64,000 bases of DNA, taken from a virus. Location: positions 84,971-148,970 of IMG/VR virus record IMGVR_UViG_3300028392_000034. One strand, written 5' to 3'. The notes beneath the pieces are model-generated. The model searched no databases. It was not told the DNA's origin and worked only from the letters and a program-made list of their open reading frames with translations. Positions 1 through 64,000 of this stretch are shown here, piece after piece. Made by a program: the position numbers and the translations under genes. How positions within the stretch are numbered: position 1 is the first letter of the stretch; each line of letters starts with the position of its first letter.

Positions 1-1
1 C

Positions 2-3000
2 ATAAAGATCGTAACCAGTGAATACTGCACCATTTGGGAACGTGGTATTACCAGTATTGCCAAAGGCCCATGAGTTAGCACCAGAGTTAGTTTGAATATA
101 AACACTGCTATTACCAGCCAAGGTTGCTGTGTTAGCGGCGTAGTCTAGCCCTAAGTTTACTTGATATGGATCCGCTATGTTGGCAGTCAAACCTACTGTG
201 TCTGTTCCCAAAGTCCATACAGCACCACCGCCCGGCACAGTCAAGTTACCAGCAGTGTCAAATGTCCAGTTAGACTCAACAAAATTGTTGTTGCCTTGAT
301 TGCCCAGCACATTATATTGGGTGATAACAAATGTGCCTCCGGTGCCTTCAGACACAGTAATAACATCACCATTAACATATCCTGAGCCCGGATTTACTAC
401 AGTGACACTTGCTAATTGGTTACTCAGTCCATAGCCTATGCCTACCGTCATTCCTGTGCCTGAACCACCAGTGGTTGCCTTCAAAGCACTTCCAGTATTA
501 TATCCACTACCGCCAGTAACAATGGTACAAATATTAAATTGTCCACCGGCTGTTAAGGTTAACCCTTCTAGATTGATCAATCTGCCATCTGTGCCAAATG
601 TCCATTGTGCTGAGTTGCCTACCGCATCATTGCTGTTGACCACAATATTGCCAGTGTTGGCCAATTTCACATAAAGATTGTCGCTGCCTAGATACAGTTC
701 AGTGTTATACAAATTGCCTGTGGTAAGATGTAAATGATTGCCTTCGACAACATTGCCAGTTGGGTATATTGCCAATTGTTGATCAATATTGCCACCATCG
801 GCAGGGGTAATAATCACTGCATTGCCAGAATAAGTTGTGACTGGTCCTTCTGATACGACACCGCCCTGGGGTAGCGTTAAGTCACCACCTGACCCAAAGT
901 CCCAAGCCTGTGTGTTGCCAACGTTGCCAGAATTGCTTGTGATTACTGTACCGAAAGCATCTATGTTTAGTTGACCCTGGTCTTCACGGATGTAAACACT
1001 TTGATCTGCGCTGAACACAATGCCAGCACCTTGACTGGCATTACCTGGGCCAATCAAGTTGCCTGTACCTGTTTCAAATGTCCAAGTTCCGTAGCCATCC
1101 GTGCCCACATTGACTACCAAATTGCCGTCTGCTGTGGCTATGTTGGCATAGCTGTTACCGTTGGCAATGAGATTGGTTGCTCCACCACCTGATCCACCGT
1201 AAGGATTGCCGTTGGCATAGTTGATGCTGGCAATGTTACTGGGTAGTGTTAAGTTACCGTTTTCATCAAAGGTCCAACGAAGTGGTATACCATCACTTGC
1301 TTTCTGATTTTCAATGAATACTTGAGGTTTGTTTATTAAATTATCTTTGAATGTTACATCTATCCAAGACCATGCATCATTAGGTCCAGTAGCAACATCT
1401 TCTACGTATACATCCCAAACACCTGCTGTTTGATACTCTACTGTTCTATAATTTCCAAATGTTGTAGTGAGTTGCAATGATGTATCAGAAGTTATGTTAC
1501 CTGTAGGGAATATTGTAGTTCCATTATTTCTAAATGACCAAGTGCTTGCACCGGAACCAATGTTTACATTACCGTATTCTGCTAGGCCGTTGGCCGAACC
1601 GCCACCGGTGATACTTACAGCAGCACCTGGACCTGCTTGGCCAAAACCACCAATGATATCAACAGCACCTCCGGTGCCGCTACCACCAACACCACCTGTT
1701 ATCTGAACATATCCGCCCGAGGTAGTGCCACCTTGACCGCCGGTGATTTCAATAAAGCCAGGAGCACCATTGCCTTGCGATTCACCACCATCCATACGGA
1801 TATAACCGCCGGTGCCATCTGCTGGAGCATAACCACCACGGATCTTGACGTCACCACCCGAACCGTTGTTGTTGCCACCACGACCAGCCCATAAGTAGAT
1901 GTCACCACCTTCTCCGCCGTTGCTGTCTTCACCTTTGCCAGGATTGATTACCAAGCGTTGGCTATTAATACCATCTGCATTGCTACCATCTGGAGTTGAG
2001 ATAATGGCTTCTTGTGTGGCATCACCAAACAACAGGGTTTGACCACTAATTGTGCCCGACGGATTGTCACCACGTTGCACTGTTATATTTGGGAATATGG
2101 TGCTACGATCCGCACCAAAGGTCCAGGTGCCTGTGGCTGTGTTGATTGCCACATTACCTGCATAGTTGCTGACTGTCAATGCTTCTACGTTGGCATTTTG
2201 ATTTGCTGGCAAATAGACATCTGCGGCACCTTCAATACCGGGATTGATACGAATACCCTCTGTACCATATTCGGCACCGTTGTATTCACCAATGGTCCAC
2301 TGACCGTCCAGGTAGCCGATCAAGTTGCCAAGACCGTATTGTATAGTATTGGCGGCGCCGCTTGGTGTGTTTGGTAGTGCAATGGCGCCATTTACAGTGA
2401 CATTGCCGTCGACCAAAAAGCCATCCGGTGTGGTCACAGTGATATTCACACTGTTGACATTGGCATAGATACTGCCACTAGGATCTGGAATGTTGACTTC
2501 GCTGAATTCGTTAATCAGTTTGCTTGCTGTTCCAATGTTGGCAGAGGCCACAATTCCAGTTAGCCCAGATCCGTTTCCTGAATAGTTGTAGGAATAAATT
2601 GTGTTCCAACGCAGAGTAGGAGCACCCAAATTACGGACATGAGTCTGATCCGGCACAATGTTGACATTGCTCTTGACCATACCCGTTCCATTAGGAGCCA
2701 ACACCAAGTTACCGTTGGTATTTGTGGTTTTTATGGTGTTGCTGACCATTTGGATATTGCTACCAACCGGACCTGCCGCAAAAACTTGGTCAAAGTTTAG
2801 ATTGGTATCATTGAAAGCTGTGCGTAGCGGATCGCCTGTGCCGTCGTTTGGCAAAGTGCCAATGTTGATTATTTGTTGTCCGCCCGAGCTAAATGTGCCA
2901 GTCATGACACCCGTGGCTGTGGTCAACCCAACGACAGCACCGCCGGGCAAGCTGGTCACTGTGATGGTGCTGGTTGGGTATCCCGGAACGACGGTGCCGA

Positions 3001-3148
3001 TATAATAAGTAGCACCAGCGGTTATTCCGCCAAATGTGGTGCCCGAAAACACAATGGGCATGCCTGAAAACATGTTGGTCGCCGAGCTGACGGTAATCGT
3101 ATCGGTGGTAGCATTGGTGGCTGTAGCGGTTACTGTATAGGTGGTCAT
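2..3148 (-). CDS. Tail fibre / baseplate-attached structural protein, >1049 aa, runs off window start
   Basis: Not in ORF track. Manual translation of both ends from ATG 3148 (MTTYTVTATATNATTDTITV...), same frame; contains IINIGTLPNDGTGDPLRTAF (T4 gp9/gp10-like motif), repeated W-x-F-x-x-x-G modules and a Gly-rich segment; middle not checked codon by codon. Confidence 0.85.
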   Translation of the reverse strand, partial: MTTYTVTATATNATTDTITVSSATNMFSGMPIVFSGTTFGGITAGATYYIGTVVPGYPTSTITVTSLPGGAVVGLTTATGVMTGTFSSGGQQIINIGTLPNDGTGDPLRTAFNDTNLNFDQVFAAGPVGSNIQMVSNTIKTTNTNGNLVLAPNGTGMVKSNVNIVPDQTHVRNLGAPTLRWNTIYSYNYSGNGSGLTGIVASANIGTASKLINEFSEVNIPDPSGSIYANVNSVNITVTTPDGFLVDGNVTVNGAIALPNTPSGAANTIQYGLGNLIGYLDGQWTIGEYNGAEYGTEGIRINPGIEGAADVYLPANQNANVEALTVSNYAGNVAINTATGTWTFGADRSTIFPNITVQRGDNPSGTISGQTLLFGDATQEAIISTPDGSNADGINSQRLVINPGKGEDSNGGEGGDIYLWAGRGGNNNGSGGDVKIRGGYAPADGTGGYIRMDGGESQGNGAPGFIEITGGQGGTTSGGYVQITGGVGGSGTGGAVDIIGGFGQAGPGAAVSITGGGSANGLAEYGNVNIGSGASTWSFRNNGTTIFPTGNITSDTSLQLTTTFGNYRTVEYQTAGVWDVYVEDVATGPNDAWSWIDVTFKDNLINKPQVFIENQKASDGIPLRWTFDENGNLTLPSNIASINYANGNPYGGSGGGATNLIANGNSYANIATADGNLVVNVGTDGYGTWTFETGTGNLIGPGNASQGAGIVFSADQSVYIREDQGQLNIDAFGTVITSNSGNVGNTQAWDFGSGGDLTLPQGGVVSEGPVTTYSGNAVIITPADGGNIDQQLAIYPTGNVVEGNHLHLTTGNLYNTELYLGSDNLYVKLANTGNIVVNSNDAVGNSAQWTFGTDGRLINLEGLTLTAGGQFNICTIVTGGSGYNTGSALKATTGGSGTGMTVGIGYGLSNQLASVTVVNPGSGYVNGDVITVSEGTGGTFVITQYNVLGNQGNNNFVESNWTFDTAGNLTVPGGGAVWTLGTDTVGLTANIADPYQVNLGLDYAANTATLAGNSSVYIQTNSGANSWAFGNTGNTTFPNGAVFTGYDLY

Positions 3149-3157
3149 GAGTCTAGT

Positions 3158-3190
3158 TAGCCTTTTTAGTTATTTATGGTAAAATAGCTA
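3158..3190 (-). promoter_or_regulatory. Late-type promoter ATAAATA in the loop of a hairpin covering the RBS of the tail-fibre gene
   Basis: Minus strand TAGCTATTTTA-CCATAAATAAC-TAAAAAGGCTA. Confidence 0.55.
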
Positions 3191-3200
3191 TCCAGACGGC

Positions 3201-3230
3201 ATTGCACAATGTGCAATTCAGTGTTATACT
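3201..3230 (+). promoter_or_regulatory. Sigma70-like promoter with an inverted repeat over the -35
   Basis: TTGCAC 3202-3207, 17 nt, TATACT 3225-3230; ATTGCACA-A-TGTGCAAT 3201-3217. Confidence 0.65.
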
Positions 3231-3277
3231 AGCATCAGCTGTTGTTAAACAGCGTTTAACATTGAAAGGTAAAAACA

Positions 3278-3541
3278 ATGAAACATTTTAATCCAGAAAC
3301 CAAGACGTTCAAAGTATTCACAGCATTGCAATCCGGCAAGGCTTTGACTGCTAGTCAAGCCAGTAAAATGGGCGTAAAAAACCTGTCAGCTGAAGTGAGC
3401 AGAATCCGTTCAAACGGTTTTGCCGTCTATACGAATTCTCGTAAAGCAGGCAACGGTGTTACTGTAACCGAATACGTGTTGGGCAAACCAAGCCGTAAAT
3501 TAGTAGCCGCTGGCTACCGCGCTCTTGCATTAGGTATCTAA
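3278..3541 (+). CDS. Winged helix-turn-helix DNA-binding protein
   Basis: 87 aa, basic, LTASQASKMGVKNLSAEVSRIR HTH-like pattern; RBS AAAGGT. Confidence 0.7.
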   Translation: MKHFNPETKTFKVFTALQSGKALTASQASKMGVKNLSAEVSRIRSNGFAVYTNSRKAGNGVTVTEYVLGKPSRKLVAAGYRALALGI

Positions 3542-3580
3542 TACCCTTCCGCTGTCCAATTCAGACTGGACACTGAGCCC

Positions 3581-3606
3581 AAACCCCGTGCAATGCGGGG
3601 TTTTTT
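3581..3606 (+). terminator. Intrinsic terminator
   Basis: CCCCGT-GCAA-TGCGGGG-type hairpin followed by TTTTTT. Confidence 0.8.
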
Positions 3607-3612
3607 CTTGAC

Positions 3613-3647
3613 TTGACCATTAAATTCATTTCCTGTATAATACTTGT
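3613..3647 (+). promoter_or_regulatory. Early sigma70 promoter, leaderless
   Basis: TTGACC-17-TATAAT-ACTTGT then ATG 3648. Confidence 0.8.
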
Positions 3648-4103
3648 ATGCTAAAACATCTATTCAAACGCCTGGGAAGATATAGGGTTATTATGGATCG
3701 CGAAAACAACGAACCATACCTGGAACGCTATTATCTTTTTCTTCGAGATCGTACTTGGTTTCCATTCAATGTGTTTTTACACAAATTTTTAAAAAGTGAT
3801 CCTGACCATGTGCATGATCATCCATGGCCCTATGCAACCGTAATTTTGCGTGGCGGCTACTGGGAATGGGTTCCGCAATTTGATGCAAACGGTCACAAAA
3901 TTTGTGAAATTGCCAAATGGCGCAGACCCGGTCATGTTCGCATTTGCAGTGCTGACTCGTACCATCGAATCGAACTAGACCCTAGTGTTGTTACCTGGAC
4001 CCTATTCATGCCAGGACCCAAACAGCGTGATTGGGGCTTTTTGGTTCGCAATCGCTGGATACAACATGAACAGTATTTTGCTCAACGACAAGCCATTAAA
4101 TAA
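3648..4103 (+). CDS. Cupin-fold protein
   Basis: HVHDHPW...GGYWE...YHRIEL cupin motifs. Confidence 0.7.
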   Translation: MLKHLFKRLGRYRVIMDRENNEPYLERYYLFLRDRTWFPFNVFLHKFLKSDPDHVHDHPWPYATVILRGGYWEWVPQFDANGHKICEIAKWRRPGHVRICSADSYHRIELDPSVVTWTLFMPGPKQRDWGFLVRNRWIQHEQYFAQRQAIK

Positions 4104-4107
4104 CAGC

Positions 4108-4683
4108 ATGACGTTAAAACCCTATCATCAACTTGATTGTCCAGACGATCTGCAGAAAACTATTTCTGAAAAAACCATTGATTTTTTAAAAACAAAACAT
4201 GATATTTTAAATGTAACAAAACCCTCGCTGTGGAACAAATTGGACACAGTAGAGTTTGTTCGAGCAGTTCCGGAGTTAGCACAATATTTCAAAACTCTCA
4301 AGTTGCAATTAAGAGAAGTGGCATTTACAATTTGTGTCAGTAACGAAAATGCCAATCTACACATTGATGAATTACCAGTGACTGCTAAAATTAACTTTCC
4401 TATTTTGAATACCCAAGACAGTCGAAATTTATGGTATTCGGTTCCGGCGGAATTAATGTCTCAAGTGAAACCGATCGTAAACAAATTTGGTGCAGCCTAT
4501 TACGATCTAAGTGCAATTGATCTTAGCCAGTGCCAACAACTTGCTTCGGTAGAAGTTTTAAAACCAGTGGTATTTAACAGTCAAATTCCACACACGATTG
4601 ACATGTCTAAATGTCAATCATTTCCAAGAGTAGTGTTAACCTGTATGTTTTTTAAAGAACCCGTCGATTTTCTTAAGGAGTAA
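4108..4683 (+). CDS. 2OG-Fe(II) oxygenase-like protein
   Basis: HxD (LHIDE), INFPI, distal H (IPHTI), R (PRVVL); start moved to ATG 4108. Confidence 0.6.
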   Translation: MTLKPYHQLDCPDDLQKTISEKTIDFLKTKHDILNVTKPSLWNKLDTVEFVRAVPELAQYFKTLKLQLREVAFTICVSNENANLHIDELPVTAKINFPILNTQDSRNLWYSVPAELMSQVKPIVNKFGAAYYDLSAIDLSQCQQLASVEVLKPVVFNSQIPHTIDMSKCQSFPRVVLTCMFFKEPVDFLKE

Positions 4684-4685
4684 CT

Positions 4686-5213
4686 ATGCCCAATTGGTGT
4701 TCAAATCGTGCCGTTATTACAGGTCCAGCGCCGGTGATCGCTGAAATCAAACAGCGCCTGGCCCAGAATGATCCTGAATTGTTGGCTTGGATGGTGCCAC
4801 AGCCTCGATTTGAAGGCGATCAAGATTGGTACCAGTGGAATGTAAATAACTGGGGAACCAAGTGGGACATTTGTGATGTTGGTATCCTTGATGACACAGA
4901 GGAAGATTCAATCTCATTTGAGTTTTCTACAGCCTGGGCACCACCTATTGAAGCGTTTCATACCTGGGCCGCTGGTGATGGACGGGTGCAGTTTAAATTG
5001 GACTATTGGGAGTCTGGTGTGGGTTTTATAGGAACCACCACATACGATGGCGAATACCTAGACTCAGATGACGTTGATGCAAACTCAGATCAAGAACGCT
5101 ATCGAGAACTGGCAGCAGAGACGTGGGGCTATGTTGAATGGGACGACCCGGAGCCCTTGACTGAATGGTATAAAGAAGGTGTAAAGAACAAAGGATTGAC
5201 AAATGGAATTTGA
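4686..5213 (+). CDS. DUF1281/YubB ferredoxin-like domain protein
   Basis: MPNWCSN, WYQWNVNNWGTKWD, FSTAWAPP motifs. Confidence 0.75.
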   Translation: MPNWCSNRAVITGPAPVIAEIKQRLAQNDPELLAWMVPQPRFEGDQDWYQWNVNNWGTKWDICDVGILDDTEEDSISFEFSTAWAPPIEAFHTWAAGDGRVQFKLDYWESGVGFIGTTTYDGEYLDSDDVDANSDQERYRELAAETWGYVEWDDPEPLTEWYKEGVKNKGLTNGI

Positions 5214-5562
5214 TGACGTTTTAAATGTGTTACTGGGCGTTGTAATCGGAATTGGCCTGGTCTTGCTGTATGCATGGTACCAATTTCAAATTCTTAGAAG
5301 TCAAATCGATCACATAATCGATCAGGCAATCACAGAAAAGTCTGCCATTGAATTGGAAATTGAAGTTGACAAGGGCGTGTATTTCTGCTACAATAACAAA
5401 GATAAACAGTTTGTTTGTCAAGGAAAAACAGCAACCGAAATCCGCGAAACCTTGCAAACTCGTTTTCCGGGCAAAGCGGCCTACTTGGTAGCCGGCGATC
5501 CTGTAATCGTAGCACAGTTCAAAGCAGAATTAGAAATCAATGAAAATAGCTCTAGCGTCTGA
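5203..5562 (+). CDS. Hypothetical protein with N-terminal TM helix
   Basis: Hydrophobic N-terminus; overlaps both neighbours. Confidence 0.65.
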   Translation: MEFDDVLNVLLGVVIGIGLVLLYAWYQFQILRSQIDHIIDQAITEKSAIELEIEVDKGVYFCYNNKDKQFVCQGKTATEIRETLQTRFPGKAAYLVAGDPVIVAQFKAELEINENSSSV

Positions 5563-6463
5563 TATTCATTTGGAATTTGGTCCAATTGATCTAACCAATG
5601 ATCAAGCAGCTGATGTGCTGATCCTGGCCGGAGATATCTGTGTGGCCGACGACTTTGTTAGTCCACGTGGTTTCAAGCAAGAACAGGCACAACAGTATCG
5701 TAAATTCTTTGAGCAGGCATGCAGTGAATTTCCGCACGTGGTTTACATCCTGGGTAACCATGAACACTATCACGGTGACGCGGCTAAAAGTTATAGTATT
5801 CTTCGAGAGCATTTGGATTTTGGAAATTTGCATATTCTTGAAAAAGAAACATGGCGTCATCAGGATCATACCTTTATCTGTGGTACCTTGTGGACTGATA
5901 TGAATCGTGAGGACCCGATAACCTTGATGCATACCAAAACGGCCATGAATGATTTCCGTGGAGTGGTGAACAGCCGTCGGACCATAGCACGTAAAGTACC
6001 ACTTTACGAACCCAACCCACTGTGGACTGAAGATGGCCAGAATGGTGGGCGGTATCTCACAAATGAAGCAGGTCAAATGATTGTCATTGGGCATAAACGC
6101 AAAGAAGAGCCGGCCAACTGGAGCCCAGAAGATACTGTAGAAGAGCATCAGCAGATGTTGGCCTATATCAATACCGTGGTTCAGGATCCCGGCAACTACA
6201 TTGTGGTCGGGCATCATGCACCCAGCAGTCGCAGTGTAGCAGAGTATTATCGTGCCGACACAGTGATGAATGGTGCGTTCCGCAGTGAGCTGGATGAATT
6301 TATTGCAGATCGTCCACGTATCCGACTATGGGTGCATGGTCACATGCACAACGCCAGTGACTACCGGATTGGTGAGACCCGAGTGGTGTGTAACCCACGT
6401 GGATACATTGGCTATGAAACATGTGCAAACAACTTTGAACTAAAGTATTTGGAGGTCGAATGA
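5540..6463 (+). CDS. Calcineurin-like metallophosphoesterase
   Basis: DIH, AGD, GNHEH, GHH, HGHMH motifs. Confidence 0.9.
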   Translation: MKIALASDIHLEFGPIDLTNDQAADVLILAGDICVADDFVSPRGFKQEQAQQYRKFFEQACSEFPHVVYILGNHEHYHGDAAKSYSILREHLDFGNLHILEKETWRHQDHTFICGTLWTDMNREDPITLMHTKTAMNDFRGVVNSRRTIARKVPLYEPNPLWTEDGQNGGRYLTNEAGQMIVIGHKRKEEPANWSPEDTVEEHQQMLAYINTVVQDPGNYIVVGHHAPSSRSVAEYYRADTVMNGAFRSELDEFIADRPRIRLWVHGHMHNASDYRIGETRVVCNPRGYIGYETCANNFELKYLEVE

Positions 6464-6651
6464 AAGTAAAAGAATATACAGTGTTGGTAGATTGTATCGA
6501 GCGCGGAGTCAAATACGGTATGAACCGTGCATATAAATATTCAGAAACCCCCACACGGGCCTACATTGAAGAACAGATTGCTGATGCTGTGTTGTTGGAA
6601 ATTTCGGAGTATTTTACGTTTGACAATGAAACAACCATGGAGATTGATTGA
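6460..6651 (+). CDS. Hypothetical protein
   Basis: ATGA-coupled, RBS GGAGG. Confidence 0.7.
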   Translation: MKVKEYTVLVDCIERGVKYGMNRAYKYSETPTRAYIEEQIADAVLLEISEYFTFDNETTMEID

Positions 6652-7091
6652 TGAAAATCGGACTTAGTTATAGTCGATGCGTTCGAGACATTGTGGACGG
6701 CAAGGTAGACATTGCGGATGTGCTAGTGCTGATTACTCGTACCGATTTCGATCCGCATGATGACAAGCAATGGTCAGGTATTTGGATTGGCTACGGTGGT
6801 GGCACAGACAATGCATACAGCCGTGGATTTTTTAGCCACAGCAATCCCGAATGGGCCGGCTACCACGATGAAGATCGTTTCCGTAGTGTCAGCATTGAAC
6901 TTTGGGAAACTGGTCGACTACATCAGCCACGCAAGTTTGGCGTAAAACCTGCTCGCCGTCCAGAGATTTGGTTAGAAACTGTTTTGCCTAGTAGCGAACT
7001 GGAAAGTAATCCTGCGGCAAAAAGTGCATGGGATCAGTTTCAAACAGTGGCTGGCTTGACCAACGTTAGTTTAGATCGGGAGTATCGATGA
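6651..7091 (+). CDS. Hypothetical protein
   Basis: Coupled ORF MKIGLSYSRC..., RBS GGAG. Confidence 0.75.
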   Translation: MKIGLSYSRCVRDIVDGKVDIADVLVLITRTDFDPHDDKQWSGIWIGYGGGTDNAYSRGFFSHSNPEWAGYHDEDRFRSVSIELWETGRLHQPRKFGVKPARRPEIWLETVLPSSELESNPAAKSAWDQFQTVAGLTNVSLDREYR

Positions 7092-7270
7092 ACTGGCTAA
7101 GATACAGTGGCATCACAGTTAGATTGAATCTAAATCCATTCCACTGGTCTTATTTGGGCGGCGCCGGTCGTGAGTTTAGAGGTGAGTGGGCCGGACCCAA
7201 TGAAAAGGGCTGGTATGTTCGATTTCTTTTTTTAACTGTTAGTGTTTGGATTGATGATGGGAGTTGGTAA
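7088..7270 (+). CDS. Hypothetical protein
   Basis: ATGA-coupled, RBS GGGAG. Confidence 0.65.
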   Translation: MNWLRYSGITVRLNLNPFHWSYLGGAGREFRGEWAGPNEKGWYVRFLFLTVSVWIDDGSW

Positions 7271-7473
7271 TGACTGAATTGGCACTTAACCGTAAACAGC
7301 TGGGCAAGTTAACCGAGATATATACTCATTTTAAAGAAGTAGAATGGTTTACGATCAAAGTGGATCACACCAGTGGCATTGGCACAGGACTGGTAGTTAC
7401 ATTCAATCTGTTCAACGATAACGACAAAGATGTTGACACCACAATTGATATCACTGATGTAAGCACCTGGTAG
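7270..7473 (+). CDS. Hypothetical protein
   Basis: TAATG-coupled, RBS GGGAG. Confidence 0.65.
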   Translation: MTELALNRKQLGKLTEIYTHFKEVEWFTIKVDHTSGIGTGLVVTFNLFNDNDKDVDTTIDITDVSTW

Positions 7474-7483
7474 TCGTTGAACT

Positions 7484-7888
7484 ATGGGCATGTTTGATAA
7501 TATCCGTTATCGAGGCGAGGAGTATCAAACAAAAGATACTCCGGCTCAGTTGTTGGATAATTACAAGATAGAACAGAATCAGGATGACGGGTATTGGTAT
7601 CTATGGCATGAAGAATACGATGCCGAGTGGGTTGAGGATGATGCAGCATTGTTGGGCGGCTATATAAAACAGTCAAACCAGCATTGGATATGCTGTAATG
7701 AGTTTGATGGGGAAATACGTTTTTATCGGCATGCATTAGAAACCCCGCAGAAATCATGGGAAAGCAATGCCTGGATAGAATACAAGGCCTTGTTCATGGA
7801 TGGGCAGATGATAAAGATTCGAGAAATATTCAATGAACCTCTTACCGAATGGTACAAAGATGGTGTAAAGGAAAAAGGATTAGAATGA
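7484..7888 (+). CDS. Hypothetical protein (MGMFD... family)
   Basis: 134 aa; C-terminal 16 aa shared with ORF 4686. Confidence 0.7.
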   Translation: MGMFDNIRYRGEEYQTKDTPAQLLDNYKIEQNQDDGYWYLWHEEYDAEWVEDDAALLGGYIKQSNQHWICCNEFDGEIRFYRHALETPQKSWESNAWIEYKALFMDGQMIKIREIFNEPLTEWYKDGVKEKGLE

Positions 7889-8562
7889 AAGTTTACATTA
7901 GCAAATATCGTGATCATTGGATCTCACCATACACCATCTTAAAAACTGTTTGTTTTTGGGAAAAGGATGAGGGTGTATTTTACGACCACGAAGATACAGG
8001 CCAAGGCCGATATGTCAAGTGGGTCAACTTCTTAAATCCCATTTGCGTTGCCGTGCGTAAGTTTTTAGACGTTGTGCATCCTCGAATCACGTATGTCAAA
8101 ATTGATCGGTGGGATACCTGGAGCATGGATCACACTTTGGCTGAAATTGTTCTGCCCATGCTTCGACAGTTGAATAAAGATAAACACGGTGCTCCGTATG
8201 TGGATGACAAAGATGTGCCCAAAGGCTTAGGCTTGCGTAGCACAGAAGCACCAGCCAAAGAAAACGAGTGGGATACTGATGCCAACCACTTCCGACGTTG
8301 GGATTGGGTGCTGGGTGAAATGATTTTTGCGTTCGAATGTAAAACAGATGACTCGTGGGAAGAGAAGTTTCGTTCGGGCGAGTTTGATCAGAAAACAGTG
8401 GCTTGTGCATGGGACGAAACCGGCAAGGCCACCATGTATAAATGGGAAGACGGCCCTAATCACACTTACCAATGTGATTACAAAGGTATAGAAAAGGTTC
8501 AGAAACGTATCAAAAATGGGTTTGTGCTGTTTGGAAAATACTACCAGAATCTTTGGGACTGA
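7885..8562 (+). CDS. Hypothetical protein
   Basis: ATGA-coupled start at 7885 (MKVYISKYRDHW...). Confidence 0.75.
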   Translation: MKVYISKYRDHWISPYTILKTVCFWEKDEGVFYDHEDTGQGRYVKWVNFLNPICVAVRKFLDVVHPRITYVKIDRWDTWSMDHTLAEIVLPMLRQLNKDKHGAPYVDDKDVPKGLGLRSTEAPAKENEWDTDANHFRRWDWVLGEMIFAFECKTDDSWEEKFRSGEFDQKTVACAWDETGKATMYKWEDGPNHTYQCDYKGIEKVQKRIKNGFVLFGKYYQNLWD

Positions 8563-9053
8563 TGACAGAAGAATCCAACATTGCCAAAGGCAGAGACAGT
8601 TTTGATATTTCTACTGGCAACACTTTAGTTGCCTTTTTCAATCGAAACATAACGCCTTACGCTACCAGCACCCTAGGACCCGCATTTGATCTAGTGCCGG
8701 TAGAAAAACAAAAAGATCTCATGATCAATCATGCCAGGATGTATGCCCAGCAGGAATATGATCGTATTATGGAATTGGTCGCAGTGCTACAAAAACAAGC
8801 CGAAGATATTCGACGTAGACTAGAAGTCACTGACCGGGTGCATGCCGCAGAATATCAGTTTCAAGTTGTGATGGGCAACTCGTATTGGTTGGTATGGCAC
8901 CGGAGACGTGAACGAACTCTCTTGGTCATGACCGGTCCTACAGAATGGAATACCGGTGTACCCGAAGATTATGAATACCTGACGCAGGTCAAATATATAG
9001 GAGATCATACTTGGTTAGAGATTGACACAAATAGAGAAAGCGTGTTAAAATAG
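8562..9053 (+). CDS. DUF2452-like protein
   Basis: Helical QQEYDRIMEL...LQKQAEDIRRR followed by FQVVMGNSYWL; family assigned from memory. Confidence 0.55.
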   Translation: MTEESNIAKGRDSFDISTGNTLVAFFNRNITPYATSTLGPAFDLVPVEKQKDLMINHARMYAQQEYDRIMELVAVLQKQAEDIRRRLEVTDRVHAAEYQFQVVMGNSYWLVWHRRRERTLLVMTGPTEWNTGVPEDYEYLTQVKYIGDHTWLEIDTNRESVLK

Positions 9054-9056
9054 AGT
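9022..9056 (+). promoter_or_regulatory. Sigma70 promoter with extended -10, leaderless
   Basis: TTGACA-18-TAAAAT preceded by TGn, 5 nt, ATG 9057. Confidence 0.6.
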
Positions 9057-9302
9057 ATGACAAACCCTTTTGAACAGATAGTGGCCTTTGCCGATCAAGA
9101 TAGTAAAATTCGTAAATCTATCTCTCAACAACAATTCGAGCAATGGCGCCAGGAGTTCAGTTTTGATGCCTTGTACGGCATTAGATACGGGCAAAGTTTT
9201 TGTAATCACTTTGGTATTACTGATAATATTCTGTTTTATACCTTCGACGATCCAGCCAAAGCTGATCTTTACATAAAGAAACACTACATTGCACGACCCT
9301 GA
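9057..9302 (+). CDS. Hypothetical protein
   Basis: 81 aa ORF directly after promoter. Confidence 0.65.
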   Translation: MTNPFEQIVAFADQDSKIRKSISQQQFEQWRQEFSFDALYGIRYGQSFCNHFGITDNILFYTFDDPAKADLYIKKHYIARP

Positions 9303-9507
9303 ATATATCCACTCAATCACGGTTGCCCTGGACAACAAAGATGACATGTTGAGGTGGGATCAAATCTGTATTGACGCCATTGATCTGTTCGGCTTGCCTG
9401 GTGGTAGATACATAACTGATATTGGTGGCAACTCAATGGATTGGATTTTTCGAGACCAACAAGATGCATTACTTTTTAAATTGAAATTCAGCGAGGTCGT
9501 ATGTTAG
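9289..9507 (+). CDS. Small hypothetical protein, F-x4-D-x3-F paralogue family
   Basis: C-terminal WIFRDQQDALLFKLKF; start uncertain. Confidence 0.6.
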   Translation: MHDPEYIHSITVALDNKDDMLRWDQICIDAIDLFGLPGGRYITDIGGNSMDWIFRDQQDALLFKLKFSEVVC

Positions 9508-9908
9508 AAAAGAATTTATATTTTGCTTATGGTGCCAACATGCATCCAGAAGCCATGTCATGGCGTTGTCCTAAAGCTCAAGCCGATGGTGCTTTTATTC
9601 TGCAGGATTGGCAATTGAAATTCTACAACCACGCCACCGTTGAGCCATGCAGAGGTGCAGAAGTAGCCGGAGTCTTATGGAACATTACTGCTGATTGCGA
9701 ACGTAGTCTGGATGCATTTGAAGGATATCCGCACTACTACACCAAACGCACTTGGACACAAGATGGAGTAGAATTTTTCTTTTATGAAATGACCAGTCCT
9801 AAATCAGGCCGGCCTGGTGCAGGATATGTATCTGACATTGCAGAAAGTTATGCACTTTGGCAATTGCCTACCGAGTTATTAACCGAGTCCTTGCAGTCAC
9901 ATGCCTAA
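9501..9908 (+). CDS. Gamma-glutamylcyclotransferase (AIG2-like)
   Basis: YFAYGANM, GVLW, LDAFEGYP motifs. Confidence 0.85.
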   Translation: MLEKNLYFAYGANMHPEAMSWRCPKAQADGAFILQDWQLKFYNHATVEPCRGAEVAGVLWNITADCERSLDAFEGYPHYYTKRTWTQDGVEFFFYEMTSPKSGRPGAGYVSDIAESYALWQLPTELLTESLQSHA

Positions 9909-10167
9909 CGTCCAAGTTGAATCTGCTGATCAGTTGTTACAAAGTCCCATGCAGTTTATGCGGGACAAAGACAGTTTTGATCATGCCTGTAGAATTCAAA
10001 AAAACTATGGTGTGTTGGAAGAGATCCTGGACTGGTCCAAAAAATCATTGATAGACCAATGGCGATGGCAACTGGTCACTGTGAGTTCTAACGATCGACC
10101 CGGGGAATATATTTTCTATTTTGATAGCGAGCGTGATTACTTGGCATTTGTAATGAAATGGAGTTGA
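9901..10167 (+). CDS. Small hypothetical protein, same paralogue family
   Basis: YIFYFDSERDYLAFVMKW. Confidence 0.6.
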   Translation: MPNVQVESADQLLQSPMQFMRDKDSFDHACRIQKNYGVLEEILDWSKKSLIDQWRWQLVTVSSNDRPGEYIFYFDSERDYLAFVMKWS

Positions 10168-10168
10168 T

Positions 10169-10918
10169 GTGACAGTAGATAATTTTGTAGTGTTAGACAG
10201 TGTATATGGTCGATTCATTGTGGCTAGGACCTGTTTGTTTCAAGCAGAAGCATTGGTCAAAACTGGACGTACCCATATCGAGTCAGAACTGGCCAATATC
10301 TTTGCCATTATTGATACCTTGCCTGCAGATGCGGTCATTGTGGATGGTGGAGCCAATGTTGGATTCTTTACTGTGCCTGTGGCCCATAGAACACAAGGCC
10401 GCGGCACTAGGATCGTTAGCTTTGAACCACAGCGTCAATTATTCCAAGCCTTGGGTGGCAGTTTGGCACTGAATGGATATCGCCATGTGTATCTGCACAA
10501 TTGCGGACTTGGTGCAGAACCCGGTATAGCCCAACTGCCCGAGGTCAATTACAGTGAAGTGCAAGATTTTGGTACTGTGTCGTTAACAGATGAAACTACC
10601 GTAGATGAAGATGGTTGGATGAACGACCGTGTGGTAAACATCACCAGTATTGACGCTATGGCATTGGCCAGACTGGATTTTTTTAAACTGGACGTAGAAG
10701 GCTACGAAGTTCCAGCACTAACCGGCGCACTTGCAACCATAAAGCAACACCGTCCGTGGATTTGGGTTGAATATTTTATCACCGGAGCGGATCCAATTAA
10801 AACGGCTTTGGCTGAACTGGATGACTATGTTTTTTATTTGGTTGATTATCAAAATATGCTGGCGGCTCCTAAAGAACGACTAGTTAGCATCACTACAACA
10901 GGACTAAAAGAGGTATAA
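10169..10918 (+). CDS. FkbM-family methyltransferase
   Basis: VDGGANVG, SFEPQ, FKLDVEGYE. Confidence 0.9.
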   Translation: MTVDNFVVLDSVYGRFIVARTCLFQAEALVKTGRTHIESELANIFAIIDTLPADAVIVDGGANVGFFTVPVAHRTQGRGTRIVSFEPQRQLFQALGGSLALNGYRHVYLHNCGLGAEPGIAQLPEVNYSEVQDFGTVSLTDETTVDEDGWMNDRVVNITSIDAMALARLDFFKLDVEGYEVPALTGALATIKQHRPWIWVEYFITGADPIKTALAELDDYVFYLVDYQNMLAAPKERLVSITTTGLKEV

Positions 10919-10919
10919 T

Positions 10920-11114
10920 ATGACAATGGCAACACGATTTACATCACCGGATGGTAAGATATTTGTAGTAGAAGAAGTTCGACAGGTTGAAAAGGAACTG
11001 TGGGTTTACTATAATAATGCCACTACCGGGCAAAAATACTCATGTCTGTTGGATGCATTTAGCCAGCGATTTCAACCATTGGTAAACGAATCTCGCAGGG
11101 TTAGTGGGCACTAA
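10920..11114 (+). CDS. Hypothetical protein
   Basis: RBS GAGG, 64 aa. Confidence 0.6.
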   Translation: MTMATRFTSPDGKIFVVEEVRQVEKELWVYYNNATTGQKYSCLLDAFSQRFQPLVNESRRVSGH

Positions 11115-11151
11115 CCTACAGGTTGACACCAAGTTATAATGATGTTATACT
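11099..11151 (+). promoter_or_regulatory. Palindrome plus sigma70 promoter
   Basis: GGTTAGTG-GG-CACTAACC 11099-11116; TTGACA 11123-11128, 17 nt, TATACT 11146-11151. Confidence 0.7.
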
Positions 11152-11215
11152 AGTGCTGTAGTAACAATTTATCAACTAATCCCGCATTGTGTCGGGTAAC
11201 GAAGGAAAAAGTAAA

Positions 11216-12265
11216 ATGGCCGCAAAACGCCTTGTCCGTAAATTTACGGAAGTTGTCGCAGAAGTAGAATCACAGCTCAAAGCACACTACGAAGTCACAG
11301 AAAAAGATCTGGCGGCTTGGCGAGCTCGTGCAAAAGCTCTAGTTCATACATTCCCACATAGTACCATGATTACCATAGAAGATCTTTGGATTGACTATGA
11401 AGTCCAACGTGACGTTATTCATAAACATGTTATCAACATTATGAAAAAATGGGATCCACGTATTTGTAGTCCAGGAAGTGCATGCCGTATTAAGGGCAGT
11501 AATATCTATTTGTATGATGCTCAACATCGTACCTTGGCCGCAGCCATCCTTGGCTATACAGAAATTCCTTGTGCTGTAGTAGAAACTGATGACCCAAACT
11601 TTGCTTCGTATGCGTTTGAAATGTTAAACGACACTGGAGTCAAGCGTCTTAATCCCGGCGACTTGCATCGTAATGCTTTGGTGCGTTACAAAAATGGCAG
11701 TCGTGATATCAAGAACGTTCGTGCCAGAACTATGCAAGATCAATTTGACAACAACGGTATTGACCTGCAAGACAAAGGTAGCCGTGCCAGTGATAACCTA
11801 CGTGGTGACAACGACTACTTCTTTAGTCACTTTAAGTATGCACAAAAAGGCATTGAGCTAGACGAGACTGGTCGGATCTTGAGTCAGATACTTGCGGCTG
11901 TTAAATCTGTGTATCCATTACAAGAAGAAATTGATCAAGGTGTTTTTATTGGCCTCTATGAATTGCAACGACTGGCTGGCACTGCTGGCACAGTTCAGTT
12001 ACCCGCAGACTGGATGAAAACACTATTAGAATCTTGTAGGCAGACGTTTAGAAGCAGTCACTTGATGCATGCCAAAGCAAAGATTCAATGGGAGCACAGT
12101 CACCCTGGCGCAGGTTGGGTCGCTCCAACTGCCATGAGTAACTTCCTGCGTGAATTGCACCTACGCAATGGTGGCGATTTAAACTTACCATTCCACGGTG
12201 CTGGCGCCAAGGTTGGTATCGAAGATGGTAATACGGCTCCTGGCTTGTTTCCTGAGGAGAATTGA
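11216..12265 (+). CDS. ParB/Srx-fold (DGQHR/DUF262-like) protein
   Basis: VQR, YDAQHR, FEMLN motifs; RBS GAAGGA before ATG 11216. Confidence 0.75.
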   Translation: MAAKRLVRKFTEVVAEVESQLKAHYEVTEKDLAAWRARAKALVHTFPHSTMITIEDLWIDYEVQRDVIHKHVINIMKKWDPRICSPGSACRIKGSNIYLYDAQHRTLAAAILGYTEIPCAVVETDDPNFASYAFEMLNDTGVKRLNPGDLHRNALVRYKNGSRDIKNVRARTMQDQFDNNGIDLQDKGSRASDNLRGDNDYFFSHFKYAQKGIELDETGRILSQILAAVKSVYPLQEEIDQGVFIGLYELQRLAGTAGTVQLPADWMKTLLESCRQTFRSSHLMHAKAKIQWEHSHPGAGWVAPTAMSNFLRELHLRNGGDLNLPFHGAGAKVGIEDGNTAPGLFPEEN

Positions 12266-12266
12266 A

Positions 12267-12731
12267 ATGAACGAGCAAAAATTTATTGAGTTGTTGAACA
12301 ACAAAAAAAAGTTAATGTCGTTGGTGCCCACACATCCATACGACACAAATTATAAAGTCATGTTTGAAAAAGTTCCGGCCTGGTATCAGGTCGTGATGGG
12401 ATTAAGTGAAAACTTATCAAATTCTAAAAAACGAGCAAAAAAATTTAAATGGGACTGCAATTTGGATTTGCCTTACCTGGCTGAATTATGGATTGCTCAA
12501 AATGGAAAATGTTCATTAACTGGCCAATGGTTGGATCATGTCAGCGGCACTCCAGAATATAAAAATCCATATCGTGCTAGTGTTGATCGCATCGACAACA
12601 CCAGAGGGTATGTCAAAGGAAATGTAAGACTGTTAACACACTGGGCCAATAATGCTAAAAGCACTTGGTCTGACTCAATCTTTGAAACTTTTGTTAAAAC
12701 ATCTAACCAGGTATTAACGGAAAATGCTTAA
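12267..12731 (+). CDS. His-Me finger (HNH-like) endonuclease
   Basis: CSLTG...SVDRIDNTRGYVKGNV...ANNAK; RBS GAGGAG. Confidence 0.7.
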   Translation: MNEQKFIELLNNKKKLMSLVPTHPYDTNYKVMFEKVPAWYQVVMGLSENLSNSKKRAKKFKWDCNLDLPYLAELWIAQNGKCSLTGQWLDHVSGTPEYKNPYRASVDRIDNTRGYVKGNVRLLTHWANNAKSTWSDSIFETFVKTSNQVLTENA

Positions 12732-13281
12732 AGAATCCTTGGACCAATTCACAGCACCAATCTATGGTAAGACTCAACGCAGTCCTGAAACATATCGTAC
12801 AGTAGCTGCTCGTTGCCGTAGAAATCTCACTAGGTTAGTAGAAGAGTACCACGGCGTGGAAAATAACCAGCAAGAGTTACGAGAAATACGCAACGACATT
12901 GATGATAACCTACGTAGATATCACGAATACTGTATTCAACAACGTGATGGTATGAAAGCACACTATCACGAAATTGGTGCCGATGAAGACTGTGACTTTG
13001 AACACTTGATACCAGCGGCCCGTATTCGCGATCTGTTGTTAGCTGACTGTATCACTGTGGATCAAGCTCTTAATGCTCCTACTGTAGTTTTAAGTCGTGC
13101 CAAACACATGGCACTGAAAGATGCTGGATGGGCCAGCAAGACTCCAGACATGTGGTTGCCGTTTCGTCGATACACTAATGTATTTGAGGCTACGTATCAA
13201 ACACACGACGGAACAGCAGTAGATCCAACTACTTGGACCTTGGAACGACATTTTGATTACTTTAAACACTTGGTGATTTAA
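12724..13281 (+). CDS. Putative HNH-like nuclease (DUF1524-like EHxxP motif)
   Basis: DFEHLIP followed by N and H; family assignment tentative. Confidence 0.45.
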   Translation: MLKESLDQFTAPIYGKTQRSPETYRTVAARCRRNLTRLVEEYHGVENNQQELREIRNDIDDNLRRYHEYCIQQRDGMKAHYHEIGADEDCDFEHLIPAARIRDLLLADCITVDQALNAPTVVLSRAKHMALKDAGWASKTPDMWLPFRRYTNVFEATYQTHDGTAVDPTTWTLERHFDYFKHLVI

Positions 13282-13282
13282 C

Positions 13283-13927
13283 ATGGAAGTTCAAAGCCAT
13301 GGTGTGGTATTTGAGGACAGTGTAGTCAGATCTATCACTGGCCTGAGCAAAGCCGAATATCAAACCCGATTAACTCATGCCTACTTTGCCACTATGGATG
13401 TGGTCAAAGGCATTGAGAGCGACGTCAATTACAGTATCAAAGTCAGCAAAGGCCGAGACATTGGCTGTGCTAATATACTTAGATTTATTGACCATTGTCG
13501 AGACACGGAATTTACTATGGTGGTTGGTGTATGGCAACAGATAACGCCCACAGTCAAACGCTATACCTGCATCTACGAATTTGACGTCACTCCTGCTCAT
13601 TACAATCTGTTATGGGCCAATGTTAACAAAGAAACTGTTGAACAATTTGTTGAATATGTTAAGAGTGTGCCGCACGGACCAGAAGGACAACGAGCGCATA
13701 GGAAGCTGTGGAAACAAAAACGCAAGGAAATTTATGAAACTTACGGTCAAGGACTTTGTCAAATTGATGCCAAGATTGACAGTAAACGACAACGCAGGGT
13801 TCAAGGTCGTTTTAGAATCAAAGATCTGATTACAGCACAAGCAATTCCGCATCGTAAATATGAAACAGCATATCGAGGCATCCAACTTCCATATGAACAA
13901 GCCAGTGGACCAAGACAGTTTGATTGA
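13283..13927 (+). CDS. Putative PD-(D/E)xK restriction endonuclease-like protein
   Basis: HGVVFE helix, MD, YSIK; overlaps a DNA MTase gene. Confidence 0.5.
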   Translation: MEVQSHGVVFEDSVVRSITGLSKAEYQTRLTHAYFATMDVVKGIESDVNYSIKVSKGRDIGCANILRFIDHCRDTEFTMVVGVWQQITPTVKRYTCIYEFDVTPAHYNLLWANVNKETVEQFVEYVKSVPHGPEGQRAHRKLWKQKRKEIYETYGQGLCQIDAKIDSKRQRRVQGRFRIKDLITAQAIPHRKYETAYRGIQLPYEQASGPRQFD

Positions 13928-15065
13928 TCAATACTACCAACAACTATGTGACGAGTGGGGATACACACCTACTGTTGATGTCTGCACGGGCTACGAACCG
14001 GTTATGCCGAGACTTCGCGCCTTGGGCAAAGATGTATGGACCAAGGCTGACGATGCTGGCAAAGAATCTATCCAACAAGAAGTATTTGACATCTATAGAT
14101 CAGTGGGCATAGTTCCTATTACTTACTACAGCCTAGATGGATGTCGTGCTCAGGTCAATGACTTGGCAACCAAAACCAAATCAGTTAGAAACAGTCAACT
14201 GGGTGTGGGCAACAACGAAGGTCTAGCTTTTGGTCGCTTTTGGTTTCCTAACATGCAGGACGCCAAGTGGAACGACAATGCCACAGTGAGCATTCGTGCT
14301 AGATTCAATCACGATAACAAACTCAAACGTGCCATTAAGTTGGCCTATGTTCACAGAGATGAAGGTGAAGACACAGTCATACCCAAAAACATACGCAGAG
14401 CATTGGAACTAGTCAATGGTGGCACTATACAAAACTTCAAGCCCATGAATGCTCGTGCAGTATGGGAACACATTTGCCCTGTGTTCCGTGGCAACTTGTT
14501 GGACTTTAGTTCAGGCTATGGCGGACGCATGTTTGGCTCAATGACCAGCAATCTACGTTATCACTATACGGGTTTAGATCCCAACACCAGAACCTTTCAA
14601 GGACTTGAAGCCCTGGGTGCATTACTAGACGAACAAGGGCATGGTGCCGGATATCGGATGCATTGTGTTCCTAGCGAAGAATTTGAGCCTGAACCGGGTT
14701 TTTATGATGCAGCATTTTCAAGTCCACCTTACTTCAATTTGGAAACTTACACGGACGAGCCTACTCAGTGTATGAATCGTTATACCACCTTAGATGAATG
14801 GTTTGATGACTACGTGGCCAAGACTGTTGCAATGACACATAAGGCTTTGGCCGCAGACAGTCTATATGCTGTGAACATCGCTGATTATAAGAACGGCAAG
14901 CAAGAGTTTAAAATTGTTGACCGCTGGATTCGATTGGCTGAATCTGTAGGATTTCGACACGTAGAAACTGTGGACATGATTTTAAATGTGCGCCCAGGGG
15001 TCGGAAACGGCAAACTTGAGAAGGCTTACAAGTCAGAAGGAATTTACATCTTCCAGAAAAACTAG
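13893..15065 (+). CDS. Amino (N6A/N4C) DNA methyltransferase
   Basis: Motif I DFSSGYGG followed by motif IV SSPPY. Confidence 0.85.
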   Translation: MNKPVDQDSLIDQYYQQLCDEWGYTPTVDVCTGYEPVMPRLRALGKDVWTKADDAGKESIQQEVFDIYRSVGIVPITYYSLDGCRAQVNDLATKTKSVRNSQLGVGNNEGLAFGRFWFPNMQDAKWNDNATVSIRARFNHDNKLKRAIKLAYVHRDEGEDTVIPKNIRRALELVNGGTIQNFKPMNARAVWEHICPVFRGNLLDFSSGYGGRMFGSMTSNLRYHYTGLDPNTRTFQGLEALGALLDEQGHGAGYRMHCVPSEEFEPEPGFYDAAFSSPPYFNLETYTDEPTQCMNRYTTLDEWFDDYVAKTVAMTHKALAADSLYAVNIADYKNGKQEFKIVDRWIRLAESVGFRHVETVDMILNVRPGVGNGKLEKAYKSEGIYIFQKN

Positions 15066-15071
15066 TATAAT
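15043..15071 (+). promoter_or_regulatory. Sigma70 promoter
   Basis: TTTACA-17-TATAAT; RBS AGGAG downstream. Confidence 0.6.
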
Positions 15072-15092
15072 TACTTACTTGCAGGAGTTATT

Positions 15093-15341
15093 ATGGGCAA
15101 TCAAACTGATTATTTCAACCGCATAGGTTACCAATCAACATATCAAATCGGCGATAGAGTATTTGGTCGATTCAACGACATTCCTTTTGTAGGAACAGTT
15201 GGAAACGATCGCGTAGTCAGTCCTGCTGGCCCAGAAATAACTATTCACTTGGATTTACCAATCCGAATCAATGGCGAAGTAAAGAATTTTATTGTCGTCA
15301 AACATCAAGATATCAAACAAACTTTAAAGGAAATATTATGA
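15093..15341 (+). CDS. Hypothetical protein (SH3-like beta-rich)
   Basis: YQIGDRVFG...FVGTVG. Confidence 0.65.
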   Translation: MGNQTDYFNRIGYQSTYQIGDRVFGRFNDIPFVGTVGNDRVVSPAGPEITIHLDLPIRINGEVKNFIVVKHQDIKQTLKEIL

Positions 15342-15883
15342 AAACAGTTGGTGATAAATTAGAAAAATTCGCTGTAACAGGTGTTAAGCCAGGACAACCA
15401 GAAGATGCATTCTTCGAAATCACAGACGAGAGCTTTGCTGGCAAGTGGAAAGTAATCGTTTACTATCCAAAGGACTTTACATTTGTATGTCCTACAGAAA
15501 TCGTAGCCTACGATAAACTAGCCAGTGACTTTGCTGACCGTGACGCAGTATTGCTTACAGGTAGCACAGACAATGAGTTCTGCAAAGTGGCATGGCAAAC
15601 GGCACACGCCGATCTAAAGAAAATTACCCACATGCAGTTCGCAGACACACAGCGTGGTGAGTTGAGCTTGATTGAACAACTGGGTGTATTCTATGCGCCA
15701 GCAGGTGCCGCACTTCGTGCAACATTTATTGTTGACCCAGACAACACGATCCAACACGTTACAGTCAACAACTTGAATGTGGGTCGCTCACCAGAAGAAA
15801 CACTTCGTGTATTGGATTCTTGCCAAACTGGAGAATTGTGTCAGTGTAATAGACAAGTGGGTCAAGAAACACTAGGCAAGTAA
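15338..15883 (+). CDS. ahpC: 2-Cys peroxiredoxin AhpC
   Basis: YPKDFTFVCPTE, RATFIVDP, GELC. Confidence 0.95.
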   Translation: MKTVGDKLEKFAVTGVKPGQPEDAFFEITDESFAGKWKVIVYYPKDFTFVCPTEIVAYDKLASDFADRDAVLLTGSTDNEFCKVAWQTAHADLKKITHMQFADTQRGELSLIEQLGVFYAPAGAALRATFIVDPDNTIQHVTVNNLNVGRSPEETLRVLDSCQTGELCQCNRQVGQETLGK

Positions 15884-15898
15884 ATGGAAGGATTGGTG

Positions 15899-15967
15899 AT
15901 AAATAATAGTGTAGTTCACGGGACGGCAATCCCCAACTACTCTAATGCTACAAAGGAGCAATCAGCA
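15899..15967 (+). promoter_or_regulatory. Late promoter plus structured leader of the HNH gene
   Basis: ATAAATA; stem GTAGTT/AACTAC enclosing GGGA/TCCC; TGCT/AGCA stem over AGGAG. Confidence 0.6.
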
Positions 15968-16876
15968 ATGATATTTATCACCAACCGATACACTCGTATC
16001 TACTTTTCTATAATAGAAACTGCTAGATCAAGAGTGCTATCAAAAGACCATTACAAAGAAACTCATCATATTATTCCTCGTTCGATGGGCGGGGATAATT
16101 CTTCTGGTAATCTAGTTAACTTAACTGCTAGAGAACATTTTATCTGTCATAAACTTTTAGTAAGAATGACTGAAGGTGAGTCTAGAGGTAAAATGGCATT
16201 TGCGTTAGTATTGATGTCTGGTAAGAACGGTAGTAAGATTTATGATTCTACTAAAAAACTTTTAGCCGAACGAATGAGTAACTTACACCTCGGAAAGATT
16301 CCAGTTACCAATGGAGTTGTTGACAAAGCGATATTCGCAGGTGATAGTATTCCTGAAGGATTTTATCCGGGATTTTCACCTCTTACCATTAAGAAGCACG
16401 GTGCCGGCAACAAGGGGAAGAAGTGGATTACTGATGGGAATGTGTCATACCAAATAAAACATAATATTCTTCCGGAAGGATTTTACTGGGGACAGGCAGA
16501 TTATCAGAAAGAAAAATCTAGCCAACCGGGCGAACTTAATCCAATGTTTGGATTATTTTTTATCACAAACGGAACAACTAATTCTGTCTGTAATAATCTA
16601 GATAACATCCCCGAAGGATGGTATAAAGGTAAAATAGAAAAGAAAAGTGCGTTAAAAGTTGAGTCAAAACTAGGATCAAAAAATCCTATGTATGGAAGAC
16701 TTCCACACAATGCCAAATCTATTGAAATCGATGGTGTAGTTTATTCATCAATGTCAGAAGCCAGATTAAAAACTGGGTTGTCTAGAAGAACTATAGAAAA
16801 CTTGGTTAAGTCTGATTTGACTACACCTGCTGATTGTGTTATACTAAACAAGAAACATTTCGGAGTTGAAGAATGA
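15968..16876 (+). mobile_element. Free-standing HNH homing endonuclease with NUMOD-type repeats
   Basis: HHIIPRSMGG...NLVNLTAREHFICH; three xT(N/D)G...PEG(F/W)YxG repeats; NPMYG; C-terminal HTH; lies between ahpC and ahpD. Confidence 0.85.
16817..16845 (+). promoter_or_regulatory. Sigma70 promoter inside the HNH 3' end
   Basis: TTGACT-17-TATACT. Confidence 0.6.
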
Positions 16877-17143
16877 ACAAACGAATAAACGAACTTGCTG
16901 AACAGGTAAGTCCTGTTGCAACTATTGGTAATTGGGGCAGAGTTGAATGGTCAGACAATGTCTATCCACAACTTGGTGATAAGATGTATGCGTCTATTGA
17001 TTTGGAAAAGTTCGCCGAGTTGATTGTGCGAGAATGTGTTTCTATTTGTCAAGATGTAGATGGCGAAGATAACATTGATGCTAGGTCAGGTAGGCAGGAT
17101 TGTGCTGTAGAGATTAGAGAACATTTCGGAGTTGATGAATGAA
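16852..17143 (+). repeat. Direct repeat AACATTTCGGAGTTGA(A/T)GAATGAA flanking ORF 16873
   Basis: Copies at about 16854-16877 and 17120-17143. Confidence 0.85.
16873..17142 (+). CDS. Small phage protein (MNxRIxELAEQ...EKFAELIVREC...HFGVxE family)
   Basis: Family motifs; ATGA-coupled. Confidence 0.75.
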   Translation: MNKRINELAEQVSPVATIGNWGRVEWSDNVYPQLGDKMYASIDLEKFAELIVRECVSICQDVDGEDNIDARSGRQDCAVEIREHFGVDE

Positions 17144-17164
17144 TAACATTAAAAGGAAAACAAA

Positions 17165-17671
17165 ATGAGTTTTATTGAATCAGTAAAAGGTGCTTTGCCA
17201 GACTATGCCAAAGATACAAAATTGAATCTGGATGCAGTATTACTTCGTAGCACATTAGATGCAGATGTGGCCATGGGTTGTGCTGTGGCCGCACTGGCCG
17301 CAACTGGCAATGGTAAAATCCTATCAGTAATTTTGGCAGATTCTCCGGTATATGCCGAGTCAGCAATGACAGCGGCCAGCATCATGTCCCAAAACAACGT
17401 TTGGTACCCCTATGTTGAGATGGCCGATGATCCTGCATTAAAAGGTTTGCCAGCAGGTTTACGTATGAACGCTATTGCTAATCATGGCGGCACAACCAAA
17501 AGCAATTTTGAAGCATTTAGTTTGGCCGCAAGCATTGTGGGCAAGTGTCATTTCTGTGTAAAAGCACACTATGAAACATTGAAGCAAGAAGGCTATACTG
17601 TGGAACAACTTCGTGACATTGGCCGTATCGCGTCAGTTATGAATTCAGTGGCTCGAGTGCTAAACAGCTGA
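17165..17671 (+). CDS. ahpD: Alkylhydroperoxidase AhpD
   Basis: LPDYAKDTKLNL, MSQNNVWY, E...CHFCVKAH. Confidence 0.95.
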   Translation: MSFIESVKGALPDYAKDTKLNLDAVLLRSTLDADVAMGCAVAALAATGNGKILSVILADSPVYAESAMTAASIMSQNNVWYPYVEMADDPALKGLPAGLRMNAIANHGGTTKSNFEAFSLAASIVGKCHFCVKAHYETLKQEGYTVEQLRDIGRIASVMNSVARVLNS

Positions 17672-17673
17672 TC

Positions 17674-17691
17674 TGTTGTGTAAAAACAACA
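17674..17691 (+). promoter_or_regulatory. Palindrome TGTTGT-N6-ACAACA, candidate protein-binding site
   Basis: Perfect 6-bp arms in intergenic DNA. Confidence 0.4.
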
Positions 17692-17694
17692 CCC

Positions 17695-17722
17695 AAAAAC
17701 CCTACTTTTTGTAGGGTTTTTT
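17695..17722 (+). terminator. Intrinsic terminator after ahpD
   Basis: AAAAACCCTAC-TTTTT-GTAGGGTTTTTT. Confidence 0.85.
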
Positions 17723-17759
17723 GTGGTCAGTGCCCACTAACTCAGTGGCCACAATTCGG

Positions 17760-17794
17760 TTGACTCAAAATACTCCATTTGCTATAATACTTGT
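17760..17794 (+). promoter_or_regulatory. Early promoter, leaderless
   Basis: TTGACT-17-TATAAT-ACTTGT-ATG. Confidence 0.8.
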
Positions 17795-18121
17795 ATGGAA
17801 GTTAAAAAGCAAACCCGAAAACGCCGTCAAGACAGCAACCATGCTGTCTATACCATAACCAACTTGGTCACAGGCGATTACTACATTGGTATTACCGTGT
17901 GCTCAGGTAGCATAAAACGGGCCCTAAAAGTGCGTTTTCAGAAGCACGTTCGCCGTGCAGTAACTGAAGAAAAAGTGTGGGCTTTATGCAACAGTATCCG
18001 TGAATATGGTGCTGAGATGCATACTGTTGAATTTGTTGAAAAAGTCCGCGGTCGCAAGCCAGCCCATGCACGTGAGCGCGAGCTGATTCGCGAATATGCG
18101 CCAGCTCTAAATACACATTGA
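17795..18121 (+). CDS. Stand-alone GIY-YIG nuclease
   Basis: AVYTITNLVTGDYYIGIT, RFQKH, E..LI, LN. Confidence 0.85.
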   Translation: MEVKKQTRKRRQDSNHAVYTITNLVTGDYYIGITVCSGSIKRALKVRFQKHVRRAVTEEKVWALCNSIREYGAEMHTVEFVEKVRGRKPAHARERELIREYAPALNTH

Positions 18122-18125
18122 TTTA

Positions 18126-18180
18126 GGTTGACCAAAAAAGCCATTTCGGTTATAATACTTGTATAGAAACTAAAAAGGAG
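18126..18180 (+). repeat. Promoter-RBS module, copy 1
   Basis: GGTTGACCA...TATAATACTTGTATAGAAACTAAAAAGGAG. Confidence 0.9.
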
Positions 18181-18187
18181 CAGAAAA

Positions 18188-18460
18188 ATGTCCCAACTAA
18201 AAGAATACACATTAGAAATTTACCGAACTGATCGACGTGTCAAAGCAGGTCGTCGTTTGTATGCCAAGCAGGATTTTGCACCTAGCACCAAGGACTACAT
18301 CAATGCCGTGGCCGATGCTAAACGCGGTTTGGGTTTTGTTGTTGAAGTGTTTGAAACTTTTGTCACCAAGCAAAACCTAATAGGTGGTAAAGAATTCCAA
18401 GAGCGTTATGATACGCCTTACTTCTGCTCACCCGCAAGCGAATCTTATTGGAGCATGTAA
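18188..18460 (+). CDS. Hypothetical early protein
   Basis: Follows module; ends TPYFCSPASESYWSM. Confidence 0.8.
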   Translation: MSQLKEYTLEIYRTDRRVKAGRRLYAKQDFAPSTKDYINAVADAKRGLGFVVEVFETFVTKQNLIGGKEFQERYDTPYFCSPASESYWSM

Positions 18461-18461
18461 T

Positions 18462-18710
18462 ATGAAAGTTCGAGAACTTATTGAATCCCTGGGCTATATG
18501 AACCCTGATGCCGAAGTGCATTTCAGCTACAACTATGGCGACCACTGGCGCACCGAAGTAGCCCCTGCGGTTAACCAAGTGTCTGAGGGCATTGTGGAGT
18601 TCAGCGACTATCACCGTATGGACAAACTGGTCACAGACGATGAGGATGTCTATGACGAAGAAACAGGCGACTACAAGACAGAAGTCCGTCGTGTGGTAGT
18701 AATAGGTTAA
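18462..18710 (+). CDS. Hypothetical early protein
   Basis: MKVRELIE...; start moved to 18462, RBS GGAG. Confidence 0.75.
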   Translation: MKVRELIESLGYMNPDAEVHFSYNYGDHWRTEVAPAVNQVSEGIVEFSDYHRMDKLVTDDEDVYDEETGDYKTEVRRVVVIG

Positions 18711-18734
18711 TAATTGATACACAAGGAGTCAGAA

Positions 18735-18959
18735 ATGATTGCAGTAAGAGATTATGGTATGTTCACAGATCGCGGCAATGCCGCAATTGGTGACTTGGTA
18801 AACTTTGCCAAGACTGCAGAATTGACTTGGCCCGAAACATATCAAATATTAGGAATCCTAAGCGAGTCTAACCCTGAGATCTATGGTGAAGCCATGGACA
18901 CTGAAGTGCGTGAAATCGTTTATAGTCGTTGTAATTTTACCTCTGCCTTTTACTTCTAA
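18735..18959 (+). CDS. Hypothetical early protein
   Basis: RBS AAGGAG before ATG 18735. Confidence 0.7.
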   Translation: MIAVRDYGMFTDRGNAAIGDLVNFAKTAELTWPETYQILGILSESNPEIYGEAMDTEVREIVYSRCNFTSAFYF

Positions 18960-18968
18960 GGAATAAAA

Positions 18969-19442
18969 ATGGGAACTCGTTCACGTATCGCAGTCATGCA
19001 TGGTCCAATCGCAAAGTCTGTCTACTGTCATTGGGACGGCTATCTGGAACACAATGGTGCTATTTTGCAAGAGCATTATGACTCAAGCAAAGCCAACCAA
19101 CTGGTTGCCCTAGGCGACTTGAGTAGCCTACGCCCTGAGATTGGTGTAAAGCATCCTTTCAGTTGCTTGGATGCTGAGGCTGGTAGCGACTATGAACAAC
19201 GCTATGGCAACATGTGTACCTTTTACGATCGCGATCGCGGCGAAACAGAATGCACTTGGTCAGTAGATCATTCATTTGAAGACTTTTTGGACCGTACCAA
19301 GGGTTGCGGTGCTGAGTTTTACTATGTGATGAAAGATGGTACATGGTATGTGGGTGACACTTATGGCTCAACGGCCTTAAGCAATAAGTTAACACCATTG
19401 GCAGAAGCACTTGAAGCAGTGAAGGAAGAAGTACCTGCATGA
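18969..19442 (+). CDS. Conserved phage early protein (MGTRSRI...YCHWDGY family)
   Basis: Family motifs; RBS AAGGA. Confidence 0.8.
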   Translation: MGTRSRIAVMHGPIAKSVYCHWDGYLEHNGAILQEHYDSSKANQLVALGDLSSLRPEIGVKHPFSCLDAEAGSDYEQRYGNMCTFYDRDRGETECTWSVDHSFEDFLDRTKGCGAEFYYVMKDGTWYVGDTYGSTALSNKLTPLAEALEAVKEEVPA

Positions 19443-19666
19443 AAACCACCAGGATCAACTGTGGCGCTTGGACATTGAGCAATGATGACGTTGAACAGGC
19501 TACCAAACTGTTTGGCCCCGGTGGTACTCAAGCAGACCGTCGTTGGTTCTATAGGTTACTCGACGATAGAGAATGGCGCAAAAAAGGTCGCTTAGACACG
19601 CAGCTGGTGTTGTATTTTCGCAACAGCGTAGATGCTGTGTTTTTTGCCCTAAAAAAGGGTGGTTGA
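19439..19666 (+). CDS. Small hypothetical protein, F-x4-D-x3-F paralogue family
   Basis: LYFRNSVDAVFFALK. Confidence 0.65.
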   Translation: MKTTRINCGAWTLSNDDVEQATKLFGPGGTQADRRWFYRLLDDREWRKKGRLDTQLVLYFRNSVDAVFFALKKGG

Positions 19667-19715
19667 CCAGAAATGCCCGATTTGCTATAATACTTGTATA
19701 GAAACTAAAAAGGAG
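19661..19715 (+). repeat. Promoter-RBS module, copy 2
   Basis: Same 30-nt core as copy 1. Confidence 0.9.
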
Positions 19716-19721
19716 CCCAGA

Positions 19722-19997
19722 ATGAAAACCATTCAAGAAGTCAACCAAGCAATCATGTTCGGTAATTGGACCAATGTAGAACTGAGTAGCATGATCGATG
19801 CTGTCAAGTTTAACCGTGCCCGATTGACCAAGGACGTGAAGAATTCAATCAAGCCGGGTCAAATGGTCAAGTTTACATCAAGCCGTACCGGCAAGGTCAT
19901 GGTAGGTGATGTGACCAAAATTGCCATCAAGTTTGTCACAGTTCGCACTCCATCTGGCTTGTGGAAGGTGCCGGCCAACATGTTGGAAGCCGCATAA
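19722..19997 (+). CDS. Hypothetical early protein, SH3-like C-terminus
   Basis: Start 19722 after AGGAG; IKPGQMVKF...WKVPANML. Confidence 0.75.
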   Translation: MKTIQEVNQAIMFGNWTNVELSSMIDAVKFNRARLTKDVKNSIKPGQMVKFTSSRTGKVMVGDVTKIAIKFVTVRTPSGLWKVPANMLEAA

Positions 19998-20000
19998 AAC

Positions 20001-20055
20001 GGTTGACCAGAAACACCCATTTTTGTATAATACTTGTATAGAAACTAAAAAGGAG
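20001..20055 (+). repeat. Promoter-RBS module, copy 3
   Basis: Same 30-nt core as copy 1. Confidence 0.9.
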
Positions 20056-20061
20056 TTCAAG

Positions 20062-20409
20062 ATGTCAGTTACAGTTAACGGTATCAAAGTAGATGCAATT
20101 GTAGCCGAAGCCAAGTCAGCCGCTCGTGAAGCCGCTGAACGATTCTTCCAAGATAAACTAGGCGGCCGTGATCAGTTTGCTTGTGGCTTTGCTTGGGTTG
20201 ACATTTTTGGTGTCAAAGGCAATACCAAATTAGGCCGGGCTTTCAAAGAAGCCGGTGTCAGCAAGAGCCATACCGGTGCTTTCCAAATTTGGAATCCAGC
20301 AGGCATGTATGTTCAGAACGTGGACACACTGGAAGCCGGTGCAGAAGCAGCCGCTCAAGTGTTTAAGAAATACGGGTTCACAGCCTACGCTGGTAGCCGT
20401 TTAGATTAA
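20062..20409 (+). CDS. Conserved phage early protein (CGFAWV...SRLD family)
   Basis: Start 20062 after AGGAG. Confidence 0.8.
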   Translation: MSVTVNGIKVDAIVAEAKSAAREAAERFFQDKLGGRDQFACGFAWVDIFGVKGNTKLGRAFKEAGVSKSHTGAFQIWNPAGMYVQNVDTLEAGAEAAAQVFKKYGFTAYAGSRLD

Positions 20410-20421
20410 TTGGAGTAACAT

Positions 20422-20610
20422 ATGAATAAAGTTTTTCTTATCGTGGCATTTGTGATATTGCTTATTATACTTGCACCAATTGCAACCATTTGGTCCTTGA
20501 ATACCTTGTTTCCTGCCTTGGCAATACCCGTGACATTTGATACCTGGATGGCGTCACTGGTCCTAGGCGGTGTTGTAGGCGGCACAACTGGCGTTTCATT
20601 TAAGAAATAA
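20422..20610 (+). CDS. Small membrane protein
   Basis: Two hydrophobic segments, RBS GGAG. Confidence 0.7.
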   Translation: MNKVFLIVAFVILLIILAPIATIWSLNTLFPALAIPVTFDTWMASLVLGGVVGGTTGVSFKK

Positions 20611-20611
20611 A

Positions 20612-20776
20612 ATGAACATAGATCAAGCCTGCGAAATCATGGAAGCCTATGCTGTGCAACAAGATTTAGAAGATCTAGAGGCAATTGAGCACATGGTCGA
20701 GAACTATCGTACATTAGATCCCAAAGTTCGTCAGGCATTGAAATTTTTTATGAACACCGCAAAGGAAATGGCATGA
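20612..20776 (+). CDS. Hypothetical protein, 54 aa
   Basis: Manual: MNIDQACEIMEAY...KEMA*; fills the gap, ATGA-coupled to next gene. Confidence 0.6.
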   Translation: MNIDQACEIMEAYAVQQDLEDLEAIEHMVENYRTLDPKVRQALKFFMNTAKEMA

Positions 20777-21426
20777 AAGCGAATCGCGATACAATGGCCG
20801 CAGTTGATGCCAACTTGCTCTGGGCTGCGGCTTGCACTGCCTTCCGTATCAACAACGGTTACTATAAGCAACCCGAAATGATCGGTGATCAGGTTGTGCG
20901 TTCACCCAATCGTGTTATTGTTGAGCGAGCTTTGTCTGACGCCAGTATGATTACTGATGCTGATCGTACTATGGGTGTGGACTGTCGTCGACACTTGGCC
21001 TCGGCTGTTACCTTGCAGGCCTTGCGAACCGAACTAAACGAATGGGCTAGGATAACTGCTCGAGTGTGCAGTTTGGATGAGATTACCAGCCGTTACGATA
21101 TGAGTGTGATCACAGCCATGCCGCACGGTTATGCTAGACAATTAAGAAAAGAATCAGTAGATGCTAGACTTGCTCGTTGTGATGGCCTGGTTGGCAAGGT
21201 AGGTGACAAGGTTGAGCTCACAGTAGAAGTGGTTCGCAGCAGCTACAGTGAAAAATTTAATACTTGGTTTATCACAGCCATTACTGACAACAATCATTCA
21301 GTTTACTTTTCGTATCGTGAGTCAATCGAACCCGATACTCACACAACTATTCGTGGCACGGTGAAGCGACACAATAACCTGGCCACTCAACTCAACCGTG
21401 TCAAAGTGTTAGGAGTTTCCGAATGA
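20773..21426 (+). CDS. Hypothetical protein with C-terminal OB-fold-like domain
   Basis: VGKVGDKVELTVEVV...IRGTVKRH...TQLNRVK. Confidence 0.65.
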   Translation: MKANRDTMAAVDANLLWAAACTAFRINNGYYKQPEMIGDQVVRSPNRVIVERALSDASMITDADRTMGVDCRRHLASAVTLQALRTELNEWARITARVCSLDEITSRYDMSVITAMPHGYARQLRKESVDARLARCDGLVGKVGDKVELTVEVVRSSYSEKFNTWFITAITDNNHSVYFSYRESIEPDTHTTIRGTVKRHNNLATQLNRVKVLGVSE

Positions 21427-21551
21427 AAACATTTATCATTGGTGCCATTTTTGGTATCGTTCTCTGCACCGTGGGATTTTCGGGCATTGCTCGGATGTTT
21501 GATAACGGTGTATCCAAAGTTCAACAAGTAACCAAAGAGGCAGCACAATGA
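21423..21551 (+). CDS. Small membrane protein, 42 aa
   Basis: Manual: MKTFIIGAIFGIVLCTVGFSG...; RBS AGGAG; coupled at both ends. Confidence 0.65.
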   Translation: MKTFIIGAIFGIVLCTVGFSGIARMFDNGVSKVQQVTKEAAQ

Positions 21552-21685
21552 AATCTTTAATTGTCATTGCAATGATTGGTCTATTGACCGCGTGTAACAC
21601 CGTGTCGGGTCTTGGTAAAGATCTGTCCGGCAGCGCAGAATGGACCAAAGACAAAATCAGCAAAAAAGAATTTAATCAAAAGTGA
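21548..21685 (+). CDS. Entericidin EcnA/B-like lipoprotein, 45 aa
   Basis: Manual: MKSLIVIAMIGLLTACNTVSGLGKDLSGSAEW...; lipobox plus CNTxxGxGxD. Confidence 0.75.
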   Translation: MKSLIVIAMIGLLTACNTVSGLGKDLSGSAEWTKDKISKKEFNQK

Positions 21686-21716
21686 TACTTTTGGTTAACC
21701 GGAATCTACATTATGG

Positions 21717-21745
21717 TTGACATTCAAACAACAGTCCGCTATAAT
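21717..21745 (+). promoter_or_regulatory. Consensus sigma70 promoter followed by a 5' hairpin
   Basis: TTGACA-17-TATAAT; ATGCTAAA-CAA-TTTAGCAT just downstream. Confidence 0.85.
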
Positions 21746-21817
21746 ATGGATATGCTAAACAATTTAGCATGTGTATTTTAAATCAACTTTTTAACAGGCA
21801 ACAACGAAAGGCAACTT

Positions 21818-22150
21818 ATGTCGCAAGATAAACTTTTTACCGTAGCAGGTACCGCAACTAATTCTAACGGAACAGTGAAAGCTCGTTTCGCTAACGACTT
21901 GGTGGCTCGTATCAAGATCCTGAACAAAGCAGGATGCACCAACATCAATTTGGTTGAGCTCCCAAGCCCAATGACCAAATTGCAAGCTCTCCAGCATTTG
22001 CAGAGCTTGGGCATTACCGAAGGTGATGCTGGTTATGCTGTAGCCAACAAATTGGCTGAGAAGACCAAGGTCGCCAAGAAAGGCGAAGTCAAAGTAGCAG
22101 GCGCTAGTATCAAGGCCACTGCAAAAACTTCAGCCAAAGTAACGGCTTAA
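21818..22150 (+). CDS. Hypothetical basic protein with Lys/Ala-rich tail
   Basis: FTVAG...KARFAND; RBS GAAAGG. Confidence 0.75.
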   Translation: MSQDKLFTVAGTATNSNGTVKARFANDLVARIKILNKAGCTNINLVELPSPMTKLQALQHLQSLGITEGDAGYAVANKLAEKTKVAKKGEVKVAGASIKATAKTSAKVTA

Positions 22151-22192
22151 TAGGTACCAGGGGCAGTGCCAATAAGTCCCCTAACTTATACC

Positions 22193-22477
22193 ATGAACAA
22201 GATACTTGCAGTATCTTTTCTTTTTTTGTTATCCGGTTGTGCGGCTCCATTGGTGTGGACCGGGCTAGGCGTGTCGAGTGTGGTCGTTAACGAAACCACA
22301 GGCAAAGGCATTGCTGATCATACTGCCAGTGCAGTAACGCAACAAGACTGTAGACTTCCTAGGGCACTCAATAATCAATCCATTTGTCAAGATCCTGCAT
22401 TAACCAAAATACAATTAACTACAACTGGCACCAAGCCATCTACAGTTAGCGAAATTGAGTTGAGATATCGTCAATAA
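22193..22477 (+). CDS. Putative lipoprotein
   Basis: Lipobox LSGC after hydrophobic stretch from ATG 22193. Confidence 0.65.
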   Translation: MNKILAVSFLFLLSGCAAPLVWTGLGVSSVVVNETTGKGIADHTASAVTQQDCRLPRALNNQSICQDPALTKIQLTTTGTKPSTVSEIELRYRQ

Positions 22478-22504
22478 CTTGATCATTTGAGCTAAGTATG
22501 TTGT

Positions 22505-22735
22505 ATGTTAGACGACCTTGATTATCCCATTAGGATGGCCATTAACCAACTGTTGTTGGTTTTGTATCAGCAAGGTATTACGGAAATTCACACAGGCGGA
22601 CTCATGCGCTTGTTAGGAGTTCCAAACGAAGTTTCACAAGAGTATGACGATGAGCGTATACTGTTAGATGACGACTTTGTTAAACATGTGAGTGAATTTG
22701 GTTCACCAAGATCTTCGGATCAATCTTTACATTAA
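22505..22735 (+). CDS. Hypothetical protein
   Basis: TAAGTA 6 nt before ATG. Confidence 0.65.
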   Translation: MLDDLDYPIRMAINQLLLVLYQQGITEIHTGGLMRLLGVPNEVSQEYDDERILLDDDFVKHVSEFGSPRSSDQSLH

Positions 22736-22977
22736 TGACTGCACCTTCAAATAAAAATGGGGACGCCCTATATACGGTAATCTTACGGGCACCTGACGCA
22801 AAAAGCCAACTGACTCGATGGATCAATACTAGCCGAAACATACGGGCTCGTGTTGACGACAATCGTATGCACATCTATAATCAAAATACTTTGAGCCTGT
22901 TTATGGTCACTTGGACACATGGTTGGGACAACATGGTCATTTGGGATGCCTGGACAAAACGGCATATTAGTCTTTGA
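22735..22977 (+). CDS. Hypothetical protein
   Basis: TAATG-coupled. Confidence 0.6.
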   Translation: MTAPSNKNGDALYTVILRAPDAKSQLTRWINTSRNIRARVDDNRMHIYNQNTLSLFMVTWTHGWDNMVIWDAWTKRHISL

Positions 22978-22983
22978 TATTTC

Positions 22984-23011
22984 TTGACATCGTGTCTTTA
23001 TAGTGTATAAT
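22984..23011 (+). promoter_or_regulatory. Sigma70 promoter
   Basis: TTGACA-16-TATAAT, then GTGC-TTAG-GCAC hairpin. Confidence 0.7.
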
Positions 23012-23049
23012 TAAAGGGTGCTTAGGCACTTTATTATAAAGGAAATACA

Positions 23050-23238
23050 ATGTCACAAAACCATGACGCAATCAAAACAGCGTTTGATAACTATCTTACC
23101 GAAAACGAAAAGTTCACAGCCAAGGGTGTTAAAGCTGCCGCGGCTCGTGCTAGAAAAGCCTTGCAAGAAATGAGCAAAGCAATCAAAGAACGTCGTAAAG
23201 AAATCACAGTAGAAAAAGAAGCTCTAGCCGCAAAATAA
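23050..23238 (+). CDS. Histone H1-like Hc1 family protein
   Basis: KGVKAAAARARK...K.RRKEI pattern. Confidence 0.7.
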   Translation: MSQNHDAIKTAFDNYLTENEKFTAKGVKAAAARARKALQEMSKAIKERRKEITVEKEALAAK

Positions 23239-23239
23239 C

Positions 23240-23410
23240 ATGCGGTATAGTTCTATTACAACTATAGTAGAAGACCCTGATCACCCAGGCGAAATGTTAT
23301 TGCTCCTGGGTGATGAGCTCTGCGAACACATGGAGTGGACGGAAGGTGATGTTCTAGAGTGGATAGATAACAAGGACGGCACATGGACCTTACGCAAGAA
23401 AAAACCTTAG
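23240..23410 (+). CDS. AbrB/MazE-like small protein, 56 aa
   Basis: Manual: ...GEMLLLLGDELCEHMEWTEGDVLEWIDNKDGTWTLRKKKP*. Confidence 0.6.
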   Translation: MRYSSITTIVEDPDHPGEMLLLLGDELCEHMEWTEGDVLEWIDNKDGTWTLRKKKP

Positions 23411-23916
23411 ACGAGCTCGTCTCTGAGCTTAACGATACTGTCACAATATCGTTAGACGGCTACTATAAAAAAACCAACGGATGGGCCGATCCACAATATG
23501 GTGCTATTCCGCCGTTGACTGTGAGCAATATTGATGGCAACATCAACGGAACCACTTACAGCAACATTAGTCTTACCGGAAGTCCGTTTACATTTAGTAA
23601 TACTGCTGGGCATGTTTGGACCACCGGAACTACTAGCCCATACACTGTTAACAGTCCTTACACCATGAATCAAAGTGGTAAAGTTGTTATTCAAGGCGAT
23701 AATGCCGATCTTGTGATAGGCGAAAAAAGTATGCGAGATTGGATGGAACGGGTTGAGGAACGATTGAACATCCTAACACCTAACACCAAATTGGAAGAGG
23801 AATGGGAAGAACTCCGTGCTCTGGGCGAACAGTATCGTCAACTTGAACAGCACATCAAAGATAAACAGGCCACATGGGACCGTTTGAAGGCCATGCCACC
23901 GCCAGTGACAGAGTAA
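23383..23916 (+). CDS. Hypothetical protein with C-terminal coiled coil
   Basis: 177 aa; LEEEWEELRALGEQYRQLE. Confidence 0.7.
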   Translation: MDLTQEKTLDELVSELNDTVTISLDGYYKKTNGWADPQYGAIPPLTVSNIDGNINGTTYSNISLTGSPFTFSNTAGHVWTTGTTSPYTVNSPYTMNQSGKVVIQGDNADLVIGEKSMRDWMERVEERLNILTPNTKLEEEWEELRALGEQYRQLEQHIKDKQATWDRLKAMPPPVTE

Positions 23917-23994
23917 TATGCCCAGTTAACGGCAAAAACCTATCAAAAATCGTAGATCTTTGCCGGCATAGGGTGTATAATAATAAGTATTTTA

Positions 23995-24270
23995 GAGAGT
24001 AGAATACACAACCAAGCTAACAGATGTTTAGCGTAGGATTATAATCTTAGATCTACTCCACAACGGATGGACCAGTGCCGCAAAGCTGGTCTTTTTTAGA
24101 GAGGGCTTCGGAAATCCTCTTCATTGACAAACGGTCCGAATTGGCCAGCAACAACAGTCAATTCGGAGAATATGGCACTGAGGCCCGAGGTCTTTTGTCG
24201 AATCTACAGCCACCGTCAATGCGCTCATCCTGGGCACCTCCGCTGACACGCACAGTCTTGTGATGAGGAG
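23995..24270 (+). ncRNA. Putative structured RNA / long leader upstream of the SleB gene
   Basis: About seven stems identified by eye (see findings); TATAAT 23976 and TAAGTA 23984 upstream. Confidence 0.55.
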
Positions 24271-24276
24271 AAGGCA

Positions 24277-24837
24277 TTGAAATTAAATTCGATAACTGAC
24301 GTAGGTAACAAAATTTTTCAATTTTGTGGTTTTATGATTGTGATGTTTGCTGTAATCACAGTAACACAATATAAATTAGATATCCTAAAAGTAACAAACG
24401 AAACAGCTCGACAAGGTTTTATCAGCGTCGAGGACAGAACCAGACAACTGGCCTGTTTAACCAAAAACATCTATTGGGAAAGTGCAAGCGAACCTTTTGA
24501 AGGTAAGGTCGCTGTAGCCCAAGTCACTATTAACCGTGTAGACAGCGGCAAATTTGCATCCGATATTTGCGGTGTGGTTTATCAAAAGAACATGGTCTTA
24601 GGCCGAGAAGTTTGCCAATTCAGTTGGATGTGTGACGGATCCAGTCGAATTAGACCCATTTATCCAGCCTATTGGAAAGAGTCAGAAGAAGTGGCTAAAA
24701 AAGTATTACTAGAAGGTTTTAGACTACCCGGCTTGAAGAATGCTCTGTATTTTCATGCAGACTATGTTCAAGCTCAATGGGGCAAACCACAAGTGGCCAA
24801 AATTGGTCGACACGTATTTTATTCAGAGAGGATATAA
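24277..24837 (+). CDS. SleB-like cell wall hydrolase (Hydrolase_2)
   Basis: CLTKNIYWE, GKVAVAQVTINRV, CQFSW, ALYFHADYV, IGRHVFY; TTG start with GAGGAG. Confidence 0.9.
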   Translation: MKLNSITDVGNKIFQFCGFMIVMFAVITVTQYKLDILKVTNETARQGFISVEDRTRQLACLTKNIYWESASEPFEGKVAVAQVTINRVDSGKFASDICGVVYQKNMVLGREVCQFSWMCDGSSRIRPIYPAYWKESEEVAKKVLLEGFRLPGLKNALYFHADYVQAQWGKPQVAKIGRHVFYSERI

Positions 24838-24839
24838 AC

Positions 24840-25151
24840 ATGGAAAAACTCGACGGTTGGATCAAGTGTGCAAGAGCATGGTTAGATCAGCAATTGCCCA
24901 AAGTAAGTGCCGATACGCTAGGGTGGTTGGCTGTGATCTTAATGCATTCCGCTACCATTCCTTCTTTGATAGCGTTATTAACCGGGTTAAGTGATCGCAC
25001 TCCGGGCCTAGATATTGTGCTGTTCATTTGGGCCGGCCTGTTGTTGTTGTTTGGTCGAGCCATTGTGCTCAAGGACACCTTAAACATTGTCACAATAGGT
25101 GTTGGGTTTATAATACAAGCCGTCATAATGGCTGTGATCTTGTTCAAATAA
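24840..25151 (+). CDS. 3-TM membrane protein (PQ-loop/SemiSWEET-like?)
   Basis: Three hydrophobic segments; RBS GAGAGG. Confidence 0.6.
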   Translation: MEKLDGWIKCARAWLDQQLPKVSADTLGWLAVILMHSATIPSLIALLTGLSDRTPGLDIVLFIWAGLLLLFGRAIVLKDTLNIVTIGVGFIIQAVIMAVILFK

Positions 25152-25155
25152 ACGG

Positions 25156-25189
25156 TTGACCTGCGCCCAATTATCTGCTATAATACAGT
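25156..25189 (+). promoter_or_regulatory. Early promoter, leaderless
   Basis: TTGACC-17-TATAAT-ACAGT-ATG. Confidence 0.8.
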
Positions 25190-25420
25190 ATGATTAAGAT
25201 TTCTCAGGGTCGATCCTATAAAACTTTGCGTCCAAGTGACCCAGATTTTACATTCTCGCCTGATGGCTTTACACTGGTGTCACGAGCCGCAATTGAAATC
25301 AGTCAGCGATGTCCAGAAAACTATCAAGATCTTATACAGGAATGCATTCGTCACGGTTGGCTCAAACCTGTGGCCTATATGCGTGATACCGAATACACTA
25401 TGGAGTTATTACAAAAATGA
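25190..25420 (+). CDS. Hypothetical protein
   Basis: 76 aa directly after promoter. Confidence 0.7.
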   Translation: MIKISQGRSYKTLRPSDPDFTFSPDGFTLVSRAAIEISQRCPENYQDLIQECIRHGWLKPVAYMRDTEYTMELLQK

Positions 25421-25806
25421 CCATGCACCTAGTAGGCCCGTATCTTAGTCTCAACGGCAAAAAGAAAGGCCGAGTGAAATTTCGCAACGCCGACGAAGCT
25501 CGTAAATCACGTGAGCTCGATGCATCATGGCAAGAGTTAAAAAAGAAGTGGGAAGTAGACGCAGACGAGAAAAAACGTAGCCGGGCCTTAAAGGCCGAGC
25601 CACTCGATTATAAATTGTCCGCGCCCGCCGGCCGTTTTACCACACATCATATTCCCAGTCGCAACACTGGTGGCAATGCTACTCTAGCACCGGCCAAAGT
25701 TTACACAGGTACCAAAGTCAAAGGGATCGCTACCATGCACAAGTCAAATGCTGTTCCGGTATTTTCAGATGAGGAAGCCAAAGATATAAGTAAAATGCGT
25801 CGCTAA
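25417..25806 (+). CDS. Conserved T4-like phage hypothetical protein
   Basis: YTGTKVKGIATMHKSNAVPVF motif. Confidence 0.75.
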   Translation: MTMHLVGPYLSLNGKKKGRVKFRNADEARKSRELDASWQELKKKWEVDADEKKRSRALKAEPLDYKLSAPAGRFTTHHIPSRNTGGNATLAPAKVYTGTKVKGIATMHKSNAVPVFSDEEAKDISKMRR

Positions 25807-25824
25807 AATGAAAGAACTTATTAA

Positions 25825-26043
25825 TTGAGCAAAGAAGATGTAATAAAAATGGAAGGGGTTGTAGCAGAAGTTTTACCCAATACCATGTTTCGTATCAAAA
25901 TGGAAAACTTTGAAAAGCCTGTGCTGGCCAACCTCAGTGGTCGTATGCGTAAAAACAACATCAAGGTCCTGATGGGCGACAGTGTAGAAATGGAATTTAG
26001 TCCCTACGATCTAACCCGTGGTCGTATTACTCGCCGTAGATAA
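25825..26043 (+). CDS. infA: Translation initiation factor IF-1
   Basis: [21 protein letters not shown]...[15 protein letters not shown]...[10 protein letters not shown]; TTG start. Confidence 0.95.
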
Positions 26044-26050
26044 ATACCCT

Positions 26051-26605
26051 ATGCATGTTAGTATAAGACAAGATATTGAATTATTAGAAGCTTCGACTCG
26101 GCCAGCCAAGTTGGAAACCACACCTTTGCCCTACACACACAAGGCGTTGGAGCCTGTAATGAGCCCGGCTACAATTGAATACCATTACGAGCATTTGGCC
26201 AAAGGCTATGCCAAACGCTACAATGCGGGTGAAGGCAATGCAGATTTTAACCGTGCTGGTAGTTTTTTACATAATAAATTTTTTCCACAACTTCGAGAAC
26301 CCAAAGGAGCTAATCGCCCCAAAGGCGCTGTGCTAGAACTAATTGAAACCAACTTCGAAACCTACGAAGATTTTAAAGCGGCGTTCAAAGAAGTCGCGAT
26401 GAAGATTCAAGGATCAGGCTGGGTATATCTCAGCACCGCGGGCACAATTAAAACCATTCCAAACCATCAGGTTAGGACAGATATTTGTGTGCTAGTGGAC
26501 TGGTGGGAACACGCATGGAGCCTAGATTACCAATGGGACAAAGAGCGTTATCTAGATAACATCTGGAAAATTATTGACTGGAACGTTTGCAACGAAAGAA
26601 TATGA
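26051..26605 (+). CDS. sod: Fe/Mn superoxide dismutase
   Basis: [26 protein letters not shown]; start 26051 follows TAAATA. Confidence 0.9.
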
Positions 26606-26928
26606 TCACAATTACCGACAACGCAGTGGCAAAAATACGAGATATCATTGCCGAAGAAAACAATCCCGAACTTAAACTACGTGTATTTGTCCAAGGCGGC
26701 GGCTGCAGCGGAATGCAATACGGTTTTACCCTAGACGAAATAAAAAACGAAGATGACTGGGACTTAAACTATAACGGAGTTCAAGTGCTAGTTGATAGCA
26801 TGAGCGGCGGATATCTACAAGGTGCAGAAGTAGACTACAAAGAAGACCAATACGGTGCTACTTTTAGTATCAAAAATCCCACAGCACAAACCACCTGTGG
26901 CTGCGGCAGTAGTTTTAGCCCAGGTTAA
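26602..26928 (+). CDS. erpA: A-type Fe-S carrier (ErpA/IscA)
   Basis: [25 protein letters not shown]. Confidence 0.92.
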
Positions 26929-26951
26929 ATAAAATACCCCACGTAGTCTAG

Positions 26952-26987
26952 AATTGGCCCTCTGCTAAATACAGCAAGAGGACAATT
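26952..26987 (+). promoter_or_regulatory. Late promoter TAAATA within an RBS-occluding hairpin
   Basis: AATTGGCCCTCTGCT-AAATAC-AGCAAGAGGACAATT. Confidence 0.65.
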
Positions 26988-26991
26988 ATCT

Positions 26992-29049
26992 ATGACCCAA
27001 CAAGTTATCCAAGTAGGAGCCGAACCAAATGACGGGCAGGGCACCCCTTTACGCAACTCTTTTATCATTACCAATGAAAATTTTACAGAACTTTATGCTC
27101 GTGCCCAGGTCTCTCCTCCTACTACTTTAGTTGGACAGATAGGTGATCAAGCCGGTTGGTATGCCTACGACAGCACGTATTTTTACTATTGCTTTGCAGA
27201 TTATGATGGAACCAGTGTTATTTGGGCACAGATAAGTCAAATTGGCAATGTAACCGTTACTACCATTCAAAATGGAACCAGTAATGTAGCCATTACCAAC
27301 ATCAATGGTAATGTAATTACTGGAGTCAGCGGATTCTCAAATGTTGTAACGGTTGCTGCCACTGGACAATATGTTCAAGGTGTTGTTAGTGCTCTTGGCA
27401 ATGTCACTGGCAGTTACATTTTAGGCAACGGTAGTCAATTAACTGGGCTTCCAGCAACTTACACCAATTCAAATGTTACCACATTGTTGGCCACATTTGG
27501 ATCAAATACAATTTCGTCCACTGGTAATATTACCAGTGGTAATCTAAGTGTAACTAATAATAGTGTTACTGTCGGCAATGTCACAGGTGGAAATTTAACC
27601 ACTGGTGGGCAAGTTAGTGCCACTGGCAACATTGTAACAGATCAATATTTTGTTGGCAACTTTTTTGGTAACATCACCGGTAACTTTGTAGTCCCTGGCA
27701 GCAATACTCAAGTTATATTCAATACCAACGGCAATGCTGATGCCGTCGCCGGTATGACTTTTAACAGAGATTCTAACACATTTATAGTATTAGGAGTTGT
27801 AAGTAGCCAAGGTAATGTTATAAGTGGAAACTTGACCACTGGTGGTCAAGTAAGTGCCACTGGCAATGTCAGAGGTGGCAATGTATTGACCACTGGTGTG
27901 ATCAGTGCTACCGGGAATGCCACAGTTGGTAATATCAGTGCTACAAATTACACCGGAACCGCAGTCAGTGTCACGGGCAATGTAACAAGTGCTAATGTAT
28001 CAACTGGCGGTGTGGTCAGCGCCACAGGTAATGTCAGTTCTGCAGGCAATGTTTCGGGCAATTATCTTCGTGCTACCCTTGACGTCAATGCCGGCGGAAA
28101 TGTATCGGCTACTGCACATACCGGAACCGCAGTCAATGTCACTGGCAACATAACAGGTGGCAATGTATTAACTGGTGGACAAGTAAGTGCTGTTGGCAAC
28201 ATAACTGGTAACTATTTTGTTGGTAACGGATCTGCACTAACCGGCGTCAGCAATTATGGCGACAGCAATGTCAACACACTGCTGGCCGCGTGGGGGTCCA
28301 ATACAGTATTAACCACTGGCACAATCACAGCCGGCAATGTAACAGGTGGCAATGTATTAACTGGTGGATTGGTAAGTGCTGTTGGCAACATAACTGGTGG
28401 CAACGTAGTAACAGGTGGATTGGTAAGTGCTGTTGGCAACATAACTGGTAACTATTTTGTTGGTAACGGATCTGCACTAACTGGTGTGATTGCCACTGGA
28501 ATTGGCACCATTGGCTCGTTGAGTGTAACCGGCAACATAACAGCTGGCAATATAACCGTGTCAACTGGCACTGTATCAGTGGGCAGCATAACAAACAACA
28601 ACAGCAACGCCGTTGGCAATATTGGTAGTTCGAGCAGCTATTTTAACACTGTGTTTGCTAAAGCCACTAGTGCTCAATATGCTGACTTGGCTGAAAATTA
28701 TCTAGCTGACACAGATTACACACCAGGCACTGTGGTTGTGTTTGGTGGCGAGCAAGAAATAACTATCAGCACCGACGTTGCTGATGAACGGGTAGCTGGT
28801 GCAATATCTACCAATCCGGCGCATTTAATGAATGCCGCCATGCCAGGATTACCAGTGGCATTGCGTGGACGAGTGCCGGTCAATGTCGTTGGGTCTGTAG
28901 TTAAGGGTGACAGTCTGGTAACCAGTTCGACTGCAGGACATGCTCAAAGCGTTGGCCGCAGTCGTTTATATGGACAGGCTGTGTTTGCCAAGGCTCTTGA
29001 AACCAATCTTGAGGACGGCAAAAAAGTTATTATCGCTGTTATAATTTAA
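26992..29049 (+). CDS. Tail fibre/spike protein with GN(V/I)TGGN repeats and a C-terminal chaperone-like domain
   Basis: N-terminal GAEPNDGQGTPLR; 17-aa repeats; AQYADLAENY...VALRGRVPV. Confidence 0.85.
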   Translation: MTQQVIQVGAEPNDGQGTPLRNSFIITNENFTELYARAQVSPPTTLVGQIGDQAGWYAYDSTYFYYCFADYDGTSVIWAQISQIGNVTVTTIQNGTSNVAITNINGNVITGVSGFSNVVTVAATGQYVQGVVSALGNVTGSYILGNGSQLTGLPATYTNSNVTTLLATFGSNTISSTGNITSGNLSVTNNSVTVGNVTGGNLTTGGQVSATGNIVTDQYFVGNFFGNITGNFVVPGSNTQVIFNTNGNADAVAGMTFNRDSNTFIVLGVVSSQGNVISGNLTTGGQVSATGNVRGGNVLTTGVISATGNATVGNISATNYTGTAVSVTGNVTSANVSTGGVVSATGNVSSAGNVSGNYLRATLDVNAGGNVSATAHTGTAVNVTGNITGGNVLTGGQVSAVGNITGNYFVGNGSALTGVSNYGDSNVNTLLAAWGSNTVLTTGTITAGNVTGGNVLTGGLVSAVGNITGGNVVTGGLVSAVGNITGNYFVGNGSALTGVIATGIGTIGSLSVTGNITAGNITVSTGTVSVGSITNNNSNAVGNIGSSSSYFNTVFAKATSAQYADLAENYLADTDYTPGTVVVFGGEQEITISTDVADERVAGAISTNPAHLMNAAMPGLPVALRGRVPVNVVGSVVKGDSLVTSSTAGHAQSVGRSRLYGQAVFAKALETNLEDGKKVIIAVII
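28150..28483 (+). repeat. Near-identical intragenic repeats (51-nt unit and longer duplicated block)
   Basis: GTAAGTGCTGTTGGCAACATAACTGGT x3; AACTATTTTGTTGGTAACGGATCTGCACTAAC x2; boundaries approximate. Confidence 0.8.
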
Positions 29050-29050
29050 T

Positions 29051-31513
29051 ATGTCACAACCGGTTTGGCAAACTCCTGCTGGTAGCCTAGGGACCATACC
29101 CGAAGGAGTCTTTTACAGTCTTCCTTTATTGGCCACAGCTGACAATACTGTATATTATCAGCTAATAGCTGGTGCATTACCTCGCGGTATGCAGATTAAT
29201 GAAACAGGAATTATCACCGGAGTTCCAAACGCCCGGGCAACAATTCAAGGCGTTCCACTTGATGTGCCAGTAGACACTCTGAGTAAGTTTGCCGTAAGAG
29301 CGTATACACGAACCGGTATGGTAATCAATCGACTGGCCGACAGAACGTTTACCATTGAAGTGGCCAATACCGCGATTCCTGCATTTGTTACACCGGCAGG
29401 GCAACTGGCTCAGTTGTATGATGCCAGTTTAATTACAGATTTGCAAATACAATACACAGGCCCGGATAATACCATAGTTAAACTGATAGCAGGCAGCTTA
29501 CCTCCTGGTTTAACTATCAGCACTGCCGGATTGATATCTGGTTTAATTGGCCTTAGTAGCGCAAACACTGACTATGCGTTTACACTACAACTGACCGATG
29601 GCACAGTAAACGGAACTGTTAATAGATCATTCAGTATATATGTATGGAGTAGAAATAGTCTTTCGGCTGACGATACATATATCACCTCAGACAACACATT
29701 TATTACTGCCGACGGAACACCTATACTTGTGCCAGTATTATTAAATACTCCCGGATCAATTGGTACTGTGCGTAGTGACAATTTCTTTGCTTATCAATTC
29801 AATGGTGTAGATTTAAATGGTGATCAATTTCAGTATTCTACTGACGCCGACATACCTGGACTGACATTAGATCCCAATTCAGGTTGGTTCTATGGAAACA
29901 TTCCTCCATTGGGTATAAACAATCAAACGTATTCTTTTAACATTTATCTGCAATTAGTTGCCTACCCTGACTACATTAGTCCTCCATATGCGTTTTCATT
30001 AACTGTAATCGGACCAGTAAGTGCTGATGTAACTTGGTTGGTTCCTGACAATCTTGGAACAATCGACAACGGTGCCACTAGCACATTTTATGTAGCGGCT
30101 GTAAATAGAAGTGGTGTAACACTACAATATCAACTGCTGTCAGGCAGTGATAGTTTATTACCTCAAGGTTTAGAATTATTACCCTCGGGTGAAATTGCCG
30201 GGCGAGTAAGTTTTAATACTTTTGCCTTGGACATGGGCACAACTACATTTGACAACAACACTACTACATTTGATTTGGTTTACTATTTTACAGTTACCGC
30301 TTATAGTGTTGATGGTTTAATCAGCTCTAACAAAGTATTTTCAATTCGAGTCAACCGAGCCTATAACGAGCCTTACGACAATCTTTATATTCAGGCCATG
30401 CCACCACTCAATGATCGGGCCGTGATCAATAGTCTGCTACAAAATAGTGATATTTTTCAACAAAACTTATTATATCGCCCAACCGATCCCAACTTTGGTG
30501 TGGCAAAAAATGTAACTTATTATCATGCGTATGGTCTTAGTGCCGCCACATTGGATGAATATGTAGCCAGTTTAGACATTAACCACTATTGGAAAAATCT
30601 TGTGCTGGGTTCTATCGAAGTTGCACAGGCCATTGATAGTTCAGGAACGGTCATCTACGAAGTGGTCTACAGTAGAATCATTGATGACCTGGTCAACGCA
30701 CAAGGCCAAAGTGTCAGTAAAGATGTCACACTACCCTATCCTGTCACTGCCGAATTACCGTATCCTAAAAACTCAACAGTGAGTGTCAGCACAGTATATC
30801 CTAACAGTTTGATCAACATGCGAGATCAAGTTATTGATGTAGTAGGACAAATTTCAAATACATTGCCCTTGTGGATGATTTGTAAACAGGCCAATGGCCA
30901 AACTTTGGGCTTTACTCCGGCCTGGGTCATAGCCTATGCCAATCCCGGACGCGGTGAACAATTGGCCTATTATATTGGTCAAGATTTTATTGACCAACTC
31001 AACGTGATTGACTTTGAAGTTGATCGTTACGAATTAGACAATCTATTAACCCGGAATTGGAATAGAGCCGATCAACATTGGGGCTATTCCGACAATTCAG
31101 CGATCCCGTACCCAGCTAGCTTGACCACGTTTGACCTTATTGGATTACCTATATTCTCTTCGACTGAATCATACCAAGTTGGGCAGGTTGTGGAATATCA
31201 AACTATACGCGGCGACGTCAGAATTAATAAAATATACGAATGTATACAAGCGACTGTGCCAGGAACGTTGCCCACTGATCCTGCATATTGGAATCAAAAT
31301 GGTCAAAATATCGGCAGCTGGATCAACGACGCAGATGCAATAACCACCTGGGAAGATGACTATTTTACACTGACCAATTGGACTTATGCAACACCACCGG
31401 GTACTACGTTTGACGGCGGAAGTATGCAGTTCACTGCGCCAGTTGACATGTATTCTAACACCAATGTATACGATAAATATCTCGTATTCCCCCGACGCAA
31501 TATTTTAGGATAA
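29051..31513 (+). CDS. Baseplate/virion structural protein with Ig-like repeats
   Basis: Repeated TPAGxLG, GxLPxGLx...GxIxG motifs. Confidence 0.75.
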   Translation: MSQPVWQTPAGSLGTIPEGVFYSLPLLATADNTVYYQLIAGALPRGMQINETGIITGVPNARATIQGVPLDVPVDTLSKFAVRAYTRTGMVINRLADRTFTIEVANTAIPAFVTPAGQLAQLYDASLITDLQIQYTGPDNTIVKLIAGSLPPGLTISTAGLISGLIGLSSANTDYAFTLQLTDGTVNGTVNRSFSIYVWSRNSLSADDTYITSDNTFITADGTPILVPVLLNTPGSIGTVRSDNFFAYQFNGVDLNGDQFQYSTDADIPGLTLDPNSGWFYGNIPPLGINNQTYSFNIYLQLVAYPDYISPPYAFSLTVIGPVSADVTWLVPDNLGTIDNGATSTFYVAAVNRSGVTLQYQLLSGSDSLLPQGLELLPSGEIAGRVSFNTFALDMGTTTFDNNTTTFDLVYYFTVTAYSVDGLISSNKVFSIRVNRAYNEPYDNLYIQAMPPLNDRAVINSLLQNSDIFQQNLLYRPTDPNFGVAKNVTYYHAYGLSAATLDEYVASLDINHYWKNLVLGSIEVAQAIDSSGTVIYEVVYSRIIDDLVNAQGQSVSKDVTLPYPVTAELPYPKNSTVSVSTVYPNSLINMRDQVIDVVGQISNTLPLWMICKQANGQTLGFTPAWVIAYANPGRGEQLAYYIGQDFIDQLNVIDFEVDRYELDNLLTRNWNRADQHWGYSDNSAIPYPASLTTFDLIGLPIFSSTESYQVGQVVEYQTIRGDVRINKIYECIQATVPGTLPTDPAYWNQNGQNIGSWINDADAITTWEDDYFTLTNWTYATPPGTTFDGGSMQFTAPVDMYSNTNVYDKYLVFPRRNILG

Positions 31514-31516
31514 AAA

Positions 31517-32572
31517 ATGACAGTTCCATTCACATTCGGCACAGAATCCAGCCCAATTCCATTAAGTCAGCTAGATGCAAATTTTGCTGCCCCAATAGCA
31601 TTTGCCAACACAGCAGGCAATGTTGCCAATGCTGCACAGCCAAATATTACCAGTGTTGGCACGTTGACTTCGTTGTCAGTCGCTGGCAATGTCACAGGTG
31701 GGAACTTGGTAACCAATGGCGCTGTATCAATCACTGGTAATATTGCAGTAGGCAACATTGCCACCGGCGGGCGTGTCAGTGCTACAGGCAATGTTACAGG
31801 TGGTAACTTATTAACAGCTGGATCGATTAGTGCCACCGGCAATGCCACTGTTGGCAACATATCAGTCACAGGTATCTTAGGCCTTGGTTCAACTGCGTCA
31901 ATTACTGGTAATGTCAATGCTGGCGGAAACATAACTTCCACTGGTGATATCAGCACTCAAGGTAATGTGCTGGCACAAGGTATTGTGTCAGCCACTGGTA
32001 ACATTGTGACTGCTGGCAAGTTTGTGGGAGCTTTTCAGGGCAGCATTGTTGGAAACATCACAGGTGCACCTGGATCAACTTCGCAAGTTTTATTCAATAC
32101 CTCTGGCAACGTTGATGCTGTTGGCGGATTGACCTATAACAAAGGATCTAATGCATTGGGTGTGCTAGGTACAATATCAGCACAGGGCAATATTACTACG
32201 GGTGGTAATTTATCAGTGGCGGCTAATGTATCAGTTACTGGTACAACTCAATTGGTTGGAATAGCTACAGCACCAACAGCATCAACTGGCACAAACAACA
32301 ATCAAGTGGCCACCGCGGCTTTTGTTAACAATCAAATAACTGCCTTCCAAAGTGCCAGTCTGGGAACTATGTCTAGCCAAAATGCCAATGCTGTTTCAAT
32401 CACCGGTGGCGCCATTGGCAATGTGTCAGCAGTTGGTTTATCTGGCGGCTGGTCTATAACTCCTAGTGGAAATACATTGTTTTTTAGTTTTAGCGGAAGT
32501 AATATTGCTAAGTTAGATTCAAGTGGCAACTTTACCACCATCGGCAATATAACTGGATCTGGAACCTTGTAA
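31517..32572 (+). CDS. Tail fibre-like protein
   Basis: AQPNITSVGTL, GN repeats; shares a module with ORF 26992. Confidence 0.8.
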   Translation: MTVPFTFGTESSPIPLSQLDANFAAPIAFANTAGNVANAAQPNITSVGTLTSLSVAGNVTGGNLVTNGAVSITGNIAVGNIATGGRVSATGNVTGGNLLTAGSISATGNATVGNISVTGILGLGSTASITGNVNAGGNITSTGDISTQGNVLAQGIVSATGNIVTAGKFVGAFQGSIVGNITGAPGSTSQVLFNTSGNVDAVGGLTYNKGSNALGVLGTISAQGNITTGGNLSVAANVSVTGTTQLVGIATAPTASTGTNNNQVATAAFVNNQITAFQSASLGTMSSQNANAVSITGGAIGNVSAVGLSGGWSITPSGNTLFFSFSGSNIAKLDSSGNFTTIGNITGSGTL

Positions 32573-33510
32573 TGACTTTGCCTACTTCAGGACCTATAAG
32601 TCTCGTTGACATACAGGCAGAGTTTGGCGGCCCAACACCAATCAAGTTAGAGAATTATTATCGTGGTGGTGCCTATGTGCTAGACACTGATTATGCACCA
32701 AATGTACCAGCGTCGGGTCCTATTAGCCTTGGCGATTTTTATGGAGCTAAACGCACAGGATTAACTACTGTTAGTTTTAATAATGTGGGAAGTAATTTTA
32801 TAATTCTTCCAGCAACTTTTTCTGGTAATTTGACCATTGTTACAATGACTGGTGGTGGAGGTGGTGGAGGTGGCCCAGACAGCCAGCCAGGGCGAGTAGG
32901 GTATCCTGGATTAACTATCACCGGTGGAAATATACCTGCAAGCCCAGGAGATGTAATCAACGCCTATGTTGGAGGCGGAGGTGGCGCAGGTGGATCCGGC
33001 GGCGGCGGTGGCGGTGGGGGTGGCAAGATTATTTGCACCAAACTATATGAACTTGGACTAATGAGCAAAGAAATATATCTTGCAGATCAAGCATTTGGTG
33101 CAGAGTTAGTTAAATCTCATCCAGATATCTACAATGGTTATCGCGCCTGGGCTGAAATAGTAGTGGACTGGATGGACGGACGCGGACCTAAAATGATGCC
33201 TTGGATGTCAGATGAAGATTTTAGCAATGCTGCCCGGTCTTGGTCTACTCGATGGGCACAAGCTATTGCTACACCGTGGGCCGAAGAAATGGCCTATCAA
33301 ATGTCAGAAAGTATGTTGCCCAACAATACAGGTAAAGCCATTATGGCCATCGGAACACCGATATGTAAAATAGTCGGTGTATGGCAACGAGTCGTTGGGC
33401 CAAGCAACAAACCAGCTGGATTTGGAAAAGGGTTGATGTTGATTCCTGTATTTGTCTTACTTAAACTTGTAGCCGAACTAGGACGATTGATTGAAGGAAA
33501 AAAACCATGA
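32572..33510 (+). CDS. Tail-tip glycine-rich protein N-terminal half fused to a GGKIICT helical domain
   Basis: MTLPTSGPISL...IQAEFGG; Gly tracts; KIICTKLYELG...GYRAWA. Confidence 0.75.
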   Translation: MTLPTSGPISLVDIQAEFGGPTPIKLENYYRGGAYVLDTDYAPNVPASGPISLGDFYGAKRTGLTTVSFNNVGSNFIILPATFSGNLTIVTMTGGGGGGGGPDSQPGRVGYPGLTITGGNIPASPGDVINAYVGGGGGAGGSGGGGGGGGGKIICTKLYELGLMSKEIYLADQAFGAELVKSHPDIYNGYRAWAEIVVDWMDGRGPKMMPWMSDEDFSNAARSWSTRWAQAIATPWAEEMAYQMSESMLPNNTGKAIMAIGTPICKIVGVWQRVVGPSNKPAGFGKGLMLIPVFVLLKLVAELGRLIEGKKP

Positions 33511-33707
33511 TAGATCTATTAACACAAAATATATTAACTTTAAACAAAACAGATCAGGCCCAAGTGTTTCGCATGTTGTCCGACAATGCTGATGTTCTGA
33601 TAAAAGTGATACCAAACGCACCCTTATTGGTCAGTATCATAAGCGGTATGCCGGTTGACGATAGTCCAATTATTCAAGCCTACACCGCTTGGAAACATAG
33701 TTTGTAG
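33507..33707 (+). CDS. Hypothetical protein
   Basis: ATGA-coupled, RBS AAGGA. Confidence 0.6.
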   Translation: MIDLLTQNILTLNKTDQAQVFRMLSDNADVLIKVIPNAPLLVSIISGMPVDDSPIIQAYTAWKHSL

Positions 33708-33715
33708 GAAAAAAT

Positions 33716-34162
33716 ATGGCCATTACAGATTATTACGGGGGGTTAGGTGGAAGTTTTGGGGGCTCTGGATATAGCGGAGGGGGTGGCGGTGGCGGTGCCG
33801 CTTCGGTAGTTTCTGTAAACACCGTAATACTAGCTGTGGCCGGTGGTGGTGGTGGCGGGGGCGGTGGCGGGCAGTATAGTGCTGGCCTCCCCAATCAAAA
33901 CACTCCGGGTAATGCTGGTACCACATATGGTGGGTATGGGCAAGGCAAAGGCAGCGGAGACGGCGCAGGTGGAGGTGGTGGAGGTGGTGGCCAATTTGGT
34001 GGTGCAGGTGGACTTGTGACCGGTGGCGACAATGGCGCATACTCTGGAGAAAACGGCAATTGTTTAGTGCCCACCGGTGGTGTTGTATCTGCTGGATCAA
34101 ATGGCGGCAGCATTAATAGTGCAGGTGCCCAAGGAATTGTAACTTTAAGTTATTATTCTTAG
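33716..34162 (+). CDS. Glycine-rich protein (C-terminal half of a Gly-rich tail domain)
   Basis: SGGGGGGGAAS...LAVAGGGGGGG...GIVTLSY; RBS AGGA. Confidence 0.75.
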   Translation: MAITDYYGGLGGSFGGSGYSGGGGGGGAASVVSVNTVILAVAGGGGGGGGGGQYSAGLPNQNTPGNAGTTYGGYGQGKGSGDGAGGGGGGGGQFGGAGGLVTGGDNGAYSGENGNCLVPTGGVVSAGSNGGSINSAGAQGIVTLSYYS

Positions 34163-34208
34163 CCTTATTAGAGTTTGATAAATATTATAGGATAAATTAG
34201 GAATACAT

Positions 34209-35117
34209 ATGACAAGTGCAATTAACCCAAACAACATTAACGGTGCTTACCCAGTAGCCGGGCAGGACAATAATTCGCAAGGATTCCGTGATAATTTCAC
34301 AAATACCTCTACGAACTTTCAATATGCAGCTGACGAAATTTCAGATCTGCAAAGCAAAGCAGTGTTAAAAGCAGCATTAACTGGAACTACACTTGACAAC
34401 GATATGTTGGGCAGTCCTTTATCCAATGCACTATTATCTAACATGAGCGAAAATGTAGTTGTGTTAAACACAGTGAGCGGAACAACTGTTATCAACTATG
34501 CCTTGGCCAGTTATCAAACCCTAACAACCAACGGTGCTGTAAGTCTAAGTTTTACTAATTTTCCAGCAGCTGGAGCGGCCGCATCTGTAGTGGTTCAAGT
34601 CACAGTGGCCAGCACAATTCATACACTGGTATTGCCGGCCGCAGTCACAGTAAACAACACAGGAATACAAGGTCTTAATACTTCAACCAATACTATTTCG
34701 TTTGCTGCCACTGGTGTTTATAGTTTTGAATTTTCAACCAGCAATGGTGGAAGTACCATTACAGTTAGAGAAGTTAACAAAGTGTTACAGCCATTCAACA
34801 ACAGCAGTGAAAATTTAACCGACACTGCAAACGTTAATGCAGCAGTAACTACCAGTTATTTCAGCACAGTCACTTCTACTACAGCTCAATTGCTTGCAGG
34901 TGTTCCTGGACAAATTAAAACTTTGGCCATGTATTCAGCTTCGGGCAACATGAGAATCACTGTTTCCAATGCCGGATGGAAAACTTCAGGCACCGGAAAT
35001 ATCCTATTCACTGCAACTGGCCAGGCCTGCACACTACAATATATCAACAGCAATGTGGCCAACATAGCTCAAAGCAAATGGTTCTGTATTGGCAACAACG
35101 GCGCCACATTTAGCTAA
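34209..35117 (+). CDS. Virion structural protein
   Basis: YPVAGQDNNSQGFRDNF N-terminal motif; TAAATA upstream; Thr/Ser/Asn-rich. Confidence 0.75.
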   Translation: MTSAINPNNINGAYPVAGQDNNSQGFRDNFTNTSTNFQYAADEISDLQSKAVLKAALTGTTLDNDMLGSPLSNALLSNMSENVVVLNTVSGTTVINYALASYQTLTTNGAVSLSFTNFPAAGAAASVVVQVTVASTIHTLVLPAAVTVNNTGIQGLNTSTNTISFAATGVYSFEFSTSNGGSTITVREVNKVLQPFNNSSENLTDTANVNAAVTTSYFSTVTSTTAQLLAGVPGQIKTLAMYSASGNMRITVSNAGWKTSGTGNILFTATGQACTLQYINSNVANIAQSKWFCIGNNGATFS

Positions 35118-35127
35118 CCAAAACTCA

Positions 35128-35162
35128 TTGACTTTTGTCACGAGATCATATACAATCAGTAT
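35128..35162 (+). promoter_or_regulatory. Sigma70 promoter, leaderless
   Basis: TTGACT-17-TACAAT-CAGTAT-ATG. Confidence 0.7.
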
Positions 35163-35384
35163 ATGGAACATCCTTTAATTGGTAGTTTGGAAGATTTTAC
35201 ACCCGAACAACTGCTGGAAAAAATTACCGAACTAAGTCGCAAATTGGGCATAGCCTACAGCATGGGCAATGGCCATCTTTGCAATCAACTCAGAATGGCC
35301 ATTGAAAGCCATCAAAACAAATACCAAGAAAAAATTCGCCGCAACACCGACACCAACTTTGATGGAGTAATCGACATCTCATGA
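35163..35384 (+). CDS. Hypothetical helical protein
   Basis: 73 aa directly after promoter. Confidence 0.7.
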   Translation: MEHPLIGSLEDFTPEQLLEKITELSRKLGIAYSMGNGHLCNQLRMAIESHQNKYQEKIRRNTDTNFDGVIDIS

Positions 35385-35992
35385 ACGTTAGACTTAAACA
35401 CGACATACAATTTACCGCGGGCATATACCATGACAATAAACTGATCATGAACAACTACACTCTTAGATTGTGGATGACCACCAACAGTGAAAATTCTGTT
35501 GACCAAAGTATTTCATTTGAACGAATTAAGTATTTTGTCTACACTCAAATCGACAATACTATTTTTATCAACAGTAACCAAAAAGCACAATGCACTCTTT
35601 TTTCCAAAGCTGGGCTCGATATTACAACCATGCCAAATGATCCTGTTGACCAATTGGTAGGAATAATGTTATACTACAAGTTAAATGCCATTACAGAAGA
35701 TCGTATGATTATTATGGAAACTGAAATATCCAGCACATACGGTGCTAATATGACGTATCTACATTCTGATTTTGAAAACACTTCTGGATTCAAACAACCC
35801 GACTGGTGGACTAGTCCCGACTTAGCTCACAGTGATTTTGTGCTCGCTAATAAATCTGAAAAAGTATTATCTATACCAACCAGCACAGATTGGAGAGAGT
35901 TGGAATTGGCCTGGTCCGACGAACCTGCAGCAAACTCTCCAGGAAATGTTGTAGTGTTTGCAGATTTTAAACAGCCCAATGAAACAAAATAA
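35381..35992 (+). CDS. Hypothetical protein
   Basis: 203 aa, ATGA-coupled. Confidence 0.75.
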   Translation: MNVRLKHDIQFTAGIYHDNKLIMNNYTLRLWMTTNSENSVDQSISFERIKYFVYTQIDNTIFINSNQKAQCTLFSKAGLDITTMPNDPVDQLVGIMLYYKLNAITEDRMIIMETEISSTYGANMTYLHSDFENTSGFKQPDWWTSPDLAHSDFVLANKSEKVLSIPTSTDWRELELAWSDEPAANSPGNVVVFADFKQPNETK

Positions 35993-36500
35993 ATTCGGTG
36001 AACTAGTATTTTCAGAAGATGACATTTGTGACTTGTTGATGCAAGGGCGCACTGTCGATTCTTTACAACGCATGACAGTTGATGAAACGGTTGATCTTGA
36101 AAATTTAGTCGGGCTGATTGAAAAGCCAGAATCATTGTTTCGTTGGAGCTTCCCTCATAACAGCGACATAGCAGTTCCAGAGTTTCATTTGACACAACAA
36201 AATAGTTGGCACATGCCTGCGGAATATAAGCAGTTGGATATTGCAGAACATATACTTGGACTTTGTAAATCTGAAGCTGAACTACAGCGATGCGGGGAAG
36301 AATTATTGCTATTCCAAGAACGCAATCTGTTTGACCTGTTACGATATTTAAAATATCTAGTGGATGTTATGACCATTAATTGTGTCATTTGGGGAGTAGG
36401 ACGTGGATCGAGTGTGGCCAGTTATGTTTTATACAAATTGGGCGTTCATCGAATTGACAGCCTATTCTATAATTTAGACTGCCGTGAATTTCTGCGTTAA
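35979..36500 (+). CDS. dnaE: DNA polymerase III alpha (family C) palm fragment
   Basis: GVGRGSSVASYVLYKLGVHRID...FLR; ends before the PDID motif. Confidence 0.8.
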   Translation: MKQNKFGELVFSEDDICDLLMQGRTVDSLQRMTVDETVDLENLVGLIEKPESLFRWSFPHNSDIAVPEFHLTQQNSWHMPAEYKQLDIAEHILGLCKSEAELQRCGEELLLFQERNLFDLLRYLKYLVDVMTINCVIWGVGRGSSVASYVLYKLGVHRIDSLFYNLDCREFLR

Positions 36501-36527
36501 ATACAGGTATATGCTAAGGAAATCAAA

Positions 36528-37031
36528 ATGACACGCAACGTTTATAAATCAGCCATGGGTAAAACAGTAGACATGGGATCATTGTTATTGCAAAACGAAA
36601 GAGTTCGAGCTGTGGGCAACATGAATGTAAATGCTCGCGGCGATCGTTTGAACAGTAATAACGAAATAGTTGAGCCAAAAAATCAACAAGCTCAACGTAG
36701 GTATAAAAAGCAAACCAATGTATCTGCTGGACCAGCACATTCAAGCACACGTTCGGCCAAAGAAGCAGTTCAACAGCCCGTGGTTGACCCCACCGATAGT
36801 TTTTCAGATCTGCCAATAGACGAGCCACCTGCAGAACCAGTGGTTGTTCCAGAACCAGCCACACCTATAGTGACAGCACCTCCTCCAGTGTCTCCAGAGC
36901 GTCAGAATACTCCGACACCGGCCCAGGGCGGCGGCCTAGCCGGCGCTATTGCTAGATCTAGAGAAGTCAAACAAGAATTGGAAAAAACACGTCGCCAACA
37001 AGCACAGGCGCAAGGCGTAAGAAGGATTTAA
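36528..37031 (+). CDS. Hypothetical late protein with Pro-rich tail
   Basis: TAAATA and AAGGA upstream; AVGNMNVNARGD. Confidence 0.75.
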   Translation: MTRNVYKSAMGKTVDMGSLLLQNERVRAVGNMNVNARGDRLNSNNEIVEPKNQQAQRRYKKQTNVSAGPAHSSTRSAKEAVQQPVVDPTDSFSDLPIDEPPAEPVVVPEPATPIVTAPPPVSPERQNTPTPAQGGGLAGAIARSREVKQELEKTRRQQAQAQGVRRI

Positions 37032-37040
37032 AAGGACCGT

Positions 37041-37442
37041 ATGACTAAATTAGCATTTGAACCACACCGAATCTCTCAAAGCCAACTCAAGGCTTTAAAT
37101 GATAACATATTAGTAGCAGACATGGAGTTTGATACTCGATTAAGTCAGGGCGGTATTATTATACCCAATGATAATGGAACCAGTCTGGGTATTCGCCCAC
37201 GCTGGGGTCGTGTATATGCTGTGGGTCCAAAGCAAACGGATGTCGTTGTGGGTCAATGGATTATGGTAGCACATGGCCGTTGGACAAGGGGCATTGATAT
37301 TGACGATGGCACCGCTGACCATAAAATAACCATTCGTAAAATTGATCCCAATGATATCTTGTTGGTTTCAGACGAGCCAGACCGTCCACGCGATGACACA
37401 CATAGCGATGCTGTTTACGTTCCTAACAAATCCAACGAATAA
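37041..37442 (+). CDS. groES: GroES-like co-chaperonin
   Basis: LKALNDNILV, GGIIIP, GRVYAVGP, VVVGQ. Confidence 0.85.
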   Translation: MTKLAFEPHRISQSQLKALNDNILVADMEFDTRLSQGGIIIPNDNGTSLGIRPRWGRVYAVGPKQTDVVVGQWIMVAHGRWTRGIDIDDGTADHKITIRKIDPNDILLVSDEPDRPRDDTHSDAVYVPNKSNE

Positions 37443-37448
37443 AGCGGT

Positions 37449-37670
37449 ATGGGATTTCGTAAACCCGATGTAGCGTCAGCGTATTCTATTATACGCCAGA
37501 GTCTAGGCGAAATACATAGTCCTTACAACGACGGTTTTACCGGACGAGCTTGCAAACAAGAATTGTATATGTTAAAATGTTGGTTAGACGCCGAGTATAA
37601 AAAGCTACCAACTTTTTCAGGCGAAGAAAAATGGGAACAAGACAGACTAGTAGAAATACTCAAACAATAA
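37449..37670 (+). CDS. Hypothetical protein
   Basis: 73 aa in operon. Confidence 0.65.
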   Translation: MGFRKPDVASAYSIIRQSLGEIHSPYNDGFTGRACKQELYMLKCWLDAEYKKLPTFSGEEKWEQDRLVEILKQ

Positions 37671-37688
37671 CATCAAAGGAAAAACAAA

Positions 37689-37872
37689 ATGGCATTGACT
37701 AGACCTACCAAAACACAAGTAGAAAATCCAAACATCATCAAACATCGTGTTATTACTTTTACCAAAAGCGGACTGCGTATTGTGGCCTGTGGATTTTTAG
37801 CCTATTACGACATACAAATTGCAGCCTGTTTGTTTCTAGTAGCAGAGCTGTTGGGTGTGGCCCAAGAATTAA
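37689..37872 (+). CDS. Small membrane protein (ORF track stop at 37877)
   Basis: KSGLRI...AELLGV; RBS AAAGGA. Confidence 0.6.
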
Positions 37873-37898
37873 TTTAAACAGTTGATTAAAGGTATTGA

Positions 37899-38819
37899 AT
37901 GAAAGAACTTTGGATAGAGAAATATAGACCAAAAACTGTAGATGGTTATGTGTTTGTTGATGATAATCAACGTCAACAAGTAGAGTCATGGATTCGAGAT
38001 GGAAGTATTCCAAATCTATTGTTTAGCGGCAGTCCTGGCACAGGCAAAACCACATTAGGAAAACTACTGATCAATGAACTAGGTGTTGATGAGTATGATG
38101 TCCTATATGCTAACGGATCAAAAGAAGGTCGTAAGATTGAATGGGTAGATAAACTGATCAGTTTTTGTCAGACTATGCCATTTGGTAAGTTTAAGGTTGT
38201 GTTTATTGACGAAGCAGACTATTTGAATCCTAATTCAGTTCAACCTGCCATGCGTAACTTAATGGAAGACTATAGTCACAGCGTTCGATTCATTTTAACT
38301 TGTAACTATCCTAATAAAATTATTCCGCCGCTACATTCAAGACTGCAACAGTTACATATCTTAAAAAGTGATCATACTGAATTTACAGCCCGCGCTGCCA
38401 CGGTGTTAGTGACAGAAGAAATTGAATTTGATATTGATACCTTAGATAGTTATGTCCGTGCCACTTATCCAGATCTGCGTAAGTGCTTACAGTTATTACA
38501 ACAAAATAGTCAGTCTGGCGTGTTGAATGCACCCAACAGCGCAGACAAGAGTGTAGGCGATTGGAAACTGGATTGTGTTCAGTTGTTTAAGTCGGGCAAA
38601 ATTCGTGAAGCCCGAACACTAATTTGTCAGCAAAGCACTCCAGAAGAAACCGAAGATATTTTTCGCTGGATGTATGACAATTTAGATCTCTGGACCACTG
38701 ATGTAGAACGTCAAGACCAAGCAATCATTATTATTCGCAACGGCATGGCTGCAATGCCAATGGTAGCTGATCAAGAAATCAATTTAAGTGCCACACTGTG
38801 TGAACTAAGCAGGCTGTAA
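37899..38819 (+). CDS. Clamp loader AAA+ subunit (T4 gp44/RFC-like)
   Basis: WIEKYRP, GSPGTGKTT, IDEAD, FILTCNY. Confidence 0.93.
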   Translation: MKELWIEKYRPKTVDGYVFVDDNQRQQVESWIRDGSIPNLLFSGSPGTGKTTLGKLLINELGVDEYDVLYANGSKEGRKIEWVDKLISFCQTMPFGKFKVVFIDEADYLNPNSVQPAMRNLMEDYSHSVRFILTCNYPNKIIPPLHSRLQQLHILKSDHTEFTARAATVLVTEEIEFDIDTLDSYVRATYPDLRKCLQLLQQNSQSGVLNAPNSADKSVGDWKLDCVQLFKSGKIREARTLICQQSTPEETEDIFRWMYDNLDLWTTDVERQDQAIIIIRNGMAAMPMVADQEINLSATLCELSRL

Positions 38820-38821
38820 CA

Positions 38822-39958
38822 ATGCCGGCATATGAGGTTCTTGAACCTGCAATAGATCCCAACAATAGAATCTCTTTTCTATTGGATTGGGAACTCACAA
38901 TGAAGTGTAATCTTGATTGTAGTTATTGTGACTCAGGATTAAACGGAGGACACGATAACTCTACCAAACATCCTCCAAAAGACAAATGTATCCAAGCTCT
39001 AGAGTTTATGTTTGAATATGCGGATCAATACATGCAATTCAAGCCTAATGGACTACGGTATGTTGTGCTCAATGTGTATGGTGGAGAAAGTTTACACCAC
39101 CCTGATATAGTAGAAATATTATCTCAAATACAACAAAAATATCAACCATACGCAGACCGTTGGAAATTAACAGTTACTACAACAACCAATGCCATAATAT
39201 CCGATAAAAAATTATCAAAAATAATTCCTTATATTGATGAATTCACCGTGAGTTCTCATGTGGAATGTACCGACCGTCAAAAACAACAGTTTAAACACAA
39301 TCTATTGTCTATTAGAGACTCGGGTAAGAGATTAAAATGTATTGTGATGCTGCATGATAATCCGCAACTATTTCAACAATCTCAAGATTTTTTATTATGG
39401 CTTGATGAAAATCAAATACGCTCATTGCCCAAACAAATCGACGGCGCCAGTTTAAATCAATCGTATGATCAACAACAAATAAAATGGTTTAATTCAATAT
39501 ATCAAAATAAAACATACGGAACAAAAATCTTTGAAATTATCAATACTGATGTTGGTGCGTCTTCCAATCTCAGTCAGGTCGGACGAGCCTGTTGTGGCGG
39601 CAGACAAAGTTGTCTAGATCAGAATTACAAGGAACGCCACTATTACGTTCTCGATAATAAATTTCCAGACTGGTATTGTAGTGTGAATCAATTTTTTCTT
39701 TTTATCAAACAGGTCAATGGAGAAGTATATGTCAATAAAGATTGCAAAATGACATTTGATGGAACCGTTGGGCCAATTGGAAATTTAGATGAGCCTGACA
39801 AAATCATCAACCAACTAAAAACACAACTAAATAACGGACAGCCTGTAATACAATGTAAAATACCCGTATGTCGTTGTGGTCTTTGCGCTCCTAAAGCGAA
39901 AAATCTAGACACATATCATTCAATCATAAAAAAATATCAAAAAAATCACATCACATGA
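38822..39958 (+). CDS. Radical SAM protein
   Basis: CNLDCSYC, YGGE, C-terminal Cys cluster. Confidence 0.9.
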   Translation: MPAYEVLEPAIDPNNRISFLLDWELTMKCNLDCSYCDSGLNGGHDNSTKHPPKDKCIQALEFMFEYADQYMQFKPNGLRYVVLNVYGGESLHHPDIVEILSQIQQKYQPYADRWKLTVTTTTNAIISDKKLSKIIPYIDEFTVSSHVECTDRQKQQFKHNLLSIRDSGKRLKCIVMLHDNPQLFQQSQDFLLWLDENQIRSLPKQIDGASLNQSYDQQQIKWFNSIYQNKTYGTKIFEIINTDVGASSNLSQVGRACCGGRQSCLDQNYKERHYYVLDNKFPDWYCSVNQFFLFIKQVNGEVYVNKDCKMTFDGTVGPIGNLDEPDKIINQLKTQLNNGQPVIQCKIPVCRCGLCAPKAKNLDTYHSIIKKYQKNHIT

Positions 39959-40236
39959 GATACCTGATGCTAACATATTATTACCAGCCCTCTGGTAAAA
40001 TCGACGAAGTCATGACTGTGGCAACTCGAGTCAAAAATAAAGATTGGCAAACTGCCAGTGTAATTTTGGACTTTAAAGAACAAATAGTTCTCAAAGCTGC
40101 CCTGCGTGATACTGCTATTCCTAAAGACTGGGATCGAATTGTTGGCTACTATTATCCGTTCTATACCAACATCATGGAAAGATTATTGCAACAAAACGGT
40201 CATGAATTACCCAAGGCAGTCGCAATGCAACCATAA
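39955..40236 (+). CDS. Hypothetical protein
   Basis: ATGA-coupled, 93 aa. Confidence 0.7.
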   Translation: MRYLMLTYYYQPSGKIDEVMTVATRVKNKDWQTASVILDFKEQIVLKAALRDTAIPKDWDRIVGYYYPFYTNIMERLLQQNGHELPKAVAMQP

Positions 40237-40242
40237 TGACTC

Positions 40243-41151
40243 ATGATTGAATCAATTACTGGATTTCACATTGAACCTACTAATATTTGCACACTAAAAT
40301 GTCCTGGTTGTGCAAGAACTCAATTTATTGAACAGTGGCCACAGCACTGGAAAAATCAAAGTCTTGATATTGATTTATTGTTGCAGTTTCTTGATATTGA
40401 TTTGACCAATATAGGTATAAAATTATGCGGCGACTACGGTGATCCGATATATCATTATGATTTTATCAATTTTGTCCGGCGGTTAAAACAAAAAGGTGCT
40501 GTGGTGATGATCACCACCAATGGCAGTTATAAAACACATAACTGGTGGCAAGAGTTAGTTGATATGTTATCGTCCCAGGACAACATAACGTTCAGTATCG
40601 ACGGTACTCCTGAAAATTTTACCCAATATCGAATCAACGCCGATTGGGATTCAATTCGAGTTGGACTAGATGTTGTTGCTGGTTCCAATTGCAATAGTCA
40701 TTGGAAATATATACCTTTTGCGTTCAATCAAACTGATATTGAACAGGTAGAAAAACTCAGTCAGACAATTGGCATCAAGAATTTCTATGTGGGATTCAGT
40801 GACCGATTTGACGAAAAAACTCAGCACTTGATCCCAGACAAGTCGTTGATTAGTTCTCGTTACGCTGTGCAGGCCAAATGGAAATTAGAAAATGCCGCAA
40901 CAGCATTGACACCCAAATGCCATACCGGCCATGAGCATTTTATTACAGCCGGCGGACATTATATTCCATGTTGCTATCTTGCCGACCATAGATTTTATTA
41001 CAAAACACCATTTGGTAAAAACAAACCGCAATACGATATTCGTCAACATACCCTGTCTGAAATTTTACAACAGCCGCAGACCATAGAGTTTTATCAAACA
41101 CTGGATCAACATCCTGGATGCCAATACAACTGCCCAAACACAGCCGGTTGA
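40243..41151 (+). CDS. Radical SAM protein with SPASM/twitch-like C-terminus
   Basis: CTLKCPGC, TTNG, FSIDG, C...G..IPCC. Confidence 0.9.
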   Translation: MIESITGFHIEPTNICTLKCPGCARTQFIEQWPQHWKNQSLDIDLLLQFLDIDLTNIGIKLCGDYGDPIYHYDFINFVRRLKQKGAVVMITTNGSYKTHNWWQELVDMLSSQDNITFSIDGTPENFTQYRINADWDSIRVGLDVVAGSNCNSHWKYIPFAFNQTDIEQVEKLSQTIGIKNFYVGFSDRFDEKTQHLIPDKSLISSRYAVQAKWKLENAATALTPKCHTGHEHFITAGGHYIPCCYLADHRFYYKTPFGKNKPQYDIRQHTLSEILQQPQTIEFYQTLDQHPGCQYNCPNTAG

Positions 41152-41182
41152 CCAAAACTGTGCTTTGTAGTATAATAACAGT
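41148..41182 (+). promoter_or_regulatory. Early promoter, leaderless
   Basis: TTGACC-17-TATAAT-AACAGT-ATG. Confidence 0.8.
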
Positions 41183-41785
41183 ATGAAATCAAAATATCAA
41201 AATTTAAACAAACTGATTCTAACCGACGCTGATGGTGTGCTATTAGATTGGGAATGGGCATTTAATGTTTGGATGCAAGAACACGGCTTTGAAGAAGTCT
41301 CGGGCAGTAAACTCAATTATGATATGAGTGTGCGTTACGGTATACCAAAAGAGCAAGTTAAAAAACTGATACGCATCTTTAATGAATCGGCCGCAATTGG
41401 ATTTTTACCTGCACTACGTGATGCCATGTATTATGTCAAGCGACTGCATGAAGAATACGGATTTAGATTTCACTGTATCACCAGTTTGAGTTTGGATCCT
41501 AATGCACAAAAACTTCGCGAAATGAATCTAAATAAATTGTTCGGGACGTCGGTATTTGAACGTATTGTGTGCTTGGACACCGGTGCTGACAAAGAAGAGG
41601 CCTTGGAAGAATACAAAGGCTCTGGATGCTATTGGCTTGAGGACAAACCAGAAAATGCCGAAGCTGGCTACAATGTAGGCCTACAAAGTCTACTGGTAGA
41701 ACACGGGCATAACATGCATTATTATCACAAAGGCATTACTGTAGTTAAAAACTGGAAGCACATTTACGAGATCGTTACCGGATGA
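41183..41785 (+). CDS. HAD-family 5'(3')-deoxyribonucleotidase-like phosphatase
   Basis: DADGVL, ITS, K, LEDK. Confidence 0.85.
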   Translation: MKSKYQNLNKLILTDADGVLLDWEWAFNVWMQEHGFEEVSGSKLNYDMSVRYGIPKEQVKKLIRIFNESAAIGFLPALRDAMYYVKRLHEEYGFRFHCITSLSLDPNAQKLREMNLNKLFGTSVFERIVCLDTGADKEEALEEYKGSGCYWLEDKPENAEAGYNVGLQSLLVEHGHNMHYYHKGITVVKNWKHIYEIVTG

Positions 41786-42510
41786 CGCCGTTGATACACA
41801 ATTATTCACAAGTAGCAGGTCGAACCCTACACTGGGATACCAGCGACAATAAAAATAACTATATTCAGAGCCTACAAAATCCAGTAGCATATCAACGACT
41901 ACATGATCTTGGATTTATAAATACACAGATTGACTACCAATACAATAGTCACGGGTTTAGAACAAAAGAATTTGATCAGCCATTTGATGCAGTGTGTTTT
42001 GGTTGTAGTTTTACCATGGGCACCGGAGTTCACAGTCGAGATACCTGGCCTGAACAGTTGTCTGCTATCACCGGTCTGTCGGTGGCCAATCTTGGACATG
42101 CTGGCAGTAGCAACGATACAGCCGTTAGATTTGCATTGCATTATTTGCCATTGCTACGCCCTCAGTATGCCATATGGCTACAAACAGATATGCATCGTAT
42201 TGAGCTATTGGATGAATCATTTCCAATGAGCTTGAATATTATAGCTAGTGATACTCAAAATCCCTGTGCCAACGATTTCTTTATTAAAACTTGGTTCACG
42301 TCGCCCTCTAATCAACAGTTGAATCTTCAAAAGAACGCCTTGGCATTTAAACAGCTATGCAATTCTTTGGGTATACAGAGTATAATTTTGCCCAGAGATA
42401 ACGCCATGGATTATCCATGGCCTGGTGGCACAGCTAGAGATTTACTACATCCTGGTGCAGACATATATAAAAAACTAGCCCAACAAGTTGCTGGGCTACT
42501 GGTTTCCTAA
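41782..42510 (+). CDS. SGNH/GDSL-like protein
   Basis: FGCSFTMG, NLGHAGSSN, DLLHPG. Confidence 0.7.
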   Translation: MTPLIHNYSQVAGRTLHWDTSDNKNNYIQSLQNPVAYQRLHDLGFINTQIDYQYNSHGFRTKEFDQPFDAVCFGCSFTMGTGVHSRDTWPEQLSAITGLSVANLGHAGSSNDTAVRFALHYLPLLRPQYAIWLQTDMHRIELLDESFPMSLNIIASDTQNPCANDFFIKTWFTSPSNQQLNLQKNALAFKQLCNSLGIQSIILPRDNAMDYPWPGGTARDLLHPGADIYKKLAQQVAGLLVS

Positions 42511-43256
42511 TCGGAGTAAAGTCGTAGCACAGAATCAATGATTCTATGCCGCTGTATGTCTTGATTGTCAAGATTGCAAACAGCTATTCCTTTTACACCC
42601 CCTTCCCCCAGTCTTTGGCACAGGTCCATTAGACCATTATTGCCGCGGTTGCGATCCGCTTGTTCTACGTCGCCCGTGATTACAATTTTACTACCTTGGC
42701 CAATACGGGTCATTAGCATTTTGCACTGATTGGGAGTTGCATTCTGCATCTCGTCAGCGATAATATACGCATTTTTAAAAGTGCGGCCGCGCATGAAGGC
42801 CAATGGAGCTATCTCTATTCGTTGCTCCTGGATCATGGCAGCAATGTCCGGCTGACGATAATACTCACGTAGTATATCAGTCAATGGACGAACCCATGGA
42901 TCCATCTTTTGATTTAAATCACCGGGCAAGAACCCGTGCTGTTCATCTTCTACACCCACTGCGGGCCGCGTCAATACTATACGATTGACCTCACCTGCTC
43001 TAAATGCCTTTACTGCTGCCAGCATGGCTAAATATGTTTTTCCTGTTCCTGCTGGTCCTGCTGTGATCACAATCGGCTGATCTGCATCTTGCAAAGCCAG
43101 CACCAAACGTTCTTGATTTCTTGTGCGTGGCACAATATCAATGGGTCGTTGTTTTACTGGTTTTACTTGATCGAAGCGGATTGTATTTTCTTGATATGTC
43201 ATGTCATGACGTTTTTGTGATTTTGCTGCTCTTTGTCTACTCAATTTATACTCCAT
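42507..43256 (-). CDS. phoH: PhoH-family ATPase (start may be TTG 43244)
   Basis: GPAGTGKT, LTRPAV, GFLPG, MRGRT, DEMQN, TGD..Q. Confidence 0.95.
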   Translation of the reverse strand: MEYKLSRQRAAKSQKRHDMTYQENTIRFDQVKPVKQRPIDIVPRTRNQERLVLALQDADQPIVITAGPAGTGKTYLAMLAAVKAFRAGEVNRIVLTRPAVGVEDEQHGFLPGDLNQKMDPWVRPLTDILREYYRQPDIAAMIQEQRIEIAPLAFMRGRTFKNAYIIADEMQNATPNQCKMLMTRIGQGSKIVITGDVEQADRNRGNNGLMDLCQRLGEGGVKGIAVCNLDNQDIQRHRIIDSVLRLYSD

Positions 43257-43422
43257 TGTAGTTGAGTTACTTCTAACAGCACCTTTTGCTGTCCAAGTAT
43301 TTACGGATCTAGTTCCTTGAGTTTAGTGTGGGTAGTAAATGATTCAAAAACGGCATAAGTATTAGGCTACACTCCAGATATTCAAACTCTCTGCTTAGAT
43401 CGAAATCACCATAAATAATCGT

Positions 43423-44013
43423 ATGAGCAAAACCATTGATCAAGCTATATTCAAAGACGGTGCCGACTATTGGCAAATAGCCCAAAACATTCAGGATATC
43501 TATCTCAGTGAAGGCAGTCTCCTGACCCTACTGGACTTTGAGCGTGTGCTGGATGAGCTGGATTTGTATGCTTTTAAAAACTGGCAAATTGGCGAATTGG
43601 TATCTGGCCCTGAGATCAGCAAATACCGTGTGACTTGCATTTTTATGTGGCCAGAAAAGCTAATGCCAGATCCAAGAGGCGGGCGTAGATTATTGCCGTT
43701 TGATTGTGTGGTCAAATACAAAAAAACACAAATGAAAGTGCCGATCAAGATTGAAGATCCTAGTGATTATCGTCCAGGCACCCATAAAGCTCGCATAACA
43801 GAAAAACCCGTATGGCTAGTAGAAATATCCATGCCCAAAGCCTTGATGAGTGATATACGCACAGGCTCAGTAGAATTAGAAGATCAAGATATTGATTTAG
43901 CTGACTTAGATGATGCCTACGAGCAGGATCTAGATCAAGAAAGTTATCAAAGTGATTCACAGGCCCAAAATGCACAACAACAACTCCAACAACCTCAACA
44001 ACCTGCTTTCTGA
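43423..44013 (+). CDS. Hypothetical late protein
   Basis: TAAATA 5 nt before ATG; LDFERVLD...MPDPRGG. Confidence 0.75.
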   Translation: MSKTIDQAIFKDGADYWQIAQNIQDIYLSEGSLLTLLDFERVLDELDLYAFKNWQIGELVSGPEISKYRVTCIFMWPEKLMPDPRGGRRLLPFDCVVKYKKTQMKVPIKIEDPSDYRPGTHKARITEKPVWLVEISMPKALMSDIRTGSVELEDQDIDLADLDDAYEQDLDQESYQSDSQAQNAQQQLQQPQQPAF

Positions 44014-44539
44014 AAGCCTAGGGTTTAAAGACCTTGACGGCATGATGAAGCCCACGGTTCACGTGGACGAATTTTCAAGCAAAATGGGCGATGACGACGA
44101 TGTCATAGTCATCAGCTTCTTTGTGCGTGATCAACAGGCCGCCAAAGACCTAATGAATTGGTTTGAAAAGGGTTACGACTTTGTGTTGGATGCTGATCGT
44201 AGTCCAGGTGAAATCAAACCCAATCGGTATTTGGTCTATGTGGAAATTCGCCGTCGCTCAACGGCTGGTGGCAATGTAGAACAGTTGTTGGATGATCTAA
44301 ATACCCTGACTGAATTTGACGACAGTTCGGCGTGGACCATGCACTATAAAGGTAAAGAAACTCCTTTTAGTAGAGATGAGTTCGATCGGTTAGTTCCGTT
44401 GAGCCCAAGAGCTTACCGCGAACGTTATGAACGAGATCTAAATGAAGTGCGTGTTGCTGCCGGTATACCAGTGGTCAGTAACTATGATAAACGAGATCGA
44501 GCATTACAAGCCATTCAATCAGCCGCTGGCATACTGTAA
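43970..44539 (+). CDS. Hypothetical protein
   Basis: IDE-like VDEFSSKMG, FEKGY; start uncertain. Confidence 0.7.
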   Translation: MHNNNSNNLNNLLSESLGFKDLDGMMKPTVHVDEFSSKMGDDDDVIVISFFVRDQQAAKDLMNWFEKGYDFVLDADRSPGEIKPNRYLVYVEIRRRSTAGGNVEQLLDDLNTLTEFDDSSAWTMHYKGKETPFSRDEFDRLVPLSPRAYRERYERDLNEVRVAAGIPVVSNYDKRDRALQAIQSAAGIL

Positions 44540-44580
44540 AAATTCTGATTCAACTGCGTAATATAGGTATATAATTGCCT

Positions 44581-45264
44581 ATGCGATTAAAAAGTTTTGG
44601 GTGTAGTTTCATACACGGAACAGAATTATCCGATCAAACATTTGTTGGCGTACGAGATATGCCAAGTCAATCCACCTGGCCAGCACACTTGGCACGTCAC
44701 CTCAACCGACAATATCGATGTTTTTCTCATGGCGGGTCTGGAAATTTACAAATATTAACACGAGTATTAGATCAAGCAGCCAGTAGCGACAGTTTAGATG
44801 TATTTGTAATTGGATGGACTTGGATTGAACGTTTTGATTATTACGTTGACAATCACGGTGATCAAGCCATAGACCCTTGGAATACTATAAGCCCAACGGA
44901 TCAAAGCACAGTTGCACAAATATACTATCGAGATCTACATTCTGAATTTCGTGATAAGTTAGTGAGTTTAACCAGCATAAAACTAGCAATCGATACCTTA
45001 CAACAACGCAATATACCGTTTATTATGACCAGTCTAGACGAGTTATTGTTTGATCAACGCTGGCATGTTTCGCCAGCCATATTGGATCTTCAGGCTTATA
45101 TACGACCTTTTATAACTGATTTCGATGGACAAAATTTCCTAGAGTGGACCAAACGCAACGGGCATCCGATTGGGTCTGGCGGCCACCCACTAGAAGCGGC
45201 ACACTGTGCCGCTGGTGATTATATGATCAAAGTTTTTGATAAACAAAATACAATCGATCATTAG
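44581..45264 (+). CDS. SGNH/GDSL-like protein
   Basis: FGCSFIHG, GGSGN, GWTW..R, GHP...H. Confidence 0.7.
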   Translation: MRLKSFGCSFIHGTELSDQTFVGVRDMPSQSTWPAHLARHLNRQYRCFSHGGSGNLQILTRVLDQAASSDSLDVFVIGWTWIERFDYYVDNHGDQAIDPWNTISPTDQSTVAQIYYRDLHSEFRDKLVSLTSIKLAIDTLQQRNIPFIMTSLDELLFDQRWHVSPAILDLQAYIRPFITDFDGQNFLEWTKRNGHPIGSGGHPLEAAHCAAGDYMIKVFDKQNTIDH

Positions 45265-45946
45265 TATCTTTTTTAAACTCTAACAATTTTAAATTGTATT
45301 TTTCAGCAAACTCTTTTACTATTTCAAATGTCCACGGAAATATTTCCACATACGGACCGGTCTTGTGTGTAATACCTGGATTGGCCCGCAAGTAAAATCG
45401 ACCGCCTGCATCCAGTATATCCACACATTTTTTAAAGCGACTTTCTATTTCATCACGATCGTTGAAGTTGATTGATCCTAGTGCAATAACAACATCATGG
45501 CTCCCCACATAATCCAAAATATCAACCATATAGTCAGCACAGTTGTTGTAAGGGTCGATACCAAGTAAATTGTTAATCCTACCCTTAAATGGGTGATACC
45601 CGCAACCAACGTCCAAAACGCTTCGAGGATTCTGTTTATTAATTTCATCTGCTAGTTCCCATCCTGTGTAATCATAATCGCCTGTTCTAGGCTTCCAAAT
45701 TTCGCCAAAAAAGCGATTGATATAACGCTCACTTAGGTCATGTGTTATATCCCGTACGGTGCCTATATACTCACAAGGCAAACTCAACTCTGCTTCCACA
45801 GCATCTTTGAACTTTCTATAACGTGCCGGAGTCCAGGGCAGGTCTTGCACAATAGTATCGGCGTCAATTACGATGTCGGCATACTTGGGCAAATTAAAGG
45901 CTGTAGTTAAATTTTCTTTAATCAGGTTAAAAATTTTGGTGTTCAT
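45227..45946 (-). CDS. Class I SAM methyltransferase with ACP-like N-terminal domain
   Basis: VLDVGCG, GIDP, ALGSINF; N-terminal 75 aa resemble an ACP helix pattern. Confidence 0.8.
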   Translation of the reverse strand: MNTKIFNLIKENLTTAFNLPKYADIVIDADTIVQDLPWTPARYRKFKDAVEAELSLPCEYIGTVRDITHDLSERYINRFFGEIWKPRTGDYDYTGWELADEINKQNPRSVLDVGCGYHPFKGRINNLLGIDPYNNCADYMVDILDYVGSHDVVIALGSINFNDRDEIESRFKKCVDILDAGGRFYLRANPGITHKTGPYVEIFPWTFEIVKEFAEKYNLKLLEFKKDTNDRLYFVYQKL

Positions 45947-46691
45947 TGATATCTTTCATTGTTTGTGTTGCAATATAAAACGCACATGTCCATTTATATG
46001 TGCCCATTTGTCTATTTTACTTTGCGGAAATCCTTGAAGTGTGGGATAATCTAATAAGTTAATTTTGTATCCTGTTGAATGCAGTATATCATCAAATAAT
46101 AAAATCAATTGTTCCATTGGAACATTAGGCTTGTTAGGTAAAACATTAAAATTAAATGTAAATAAAAATTGATCTTTTACTATATTCATTGCTAGATCAA
46201 TTTGTTTGGGCACCTCACTCCATTTAATGAAATGAAGGCTGTTCAGCGCCATTCCGCAAGTCCAATTCTTTGCATGTCCTCGACTGAAATCCTCATCAAA
46301 AAAATCAACAAAATCTTGTTTTGAAAATTCATTTGTATTAGGATCAAATCCCACAATGTTCGGGAACCAGTTTTTCCAAACACATTCTCCACAGCCTACG
46401 TCAATAACCGATTCGGGTTGATTGTTATATAACTGATCAATGTAATAGCAAATGTCTCGGAATCCTATTTTCAACCCTGATTCATAAAGGTATCTGGGAC
46501 TAATTTCAAGATCACCCACAGTATCAAACAGTCGATCATAGTGTTTTAATAATTTAGCATTCAGGTCCGGGAAATTTTTAAATGTTGTGTTCGGTGAATA
46601 GGGGTTAATTAACATAGTTTTTCCAGTTCAAGTTAAAAATTTTGGTGTTCATTAAAATTTCTTTAAAAAGGTTAAAAATTTTAGTGTTCAT
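45908..46691 (-). repeat. Three copies of the MTase 5' end ATGAACAC(C/T)AAAATTTTTAAC
   Basis: ATGs at 45946, 46652 and 46691. Confidence 0.85.
45956..46615 (-). CDS. Class I SAM methyltransferase-like protein
   Basis: VIDVGCG, GFDP, ALNSLHF. Confidence 0.75.
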   Translation of the reverse strand: MLINPYSPNTTFKNFPDLNAKLLKHYDRLFDTVGDLEISPRYLYESGLKIGFRDICYYIDQLYNNQPESVIDVGCGECVWKNWFPNIVGFDPNTNEFSKQDFVDFFDEDFSRGHAKNWTCGMALNSLHFIKWSEVPKQIDLAMNIVKDQFLFTFNFNVLPNKPNVPMEQLILLFDDILHSTGYKINLLDYPTLQGFPQSKIDKWAHINGHVRFILQHKQ

Positions 46692-46712
46692 ACGAAATTT
46701 TCCGTTCTTTGA

Positions 46713-46775
46713 TAAATAAATTTACAAGAGAGATAAAAAATTTTGCCTCCCTTGTAAATTCATCATAACTATTTA
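46713..46775. promoter_or_regulatory. Face-to-face TAAATA motifs flanking an inverted repeat
   Basis: + TAAATA 46713-46718; AATTTACAAG 46719-46728 / CTTGTAAATT 46751-46760; - TAAATA 46770-46775. Confidence 0.55.
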
Positions 46776-46785
46776 AGGAGATTAT

Positions 46786-47481
46786 ATGAACAGTAAAGAA
46801 TTTGTTGCCAAGATCGTGGCAGACAATCAAGCATTATTCCAAGCTAGTCAACACAATGTGAAAGCATACTTTGACAGCAAGCCTGCTCAAGAAGAGTTGG
46901 TCGAGCACTTTGTTGGCCGCATGGTCAACGAGCGTATGAACATGGTTGAAATCAGCCAAGCTATTGCAACAATGCCTGCTGATGCAGATCCAGTTGAATT
47001 GCAGTTGTTGACACAACAAGCACACGACGAAGCTGTTCATTTCCGCATGGTCAAAGAAGTAATTGAACACATCACTGGTGCACCGGTTGATGTTGAAGCT
47101 GCTATCGCCAAAGAAGCTGCCAAACCCACTGCCAAAGGCGCTGGTTTGTTGGCCAAATACGGCGCAGAAAATGATCCAGTTGCCTTGGCAGCTTACCAGT
47201 TGGTAGCCGAAGGCCGTGCCGAAGCAGTGTGGGATCAAATGGCCGACTGCATCGAAGATCCATTTATCTCCAAGAGCTATGCTAAAATTGCTCGCGACGA
47301 AGGCTTCCACAGCAAGATCGGTGCTCGCAAGTTAGAGCAGTTGGTTACAGACGCAGACGTTGCTGCCAAAGTTGAAACTTTGGTTGCCGCCATGCGTAAA
47401 GACTTGTATGAAATTTCATGCAAGAACACTGTTGCCGCAGATGCTGGTAAAGCATTGGTAGCAGACGCATACGGTTGGTAA
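46786..47481 (+). CDS. Ferritin-like diiron-carboxylate protein
   Basis: E...DEAVH...E...DEGFH; strong RBS TAAGGAG. Confidence 0.85.
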   Translation: MNSKEFVAKIVADNQALFQASQHNVKAYFDSKPAQEELVEHFVGRMVNERMNMVEISQAIATMPADADPVELQLLTQQAHDEAVHFRMVKEVIEHITGAPVDVEAAIAKEAAKPTAKGAGLLAKYGAENDPVALAAYQLVAEGRAEAVWDQMADCIEDPFISKSYAKIARDEGFHSKIGARKLEQLVTDADVAAKVETLVAAMRKDLYEISCKNTVAADAGKALVADAYGW

Positions 47482-47482
47482 T

Positions 47483-48034
47483 TTGAATATAGGATTAACA
47501 CAACGAATCCTATATCATAACGGTCAAGCGTATGATGCCACCCAGCATGGATGGTATTCATACTTACAGGGTCATACGCTTGTTCCAGTAGCAAATAGAA
47601 CAGATCAAGATTTTGAAGCAGTAGCACAAGAATTAGATGTATTAATCATCACAGGTGGAGACGACACTGCTCTTCGCCGCACAGTAGAATTAAAGTTAGC
47701 AGGACAAATGGCCTTGCGTAAAAAACCAGTTGTTGGTGTTTGTCATGGTTGTTTTTTGTTAACTGATGTATTAGGTGGTCGAGTAGAAGAAGTAGCAGGA
47801 CATCATAATACCACGCACAACGTAAATTACTTTGGTGAGCTAATAGCGGTCAATAGCTATCATACTTTGGCAATTAAAAAATTGCATCGGTCTGGTACGG
47901 TATTAGCCACTGACGCCGAAGGCAATTGTGAAGCGTGGATTGATGGTCAAACAGCAGGAGTGGTCTGGCACCCGGAACGTATGAAAACGCCTTGGTTACC
48001 AGATGAAATTTTAAATTTAACTTTTAAGGAATAA
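47483..48034 (+). CDS. Class I glutamine amidotransferase / peptidase C26
   Basis: ITGG, GVCHG, VNSYH, WHPE. Confidence 0.9.
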   Translation: MNIGLTQRILYHNGQAYDATQHGWYSYLQGHTLVPVANRTDQDFEAVAQELDVLIITGGDDTALRRTVELKLAGQMALRKKPVVGVCHGCFLLTDVLGGRVEEVAGHHNTTHNVNYFGELIAVNSYHTLAIKKLHRSGTVLATDAEGNCEAWIDGQTAGVVWHPERMKTPWLPDEILNLTFKE

Positions 48035-48035
48035 A

Positions 48036-49028
48036 ATGAAACGATTATTTGCAGCATTGTTTATTACCATGGCCGGAATGGGCGCATGTTCGGTATCCCA
48101 TGCTTGGGAACCTACAAAAACAGTCACAGTTGTTGTGGGCAACACACCCGGTGCCGGAAACGAGATAGCATTCCGTAAACTGGCCGAAATTGTGCAGAAG
48201 AAAAATCCCAAGTTTGTTTATGTGGTGGAAAATCGCCCGGGTGCCGACAGTGCAGTGGCCAACAACCATTTCATACAACAACCTGCAGATGGCTATACCA
48301 TCAACTTGCCAAGCCATATGAGCAGCTATGTCACCAATGATATTTGGGAAGCAAAGATTAAAAAATATCAATGGGACAGTTTTGTTGATGTATTGACCAT
48401 GGGCAAGAGTCCGCTGGTATTGGTTGCCAGCCCAAAAAGCACAGTAGAAACACCAGTTGACTTTGTGCGTTATCTTGCTAAGTCTACTCGGCCTATTAAT
48501 ATTGCTGTAGGCGGCGGAGCACATAGAACAGCATACGAATATTTGATTAACAAAGCACATGGCAATCGTGATCTGATCAAGCCAATCAAATTCAACGGTC
48601 CATTGCCAGCAGTGACCAGCGTGGCACAGTACGATGGAAAAGTAGGCACAGAGTTTGGTATTATGCCTATTGCTGTGGCTAGGCCATTGGTCGAAGCCGG
48701 CAAAGTCAAAGCCATTGGATTTACTGGTACACGCACAATGCCACAGTATCCGGATGTGCCACTGTTGAACACTGTGGCACCGGGAATTAATGTATACGCA
48801 GCTTGGTCAATTGAATTGCCCCCCAACACAGACAAAGAAATTGTTGCATGGTATCAGAAAACATTCAGTGCCGCAATTCGCAGCAAGGAATATGCCGAAT
48901 GGCGTGAGAAAAACGTAGTATTCTATGAAGAGGCCGAACTTACTCCAGCAGGTTTGAAAAAACAAATGGAAAGTTTACGTGAAACATTCTTGCCAGTGCT
49001 ACAACGAATTGATTTGAGTAAAGAATGA
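48036..49028 (+). CDS. Bug/TctC tripartite tricarboxylate transporter substrate-binding protein
   Basis: Signal peptide; VVENRPGA, PADGYT, GKVKAIG, PDVP. Confidence 0.9.
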   Translation: MKRLFAALFITMAGMGACSVSHAWEPTKTVTVVVGNTPGAGNEIAFRKLAEIVQKKNPKFVYVVENRPGADSAVANNHFIQQPADGYTINLPSHMSSYVTNDIWEAKIKKYQWDSFVDVLTMGKSPLVLVASPKSTVETPVDFVRYLAKSTRPINIAVGGGAHRTAYEYLINKAHGNRDLIKPIKFNGPLPAVTSVAQYDGKVGTEFGIMPIAVARPLVEAGKVKAIGFTGTRTMPQYPDVPLLNTVAPGINVYAAWSIELPPNTDKEIVAWYQKTFSAAIRSKEYAEWREKNVVFYEEAELTPAGLKKQMESLRETFLPVLQRIDLSKE

Positions 49029-49645
49029 AGTATATTTTTTGTGCCGGTGCTCCAGGCAGTAAATGGTCGAGCTTGATTAAAAATATCTACTATAGTCCCA
49101 GTATAGATCGTACTGACTATACCGAAGATAGAACCTACTACCACGATGCTTCGGGCAAATTAGACCTGATGCATCTTGGAGTATACTTTGATCCTGGAAT
49201 GGAGTTTGGCGATTTCTTTGACAAGCTCAGTGACTATACAAAAGAACAATGTGAAGCAGAGTTTGATCGGCCTTTTTCAGGCGAAGGTACACGTATTATC
49301 AAAAGTCATGTGTTTGCACACCATGTAGACTTTATTAAATCTACGTGGCCCGACTGTCCTATTATTTTAGCCCTGCGTGACAACGATGCTTGTCTGGGCT
49401 GGTGGGTGCGTTGCGGACATTTTAATATTACCTATCCCAGCTACGATAAGTATTATAAGAATTTGCGTGAAATGAGTAAAATCATTGATTGGCAAAATCG
49501 AGACATAGGCCGGGCATGGGCTAATTATGATGGCCTTGTTGTTCGCAACAATCAAGAACTAGCAGAAATATTAGGTATTCCACAACCGCCAGAAGAATAT
49601 CAGCAAGACTATATGGCGTCTGACCTAGAGGTAAAAGTAATATGA
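49025..49645 (+). CDS. Sulfotransferase-like P-loop protein
   Basis: AGAPGSKWS 5'-PSB-like loop, IIKSH, IILALRD. Confidence 0.55.
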   Translation: MKYIFCAGAPGSKWSSLIKNIYYSPSIDRTDYTEDRTYYHDASGKLDLMHLGVYFDPGMEFGDFFDKLSDYTKEQCEAEFDRPFSGEGTRIIKSHVFAHHVDFIKSTWPDCPIILALRDNDACLGWWVRCGHFNITYPSYDKYYKNLREMSKIIDWQNRDIGRAWANYDGLVVRNNQELAEILGIPQPPEEYQQDYMASDLEVKVI

Positions 49646-50328
49646 AAAATCAAGCAGATTATGACAGCAGTTGGCAGTGGTGTGTAGACCATAGTCGTTA
49701 TCATTTCAATGATTCTCGCAAGGATCAACCAGGTGAGTGGTTCCAAGTGTTGGGCCGCTTTGTAGGCACATGGTCAGATGAAGTCGCTCAAGCACAGGGC
49801 AAACCTATAACTTGGGCCACACGTAAATTTTACGGCAACGATGACAACACAGTTAGCCCTATGCTGGCACAAGAAGAAAATGATTTACGCACAACAGGTG
49901 CACCAGTAGACCTTGAGTTAACCGATGCGGTATTTGATATCAGTGCATATCCTACGTTGACTAGAATAAGTGAATACTTTGGGCTGGAAGATCCCAAGAT
50001 ACGTATGCATTATCAACAACCTGGTCAAATGTTTAATCTGCACATAGACAAATTACAAGAACGCTGTCCCGATGATCCAGAACAGGTAGTGCGTATGACC
50101 GTAATGTTAGATGATTGGCGCCCTGGACAATTCTATCTATTTGGTACTCACACATATTCGCATTGGCAAGCCGGAGATGTTCACATATTCGACTGGGCCA
50201 ATGTTCCACATGCCACGGCCAATGCCAGTCGCTACATGCGTCCAACACTACAGGTCACAGGACTTAAAACAGAGAAAACTCGTCAGATGATGGCCGTAGC
50301 AGGACCGTTGGTCAAATATCTAGTATGA
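49642..50328 (+). CDS. 2OG-Fe(II) / Asp-Asn beta-hydroxylase-like oxygenase
   Basis: QQPGQ...LHID, W..GD...FD, PHATAN, RPTL. Confidence 0.75.
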   Translation: MKNQADYDSSWQWCVDHSRYHFNDSRKDQPGEWFQVLGRFVGTWSDEVAQAQGKPITWATRKFYGNDDNTVSPMLAQEENDLRTTGAPVDLELTDAVFDISAYPTLTRISEYFGLEDPKIRMHYQQPGQMFNLHIDKLQERCPDDPEQVVRMTVMLDDWRPGQFYLFGTHTYSHWQAGDVHIFDWANVPHATANASRYMRPTLQVTGLKTEKTRQMMAVAGPLVKYLV

Positions 50329-50954
50329 AAAAACAGTTGTTGATTATATCAGGTCCACAAGGATCTGGTAATCATGTCTGGAGTAAAATACTTGCCTTGC
50401 ATCCAGCAGTGTATGGGTGGAAAGAATTGAATCAAACCTATTGGATCGGGCATGATCAAGAACCATTTGCTGACTGTTGGAACAACACCGATCTATTGAA
50501 AAATTTCGATTGGAATCAAAGCGATTATTATGTGACCGGTGTAAGTTGTCCTTACATGAACAATGGTGAACGCACTGTGCCCAATTTAATCGGCTTTGCA
50601 GCACAGGCCATGGGCTGTGGCATCAATGTACGATTTGCTATCATCGGGCGAGATCGTAATATCTTGTCGTTTCAAGAAACTCGGTTGCGTGGTGAGCCCA
50701 CATACAATATAGCTGTAGAACAGTATCAACGATTGGCCACATGGAATCCTGTATATCTCAGCTACGAGTTACTGCAATTGTATTCTTGTGACTATTTGAG
50801 GCAACTAAGTATTCTATTAGAGTTTCCAATAGATTACAACAATGCTTACATTGCGGAAATACTCCAAGATGACACTAATCAAAAATACTTTCAACCGGTA
50901 GCACATCATCCAACAGATGATTTAGCAAGACACACTTCAAGGAAATGGCGATGA
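50325..50954 (+). CDS. Sulfotransferase-like P-loop protein
   Basis: SGPQGSGNH...LALHP, IIGRD, LSYE. Confidence 0.6.
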   Translation: MKKQLLIISGPQGSGNHVWSKILALHPAVYGWKELNQTYWIGHDQEPFADCWNNTDLLKNFDWNQSDYYVTGVSCPYMNNGERTVPNLIGFAAQAMGCGINVRFAIIGRDRNILSFQETRLRGEPTYNIAVEQYQRLATWNPVYLSYELLQLYSCDYLRQLSILLEFPIDYNNAYIAEILQDDTNQKYFQPVAHHPTDDLARHTSRKWR

Positions 50955-51790
50955 CCCAACGTATATTGATAATGGGATTACCGGGTTCGGGCAAAACAAC
51001 ATTGGCTGCAGAACTCAAACGCTATTTAGAACTGCACGGAACAGCAGATCTAAGCAATGCTGAAATGTTGCCCATCACCGGATTCCGACCACACGTCACT
51101 TGGTTCAACGCCGACGATATTCGTCGCAAATACAACGATTGGGACTTCAGCAATGACGGACGTATTCGTCAAAGTATACGCATGTTTCAGTTCAGTATCG
51201 AGTCCGGTGGCGATTATGTTATCTGTGACTTTGTTGCACCCTTGGTCGAACAGCGTAACAATTTCAAAGCCGACTGGACTATCTGGGTCGATACAATTCG
51301 TGAAGGCCGTTATGCAGATACCAATGCAGCCTTTGTTGAACCTGAAGTATATGACTTCCGTGTCACGGAACAAAATGCAGAAAAGTGGGCTGAATTTATT
51401 GGCCAGCACATTATAGACCAGCGTCGCCGACCTGTGTTTGATTGGAAACGAGAAACTGTGCAGATGTTGGGTCGCTGGCAACCATGGCATGATGGACACC
51501 GTGCCTTGTTTGAACGATTGATTGCCAAGACCGGCCAGGTAGTTATTCAAATACGTGACGTTCAAGGTTGGCAAGGGTCAAATCCATTTGAAGTAGAACA
51601 GGTTAAAAAGTTTATTCGGCGTGATCTAGATCCTATCTATCAAGGACAATACGAAATACAAGTAGTGCCTAATATTGTTCACATAGGTTGGGGACGAGGT
51701 GTAGGTTACACTGCCGGAGAGGAAACTTTTGATGAATCAGTCACTGACATCAGTGCTACAAAGATTCGTAAAGAGTTAGGATTAAAATAA
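50951..51790 (+). CDS. cysC: Adenylylsulfate kinase-like domain fused to an HxGH nucleotidyltransferase domain
   Basis: GLPGSGKTT, NADDIR, FVAP; then GRWQPWHDGH, ISATKIR. Confidence 0.8.
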   Translation: MTQRILIMGLPGSGKTTLAAELKRYLELHGTADLSNAEMLPITGFRPHVTWFNADDIRRKYNDWDFSNDGRIRQSIRMFQFSIESGGDYVICDFVAPLVEQRNNFKADWTIWVDTIREGRYADTNAAFVEPEVYDFRVTEQNAEKWAEFIGQHIIDQRRRPVFDWKRETVQMLGRWQPWHDGHRALFERLIAKTGQVVIQIRDVQGWQGSNPFEVEQVKKFIRRDLDPIYQGQYEIQVVPNIVHIGWGRGVGYTAGEETFDESVTDISATKIRKELGLK

Positions 51791-51794
51791 CATC

Positions 51795-52001
51795 ATGAAT
51801 GATACGCCAGTTCGTAGCCTTGCCAAGGCAGTTAGCTGGCGTATCACTGGCACTATAGATACTTTCCTTATCAGTTGGTTGATTACAGGACAGGCACTGC
51901 TAGCCAGTGGTATTGCCTTGACAGAAATCTTGACCAAAGTAGGGTTATTTTGGGCGCATGAAAGAGTGTGGAACAGGGTCAAATGGGGCAGGACCAACTA
52001 A
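51795..52001 (+). CDS. DUF2061 membrane protein
   Basis: RSLAKAVSWR...HERVW. Confidence 0.85.
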   Translation: MNDTPVRSLAKAVSWRITGTIDTFLISWLITGQALLASGIALTEILTKVGLFWAHERVWNRVKWGRTN

Positions 52002-52030
52002 ATATTAGTATCTAACAAGGTACTGATATT
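51999..52030 (+). promoter_or_regulatory. Late promoter overlapping a 12-bp hairpin that hides the endolysin RBS
   Basis: TAAATA 51999-52004; AATATTAGTATC-TAACAA-GGTACTGATATT then ATG. Confidence 0.7.
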
Positions 52031-52642
52031 ATGCAAATTACACCACAACAGCTACAACAATGCATTGGCAATAACCCATATTTAGAGCACTGGGCCGAAG
52101 CCTTAAACAAAATACTACCAGATTATGAAATCAACACACCACAGCGTGTGGCTGCTTTTATTGCTCAATCGGCACACGAAAGTGGTAACTTTACTGCACT
52201 ACACGAAAACTTGAACTATCGGGCCGAAACACTGAGAAAAATTTTCCCCAAGTATTTCACTGACTCCAGTGCAGAACAGTTTGCTCATCAACCCGAAATG
52301 ATTGCCAATCGGGTCTATGCCAACAGAATGGGCAATGGTGACGAAGCGTCAGGTGACGGCTTCCGTTACTGCGGTCGTGGACTTATTCAGTTGACCGGCA
52401 AAGCCAACTATCAAGCCTTTGCCGACAGTTTAGAAATGCCAGTAGAAGCTGTTCCTGACTTCTTACAAACATTTGAAGGTGCTATACAAAGTGCCTGCTG
52501 GTTCTGGGAAAGCAACAACTTGAATCAATACGCCGACTCGGGTGATATCCTGACAATGACCAAACGCATCAACGGTGGCACCATTGGCCTAGAAGATCGC
52601 CAAAAACATTATAACCACGCATTACTAGTGTTCGGAGCTTGA
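52031..52642 (+). CDS. GH19 endolysin
   Basis: FIAQSAHES, ENLNY, GRGLIQLTG, TKRINGG. Confidence 0.93.
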   Translation: MQITPQQLQQCIGNNPYLEHWAEALNKILPDYEINTPQRVAAFIAQSAHESGNFTALHENLNYRAETLRKIFPKYFTDSSAEQFAHQPEMIANRVYANRMGNGDEASGDGFRYCGRGLIQLTGKANYQAFADSLEMPVEAVPDFLQTFEGAIQSACWFWESNNLNQYADSGDILTMTKRINGGTIGLEDRQKHYNHALLVFGA

Positions 52643-52643
52643 T

Positions 52644-53072
52644 GTGTGGATTTTAAAGTGGTTGCCTGACATTGTATTTTACTTGGTCCTGTTGACCGGA
52701 CTGGCGGGTCTTGCGGCAAGTTCGGTTCTAAAATTTGTTCCACTGGTATCACTGTATCGTGCGCCTATTCAATGGATTGCGGCCATCATAACTGCATTTG
52801 GTTTGTATATGACCGGTGCCATCAGTGACAACCATGCATGGTTAGCCCGCGTGGCTGATCTGGAACAGCAAGTGGCAGCGGCCGAAGCCCGGAGCCAAGC
52901 AGAAAATGTAAAAATTGTAACCAAAATTGTTACCAAGCGTGAGTATTACAGGACCCAAGGCAACGATATTGTTCAATACGTAGATCGTGAAGTTGCAAAA
53001 TATGACAACACTTGCCCGGTGCCCAAGGAAGTTGTCAAAGCACACAATGATGCAGCCGGAGACCGTCGATGA
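52644..53072 (+). CDS. Putative i-spanin (Rz-like)
   Basis: N-terminal TM helices, coiled coil, position after endolysin. Confidence 0.7.
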   Translation: MWILKWLPDIVFYLVLLTGLAGLAASSVLKFVPLVSLYRAPIQWIAAIITAFGLYMTGAISDNHAWLARVADLEQQVAAAEARSQAENVKIVTKIVTKREYYRTQGNDIVQYVDREVAKYDNTCPVPKEVVKAHNDAAGDRR

Positions 53073-53326
53073 AATACCTCTTATTAGTCATGTTACTGGC
53101 AGGTTGCACAACAGTTCCAGTGGCACGCCGGTTTCCTGAAGCTCCAACGCAACTGCTAGAAACATGCCCACAATTGAAAACTATTGATACTGAAACAACA
53201 GTATTCAGTGTGTTGACCAAAACAGTTGTGTCAAACTACACCACATACCACGAATGTGCTACACTACAACGGGGATGGGTCGACTGGTATAACACTCAAA
53301 AGAAAACTTTTGAGGAAGTAAAATAA
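53069..53326 (+). CDS. Putative o-spanin lipoprotein (Rz1-like)
   Basis: Lipobox LAGC; P..LLETCPQL, Y.EC. Confidence 0.75.
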   Translation: MKYLLLVMLLAGCTTVPVARRFPEAPTQLLETCPQLKTIDTETTVFSVLTKTVVSNYTTYHECATLQRGWVDWYNTQKKTFEEVK

Positions 53327-53342
53327 CAACAAGGAGCAAACC

Positions 53343-53867
53343 ATGGCAGATGAAACACTGAGCGCAAGTGAAAAGAAAAAAGAAGATTGGATGAATTCAA
53401 AGTGGCGTCCAATGATGGGCTGGATGTATATGTTGGTCTGCTTCTTTGACTTTGTTATTGCACCTATCTTGTGGAGCCTGACACAGGCCATGTTCCACGG
53501 TGGTGTTAATGTGCAATGGCAACCACTCACTCTACAAGGTGCTGGATTGTTCCACATCTCCATGGGTGCTGTGCTGGGTATTGCGGCCTATGGTCGCACA
53601 CAGGAGAAACTAAATGGAGCCAACAACGGGGGCATCGCCCTGCCAACAAGCGGAGGAACAACATATACGCCGCCGACACCAATCCAGCCCACAGCACCCA
53701 CCGGCTTTGGAAGCACAACTGCAACACCAACACCAGCCGCAAGCGGCTTTGGTAGCAGTGCAGGCTTTGGAGCAGGAGCGACTGCAGCTGCGCCAACCAT
53801 AACAACCACACCGCCAGCATTTGGCAGTAAGCCCACCGGGCCAGCACAATCATTCCCAGCATTATAA
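53343..53867 (+). CDS. Holin, GTA 3-TM type, with Pro/Thr/Gly tail
   Basis: WRPMMGW, LGIAAYGRTQEK. Confidence 0.75.
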   Translation: MADETLSASEKKKEDWMNSKWRPMMGWMYMLVCFFDFVIAPILWSLTQAMFHGGVNVQWQPLTLQGAGLFHISMGAVLGIAAYGRTQEKLNGANNGGIALPTSGGTTYTPPTPIQPTAPTGFGSTTATPTPAASGFGSSAGFGAGATAAAPTITTTPPAFGSKPTGPAQSFPAL

Positions 53868-53883
53868 TATAAGGAGAAACATC

Positions 53884-54027
53884 ATGTTAGACACTGTATT
53901 TTGGATCGCAGTAGGAGCATTTGTAGGTTGGAACTTTCCACAACCTGACTTTGCAAAAAACATACAAGCAAAATATTTGCAAAAATATATTGACAAACTT
54001 AAAGTTGTGTTATTTTTCTGGAGGTAA
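53884..54027 (+). CDS. Small membrane protein
   Basis: RBS AAGGAG; GAFVGWNFPQP. Confidence 0.65.
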   Translation: MLDTVFWIAVGAFVGWNFPQPDFAKNIQAKYLQKYIDKLKVVLFFWR

Positions 54028-54029
54028 TC

Positions 54030-54248
54030 ATGAATTACATAATATCAATGATCGCTTTGATTGTGTTAATTGTCACCAACCCGGCCTATGCTGAAGTAAC
54101 CACCAAAGAAGTCTGTAGAGACAAAGTAGACAAAGCTGGCAAAGTGGTTCGAGACAAAAGTGGAAAAACTACACAGACGTGCAAAAAAATCAAAGTGCAT
54201 AAAAAGGTAGACGGAACCCGGGTTCCAGAAAAAGCACCCAAGAAGTAA
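54030..54248 (+). CDS. Small secreted basic protein
   Basis: Signal peptide (AYA), two Cys, RBS GGAGG. Confidence 0.7.
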   Translation: MNYIISMIALIVLIVTNPAYAEVTTKEVCRDKVDKAGKVVRDKSGKTTQTCKKIKVHKKVDGTRVPEKAPKK

Positions 54249-54304
54249 TTGTAATCACTCCAGGCAAACAGTATAATTAATATGCTGTTTGCTTTTTTTT
54301 TGAC

Positions 54305-55087
54305 ATGACTGACCACTACCAAACTCTGGGCGTTGACCGCAACGCTACTCCTGACCAAATCAAACGGGCCTATCGTAAATTGGCCAGTCAGCATCATCCT
54401 GACAAAGGTGGAGACAAAGCACGATTTCAAGAAATTCAAGCCGCATACGATATACTAGGCAACGAGCAAAAACGTGCCGAATACAACAATCCGCGTCCGC
54501 AGGGTTTTAATTTTCAACATCAGGGGCCAGGCGGATTTGATTTTAACACTATATTTGATGTGTTCGGTGCCAGGTTCCAACAGCCACATCAACGGGTGAA
54601 TCGAGCACAAATGACCTTGTGGATTACACTAAACGATGTGGCCGTAGCTGGCCGCAAAACTATCAGTGTAGGCACTCCTCAAGGCACACAAGTTATAGAA
54701 ATAGATATACCTGCCAATATCGATGATGGTGATAGTGTTCAATACGCTGGTGTAGGCCCAGGTGGTATTGACCTAGTAATAACCTTTAGAATTCACCCCA
54801 ATCCCAAATGGCATCGTCAAGGCCCGAATTTGACTGTAGACCAAGACGTAAGCGTGTGGGACCTCATTTTAGGTAAGGATATTGTAATTCAAGACGTTTT
54901 GGGCAATCAACTTACCTTAACTGTACCGCCCAGAACACAGGCCAAAACCACGTTTAGATTACAAGGACGAGGACTTGGGCAAAAAGGCAATGCACCTGGC
55001 GATATGTTTGTGCGGGTTAATGCTGTGATACCTGCACATATTCCTGAATCATTGATGGCGGCCATTGTCCAAAGTCGTGACCAATAA
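54305..55087 (+). CDS. dnaJ: DnaJ/CbpA-like co-chaperone (no zinc finger)
   Basis: J domain with HPD, G/F region, C-terminal domain. Confidence 0.9.
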   Translation: MTDHYQTLGVDRNATPDQIKRAYRKLASQHHPDKGGDKARFQEIQAAYDILGNEQKRAEYNNPRPQGFNFQHQGPGGFDFNTIFDVFGARFQQPHQRVNRAQMTLWITLNDVAVAGRKTISVGTPQGTQVIEIDIPANIDDGDSVQYAGVGPGGIDLVITFRIHPNPKWHRQGPNLTVDQDVSVWDLILGKDIVIQDVLGNQLTLTVPPRTQAKTTFRLQGRGLGQKGNAPGDMFVRVNAVIPAHIPESLMAAIVQSRDQ

Positions 55088-55100
55088 ATAACCATATAGG

Positions 55101-55129
55101 TTGCAATTCTATTCTAACGGTAGTATAAT
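55101..55129 (+). promoter_or_regulatory. Sigma70 promoter of clpA
   Basis: TTGCAA-17-TATAAT. Confidence 0.65.
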
Positions 55130-55159
55130 AACTGTAAGGCGTATTATTAAAAGGAATAC

Positions 55160-57436
55160 ATGCAAAACAATCCCGAAATTGAACAAATAGTCGATGCCGC
55201 AGTCAAAATGGCACGTGATAGTCATCATGAATATGTAATGACTGAACATGTGTTGTTGTCGTTAATTAAACATGATCCTTTCTGTCGTGTATTAGACAAG
55301 TTCGGCACTGACACAGGACGACTACAACAAGAGCTAGAATCTTATCTCAGTGGTATAGTCACAATAGTTGCAGCAACTCCAGTTCCACCCAAGAAAACCA
55401 ATGCGCTGGAACGTGTGTTTAATCGCGCACTAACACAGGTGCTGTTTACTGGTCGCAGAAGTGTTAGCACCTTGGATTTATACTTGGCCATAATGAGCGA
55501 GACCAATAGTCATGCACACTATTTCTTGCTTAAATTTGGAGTGAAAAAACAAGAATTTGCAGAATTTTATCAAACCAATTATAAACAAAGTGATGTTCGA
55601 CTCACTGACCAACAGGCAACAGAAATACTGGCCGAGCACTGTGTTAATTTGACTGACTTGGCCAGAGAAGATCGATTAGAGCCCATGATTGGCCGCACCG
55701 ACGAACTAGATGAAATGATCACAGTGTTGGCCCGCAAGTTCAAAGCCAATGTGCTGATGGTAGGCGATCCTGGTGTGGGTAAAACTGCCATCGTCGAAGG
55801 CCTAGCGCAGGAAATGCAGGCCAACCGTGTTCCAGCATTCCTTAAAGGACACGAACTGTGGAGTTTAGAAGTAGGAAGCCTGTTGGCTGGATCCAAGTAT
55901 CGCGGCGAGTTTGAAGAAAAGTTCAAGGCCGTTATTACTGCACTTGAAACCAAGAAAAACTGTATCTTGTTTGTGGACGAAGCACACACTATGCAAGGCG
56001 CAGGTGCCAGCAGTCAAGGCAGTTTAGACATGGCCAATATGCTTAAACCTGCCATCACTAGAGGCAATATCAAAGTGGTAGCGTCAACCACCTGGGAAGA
56101 ATACTACGAATCATTTGAAAAAGATCGTGCGTTGATGCGTCGCTTCCATCGGGTCAGCATTGATGAACCTGATGCAGTAACAACAGAGCAAATCCTTATT
56201 GGACTTAGCCCACGATTGGAATCGTTTCACAATGTGTTGATTGACACCGAAGCTATCACAGCCGCAGTTCACTTGAGTGGACGTTACATACACGATCGTA
56301 AAAATCCCGACAAATCAATTGATCTATTAGACGGTGCCTGTGCCAAGGAACGTGTACGAGATGCGGGCAATGTAACTGTCAACAAGCAAATGATCATGGA
56401 GCAATTGAGTCGAGTTACCGCGGTTCCTTTGGATCGATTGGAGAATGAACGCAGTGCCAAGATTGTTGATTTAGAAACCAACATCAAGCAAAAATTATAT
56501 GGACAAGATGCGGCAGTGGATCGTGTGCTGGAACGTGTGTATATCAACTTCAGTGGCATCGGCAATGCCAAGCGTCCTATTGCCAGTTTCTTGTTCTTGG
56601 GCCCAACTGGCACAGGTAAAACAGAGTTGGCTAAATTGCTCGGTGAGCATCTAGATATGAAACTGCTCAAGTATGATATGAGTGAATACCAAGAACGTCA
56701 TACTGTGTCGGGTCTCATTGGTGCTCCTCCAGGCTATGTGGGTTTTGAGTCCGGCACAGTGGGCGGCGGTAAACTGATCAGTGATGTAAGTAAAAATCCG
56801 TTTAGTATCTTGCTGTTTGATGAAATCGAAAAGGCACACCCTGACGTGATCAACATCATGTTGCAGATGTTGGATGAAGCACGTATTACATCAAGCAGTG
56901 GCAAAACAGTGGATCTTAAAAACTGTATCATTATTATGACATCAAACTTGGGTGCCAGAGACAATGAAAACAACAACATTGGATTTGGACAAAGTTTAGA
57001 ACGCACTGGCAGTGAAGAAAAAGCCATGAAAGAGTTCTTTAAGCCCGAGCTACGCAACCGTATTGACTGTGTGTGTAAGTTTGACAAGTTAGATACATTG
57101 GCCATCAAGAAGGTTGTGCTTAAATTTGTCGACGAACTCAAAGATAGTTTGTTAAACAAAAACATCCGGTTAAACTTGACCGAGTCAGTGATTGACATGT
57201 TGGCTGACAAAGGTTACGACAGCAAAATGGGTGCTAGACCACTGGGCCGTAAAATTGACGAATTAATCCGTGTGCCGCTTAGTAAGCGTATCTTGTTTGA
57301 TCGCCTGGACAACTGCACTATAACTGCCACAATGGTCGAAGATACTGTTGAATTTGATATTGAACCTCTGGTGCTGGCTCCTACAGTAGACAAAGACGGA
57401 TACATCGTGCTCAACCAAACAGGCGCAAATGTTTAA
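55160..57436 (+). CDS. clpA: ATP-dependent Clp protease ATPase subunit ClpA
   Basis: Two AAA+ modules (GDPGVGKT, GPTGTGKT), KYRG, GYVG, IGF loop; no long middle domain. Confidence 0.93.
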   Translation: MQNNPEIEQIVDAAVKMARDSHHEYVMTEHVLLSLIKHDPFCRVLDKFGTDTGRLQQELESYLSGIVTIVAATPVPPKKTNALERVFNRALTQVLFTGRRSVSTLDLYLAIMSETNSHAHYFLLKFGVKKQEFAEFYQTNYKQSDVRLTDQQATEILAEHCVNLTDLAREDRLEPMIGRTDELDEMITVLARKFKANVLMVGDPGVGKTAIVEGLAQEMQANRVPAFLKGHELWSLEVGSLLAGSKYRGEFEEKFKAVITALETKKNCILFVDEAHTMQGAGASSQGSLDMANMLKPAITRGNIKVVASTTWEEYYESFEKDRALMRRFHRVSIDEPDAVTTEQILIGLSPRLESFHNVLIDTEAITAAVHLSGRYIHDRKNPDKSIDLLDGACAKERVRDAGNVTVNKQMIMEQLSRVTAVPLDRLENERSAKIVDLETNIKQKLYGQDAAVDRVLERVYINFSGIGNAKRPIASFLFLGPTGTGKTELAKLLGEHLDMKLLKYDMSEYQERHTVSGLIGAPPGYVGFESGTVGGGKLISDVSKNPFSILLFDEIEKAHPDVINIMLQMLDEARITSSSGKTVDLKNCIIIMTSNLGARDNENNNIGFGQSLERTGSEEKAMKEFFKPELRNRIDCVCKFDKLDTLAIKKVVLKFVDELKDSLLNKNIRLNLTESVIDMLADKGYDSKMGARPLGRKIDELIRVPLSKRILFDRLDNCTITATMVEDTVEFDIEPLVLAPTVDKDGYIVLNQTGANV

Positions 57437-58106
57437 ACCTGTTGTCAAAGATCGATTATTTTACAGTCAATTTGAGTATTGCGTAAGGTTTCATTTGGAA
57501 GAAGTTAGTTGTTTAAGAACTCTGGAACATGCACACATTGACAGTATGATTGAGCGTAGGATTGCCTGGCGGTCAATAAGTCAAACTATGAATAACCGAC
57601 CACTTGTGACACAATTATCCAATCAGTCAAATAAAATTACCGAAACAACAGTTAAAAATTTGCACGTATTGGCTGATGTATTATTGACTACGCCAGCAAA
57701 TTTTAAGTTGGTAGTTAGTGCGTTCACTGGGTATGTTTACGCTAACGATCGAATGTTAATTGATCAAGTGGCTAAATTACCAGGCGTGTCTTACGTTGAA
57801 TATAGTCAAGCTGTTGTGAGTCGCCCTAGAAATACAATTCAATTACGAGATCCCAAATATCAATGGCGCAGTTATTTTAAAGTAGGCAAATTAACTGCCG
57901 AGCAAAAAACTCATTTAAAAAACTTTTTAGCAAATCAGTCCGGTATTAGAATTAGTCCTGCACTAAAAAATTGGATCAATTTTAAATATACACGAACACA
58001 AGATTATTTCTTCATTGATTATAATGAACCCGTTTGGTTGACCATGTTGAGTTTGGTGGTGCCGGGACTAATAAGAAAAACATTAGAAATAATCCCGGCT
58101 AAATAG
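57429..58106 (+). CDS. Hypothetical protein
   Basis: 225 aa overlapping clpA stop. Confidence 0.7.
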   Translation: MFKPVVKDRLFYSQFEYCVRFHLEEVSCLRTLEHAHIDSMIERRIAWRSISQTMNNRPLVTQLSNQSNKITETTVKNLHVLADVLLTTPANFKLVVSAFTGYVYANDRMLIDQVAKLPGVSYVEYSQAVVSRPRNTIQLRDPKYQWRSYFKVGKLTAEQKTHLKNFLANQSGIRISPALKNWINFKYTRTQDYFFIDYNEPVWLTMLSLVVPGLIRKTLEIIPAK

Positions 58107-58112
58107 TTGACT

Positions 58113-58277
58113 ATGGCTAAAATACACGAAGAATTAGTTGTGATCAAACTATCAAAATTGATTAAAGATGCTGCCCCAGGTGGTAAACTTTCTACAGACG
58201 ATATGTTAATTGCTTTGCAAGCAATAGCAGAAGAACTGGCTGGGTCAGACATCATTGTGGAAATTCAACAAGTATGA
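58113..58277 (+). CDS. Small late protein, 54 aa
   Basis: Manual: MAKIHEELVVIKLSKLIKD...IVEIQQV*; TAAATA 7 nt upstream; ATGA-coupled. Confidence 0.7.
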   Translation: MAKIHEELVVIKLSKLIKDAAPGGKLSTDDMLIALQAIAEELAGSDIIVEIQQV

Positions 58278-58636
58278 CCGCATATACTACACAAACACTA
58301 GTGCCGTTTTTGCAACAAGGCATACCGGGCAATGGTTATGCTGGTGGCAATACGTTTGTTAGTAATGCAGTTCCTGCTGCCAACTACTACGGTGGACAAG
58401 GTGCTATTCAAACTTTAACAGCCAATGTGGCAGGTTTTCAAGGTAATATCTCCGTGGAAGCTACTTTAAATGATCTTCAAGATTCAGCACCTTGGTTTGA
58501 AATAGCCAATGTGATTGCGGCCAATGTGGCGACCCAAATTACTAGCAACACTGTAATTGGCAATTTTACTTGGCTACGAGCAACCATTACTGATTTTGCT
58601 GCCGGCAATATAAACACCGTTACTGCAGCGTATTAA
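58274..58636 (+). CDS. Putative virion beta-sandwich protein
   Basis: FQGNISVEATL...WFEI...GNFTWLRA. Confidence 0.65.
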   Translation: MTAYTTQTLVPFLQQGIPGNGYAGGNTFVSNAVPAANYYGGQGAIQTLTANVAGFQGNISVEATLNDLQDSAPWFEIANVIAANVATQITSNTVIGNFTWLRATITDFAAGNINTVTAAY

Positions 58637-59074
58637 ATGACAAACACTATCAGTATCTCTTTTAATTTAAACACCTCTGACAGTCGAGCTGAATTGGGGT
58701 TCGAAGCCTGGGTCGACGATGAAAAATTTGTTGATATCAATCATGTGCAAGGCCAGCAACTGATCAAAATAGACATCAACGACGCCGACGGTGATCATGA
58801 ATTGCGGCTGATATTAAAGAACAAAACGGAAACGCATACTAAAATAGATGAGCAAGGTAATATTGTGTCAGATGCAACATTGTCTATTTCCAATTTGGCA
58901 TTTGATGAAATTAAACTTGGGCATATGGTAACCAAGTTGGCCACGTATGATCACAATTTTAACGGTACAAAAGAACTGGTACAGGATCAATTCTATGGCG
59001 AAATGGGTTGTAACGGTGTAGTTGGTTTACGATTTACCACGCCTATATACCTGTGGTTGCTAGAAAACATGTAA
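58637..59074 (+). CDS. Hypothetical protein
   Basis: MGCNG...FTTPIYLWLLENM. Confidence 0.7.
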   Translation: MTNTISISFNLNTSDSRAELGFEAWVDDEKFVDINHVQGQQLIKIDINDADGDHELRLILKNKTETHTKIDEQGNIVSDATLSISNLAFDEIKLGHMVTKLATYDHNFNGTKELVQDQFYGEMGCNGVVGLRFTTPIYLWLLENM

Positions 59075-59090
59075 CCATAAATATATTACA

Positions 59091-59864
59091 ATGAATTATC
59101 TTGTAATATATCCTGGGCGCTTCCATCCTTTTCACCTGGGCCACATGGCCAGTTACGATTGGCTGACCAACAAGTTTGGCGAAAACAGTGTATATATTGC
59201 CAGTAGTAGTGTGCAGGCCGCAGACACAAGTCCGTTTAGTTTCGGTGACAAAGTCGCAATGATGACCAAACTGGGTGTTCCGCCCGGGCATGTGGTCAAT
59301 GTCAAAAACCCGTACCAAGCTGTAGAAATTACATCCGGCTTGTCGGCCGAAGAAAAGGCCGACACAGCACTGATATTTGCTGTCAGCGCCAAGGATGCCG
59401 AACGTTTTAACTTTGCTCCTAAAAAAGACGGATCTGCTAGTTACTTACAACCTTTGCCCGACAACGAAAAAGGCATGATGCCCATGACTCAACATGGGTA
59501 TGTTGTGGTGACTCCTACTGTGAACTTTCGAGTACGAGGTGTAGATGCCAATAGTGCTAGCCAAATTCGCAAATTGTATTTGGATGGCAACGATAGTGAT
59601 CGTGATCAAATTATAACAGACCTATATGGCACACCAGATCCAGAGCTACGAGACATGTTTGATCAACGATTAGGAGTAAATCAACCTGAAGAAGGTGTCA
59701 TATACGGACAGGAAGCAGTATTCGCCGGCGATAATCCTGTGAGTGTGATGCGTGAGCACAAGTTGGCTCGAATACAAGAAAATATTCAATGGCTAAAGAG
59801 CAAAATCAAAACCGTTAAGGACGGTCAAGACTATATTGACGAACGCAAGACTAGGAAAAAATAG
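59091..59864 (+). CDS. Cytidylyltransferase-like (HxGH) protein
   Basis: YPGRFHPFHLGH, SASQIR; TAAATA 7 nt upstream. Confidence 0.85.
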   Translation: MNYLVIYPGRFHPFHLGHMASYDWLTNKFGENSVYIASSSVQAADTSPFSFGDKVAMMTKLGVPPGHVVNVKNPYQAVEITSGLSAEEKADTALIFAVSAKDAERFNFAPKKDGSASYLQPLPDNEKGMMPMTQHGYVVVTPTVNFRVRGVDANSASQIRKLYLDGNDSDRDQIITDLYGTPDPELRDMFDQRLGVNQPEEGVIYGQEAVFAGDNPVSVMREHKLARIQENIQWLKSKIKTVKDGQDYIDERKTRKK

Positions 59865-59878
59865 CCGTGTGTGTTATA

Positions 59879-59910
59879 CTCTATTAAATATCATACACTT
59901 TAATAGAGGA
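59879..59910 (+). promoter_or_regulatory. Late promoter in a perfect 10-bp hairpin over the RBS
   Basis: CTCTATTAAA-N10-TTTAATAGAG; TAAATA 59885-59890; GAGGA 59906-59910. Confidence 0.7.
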
Positions 59911-59914
59911 ACTT

Positions 59915-60781
59915 ATGGCTGAAACCCAAGACGCAACACCAACAACACAAGCACCGGCATTACAGCCAGGTCAACAACAGATCCAAGTCAACGTTGACTA
60001 TTTAAAAACTACCCGTGTGCATATTTGTATGCCGTGTTATGGTGGCATGCTAACAGAATCGACATTTATGAGCTACATCAAGTGGGCCAACACTTGTCGT
60101 CAATTGGGCATTGATTGGACCATGGAAACCATGACCAATGAAAGTTTGATCAGTCGTGCTAGAAATACGCTCACAGCCAAGTTCCTGCACAACAAAGAAA
60201 GCACTCACTTGATGTTTGTTGATGCTGACATTGGTTGGGAACCCTGGCACCTGCTGGTCATGCTGAACGCACAAAAAGATGTCATTGGTGGATTATATCC
60301 AATGAAATCGTTGCCGGTCAAATGGTGTGTGAACGGATTTGATGGTGCAGAAGTGTCAGAAGACGGCACCTTACAAGAAGTCAGCAAAACTGGCACAGGT
60401 TTCATGTTGATCAAGCGTGATGTATTTGAGAAACTAAATGCTCATCCTGCTACCAAACCTTTTATCAACGACATTGGTTTGCCTGCAGAACTCAATCCTT
60501 ACATGAAAACTTACTTTGACACAGCAGTGCGCGAAAATCGCTACTACAGTGAAGACTGGACATTCTGTGAAAACTGGCGTGACATCGGCGGTAAAGTTTG
60601 GGTGGACAAACGTGTCCTGCTTAAACACACCGGAACCTACGTATTTGACTTCCAGACACAGGATCAACTTTACAAAGATCTGCATAATTTGGCCATGTCT
60701 AATGGACAAGCCCTAAGCAATACACCGCCTGCACCAGTTGAAGCCACAGTGCTAGCCTCAAGCAAGAAAAAGAAAAAATAA
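59915..60781 (+). CDS. GT-A fold glycosyltransferase-like protein
   Basis: ESLISRARN, MFVDAD (DxD), GTGFMLI, SEDWTFC, H. Confidence 0.8.
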   Translation: MAETQDATPTTQAPALQPGQQQIQVNVDYLKTTRVHICMPCYGGMLTESTFMSYIKWANTCRQLGIDWTMETMTNESLISRARNTLTAKFLHNKESTHLMFVDADIGWEPWHLLVMLNAQKDVIGGLYPMKSLPVKWCVNGFDGAEVSEDGTLQEVSKTGTGFMLIKRDVFEKLNAHPATKPFINDIGLPAELNPYMKTYFDTAVRENRYYSEDWTFCENWRDIGGKVWVDKRVLLKHTGTYVFDFQTQDQLYKDLHNLAMSNGQALSNTPPAPVEATVLASSKKKKK

Positions 60782-60804
60782 ATTAATTTTTGTTTGTTCT
60801 ACAC

Positions 60805-60830
60805 AGGCCGCTAAGTTAGCGGCTTTTGTT
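60805..60830 (+). terminator. Intrinsic terminator
   Basis: GCCGCTA-AGT-TAGCGGC-TTTTGTTT. Confidence 0.8.
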
Positions 60831-60849
60831 TATCCGGTAAATACTATCT

Positions 60850-63800
60850 ATGAACATCACGGAATTAAACTCATATAATCTTGACGACGCTGTTAAATTC
60901 AATGATCAATTGAATCCACGCTTGTGGGACAATCGTGAGCATTTGCGCCCCGAAGTGCGCGAACGCTTGCTGGAAATAGCCGACGACTTTCGTGAGTTTT
61001 TGGGTGTAACAGATCTAGCAATTAAGGACATTACCATCAGCGGATCAAATGCGGCTTATACATATACGCCCAACAGTGATATCGACCTACACTTGGTAGT
61101 AGACATGCCAGATAATCCTGTTTACCGTGAACTGTTTGATGCCAAAAAGTTTCAGTATAACGAACAACACGATATTAAAATTGGTGGCGCCGATGTAGAA
61201 CTATATGTGCAAGATGCCGACAAGCCGCACGTCAGTCAGGGCATATATTCTATACTAAACAACGACTGGTTACAGGTTCCACGTAGAGTACGGAGTGTAG
61301 TGGATGATACCAGCACCCGCAACAAGTTTGAAAAAGTTGGCCGGCAAATTGAATCGGCCATTAAGTCCGGTAATTTAAAACGCATAACACGTTTAGCGGA
61401 AAAAATTAAAAAGATGCGTCAGACTGGATTGGAAAATCACGGTGAGTTTGGTCCAGAAAATTTAGCATTTAAAATGTTGCGTAGTCAGGGTTTGATTAAA
61501 CAGTTATACGATGCCCGCAATACGGCCAAGGATAGAGAATTTAGTCTCAAAGAAAAAGCAGTTGTACCACGAACAACATATGGCTTCCGCACTCCTACTG
61601 TAGTCGAAGCTGATACAGTGGCGCTTGAAGAAGCGTCGGTACCGTCAGATGAAGCAATACTCAAAGACTTTATTGGTTTCTGTGTTGCTGAACTGAAGAT
61701 CAAATCCATGCCCACAATCAAACTGCGTCGAGATCCGCAATGGCCTGTGACACACACCACCTTTGGCCGCTACATCAATGATCAACACCTGTTGGAAGTG
61801 GCCTGGGGCGATCGTCACATCATGGATGTGCTGCGCACTGTGGCACATGAACTCACACACAAACATCAACACGAGCGTGATGGCAAGCGCATGGATAGCA
61901 CTGCTGGCGAAACTGGATCACCATGGGAAAATGAAGCCAATGCCAGAGCCGGCATACTCATGCGTGACTATGCTAGAATGCATCCAGAATACTTTGCTGT
62001 GGGCCAAGCCGATGATTTACATGCCGACGAAGTTCACGAAAGTGCATCAGGTTATATTCCTACCAAGCGGCAGGCTAAAGATCCACGCTATAGTATGGCG
62101 CTCACGGTGGACATTAAACCAGGACAAGTGGGCCGAGAAGCCAATAAATTAAAACTCAAGACCGACAGTCAAGGTCATCCACAGATAGCCAACCCCAATG
62201 GTCTGTTTGAACAGTTGGCAACAGAACTGGATCATTTCAAACAGCAAGATCTATTTGAAATCAACATGGGGAGCAAGAACCTGCGCAGAGAGGCTGCTAA
62301 AACCGGTGCCATTGCAGGCATGGAATTTGAAATGATTGTGCCCAATGTTGAAGGCAGTGGGGACGAAGATTTAGAACCTGACTATGACATGGACGAGCGT
62401 TGCCGTAGCATACAGGATGCCTATGACTTTTTCTATGATGGTGACTACAACAGTCGCCGTGATTGTGATCGTATGCGTGAAAAAATGCACGAGGACTATT
62501 TAGAGTGGTTGGATGACAAAATAGCCACGGACTGGACACGAGGTGGTGAGGAATACATTGCTGAATGGGTCAAGAACAATGTGGATGAATCTGTATGGAA
62601 TCCCGACGATTTGGCGGGTGATGCTCGCAACGAAGCCTTGGAAGAATATGCAGCCAATATTCATGCTGACCCTGATAGTAGAGACTATGAATCAGCCTAT
62701 GAAGAGTTCCGTGAAGAAAATCAAGAAAGTTATGATGAAAGCGACTGGTTGGATGATGCAGATCTAGATCGCATGAGTTATGTTGAAGGTTCATACAGTA
62801 TGAATTGGCCGCACTGGCGATCACAAGGCGGTGGCGAAGCTAACATTGAAGATGTGGCACAAGAGTTTGAAAATGCCATTGGGCGTGATGTTAGAGCCAG
62901 TGGCAACTATCATTCAGGCTCGGTGATCAGACCCAGTCCTACACAGTTGCGTTATGTGGTTGAACCCGATGGCAGTTTAGAACCGGACAATTCCGGCGAC
63001 CAAGGCTTGGAGTTTGTATCACCACCCTTGCCCATTGATGAAATACTAGGTGACCTAAACAAGGTCCGGGCCTGGGCCAAAGAATATGGTTGCTATACCA
63101 ATGATTCAACCGGCTTGCACATCAACATCTCAGTGCCCGACTATAGTAGACAGAAACTAGACTTTGTGAAACTGGCCTTGCTCATGGGCGACAATTATGT
63201 GTTGGATGCATTTGGGCGTGCCGGCAATACCTATGCCAAGTCAGCCTTGGACATTGTTAAAAAAGCCGTACGTGACAATCCTGACAATGCGGCCAAACTG
63301 TTGGACAAGATGAAGGGCAACATGGACCAGTTGGCCAGCAAGGCCATACACTCAGGTATCACCAGCAAGTATACGTCAATCAACACCAAGGACGGACACA
63401 TTGAATTCCGCTCACCCGGCGGTGACTGGTTGGATGAGAACTTTGATCAAATTGAAAACACTCTATTGCGTTTCACAGTGGCTATGAGTGCGGCACTTGA
63501 TCCTGATGCATACCGCCAAGAATATTTGACTAAACTATACAAGTTGTTGAGCGACGGTAACAAAGATGTTGACACTATCCGATACTTCAGTGACTATGTG
63601 GCTGGCAAGATTCCCAAAGCTGCACTGAGAAGCTTTGTCAAACAAGCACAACTACAACGCAATATCAAGCGTGGCAAGCATGACGGCCAAAAAATGTGGT
63701 GGAAAGTTTACAAATACGGCAAGAATGCTGGCCAATATAGTTACACAGTGGAAGTGGTTGCTACCTCAGAAGAAGAAGCCAAACAGAAGGCTGCAAAAGA

Positions 63801-63999
63801 ATGGGGCGAACCGCTCTTGGTCAACACTCTGGCTCAAATGGATGCTGAAGTTTTACGGCCCTACGATGAACAACCAGACAAACCTGGCGCAACACAGACC
63901 GGCACAGGAACCTATGAACTGTTCGATAGACGCACTGGTGAGGTAATTCCCGACACTGAATTCTCTGCTCGCAATCAATCAGATGTAAACACAAGATTA
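60850..63999 (+). CDS. Multidomain polyprotein >1050 aa (nucleotidyltransferase + zincin + amidoligase), runs off window end
   Basis: Not in ORF track; manual translation: SGSNA...SDIDLH...VELY; HELTH...ENEANA; GMEFE...PDGSL...LEFVSPP...GLHIN...IEFRSPG. Confidence 0.88.
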   Translation, partial: MNITELNSYNLDDAVKFNDQLNPRLWDNREHLRPEVRERLLEIADDFREFLGVTDLAIKDITISGSNAAYTYTPNSDIDLHLVVDMPDNPVYRELFDAKKFQYNEQHDIKIGGADVELYVQDADKPHVSQGIYSILNNDWLQVPRRVRSVVDDTSTRNKFEKVGRQIESAIKSGNLKRITRLAEKIKKMRQTGLENHGEFGPENLAFKMLRSQGLIKQLYDARNTAKDREFSLKEKAVVPRTTYGFRTPTVVEADTVALEEASVPSDEAILKDFIGFCVAELKIKSMPTIKLRRDPQWPVTHTTFGRYINDQHLLEVAWGDRHIMDVLRTVAHELTHKHQHERDGKRMDSTAGETGSPWENEANARAGILMRDYARMHPEYFAVGQADDLHADEVHESASGYIPTKRQAKDPRYSMALTVDIKPGQVGREANKLKLKTDSQGHPQIANPNGLFEQLATELDHFKQQDLFEINMGSKNLRREAAKTGAIAGMEFEMIVPNVEGSGDEDLEPDYDMDERCRSIQDAYDFFYDGDYNSRRDCDRMREKMHEDYLEWLDDKIATDWTRGGEEYIAEWVKNNVDESVWNPDDLAGDARNEALEEYAANIHADPDSRDYESAYEEFREENQESYDESDWLDDADLDRMSYVEGSYSMNWPHWRSQGGGEANIEDVAQEFENAIGRDVRASGNYHSGSVIRPSPTQLRYVVEPDGSLEPDNSGDQGLEFVSPPLPIDEILGDLNKVRAWAKEYGCYTNDSTGLHINISVPDYSRQKLDFVKLALLMGDNYVLDAFGRAGNTYAKSALDIVKKAVRDNPDNAAKLLDKMKGNMDQLASKAIHSGITSKYTSINTKDGHIEFRSPGGDWLDENFDQIENTLLRFTVAMSAALDPDAYRQEYLTKLYKLLSDGNKDVDTIRYFSDYVAGKIPKAALRSFVKQAQLQRNIKRGKHDGQKMWWKVYKYGKNAGQYSYTVEVVATSEEEAKQKAAKEWGEPLLVNTLAQMDAEVLRPYDEQPDKPGATQTGTGTYELFDRRTGEVIPDTEFSARNQSDVNTRL

Positions 64000-64000
64000 G

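Follow-up and report, generated by a model that had tools for sequence, protein, structure and literature searches.

A recurrent phage cassette of sulfotransferase-fold, oxygenase-type, APS-kinase-like, and solute-binding genes, possibly for modification of an imported compound

The stretch of DNA analyzed here (64,000 nt, hereafter the window) comes from a large uncultured lake phage and carries a cassette of eight genes, g1-g8, at 46786-52001 on the + strand (Table 1). All eight ORFs lie on this strand at the coordinates originally predicted, and the junctions from g1 to g8 (gaps of 1 and 1 nt, overlaps of 4, 4, 4, and 10 nt, and a gap of 4 nt between g7 and g8) agree with the expectation of tightly coupled genes, with no terminator-like element seen between any of them. 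Two class I methyltransferase genes, MTa and MTb, flank the operon in divergent orientation, as had also been proposed. The predicted strong ribosome-binding site and late-type motif are both present, with AAGGAG at 46775-46780 (5 nt upstream of the g1 ATG) and TAAATA at 46713-46718 (67 nt upstream), and a second TAAATA is found at 51999, ahead of the gene after g8; however, the hexamer is no more frequent in the window than expected (39 observed vs ~50 expected), so its position at the operon start carries little weight.

Table 1. Features of the cassette and its divergent flank, with positions in the window
Feature	Position	Strand	Description
MTa	45227..45946	-	Class I SAM methyltransferase, 239 aa, motif LDVGCG, divergent
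MTb	45956..46615	-	Second methyltransferase, 219 aa, motif IDVGCG, distant MTa paralogue
Divergent intergenic region	46616..46785		TAAATA, AAGGAG, two leftover copies of the MTa 5' end
g1	46786..47481	+	Ferritin-like diiron carboxylate protein, 231 aa
g2	47483..48034	+	Stand-alone class I glutamine amidotransferase / peptidase C26-type hydrolase, 183 aa, TTG start
g3	48036..49028	+	Secreted TctC/Bug-type solute-binding protein, tripartite tricarboxylate transporter (TTT) family, 330 aa
g4	49025..49645	+	Sulfotransferase-fold protein 1, 206 aa, core cassette gene
g5	49642..50328	+	Probable 2OG-Fe(II) oxygenase, 228 aa
g6	50325..50954	+	Sulfotransferase-fold protein 2, 209 aa
g7	50945..51790	+	APS-kinase-like P-loop domain fused to NMN-adenylyltransferase-like HxGH domain
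g8	51795..52001	+	Small DUF2061 membrane protein, 68 aa

The domain calls made earlier for these genes mostly hold; g4 and g6 fall below all Pfam sulfotransferase cut-offs, and g5 has no Pfam match. The diiron ferritin-like assignment of g1 agrees with the conservation of E49, E82xxH85, E142, and E172xxH175 in its family alignment, with homologues matching DUF455, PaaA_PaaC, Rubrerythrin, AurF, and MiaE, and with a symerythrin match (1.5e-4). Similarly, g2 scores above the Pfam cut-offs for GATase (4e-11) and Peptidase_C26 (1e-13) and has an intact catalytic triad with the motifs GVCHG and WHPE, as expected of a class I GATase; its best NCBIfam match, covering the full length, is gamma-glutamyl-CDP-amidate hydrolase (48 bits vs a cut-off of 250), followed by a family at 31 bits. 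The proposed hydroxylase g5 is probably a 2OG-Fe(II) oxygenase, judging from the invariant H134, D136, H190, and R200 of its family alignment, although its family members give only faint 2OG matches, to prolyl/Asp-Asn hydroxylase-type models, and the alignment of its HxD region to a phage 2OG-FeII_Oxy_3 protein has a non-significant score. The TauD model did not match g5, nor did any TauD match come up at the thresholds applied in the Pfam scans.

Sulfotransferase calls for g4 and g6 had been based on degenerate motifs, and predicted structures (pLDDT 80.8 and 82.3, respectively) now support the fold. In a structural search (VIA), the best seven matches of g4 and the best 11 of g6 were all sulfotransferases, led by TPST1 for g4 (Z 10.3; 10.8 for g6) and by the 4gox sulfotransferase domain for g6 (Z 11.1; 8.6 for g4), the leading matches being of the tyrosylprotein and polyketide types. 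Kinases followed closely (Z 7.5-8.7) and all ranked below the sulfotransferases; thus, both proteins model as sulfotransferase folds and not as kinases, contrary to the possibility, raised alongside the original prediction, that the two P-loop proteins are kinases lacking a PAPS site. Foldseek searches of g6 against PDB and BFVD also returned many sulfotransferases, and the neighbours of both proteins in BFVD and ESM Atlas are viral "sulfotransferase family" clusters. At the sequence level, g4 reaches 18.5-19.1 bits against Sulfotransfer_3 (cut-off 27), the Pfam search of g6 gave zero family matches, and the profiles of g4 and g6 recovered no sulfotransferase from PDB sequences. Neither GAPGSKWS, the loop of g4, nor GPQGSGNH, that of g6, has a Lys/Arg at the usual 5'-phosphosulfate-loop position, the catalytic one in PKSGTT/PRSGTT loops.

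The predicted APS kinase-HxGH fusion was recovered in g7, with an APS-kinase-like domain in residues 1 to ~160 and the HxGH domain from ~170 to 281. The protein exceeds the cut-off for PF01583 (APS_kinase; 26.3 vs 21.1) and matches phrog_10255 (8.6e-44), and the best PDB matches of its family profile are APS kinases (3.7e-8) and NadM/archaeal NMNAT (1.2e-6). For the N-terminal domain, the first profile matches are APS kinases and PAPS synthases, including PAPSS1 kinase domains, and GLPGSGKT, D57/R60, WDF, and FVAP are conserved in this domain, whereas the C-terminal domain (~110 aa) carries HxGH (GRWQPWHDGH) and ISATKIR. At least 589 relatives of g7 exist in IMG/VR, and most of these phage loci are without the cassette; g7 is much more widely distributed than the cassette, and one 80%-complete relative has g7 and no g4/g6 family members. 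In favour of g7 as a cassette member, copies with an identity of only 42-55% are embedded in cassettes, and kinase-only forms without the HxGH domain occur in six loci.

The assignment of g8 to DUF2061 was corroborated by PF09834 (8.9e-21), and a g8-type gene follows g7 in 30 of 80 g7-centred loci. The closest plasmid homologues of g8 (53-54% identity) are on Mesorhizobium symbiosis plasmids, where the DUF2061 gene is placed between cysD/cysN (nodPQ) and the gene of a NodH-type sulfotransferase, an arrangement with sulfur genes that is not seen in three other plasmid lineages. Independently, cultured Xylella and Stenotrophomonas phages (Sanovirus and Salvovirus) encode, two genes from a g7 homologue, a Sulfotransfer_4-type protein that is above the cut-off (26.2 vs 22.8 bits).

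The proposed solute receptor g3 has an N-terminal signal peptide and a TctC match (PF03401, 65.6 bits, 6.6e-18), and the prediction that the operon has its own Bug/TctC binding protein also fits with the g3 slot being occupied, in 19 of the best 80 g4-centred loci, by TctA (1.4e-83) together with a divergent TctC-like protein. This TTT slot, which holds either TctC by itself or TctA with TctC, is fixed between g2 and g4, and it is therefore hard to explain the transport genes as unrelated to the enzymes. For the methyltransferases, 22 of 25 MTa family members match Methyltransf_23 and 19 of 25 match Methyltransf_25; MTb matches Methyltransf_23 (E 0.0033) and, by BLASTP, MTa around motif I (1e-6). 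The signatures of both are generic, of small-molecule-type methyltransferases only.

The synteny search in IMG/VR that had been suggested for this operon reveals that the gene set recurs across many relatives. The g4 family has 4057 relatives, nearly all viral or metagenomic, of which the best 80 loci were examined. Among them, g5 was present in 78, nearly always immediately 3' of g4, and other members were MTa in divergent orientation (60 loci), g6 (50), g2 (36), g1 (35), g3 (28), the APS-kinase gene g7 (22), and MTb (11), with g1 and g2 occurring together in 34. The exact eight-gene order, for which a lack of any conservation had been considered possible, was found in two further loci (L102 and L163), with reshuffled versions in dozens more, and the best 80 loci comprise 39 distinct gene orders. 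The flanking genes of the source phage are shared by 18 of the 80; the remaining 62 are without them, including 13 that have g7. Even when only the 53 g4 loci flanked on either side by 3 kb or more are considered, g7 is present in just 16. Members g1, g2, g3, g7, and g8 are optional (g1/g2 are missing from more than half of cassettes), while g4, g5, and g6 persist. Overall, reshuffled forms of the cassette occur in hundreds of other aquatic phage contigs, and it is proposed to be a mobile, modular unit of which the source phage carries one copy.

From the folds and motifs of the parts, their shuffled recurrence, and the independent APS-kinase/sulfotransferase/DUF2061 link, all of which are observed, we infer the chemical steps, donor, order of steps, and substrate of a pathway. 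Tentatively, and with somewhat less than even confidence, it is proposed that the cassette imports a small carboxylate-bearing compound and then hydroxylates, sulfates, and methylates it during infection. In such a scheme, g3 would capture the solute and pass it on to a permease of the TctA/TctB type, supplied here by the host and in some variants by the phage; g5, and the diiron protein g1 where present, would install hydroxyls in the cytoplasm; and g4 and g6 would place sulfate from PAPS onto those hydroxyls, the PAPS being made from host APS by the APS-kinase-like domain of g7. The divergent methyltransferases might cap another position, and the amidotransferase-type g2, with g1, might supply or remove an amide or gamma-glutamyl group. 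The g4-g5 tandem fits hydroxylation followed by sulfation. The original prediction that the operon makes PAPS and sulfates a hydroxylated acceptor is thus partly supported, owing to the g4/g6 folds, the g7 domain, the cassette recurring in IMG/VR with an APS-kinase gene, and the Xylella/Stenotrophomonas and Mesorhizobium links, whereas the g4/g6 scores below the Pfam cut-offs, the PAPS loops lacking the Lys, and the lack of a sulfurylase speak against it. Its description as self-contained was not borne out: the analysis turned up no ATP sulfurylase, and the HxGH domain resembles NMN adenylyltransferase and is dispensed with in the kinase-only variants.

It is conceivable, if unlikely, that the same chemistry acts on a macromolecule, such as phage DNA, a glycan of the host envelope, or a virion or host protein (sulfated, e.g., on tyrosine or a hydroxy-amino acid), with TctC/TctA serving separate nutrient uptake. 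The tyrosylprotein sulfotransferases that head the structural matches to g4 and g6 and the prolyl/Asp-Asn hydroxylase-type models faintly matched by g5 point in this direction, as do the glycan-decorating genes that neighbour g7 elsewhere among phages (methyltransferases of the FkbM and CmcI types, a carbamoyltransferase, and a GT2 glycosyltransferase), the TET-associated glycosyltransferase and sugar nucleotidyltransferases adjoining the APS-kinase-like gene of phiRSL1, and the Sanovirus neighbours NADAR, MazG, and an annotated DNA methyltransferase gene; however, the fixed position of the TTT parts and the small-molecule-type signatures of MTa/MTb speak against it, and no gene for a possible peptide substrate came to light. 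Those embedded transport genes would also suit a scavenging role. In that case, TTT would bring in a sulfonate, an organosulfate, or a gamma-glutamyl compound; its sulfur would be released or captured by the oxygenases together with the sulfotransferase-fold proteins, the latter working backwards towards PAP; g2 would release nitrogen; and g7 would feed sulfur assimilation, all to the benefit of an infected cell in fresh water poor in sulfate. Nutrient uptake is an established role of phage solute-binding proteins such as PstS, the samples appear mostly freshwater from the IMG/VR sample series, and g7 is near-core and in most relatives occurs where the cassette does not, as would be expected of a metabolic booster acting on its own. 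Such a role is nevertheless rather improbable, given that a methyltransferase with no obvious part in breakdown is the third most conserved member (60/80), that five related records yielded no PAPS reductase, and that g5 does not match TauD.

A donor other than PAPS, namely another 3'-phosphorylated nucleotide-activated group transferred by g4/g6 and modelled on the Campylobacter O-methyl-phosphoramidate pathway, is suggested by the best NCBIfam match of g2, the joining of a nucleotidyltransferase to an APS-kinase-like domain in g7, the two adjoining methyltransferases, and the g4/g6 loops without the usual Lys/Arg. This is considered very unlikely: the g2 score is far under its cut-off, no glutamine-kinase-type gene was seen among the recurrent cassette members scanned, the 25 NCBIfam matches listed for g7 contain no phosphoramidate-pathway family, g1/g2 are dispensable where g4, g5, and g6 are retained, kinase-only g7 forms exist, and the DUF2061 link speaks for genuine sulfate activation. 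Equally little credence is given to the absence of any common pathway, in which case unrelated accessory genes would have collected in one hypervariable island of T4-like aquatic phages and be transcribed together only because of where they lie. While the variable membership, the g7 neighbours that differ greatly between close relatives, and the MTa 5'-end remnants, a sign of repeated recombination at the site, would be expected in such an island, the same families stay together through all 39 orders and away from the source flanks, some with g7, the g4-g5 pair is nearly invariant, and the sulfotransferase/APS-kinase association recurs in unrelated Casjensviridae phages.

Several known systems resemble the proposed import and modification pathway in part. 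In cyanobacterial toxin clusters, a hydroxylase and a PAPS-dependent sulfotransferase are accompanied by a dedicated APS kinase, so that the cluster supplies its own donor, as for cylindrospermopsin (CyrI 2OG-Fe hydroxylase, CyrJ sulfotransferase, and CyrN APS kinase) and saxitoxin (SxtN and SxtO), and methyltransferase and transport genes are also found. These clusters are bacterial, build on a polyketide or alkaloid core, and export the product, whereas the phage-borne cassette has no scaffold enzyme, an uptake receptor, and ~200-aa sulfotransferase-like proteins below Pfam cut-offs. The rhizobial Nod-factor system (NodH with NodP/NodQ, CysD/CysN-CysC) likewise places a sulfotransferase beside its own sulfate-activation genes, with DUF2061 in Mesorhizobium, and adds methyl and carbamoyl decorations, for which similar genes occur near g7 in other phages; however, it has a full ATP sulfurylase, unlike the cassette as far as found, and a known chitooligosaccharide acceptor.

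As for single components, g4 and g6 share with their best structural matches, TPST1/2 and the olefin synthase/CurM-type sulfotransferase domains (Z 8.6-11.1, 155-167 aligned residues), the N-terminal strand-loop-helix and an Arg-Asp after the central strand (R118 in g4; R109-D110 in g6), but they are 70-130 residues shorter, only 11-14% identical with no sequence-level match, and have a loop without the usual Arg/Lys. Metazoan PAPS synthase resembles g7 in domain order, with APS kinase at the N-terminus and, after it, a domain of the nucleotidyltransferase superfamily that carries an HxxH-type motif; in g7 this second domain is NadM/archaeal NMNAT-like rather than an ATP sulfurylase and is missing in some variants. 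The Campylobacter jejuni O-methyl phosphoramidate genes Cj1415-Cj1420 include the APS-kinase-like 3'-kinase Cj1415, cytidylyltransferase Cj1416, amidotransferase-like Cj1417, and two methyltransferases; the Cj1417 family is the one best matched, far under the cut-off, by the optional g2, no glutamine kinase was seen in the cassette, and the Campylobacter nucleotidyltransferase differs in fold from the g7 HxGH domain. Finally, cyanophage PstS is a phage-supplied secreted receptor used as an uptake booster and, like g3, must dock on a membrane transporter, whereas g3 belongs to the TTT (TctC) family, lies within an enzyme cassette, and is accompanied by its own TctA in some variants.

All eight plus-strand genes of the cassette (g1-g8: a diiron protein, an amidotransferase, a TctC protein, two sulfotransferase-fold proteins at g4 and g6 separated by the 2OG-type protein g5, an APS-kinase/HxGH fusion, and a DUF2061 protein) were listed by ORF calling, in agreement with the original prediction of an eight-gene operon, and their junctions consist of three gaps (1, 1, and 4 nt) and four overlaps (4, 4, 4, and 10 nt). 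In the 170-nt spacer between g1 and the divergent methyltransferase gene MTb, AAGGAG lies 5 nt upstream of the g1 ATG. The TAAATA proposed as a late-type motif upstream of the operon is present at 46713, but it is not enriched in the window (39 seen vs approximately 50 expected) and, because it occurs at chance frequency, was taken as a weak hint of a promoter. A second TAAATA overlaps the g8 stop codon, 27 nt upstream of a GH19-type endolysin gene, and the first strong terminator-like hairpin is located only beyond a GTA-holin-like gene and two small ORFs. Thus, it is reasonable to consider g1-g8 as one transcription unit with possible read-through to the lysis genes, which may have their own late promoter in addition to read-through from the cassette. 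The 40-nt 5' end of the second divergent methyltransferase gene, MTa (MNTKIFNLIKENL, minus strand), was found in three copies (73-100% identical), with two short remnants in the MTb-g1 interval and one copy overlapping the MTb start; these copies resemble scars left when cassettes were repeatedly exchanged by recombination at the methyltransferase gene start. The source record is a viral contig of 148,970 bp which, given its CheckV completeness of 43% and the presence of T4-type genes, probably represents part of a very large phage from a lake. No match to the 5.2-kb region was found by blastn against 50,697 phage records.

Locations of the features discussed. Positions without a prefix are those of the window; L-numbers denote comparison loci from IMG/VR or other genomes, and G000 a location outside the window.
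Feature	Location	Strand	Description
g1-g8	46786-52001	(+)	Eight-gene cassette
MTa	45227-45946	(-)	Methyltransferase gene, opposite direction to g1-g8
MTb	45956-46615	(-)	Methyltransferase gene, opposite direction to g1-g8
Copies of 40-nt MTa 5' end	45907-45946, 46613-46652, 46652-46691
Second TAAATA	51999-52004
GH19-type endolysin gene	52031-52642
Terminator-like hairpin	54262-54294
Second cytidylyltransferase-like gene	59091-59864		257 aa (PF01467, 2.9e-7)
Third cytidylyltransferase-like gene	G000:16831-17118		Outside the window
TctA	L117:5485-6939		In the slot of g3
Secreted TctC-like protein	L117:6949-8004		351 aa, after TctA, in the slot of g3
Kinase-only g7 form	L117:9926-10369, L123:9288-9725, L134:9909-10364, L141:9157-9720		145-187 aa, inside the cassette
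Cupin_2 protein	L097:6696-7367		222 aa
HELVH protein	L097:9489-10142		~200 aa, zincin-like motif
Casjensviridae trio	L081:4978-6741		Stenotrophomonas phage Bhz60
Casjensviridae trio	L096:2478-4241		Xylella phage Bacata
Stand-alone APS-kinase-like gene and neighbours	L095:4001-7756		Ralstonia phage phiRSL1
Neighbours of cassette-free g7	L005:5975-7456, L043:4057-4794, L025:7216-8004, L001:138-1127		Carbamoyltransferase, FkbM methyltransferase, GT2 glycosyltransferase, radical SAM enzyme

The distribution of the cassette was examined in two synteny samples, which gave opposite pictures. Among the best 80 of 480 IMG/VR relatives of g4 (63-74% identity), g5 was present in 78 loci, nearly always immediately 3' of g4, and divergent MTa in 60, g6 in 50, g2 in 36, g1 in 35 (g1 and g2 together in 34), TctC in 28, g7 in 22, and g8 in 8. 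These loci displayed 39 distinct gene orders, such as MTa- g1 g2 g7 cupin g6 g4 g5, MTa- g1 g6 g2 g4 g5, and MTa- g1 g2 TctA TctC-like g4 g5 g6 g7, and only 18 of them had any of the flanking genes of this phage. The exact order of the window was also detected in L102 and L163, so the gene order does recur in relatives, with shuffled orders elsewhere among the best 80 g4-centred loci. In contrast, in the best 80 of at least 589 IMG/VR loci centred on g7, this gene occurred almost everywhere alone or with g8 among highly variable neighbours, with g4 or g6 nearby in under 10 loci and g1 and g2 in a single one. The loose mosaic suggested by the latter sample was rejected as biased, since g7 is far more widespread than the cassette, and was reversed by g4-centred sampling. 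g7 is of more general occurrence, and the cassette often recruits it; g7 copies in distant cassettes share only 42-55% identity with that of the window, and an 80%-complete relative has g7 and no member of the g4 or g6 family. Six loci contain a kinase-only form of g7, lacking an HxGH domain anywhere within 8 kb, and the presence of such forms within the cassette implies that the kinase-HxGH fusion is not obligatory. A TctA permease (PF01970, 1.4e-83) and a secreted TctC-like protein whose N-terminus aligns with g3 fill the g2-g4 slot in 19 loci. In addition, the Cupin_2 protein recurs between g7 and g6 (16 loci), and the HELVH protein adjoins g5 on either strand (49 loci). Equating the cassette cupin with the 'cysteine dioxygenase' of Sanovirus was rejected, there being no similarity between them.

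g4 and g6 represent unnamed, essentially viral families with 4057 and 1107 relatives, respectively, in the protein collection. Only three g4 relatives (47-67% identity) were found among 185,579 species genomes, all on MAG contigs (L177 and L178 from Haliscomenobacter, L179 from Terrimicrobiaceae) that are probably phage DNA binned into bacterial genomes, and no bacterial model cluster was found in this genome set. g4 scored 18.5-19.1 bits on Sulfotransfer_3, under the cut-off of 27, and its alignment profile (A1) retrieved no sulfotransferases among PDB sequences; g6 had no Pfam, NCBIfam, or PDB-sequence match, and PDB sequence profile searches of g4, g6, and g5 returned no informative relative. 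AlphaFold models based on 43- and 41-sequence alignments (pLDDT 80.8 and 82.3 for g4 and g6, respectively) were compared by an all-against-representatives structural search (VIA). For g4, the first seven matches were all sulfotransferases (TPST1, tick TPST, TPST2, 4gox, Stf1, Stf9, and 3rnl), with Z 10.3 for TPST1 (159 aa aligned, rmsd 3.7) and 8.6 for the olefin-synthase sulfotransferase domain 4gox; for g6, so were the first 11, including 4gox (Z 11.1, 167 aa aligned), TPST1 (10.8), and TPST2 (10.5). Stf1 and Stf9 were in the top group for both, and NDST1 for g6 only. Kinases appeared from about Z 7.5 on for g4, a modest margin, and from Z 8.7 on for g6, nucleotide kinases being about 1.5-3 Z units under the best sulfotransferase match. 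Foldseek searches against PDB and BFVD agreed with a sulfotransferase for g6 (probability 0.98-1.00 against SULT and TPST entries) and were weak for g4 (best E 2.4e-3 against PDB). With sulfotransferases leading the structural matches above kinases, the earlier view of these two P-loop-like proteins as sulfotransferase-like was supported: judged from the models, g4 and g6 have a sulfotransferase fold, with a putative PAPS-type donor and putative activity.

Their N-terminal loops are invariant within each family, and neither GAPGSKWS (g4) nor GPQGSGNH (g6) has Lys or Arg at the usual position. In g4 (G8-A-P-G-S-K13-W-S-S), the Lys comes two positions later than in PKSGTT; in g6 (G10-P-Q-G-S-G-N-H17), K21 is found in the next helix. 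The Arg-Asp after the central strand is kept in both proteins, with R118 nearly invariant after strand 113-117 of g4 and R109-D110 invariant after strand 101-108 of g6. Invariant K93-S94-H95 at the end of strand 89-94 of g4 has what we take to be a resemblance to the catalytic KTH motif of cytosolic sulfotransferases. A recent duplication as the origin of g4 and g6 was dismissed, as BLASTP and hhalign gave nothing significant beyond the N-terminal loop.

The N-domain of g7 scored 26.3 bits on PF01583 (APS_kinase, cut-off 21.1), and the best solved relative of its 25-sequence profile (A3) was 2yvu (3.7e-8), followed by 2gks, 7yq0, and PAPSS1 kinase domains. Because its score on NCBIfam TIGR00455 (apsK) of 16.1 bits is far under the equivalog cut-off of 138.7, this domain is, on sequence grounds, a distant APS-kinase family member, with APS as the presumed substrate. 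GLPGSGKT, D57, R60, W66-D67-F68, F96-V-A-P99, GRWQPWHDGH, and ISATKIR are invariant, and the predicted APS kinase-HxGH fusion is consistent with both the Pfam match and the latter two motifs. The C-domain is closest to NadM/archaeal NMN adenylyltransferases (2qjt, 1.2e-6; 1f9a, 7.8e-6), scoring 23.3 bits on TIGR01527 vs a cut-off of 181 and spanning ~110 aa vs ~170 for that family. The window contains another cytidylyltransferase-like gene, and a third was found outside it. ATP sulfurylase families and structures were absent among the matches for g7 residues 165-281, and with no ATP sulfurylase found, the predicted self-contained nature of the pathway is not supported. The NMNAT-like domain, along with a NADAR neighbour in Sanovirus phages, prompted a NadR-like NAD-salvage reading, which is disfavoured: the kinase domain is matched by APS kinases, not by ribosylnicotinamide kinases, the cassette includes kinase-only forms, and no NAMPT partner was found in the source record. 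NAD salvage could still apply to phages with g7 alone. g8 scored 74.5 bits on PF09834 (DUF2061, cut-off 23.1), as expected from its initial assignment. On Mesorhizobium symbiosis plasmids, its closest plasmid homologues (53-54% identity) have a NodH-type sulfotransferase gene on one side and cysD/cysN on the other; no sulfur-gene neighbours were found in three other plasmid lineages.

The initial calls for g1, g2, and g3 were also confirmed. In g1, two E...ExxH motifs (E49, E82xxH85, E142, and E172xxH175) are kept in homologues as distant as 20-26% identity. Members of its family (alignment A5) matched DUF455 (9 of 21), PaaA_PaaC (7), Rubrerythrin (5), AurF (4), and MiaE (2); by these motifs and matches, g1 is a predicted ferritin-like diiron protein that fits no one specific subfamily. 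The stand-alone protein g2 belongs to the class I amidotransferases or peptidase C26 proteins, with scores over the Pfam cut-offs (Peptidase_C26, 52 bits; GATase, 43.4 bits) and a Cys-His-Glu triad (GVC87HG and WH163PE165). g3 scored 65.6 bits on PF03401 (TctC, cut-off 27) and has a signal sequence (MKRLFAALFITMAGMGACSVSHA); TctA was not found in this 149-kb source record or in four related records. g1, g2, and g7 yielded weak matches in single-sequence PDB searches. H134, D136, H190, and R200 of g5 (HxD...H-x9-R) are invariant across 43 sequences (A4); g5 itself has no Pfam match, and faint matches to Asp_Arg_Hydrox or 2OG-FeII_Oxy_3 were seen in 2-3 of the 43 members. Motif I is present in both MTa and MTb, and 22 of 25 MTa relatives matched Methyltransf_23.

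Outside the cassette, g7 has homologues (34-39% identical) in cultured phages that infect Stenotrophomonas and Xylella, namely Sanovirus and Salvovirus. Two genes away from the g7 homologue is a gene for a 192-aa protein, which scored 26.2 bits on Sulfotransfer_4 in Bhz60, passing the cut-off of 22.8, and 19.5 bits in Bacata. PRSRS and HRPAREVAHS in this protein are presumably PAPS-binding-type motifs. Its comparison with the g4 and g6 profiles by hhalign was not significant, and its link to sulfotransferases rests on its own Pfam match (PF17784). In these Casjensviridae, a MazG-like gene precedes a conserved trio in the order sulfotransferase-like protein, NADAR-domain protein, APS-kinase/HxGH fusion. 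The genes after a stand-alone APS-kinase-like gene (PF01583, 2.7e-15) of Ralstonia phage phiRSL1 encode a TET-associated glycosyltransferase (PF20691), an APH-type kinase fusion, and a sugar nucleotidyltransferase, neighbours which hint that the APS-kinase-like genes of some phages belong to DNA or glycan modification modules. The spot of cassette-free g7 is a general hot-spot for decoration-type genes.

The reading we favour, with somewhat less than even confidence, is an import-and-tailor sulfation cassette, whose chemistry we infer throughout from the observed folds, motifs, and gene linkage. The tripartite tricarboxylate transporter (TTT) receptor g3 would bring in a carboxylate to be hydroxylated by g5 (and g1); g4 and g6 would then sulfate the product using PAPS, which the kinase domain of g7 would make from host APS, and MTa might methylate the compound and g2 handle an amide or gamma-glutamyl group. 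The sulfotransferase scores under threshold, the atypical loops, the lack of an ATP sulfurylase, and the wide occurrence of g7 without the cassette argue against it. It is possible, if doubtful, that the cassette is a portable phage small-molecule pathway converting a TTT-imported carboxylate into a hydroxylated, sulfated, and methylated metabolite (e.g., a signal, inhibitor, or protectant), perhaps with a new PAPS-like donor made by the kinase-nucleotidyltransferase fusion.

A macromolecular acceptor, in favour of which the decoration-type genes around cassette-free g7 would speak, is unlikely. Nutrient scavenging appears rather improbable; no PAPS reductase was found in the source record or in four related records. 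A donor other than PAPS, which might be conceived by analogy with the Campylobacter phosphoramidate pathway, would be very improbable; the best NCBIfam match of g2 is gamma-glutamyl-CDP-amidate hydrolase, at 48 bits vs a cut-off of 250, so that the equivalog level is not reached. That the genes share no common pathway is hardly probable either; a shared function is the simplest explanation for families that stay linked despite such rearrangement and such varied surroundings.

Aquatic phage genomes are regularly annotated with sulfotransferase-like genes, whose role "remains unclear" according to a study of OM43 phage (PMC10580990). The cassette offers them a testable context, comprising an oxygenase partner that is almost always present, a methyltransferase, a sulfate-donor gene, and an uptake receptor with which the substrate might be fished out. 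Given the sizes of the g4 and g6 families and at least 480 IMG/VR loci with the cassette, any function found would apply to a large share of the big phages of fresh water. Should the product prove to be a small molecule, the cassette would be a rare virus-carried biosynthetic or tailoring cluster, adding sulfation to the phage rewiring of host metabolism; if the pathway is portable, a virus-borne biosynthetic gene cluster would exist in hundreds to thousands of phage genomes.

No paper on such a gene combination in phages was found by literature search. The nearest analogues of the cassette are bacterial tailoring sets in which a hydroxylase and a sulfotransferase come with a dedicated APS kinase, such as CyrI/J/N (cylindrospermopsin) and SxtN/O (saxitoxin). 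Rhizobial NodH-NodPQ is another of them, with the DUF2061 link confirmed in the Mesorhizobium plasmids. Compared with the bacterial sets, the phage cassette has no scaffold-building enzyme and its sulfotransferase-fold proteins are very short and divergent, whereas it resides on a phage carrier, has an uptake receptor or permease instead of an exporter, and possesses an APS-kinase/NMNAT-like fusion.

Follow-up and report, generated by a model that had tools for sequence, protein, structure and literature searches.

A candidate compact PAPS-forming enzyme of a jumbo phage, built from an APS-kinase-like domain and a miniature nucleotidyltransferase

The stretch of jumbo phage DNA analyzed here, 64,000 nucleotides in length and referred to below as the window, encodes a fusion protein in which an APS-kinase-like domain is followed by a small nucleotidyltransferase domain, the mini-NT. 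We consider it reasonably probable that this protein is a compact two-step sulfate-activating enzyme making PAPS. The C-terminal mini-NT would transfer AMP from ATP onto sulfate, yielding APS and pyrophosphate, the N-terminal kinase would use a second ATP to phosphorylate the 3'-OH of APS, and the pairing of the two activities, in a fusion or through neighbouring genes, would drive the first step, which is unfavourable, towards product. The PAPS would be passed to sulfotransferases of the host or of the phage, the latter represented here by the ST1-like protein and probably by the ST2-like one, both encoded just upstream, with the DUF2061 protein encoded just downstream as a putative third partner. 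We infer sulfate as the acceptor and PAPS as the product from patterns of fusion and neighbourhood, and favour this reading because the mini-NT is fused elsewhere to a canonical CysC (NT-CysC) in bacteria without another APS source, because the fusions are permuted, with DUF2061 linked to CysN, and because sulfotransferases occur as neighbours. An earlier note on this DNA had proposed a bifunctional enzyme of about 280 residues making APS and then PAPS, and it is this candidate that the comparative evidence supports best.

The open reading frame runs uninterrupted from 50945 to 51790 on the plus strand (281 aa). Its second ATG, two codons 3' of the first, is probably the true start, since most relatives of the protein are 279 aa long; the sequence ATGA at 50951-50954 overlaps this start with the stop of the upstream ORF, and AAGGAA is found 6 nt before the ATG. 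This is no chance ORF, given that over 7,900 relatives scored at E<=1e-3 in one database and that a second contained 1,852 representatives. The AlphaFold model of the protein is confident (mean pLDDT 91.8). The composition described in the earlier note, a CysC-like N-terminus and a C-terminal domain of about 115 residues with GRWQPWHDGH and ISATKIR, agrees with the ORF and with the Pfam and profile matches. Coordinates are collected in Table 1.

Table 1. Positions in the window of the fusion gene, its domains and motifs, and neighbouring genes
Feature	Position	Strand	Basis or remark
Class-I GATase/Peptidase_C26 gene	47483-48034		Pfam
ST1-like protein, sulfotransferase fold	49025..49645	+	Weak PF13469 match, model, VIA-align
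228-aa protein travelling with ST1 and ST2	49642..50328	+	Neighbourhood; no family match, Pfam at E<=1 included
ST2-like protein, possible remote sulfotransferase	50325..50954	+	hhalign; translationally coupled to the fusion gene
Kinase/mini-NT fusion gene	50951..51790	+	279 aa from ATG 50951, 281 aa from ATG 50945; stop codon included
APS-kinase-like P-loop kinase domain, shortened lid	50951..51424	+	Pfam PF01583, PDB profile search, Foldseek, VIA-align
P-loop GLPGSGKTT	50975..51001	+	Sequence
NADDIR, counterpart of the APS-kinase DGDNxR motif	51107..51124	+	Alignments; D57 and R60 kept, first Asp replaced by Asn
Mini-NT, about 115 aa, candidate sulfate adenylyltransferase	51437..51787	+	PDB profile, VIA-align, collinearity with NT-CysC
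GRWQPWHDGH, HxGH nucleotide-binding motif	51470..51499	+	Sequence
GWGRGVGY loop, family consensus YGRDVGY	51686..51709	+	Alignment A1; replaces an NMNAT segment of about 25 residues
ISATKIR, ISxTxxR motif of the HxGH superfamily	51749..51769	+	Sequence
DUF2061 small membrane protein	51795..52001	+	Pfam PF09834, E 9e-21

The N-terminal domain is APS-kinase-like by homology, by fold and by the conserved residues of the APS site, and phosphorylation of APS is predicted on these grounds. Against Pfam APS_kinase (PF01583) the whole fusion protein scores 26.3 bits, above the cut-off of 21.1 and far under the 212 bits of canonical CysC; the kinase domain alone scores 28.5 bits. The cut-off of TIGR00455 is missed (16 bits against 138.7). 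A profile search of the PDB gave APS kinases as its 15 best matches, at E values of 1e-15 to 1e-12, and the 15 best Foldseek matches were likewise APS kinases, APS complexes among them. With VIA-align, APS kinases ranked first (Z 17.3, 17.2, 16.2 and 15.1), followed by gluconate kinase as the next family at 13.9.

The residues involved tell a similar story, with some modification. When window-type and canonical CysC domains are aligned, G11, L12, G14, G16 and K17 of the P-loop are invariant. In M. tuberculosis CysC, APS is contacted by Asp480, Arg483, Phe492, Arg497, Phe576 and the SFISP motif, the site comprising a catalytic Asp, two Arg on the phosphosulfate and two aromatics stacking the adenine (PMC4373884). 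The counterparts in the window kinase are D57, R60, F68, R73, Y/F123 and DFVAP respectively, of which D57, R60, F68 and R73 are invariant with canonical CysC and Y/F123 is aligned to the Phe of FTGID. In the window protein, as in most members of its family, Asn takes the place of the first Asp of DGDN; human PAPSS1 has D87 and D89 in this motif, and its D87A variant is inactive (PMC8528679). The lid is about 19 residues shorter than that of canonical CysC, which at full length includes RDPKGLYKKAR, and the lid Arg and Lys may be missing from the window kinase.

The C-terminal domain belongs to the HxGH superfamily, having the HxGH and ISxTxxR motifs on a Rossmann-like fold that aligns at Z of about 10 over about 110 residues (VIA-align of residues 168-281: PPAT 10.2, NMNAT 10.1, NadM 10.1). 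Within GRWQPWHDGH the G, R, Q, P and both His are invariant in two alignments, A1 and A2. For ISATKIR, R275 is invariant and I269 and S270 are nearly so in A1, and in A2 the residues I, A, T and R never vary and S hardly does; the loop residues G250, R251 and G254 are invariant in A1. As a single sequence the domain gives weak matches to Cytidylyltransferase-like and archaeal NMNAT models, and as a profile against the PDB it finds the MJ0541 NMNAT (E 1.6e-11) and Francisella NadM (E 1.9e-10), NadM-type NMN adenylyltransferases being its only significant sequence relatives of known function.

This kinship, seen in NCBIfam matches as well, raises the question of an NAD-related bifunctional enzyme, either NadR-like, with a ribosylnicotinamide-type kinase and an NMN adenylyltransferase, or one in which an NMNAT step yields NAD and its adenosine ribose is then phosphorylated. 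NAD salvage genes are known in phages, and in Sano/Salvo-like phages a NADAR (COG3236) gene adjoins the fusion gene. We nevertheless judge such an activity very unlikely. The mini-NT falls far below the cut-off of the NadM-type model TIGR01527 (23.3 bits against 181.2) and has no counterpart to the C-terminal helices of MJ0541 (134-168) or to about 25 residues at approximately 76-109, a segment that we take to hold the nicotinamide-binding residues in NMNAT structures and whose loss would fit a much smaller acceptor. The kinase domain is far nearer to APS kinases than to NRK/NadR-type kinases, both by PDB profile (E 1e-15 against 0.004) and by VIA-align (Z 17 against only 9.9 for human Nrk1). 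Bacteria with NT-CysC already possess NadD, and an NAD-related role would leave unexplained the fusion to canonical CysC, the DUF2061-CysN link and the sulfotransferase neighbours. The NMNAT alternative raised in the earlier note is therefore right about the closest homologue, of the NadM type, and is not favoured by context as the function.

The premise that the C-terminal domain is of the Sat type fared less well. Judged by its sequence, the mini-NT is not a Sat-type sulfurylase: Pfam gave no PF01747 match, the PDB profile matches included no Sat catalytic domain, and hhalign against five Sat domains returned a probability of 19.5% with only the ISxTxxR end aligned, leaving no detectable relationship to Sat beyond the superfamily motifs. 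Real Sat domains carry QTRNPxHxxH, VGRDHAG and ISGTxxR in the same order as the look-alike motifs of the mini-NT. An equation of YGRDVGY with the Sat GRD loop was considered and rejected, as this same hhalign comparison leaves the GRD motifs out of register. The fusion protein also has no room for the PUA-like N-terminal domain of Sat.

Evidence for what the mini-NT does comes from the company it keeps. Among the architectures examined there was no Nudix fusion, and an APS-kinase-type domain was always paired with the mini-NT, either fused or encoded by an adjacent gene. The arrangements are permuted and include kinase-NT as in the window, NT-CysC, overlapping genes for kinase and NT, and a kinase-DUF2061 fusion followed by a stand-alone NT. 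The NT-CysC fusions, in which the CysC is canonical and of full length (PF01583 E 6e-63, 212 bits), make up over 120 clusters of proteins from marine samples, and their N-terminal domain is collinear with the window mini-NT, 43% identical to it and equipped with the same motifs. In 25 genomes of the marine bacterial order that carries them, Sat and CysD/PAPS-reductase-like proteins (CysD/CysH) were each found in none, NT-CysC fusions were the only APS kinases, and AprA was not found in the fusion carriers. NadD is present in 20 of the 25, fusion carriers among them, and the genomes are therefore reasonably complete and their NAD synthesis already covered. In two of three full cases the contig with the fusion also carries sulfotransferases, 8-16 kb away from it, and they occur on metagenome contigs too; a 659-aa protein 3' of the bacterial fusion gave nothing usable in Pfam at E<=1.

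The marine genomes also bear on the possibility that the phage protein is a true APS kinase working on host-made APS, with the mini-NT serving as a regulatory nucleotide-binding domain or as the enzyme of an unrelated step. A CysDN or Sat is encoded by most phage hosts themselves, and fungal Sat offers the example of a C-terminal kinase-like domain. Sulfate-activating enzymes are indeed known to carry fused sulfurylase-like or kinase-like domains without catalytic function, the AS-like domain of Entamoeba APSK reportedly being another (bioRxiv 10.64898/2026.04.02.716029). We find a regulatory role quite unlikely, however, given that the catalytic HxGH, the ISxTxxR and several Arg are invariant across the family, that the NT is never seen apart from a kinase, and that no APS source except the mini-NT was found in the 25 marine genomes.

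Across 236 phage loci, the neighbours most often recognizable are sulfotransferases: 25 loci have a bona fide one (PF13469 60 bits, PF00685 38 bits) and 58 have some sulfotransferase or sulfotransferase-like gene. The bona fide type decays with distance from the fusion gene, with 32 matches at 0-4 kb against one at 4-6 kb. A recognizable sulfotransferase within 4 kb is nonetheless confined to about a quarter of the phage loci, and a PF13469-like gene to three of eight complete phage genomes with the fusion family; in one phage lineage the neighbours are MetK and a phosphoribosyltransferase instead. DUF2061 occurs within 1 kb of the target gene in 13 phage loci; elsewhere it forms fusions with window-type kinase domains and, within a cysH-like/cysD/cysN operon, with CysN. 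CysH was not found in the 149-kb phage record, which gives no sign that a phage reductase draws on the PAPS.

Of the proteins just upstream, the ST1-like one matches PF13469 at E 0.0017 (1.3e-4 in a per-genome search), and its model (pLDDT 92.7) retrieves PAPS-dependent sulfotransferases as all of its best eight VIA-align matches (TPST1 Z 11.5, 168 aa aligned), the first non-sulfotransferase scoring 8.5. The clear ranking is that of the exhaustive aligner VIA-align only: Foldseek on the same model gave nothing at E<=0.001, its weak matches being mostly sulfotransferases, and hhalign of the ST1-like protein with a bona fide sulfotransferase gave 0.2-0.6% probability. For the ST2-like protein, hhalign against a bona fide phage sulfotransferase cluster reached 72.7% probability (E 3e-5, about 107 columns), and sulfotransferase clusters appear among its Atlas look-alikes, which we treat as a lead only. 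Neither protein matched a sulfotransferase among PDB sequences, as a single sequence or as a profile, ST2 had nothing usable in Pfam at E<=1, and BLASTP showed ST1 and ST2 to be unrelated. The ST1-like protein is found near the target in 26 of the 236 loci and the 228-aa protein in 29, accompanied by ST1 in 22 and by ST2 in 21.

The acceptor could also be something other than sulfate: the NT would couple a different small anion to a nucleotide, and 3'-phosphorylation by the kinase would give a PAPS-like donor, as in the nucleoside diphosphoramidate 3'-phosphate of Campylobacter Cj1415-Cj1418 or the conversion of dephospho-CoA to CoA. Cj1415 sets a precedent for an APS-kinase homologue that acts on another substrate (PMC11800397). 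In our case the kinase has a modified DGDN and a shortened lid, PPAT shares first place among the structural matches of the NT, another nucleotidyltransferase, PF00483, occurs in fusion with a related kinase domain (P0269), and a GATase/Peptidase_C26 gene lies in the window. We regard a non-sulfate donor as unlikely, however, as both adenine-stacking aromatics and both phosphosulfate-binding Arg are kept, the mini-NT is fused elsewhere to a CysC scoring 212 bits on PF01583, and sulfate is indicated by the bona fide PAPS-type sulfotransferases as well as by the fusion of CysN with DUF2061. The GATase, moreover, is near the target in just 3 of 80 close loci, and no PPDK-like/PEP-utiliser gene was found in this phage record or in 32 related ones, eight of which are 90% complete or better (this record lacks both PF01326 and PF00391, and the 32 lack PF01326). 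Glutamine kinase is of the PPDK-like/PEP-utiliser type, and Cj1418 is PPDK-like. A MeOPN-type pathway was rejected on the failure to find a glutamine-kinase-type gene in these phage records. Counted against the sulfate-activating explanation itself were the NMNAT kinship, the Asn in DGDN, the short lid, the sparse sulfotransferases, the MetK and NADAR neighbours and the Cj1415 precedent.

To our knowledge only two kinds of ATP sulfurylase, Sat and CysDN, are recognized. We lean modestly towards the broader view that the mini-NT is a third class, by far the smallest and as yet undescribed, which arose from an NMNAT-like ancestor, would provide APS in marine bacteria lacking Sat and CysDN and in many large phages, and together with the trimmed kinase and DUF2061 would constitute a viral PAPS supply for the sulfation of glycans or other targets. 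Such a third kind would change the annotation of sulfur metabolism in metagenomes, where genomes scored as incapable of sulfate activation might be capable, and would explain the orphan APS kinases and sulfotransferases of streamlined marine bacteria. It would also mean that many large phages bring their own supply of the sulfation cofactor, and PAPS could be regenerated in biocatalytic sulfation by a very small enzyme. With an acceptor other than sulfate, the family would make a PAPS-like donor of a new kind, which would also be of interest.

Among known systems, the PAPS synthases and Sat-CysC fusions (human PAPSS1/2, PDB 1x6v; Aquifex 2gks; Thiobacillus 3cr8; M. tuberculosis CysN-CysC) join an APS kinase to an APS maker, as predicted here. 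Their kinase domains are homologous to that of the window fusion, for which identical chemistry and an identical product are predicted, and animal PAPSS also has the kinase first. These systems are 550-630 aa in length and rely on a Sat-type (PF01747) or CysDN-type sulfurylase, whereas the second domain here is about 115 aa, NadM-like and without PF01747, and the kinase has a shorter lid and Asn in DGDN. The NadM-type/archaeal NMNATs (TIGR01527; PDB 1f9a, 1ej2, 2qjt, 2qjo) are closest in sequence and fold, sharing GRxQPxHxGH, NPF and SxTxxR with the mini-NT, which differs in lacking about 25 residues after the third strand and the C-terminal helices, in having the invariant YGRDVGY loop instead, and in scoring far below the cut-off. 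The Campylobacter MeOPN pathway (Cj1415 kinase, Cj1416 nucleotidyltransferase, Cj1417 and Cj1418) similarly pairs an APS-kinase homologue with a nucleotidyltransferase, and its product, a 3'-phosphorylated nucleotide donor, serves to decorate surface glycans, but it requires a glutamine kinase and a GATase-like hydrolase, and a glutamine-kinase-type gene was found in 0 of 33 phage records. Cj1416 is of a different fold from the mini-NT, and no chain annotated as phosphoglutamine cytidylyltransferase was among the PDB matches of the NT profile. Rhizobial NodP/NodQ, which are paralogues of CysDN/CysC and not of the mini-NT type, provide a dedicated extra supply of PAPS beside a sulfotransferase (NodH) and a carbamoyltransferase (NodU) in the decoration of oligosaccharides. 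Phage loci such as L347 combine the present module with glycosyltransferases, a methyltransferase, a sulfotransferase and a carbamoyltransferase, a gene set that resembles this rhizobial NodPQ/NodH/NodU arrangement.

The gene studied here joins an N-terminal APS-kinase-like domain to a C-terminal mini nucleotidyltransferase domain (mini-NT) and, by comparative evidence, rather likely encodes a compact PAPS synthase in which the sulfurylase part would form a new family derived from NMN adenylyltransferases (NMNATs). Sulfate is the best reading for the mini-NT acceptor, and the bifunctional APS-then-PAPS enzyme proposed in the earlier note is favoured on the same grounds, namely the CysC fusion, permuted fusions, DUF2061 (a small membrane protein) and sulfotransferase neighbours; the Sat-type assignment made alongside it did not survive. 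At 148,970 bp the viral record is estimated to be 43% complete, which makes a jumbo phage its probable source. The start noted earlier, 50951, is the second ATG, and since it shares the sequence ATGA with the stop codon of the preceding ORF, has AAGGAA 6 nt before it and yields the 279 aa usual among relatives, it likely marks the true gene; residues are numbered in the 281-aa frame. Both motifs quoted previously were found. The family is very large: one database gave more than 7,900 scored relatives and a second 1,852 representatives. The target matches PHROG 10255 "kinase" (E 9e-44). A literature search found no paper on this kinase/mini-NT fusion or on a NadM-like sulfurylase.

Coordinates of the fusion gene, its neighbours and features of retrieved loci (L) and a related protein (P); positions without a locus are those of the window
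Feature	Location	Strand	Length or match
Fusion ORF	50945-51790	+	281 aa
Fusion gene, likely true start	50951-51790	+	
GRWQPWHDGH	51470-51499		
ISATKIR	51749-51769		
Diiron-enzyme-like protein	46786-47481		231 aa
GATase gene	47483-48034		
TctC/Bug-family periplasmic binding protein	48036-49028		PF03401, E 7e-18
ST1-like	49025-49645		
ST2-like	50325-50954		
Operon with cysN-DUF2061	L348:632-3950		
Kinase with other nucleotidyltransferase	P0269 / L009:2133-3302		PF00483 / weak NTP_transf_3
NADAR gene neighbourhood	L001:5565-6008, L002:5565-6008		COG3236
Region downstream of NT-CysC	L010:10182-18562, L012:5746-12974, L014:9107-16311		
NodU/CmcH-type carbamoyltransferase	L159:5486-6952, L347:5250-7004		PF02543 + PF16861
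Cytidylyltransferase-like protein	L202:3459-3899		147 aa; PF01467, 60 bits
MetK-lineage examples	L270:7043-8134, L276:6760-7314

The CysC-like kinase recognised earlier was borne out by sequence and structure. The target passed the curated Pfam APS_kinase threshold, but weakly (26-28 bits); the first 15 PDB matches of a profile of 44 diverse full-length family members were APS kinases (E 1e-15 to 1e-12); and with the AlphaFold model (pLDDT 91.8), Foldseek ranked APS kinases first, APS-bound structures among them, while an exhaustive structural aligner gave them Z 17.3-15.1 against 13.9 for gluconate kinase. Alignment of kinase domains of the target's type with canonical CysC placed the APS-holding residues named for M. 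tuberculosis CysC (PMC4373884): Asp480 (2'-OH contact), Arg483 and Arg497 (phosphosulfate binding) and Phe492 (adenine stacking) correspond to the invariant D57, R60, R73 and F68, Phe576 in FTGID (adenine stacking) to Y123, which is Y/F across the family, and SFISP, whose backbone contacts the phosphosulfate, to DFVAP. The family departs from canonical CysC in a lid ~19 residues shorter and in the first Asp of DGDN, which is Asn in most members; D87A of human PAPSS1 is inactive (PMC8528679).

By its sequence relationships the mini-NT is not a Sat-type sulfurylase. Neither Pfam (PF01747) nor a profile search of the PDB matched the C-terminal domain to Sat, and when its profile was aligned directly to that of five genuine Sat catalytic domains, the probability was 19.5%, with only the ISxTxxR ends aligning. 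The proteins significantly related to it are NMN adenylyltransferases of the NadM type (MJ0541, 1.6e-11; Francisella NadM, 1.9e-10), and its structural matches are NMNAT and PPAT (Z about 10). Aligned with MJ0541, the mini-NT has no counterpart of the C-terminal helices (134-168) or of about 25 residues at ~76-109, where an invariant YGRDVGY loop stands instead; this latter segment of MJ0541 presumably holds nicotinamide-binding residues. An NMNAT/NadR-like enzyme would suit this homology and the NADAR neighbour in Sano/Salvo-like phages, but would leave the CysC fusion, the CysN-DUF2061 link and the sulfotransferases unexplained, and the kinase is far nearer APS kinase than nicotinamide riboside kinases. 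The invariant catalytic motifs make a purely regulatory role for the mini-NT hard to accept. The NADAR-adjoining homologues, from phages of Xylella, Stenotrophomonas and Xanthomonas, directly follow and overlap the NADAR gene; in Bhz60 the upstream genes include a MazG-like one and one annotated as cysteine dioxygenase.

Sulfate as acceptor is favoured by evidence from bacteria, where proteins of ~310 aa (more than 120 clusters, mostly marine) combine an N-terminus 43% identical to and collinear with the target mini-NT with a canonical full-length CysC (PF01583, E 6e-63). This NT-CysC fusion was traced to one OCS116-cluster genome, and the 25 genomes of its order were searched (0.9-1.6 Mb, incomplete assemblies without completeness figures). 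Three genomes and one partial case carried the fusion; Sat (PF01747) and CysD, whose model also detects PAPS-reductase relatives, were found in none of the 25, APS kinase (PF01583) occurred only as the fusions themselves, and the carriers had no real AprA. NadD was present in 20 of 25, carriers included, so the genomes are complete enough for the absences to be meaningful, and NAD synthesis does not depend on the mini-NT. In two of the three genomes with a complete fusion, sulfotransferases share its contig at a distance of 8-16 kb, and on metagenome contigs they lie beside the fusion. APS production by the fused mini-NT is the simplest explanation for a canonical APS kinase that lacks any other APS source and has PAPS users nearby. 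Downstream of NT-CysC (L010, L012, L014) comes a conserved protein of 654-666 aa without a family match, and after it a giant RTX-type (HemolysinCabind) protein of 1,660-2,048 aa that may be the sulfation target; a TPR-sulfotransferase comes next in L012 and L013.

The domains also occur in other arrangements. The window has kinase-NT, then DUF2061; locus L347 has kinase-DUF2061, then a stand-alone 137-aa mini-NT; and in L349 kinase and NT are separate, overlapping genes. About 20 of 39 longer DUF2061 relatives are fused to an APS-kinase domain, and one is a CysN-DUF2061 within a cysH-like/cysD/cysN operon. In L348, where a PAPS-reductase-like and a cysD-like gene accompany cysN-DUF2061, DUF2061 occupies the position of CysC in CysNC proteins. 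In two proteins (P0232, P0246) a mini-NT is joined to internal fragments, either of chorismate synthase (profile positions 93-240) or of the C-terminal domain of 3-dehydroquinate synthase; they have the look of misassemblies or chimeric gene calls, though an aro-gene neighbourhood could account for them.

A phosphoramidate donor instead of a sulfate donor must also be weighed, as Campylobacter Cj1415 is an APS-kinase homologue that, with a nucleotidyltransferase, a GATase-like hydrolase and a glutamine kinase, makes CDP-phosphoramidate 3'-phosphate (PMC11800397). The window does contain a GATase gene, but of 80 close loci just 3 have it together with the target, and neither the window's record nor any of 32 related phage records, of which eight are at least 90% complete, contains a PPDK-like gene. 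P0269, in which the target's kinase type is fused to a different nucleotidyltransferase and adjoined by a CTP_transf_3 gene, may be a Cj1415/Cj1416-like donor enzyme, not a sulfate one. The 231-aa protein travelling with GATase in 3 of 80 loci resembles diiron enzymes only faintly, namely the small chain of ribonucleotide reductase (E 0.009) and AurF (E 0.026). The TctC/Bug-family gene, inside the phage operon, is conserved at 7 of the 80 related loci as well as on a 362-kb contig (L005); neither TctA nor TctB was seen nearby.

For the favoured PAPS synthase, genes within 4 kb were surveyed at 236 phage loci of three lineages, and sulfotransferases proved frequent but not universal (58 loci). 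A bona fide sulfotransferase (PF13469, 60 bits; PF00685, 38 bits) was present at 25 loci, the ST1-like, ST2-like and 228-aa partner genes found just upstream of the target at 26, 25 and 29, and DUF2061 at 14. The ST1/partner/ST2 set and the bona fide enzyme never co-occurred, as if they were alternatives, and matches to the latter fell from 32 at 0-4 kb to 1 at 4-6 kb. Three of eight complete genomes had PF13469-like genes. For the ST1-like model (pLDDT 92.7) the best eight structural matches were all PAPS-dependent sulfotransferases (TPST1, Z 11.5; first kinase, 8.5), and the profile comparison linking ST2-like to the bona fide enzyme reached 72.7% probability. The TagD/RfaE-domain-II-like 147-aa protein lies within 3 kb of the target in L202 and 28 other loci, never alongside the ST1/partner/ST2 set. 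In the L258-L337 lineage the homologue has as neighbours a SAM synthetase with all three MetK domains, a phosphoribosyltransferase and a helicase, and 73 of 77 loci have no sulfotransferase. The carbamoyltransferase recurs at 20 loci, in L347 directly upstream of the kinase-DUF2061 gene. The L347 module lies within a glycan-decoration cluster of glycosyltransferases, methyltransferases, Sulfotransfer_2 and a carbamoyltransferase, an arrangement that we take to resemble the NodPQ/NodH/NodU logic of rhizobia.
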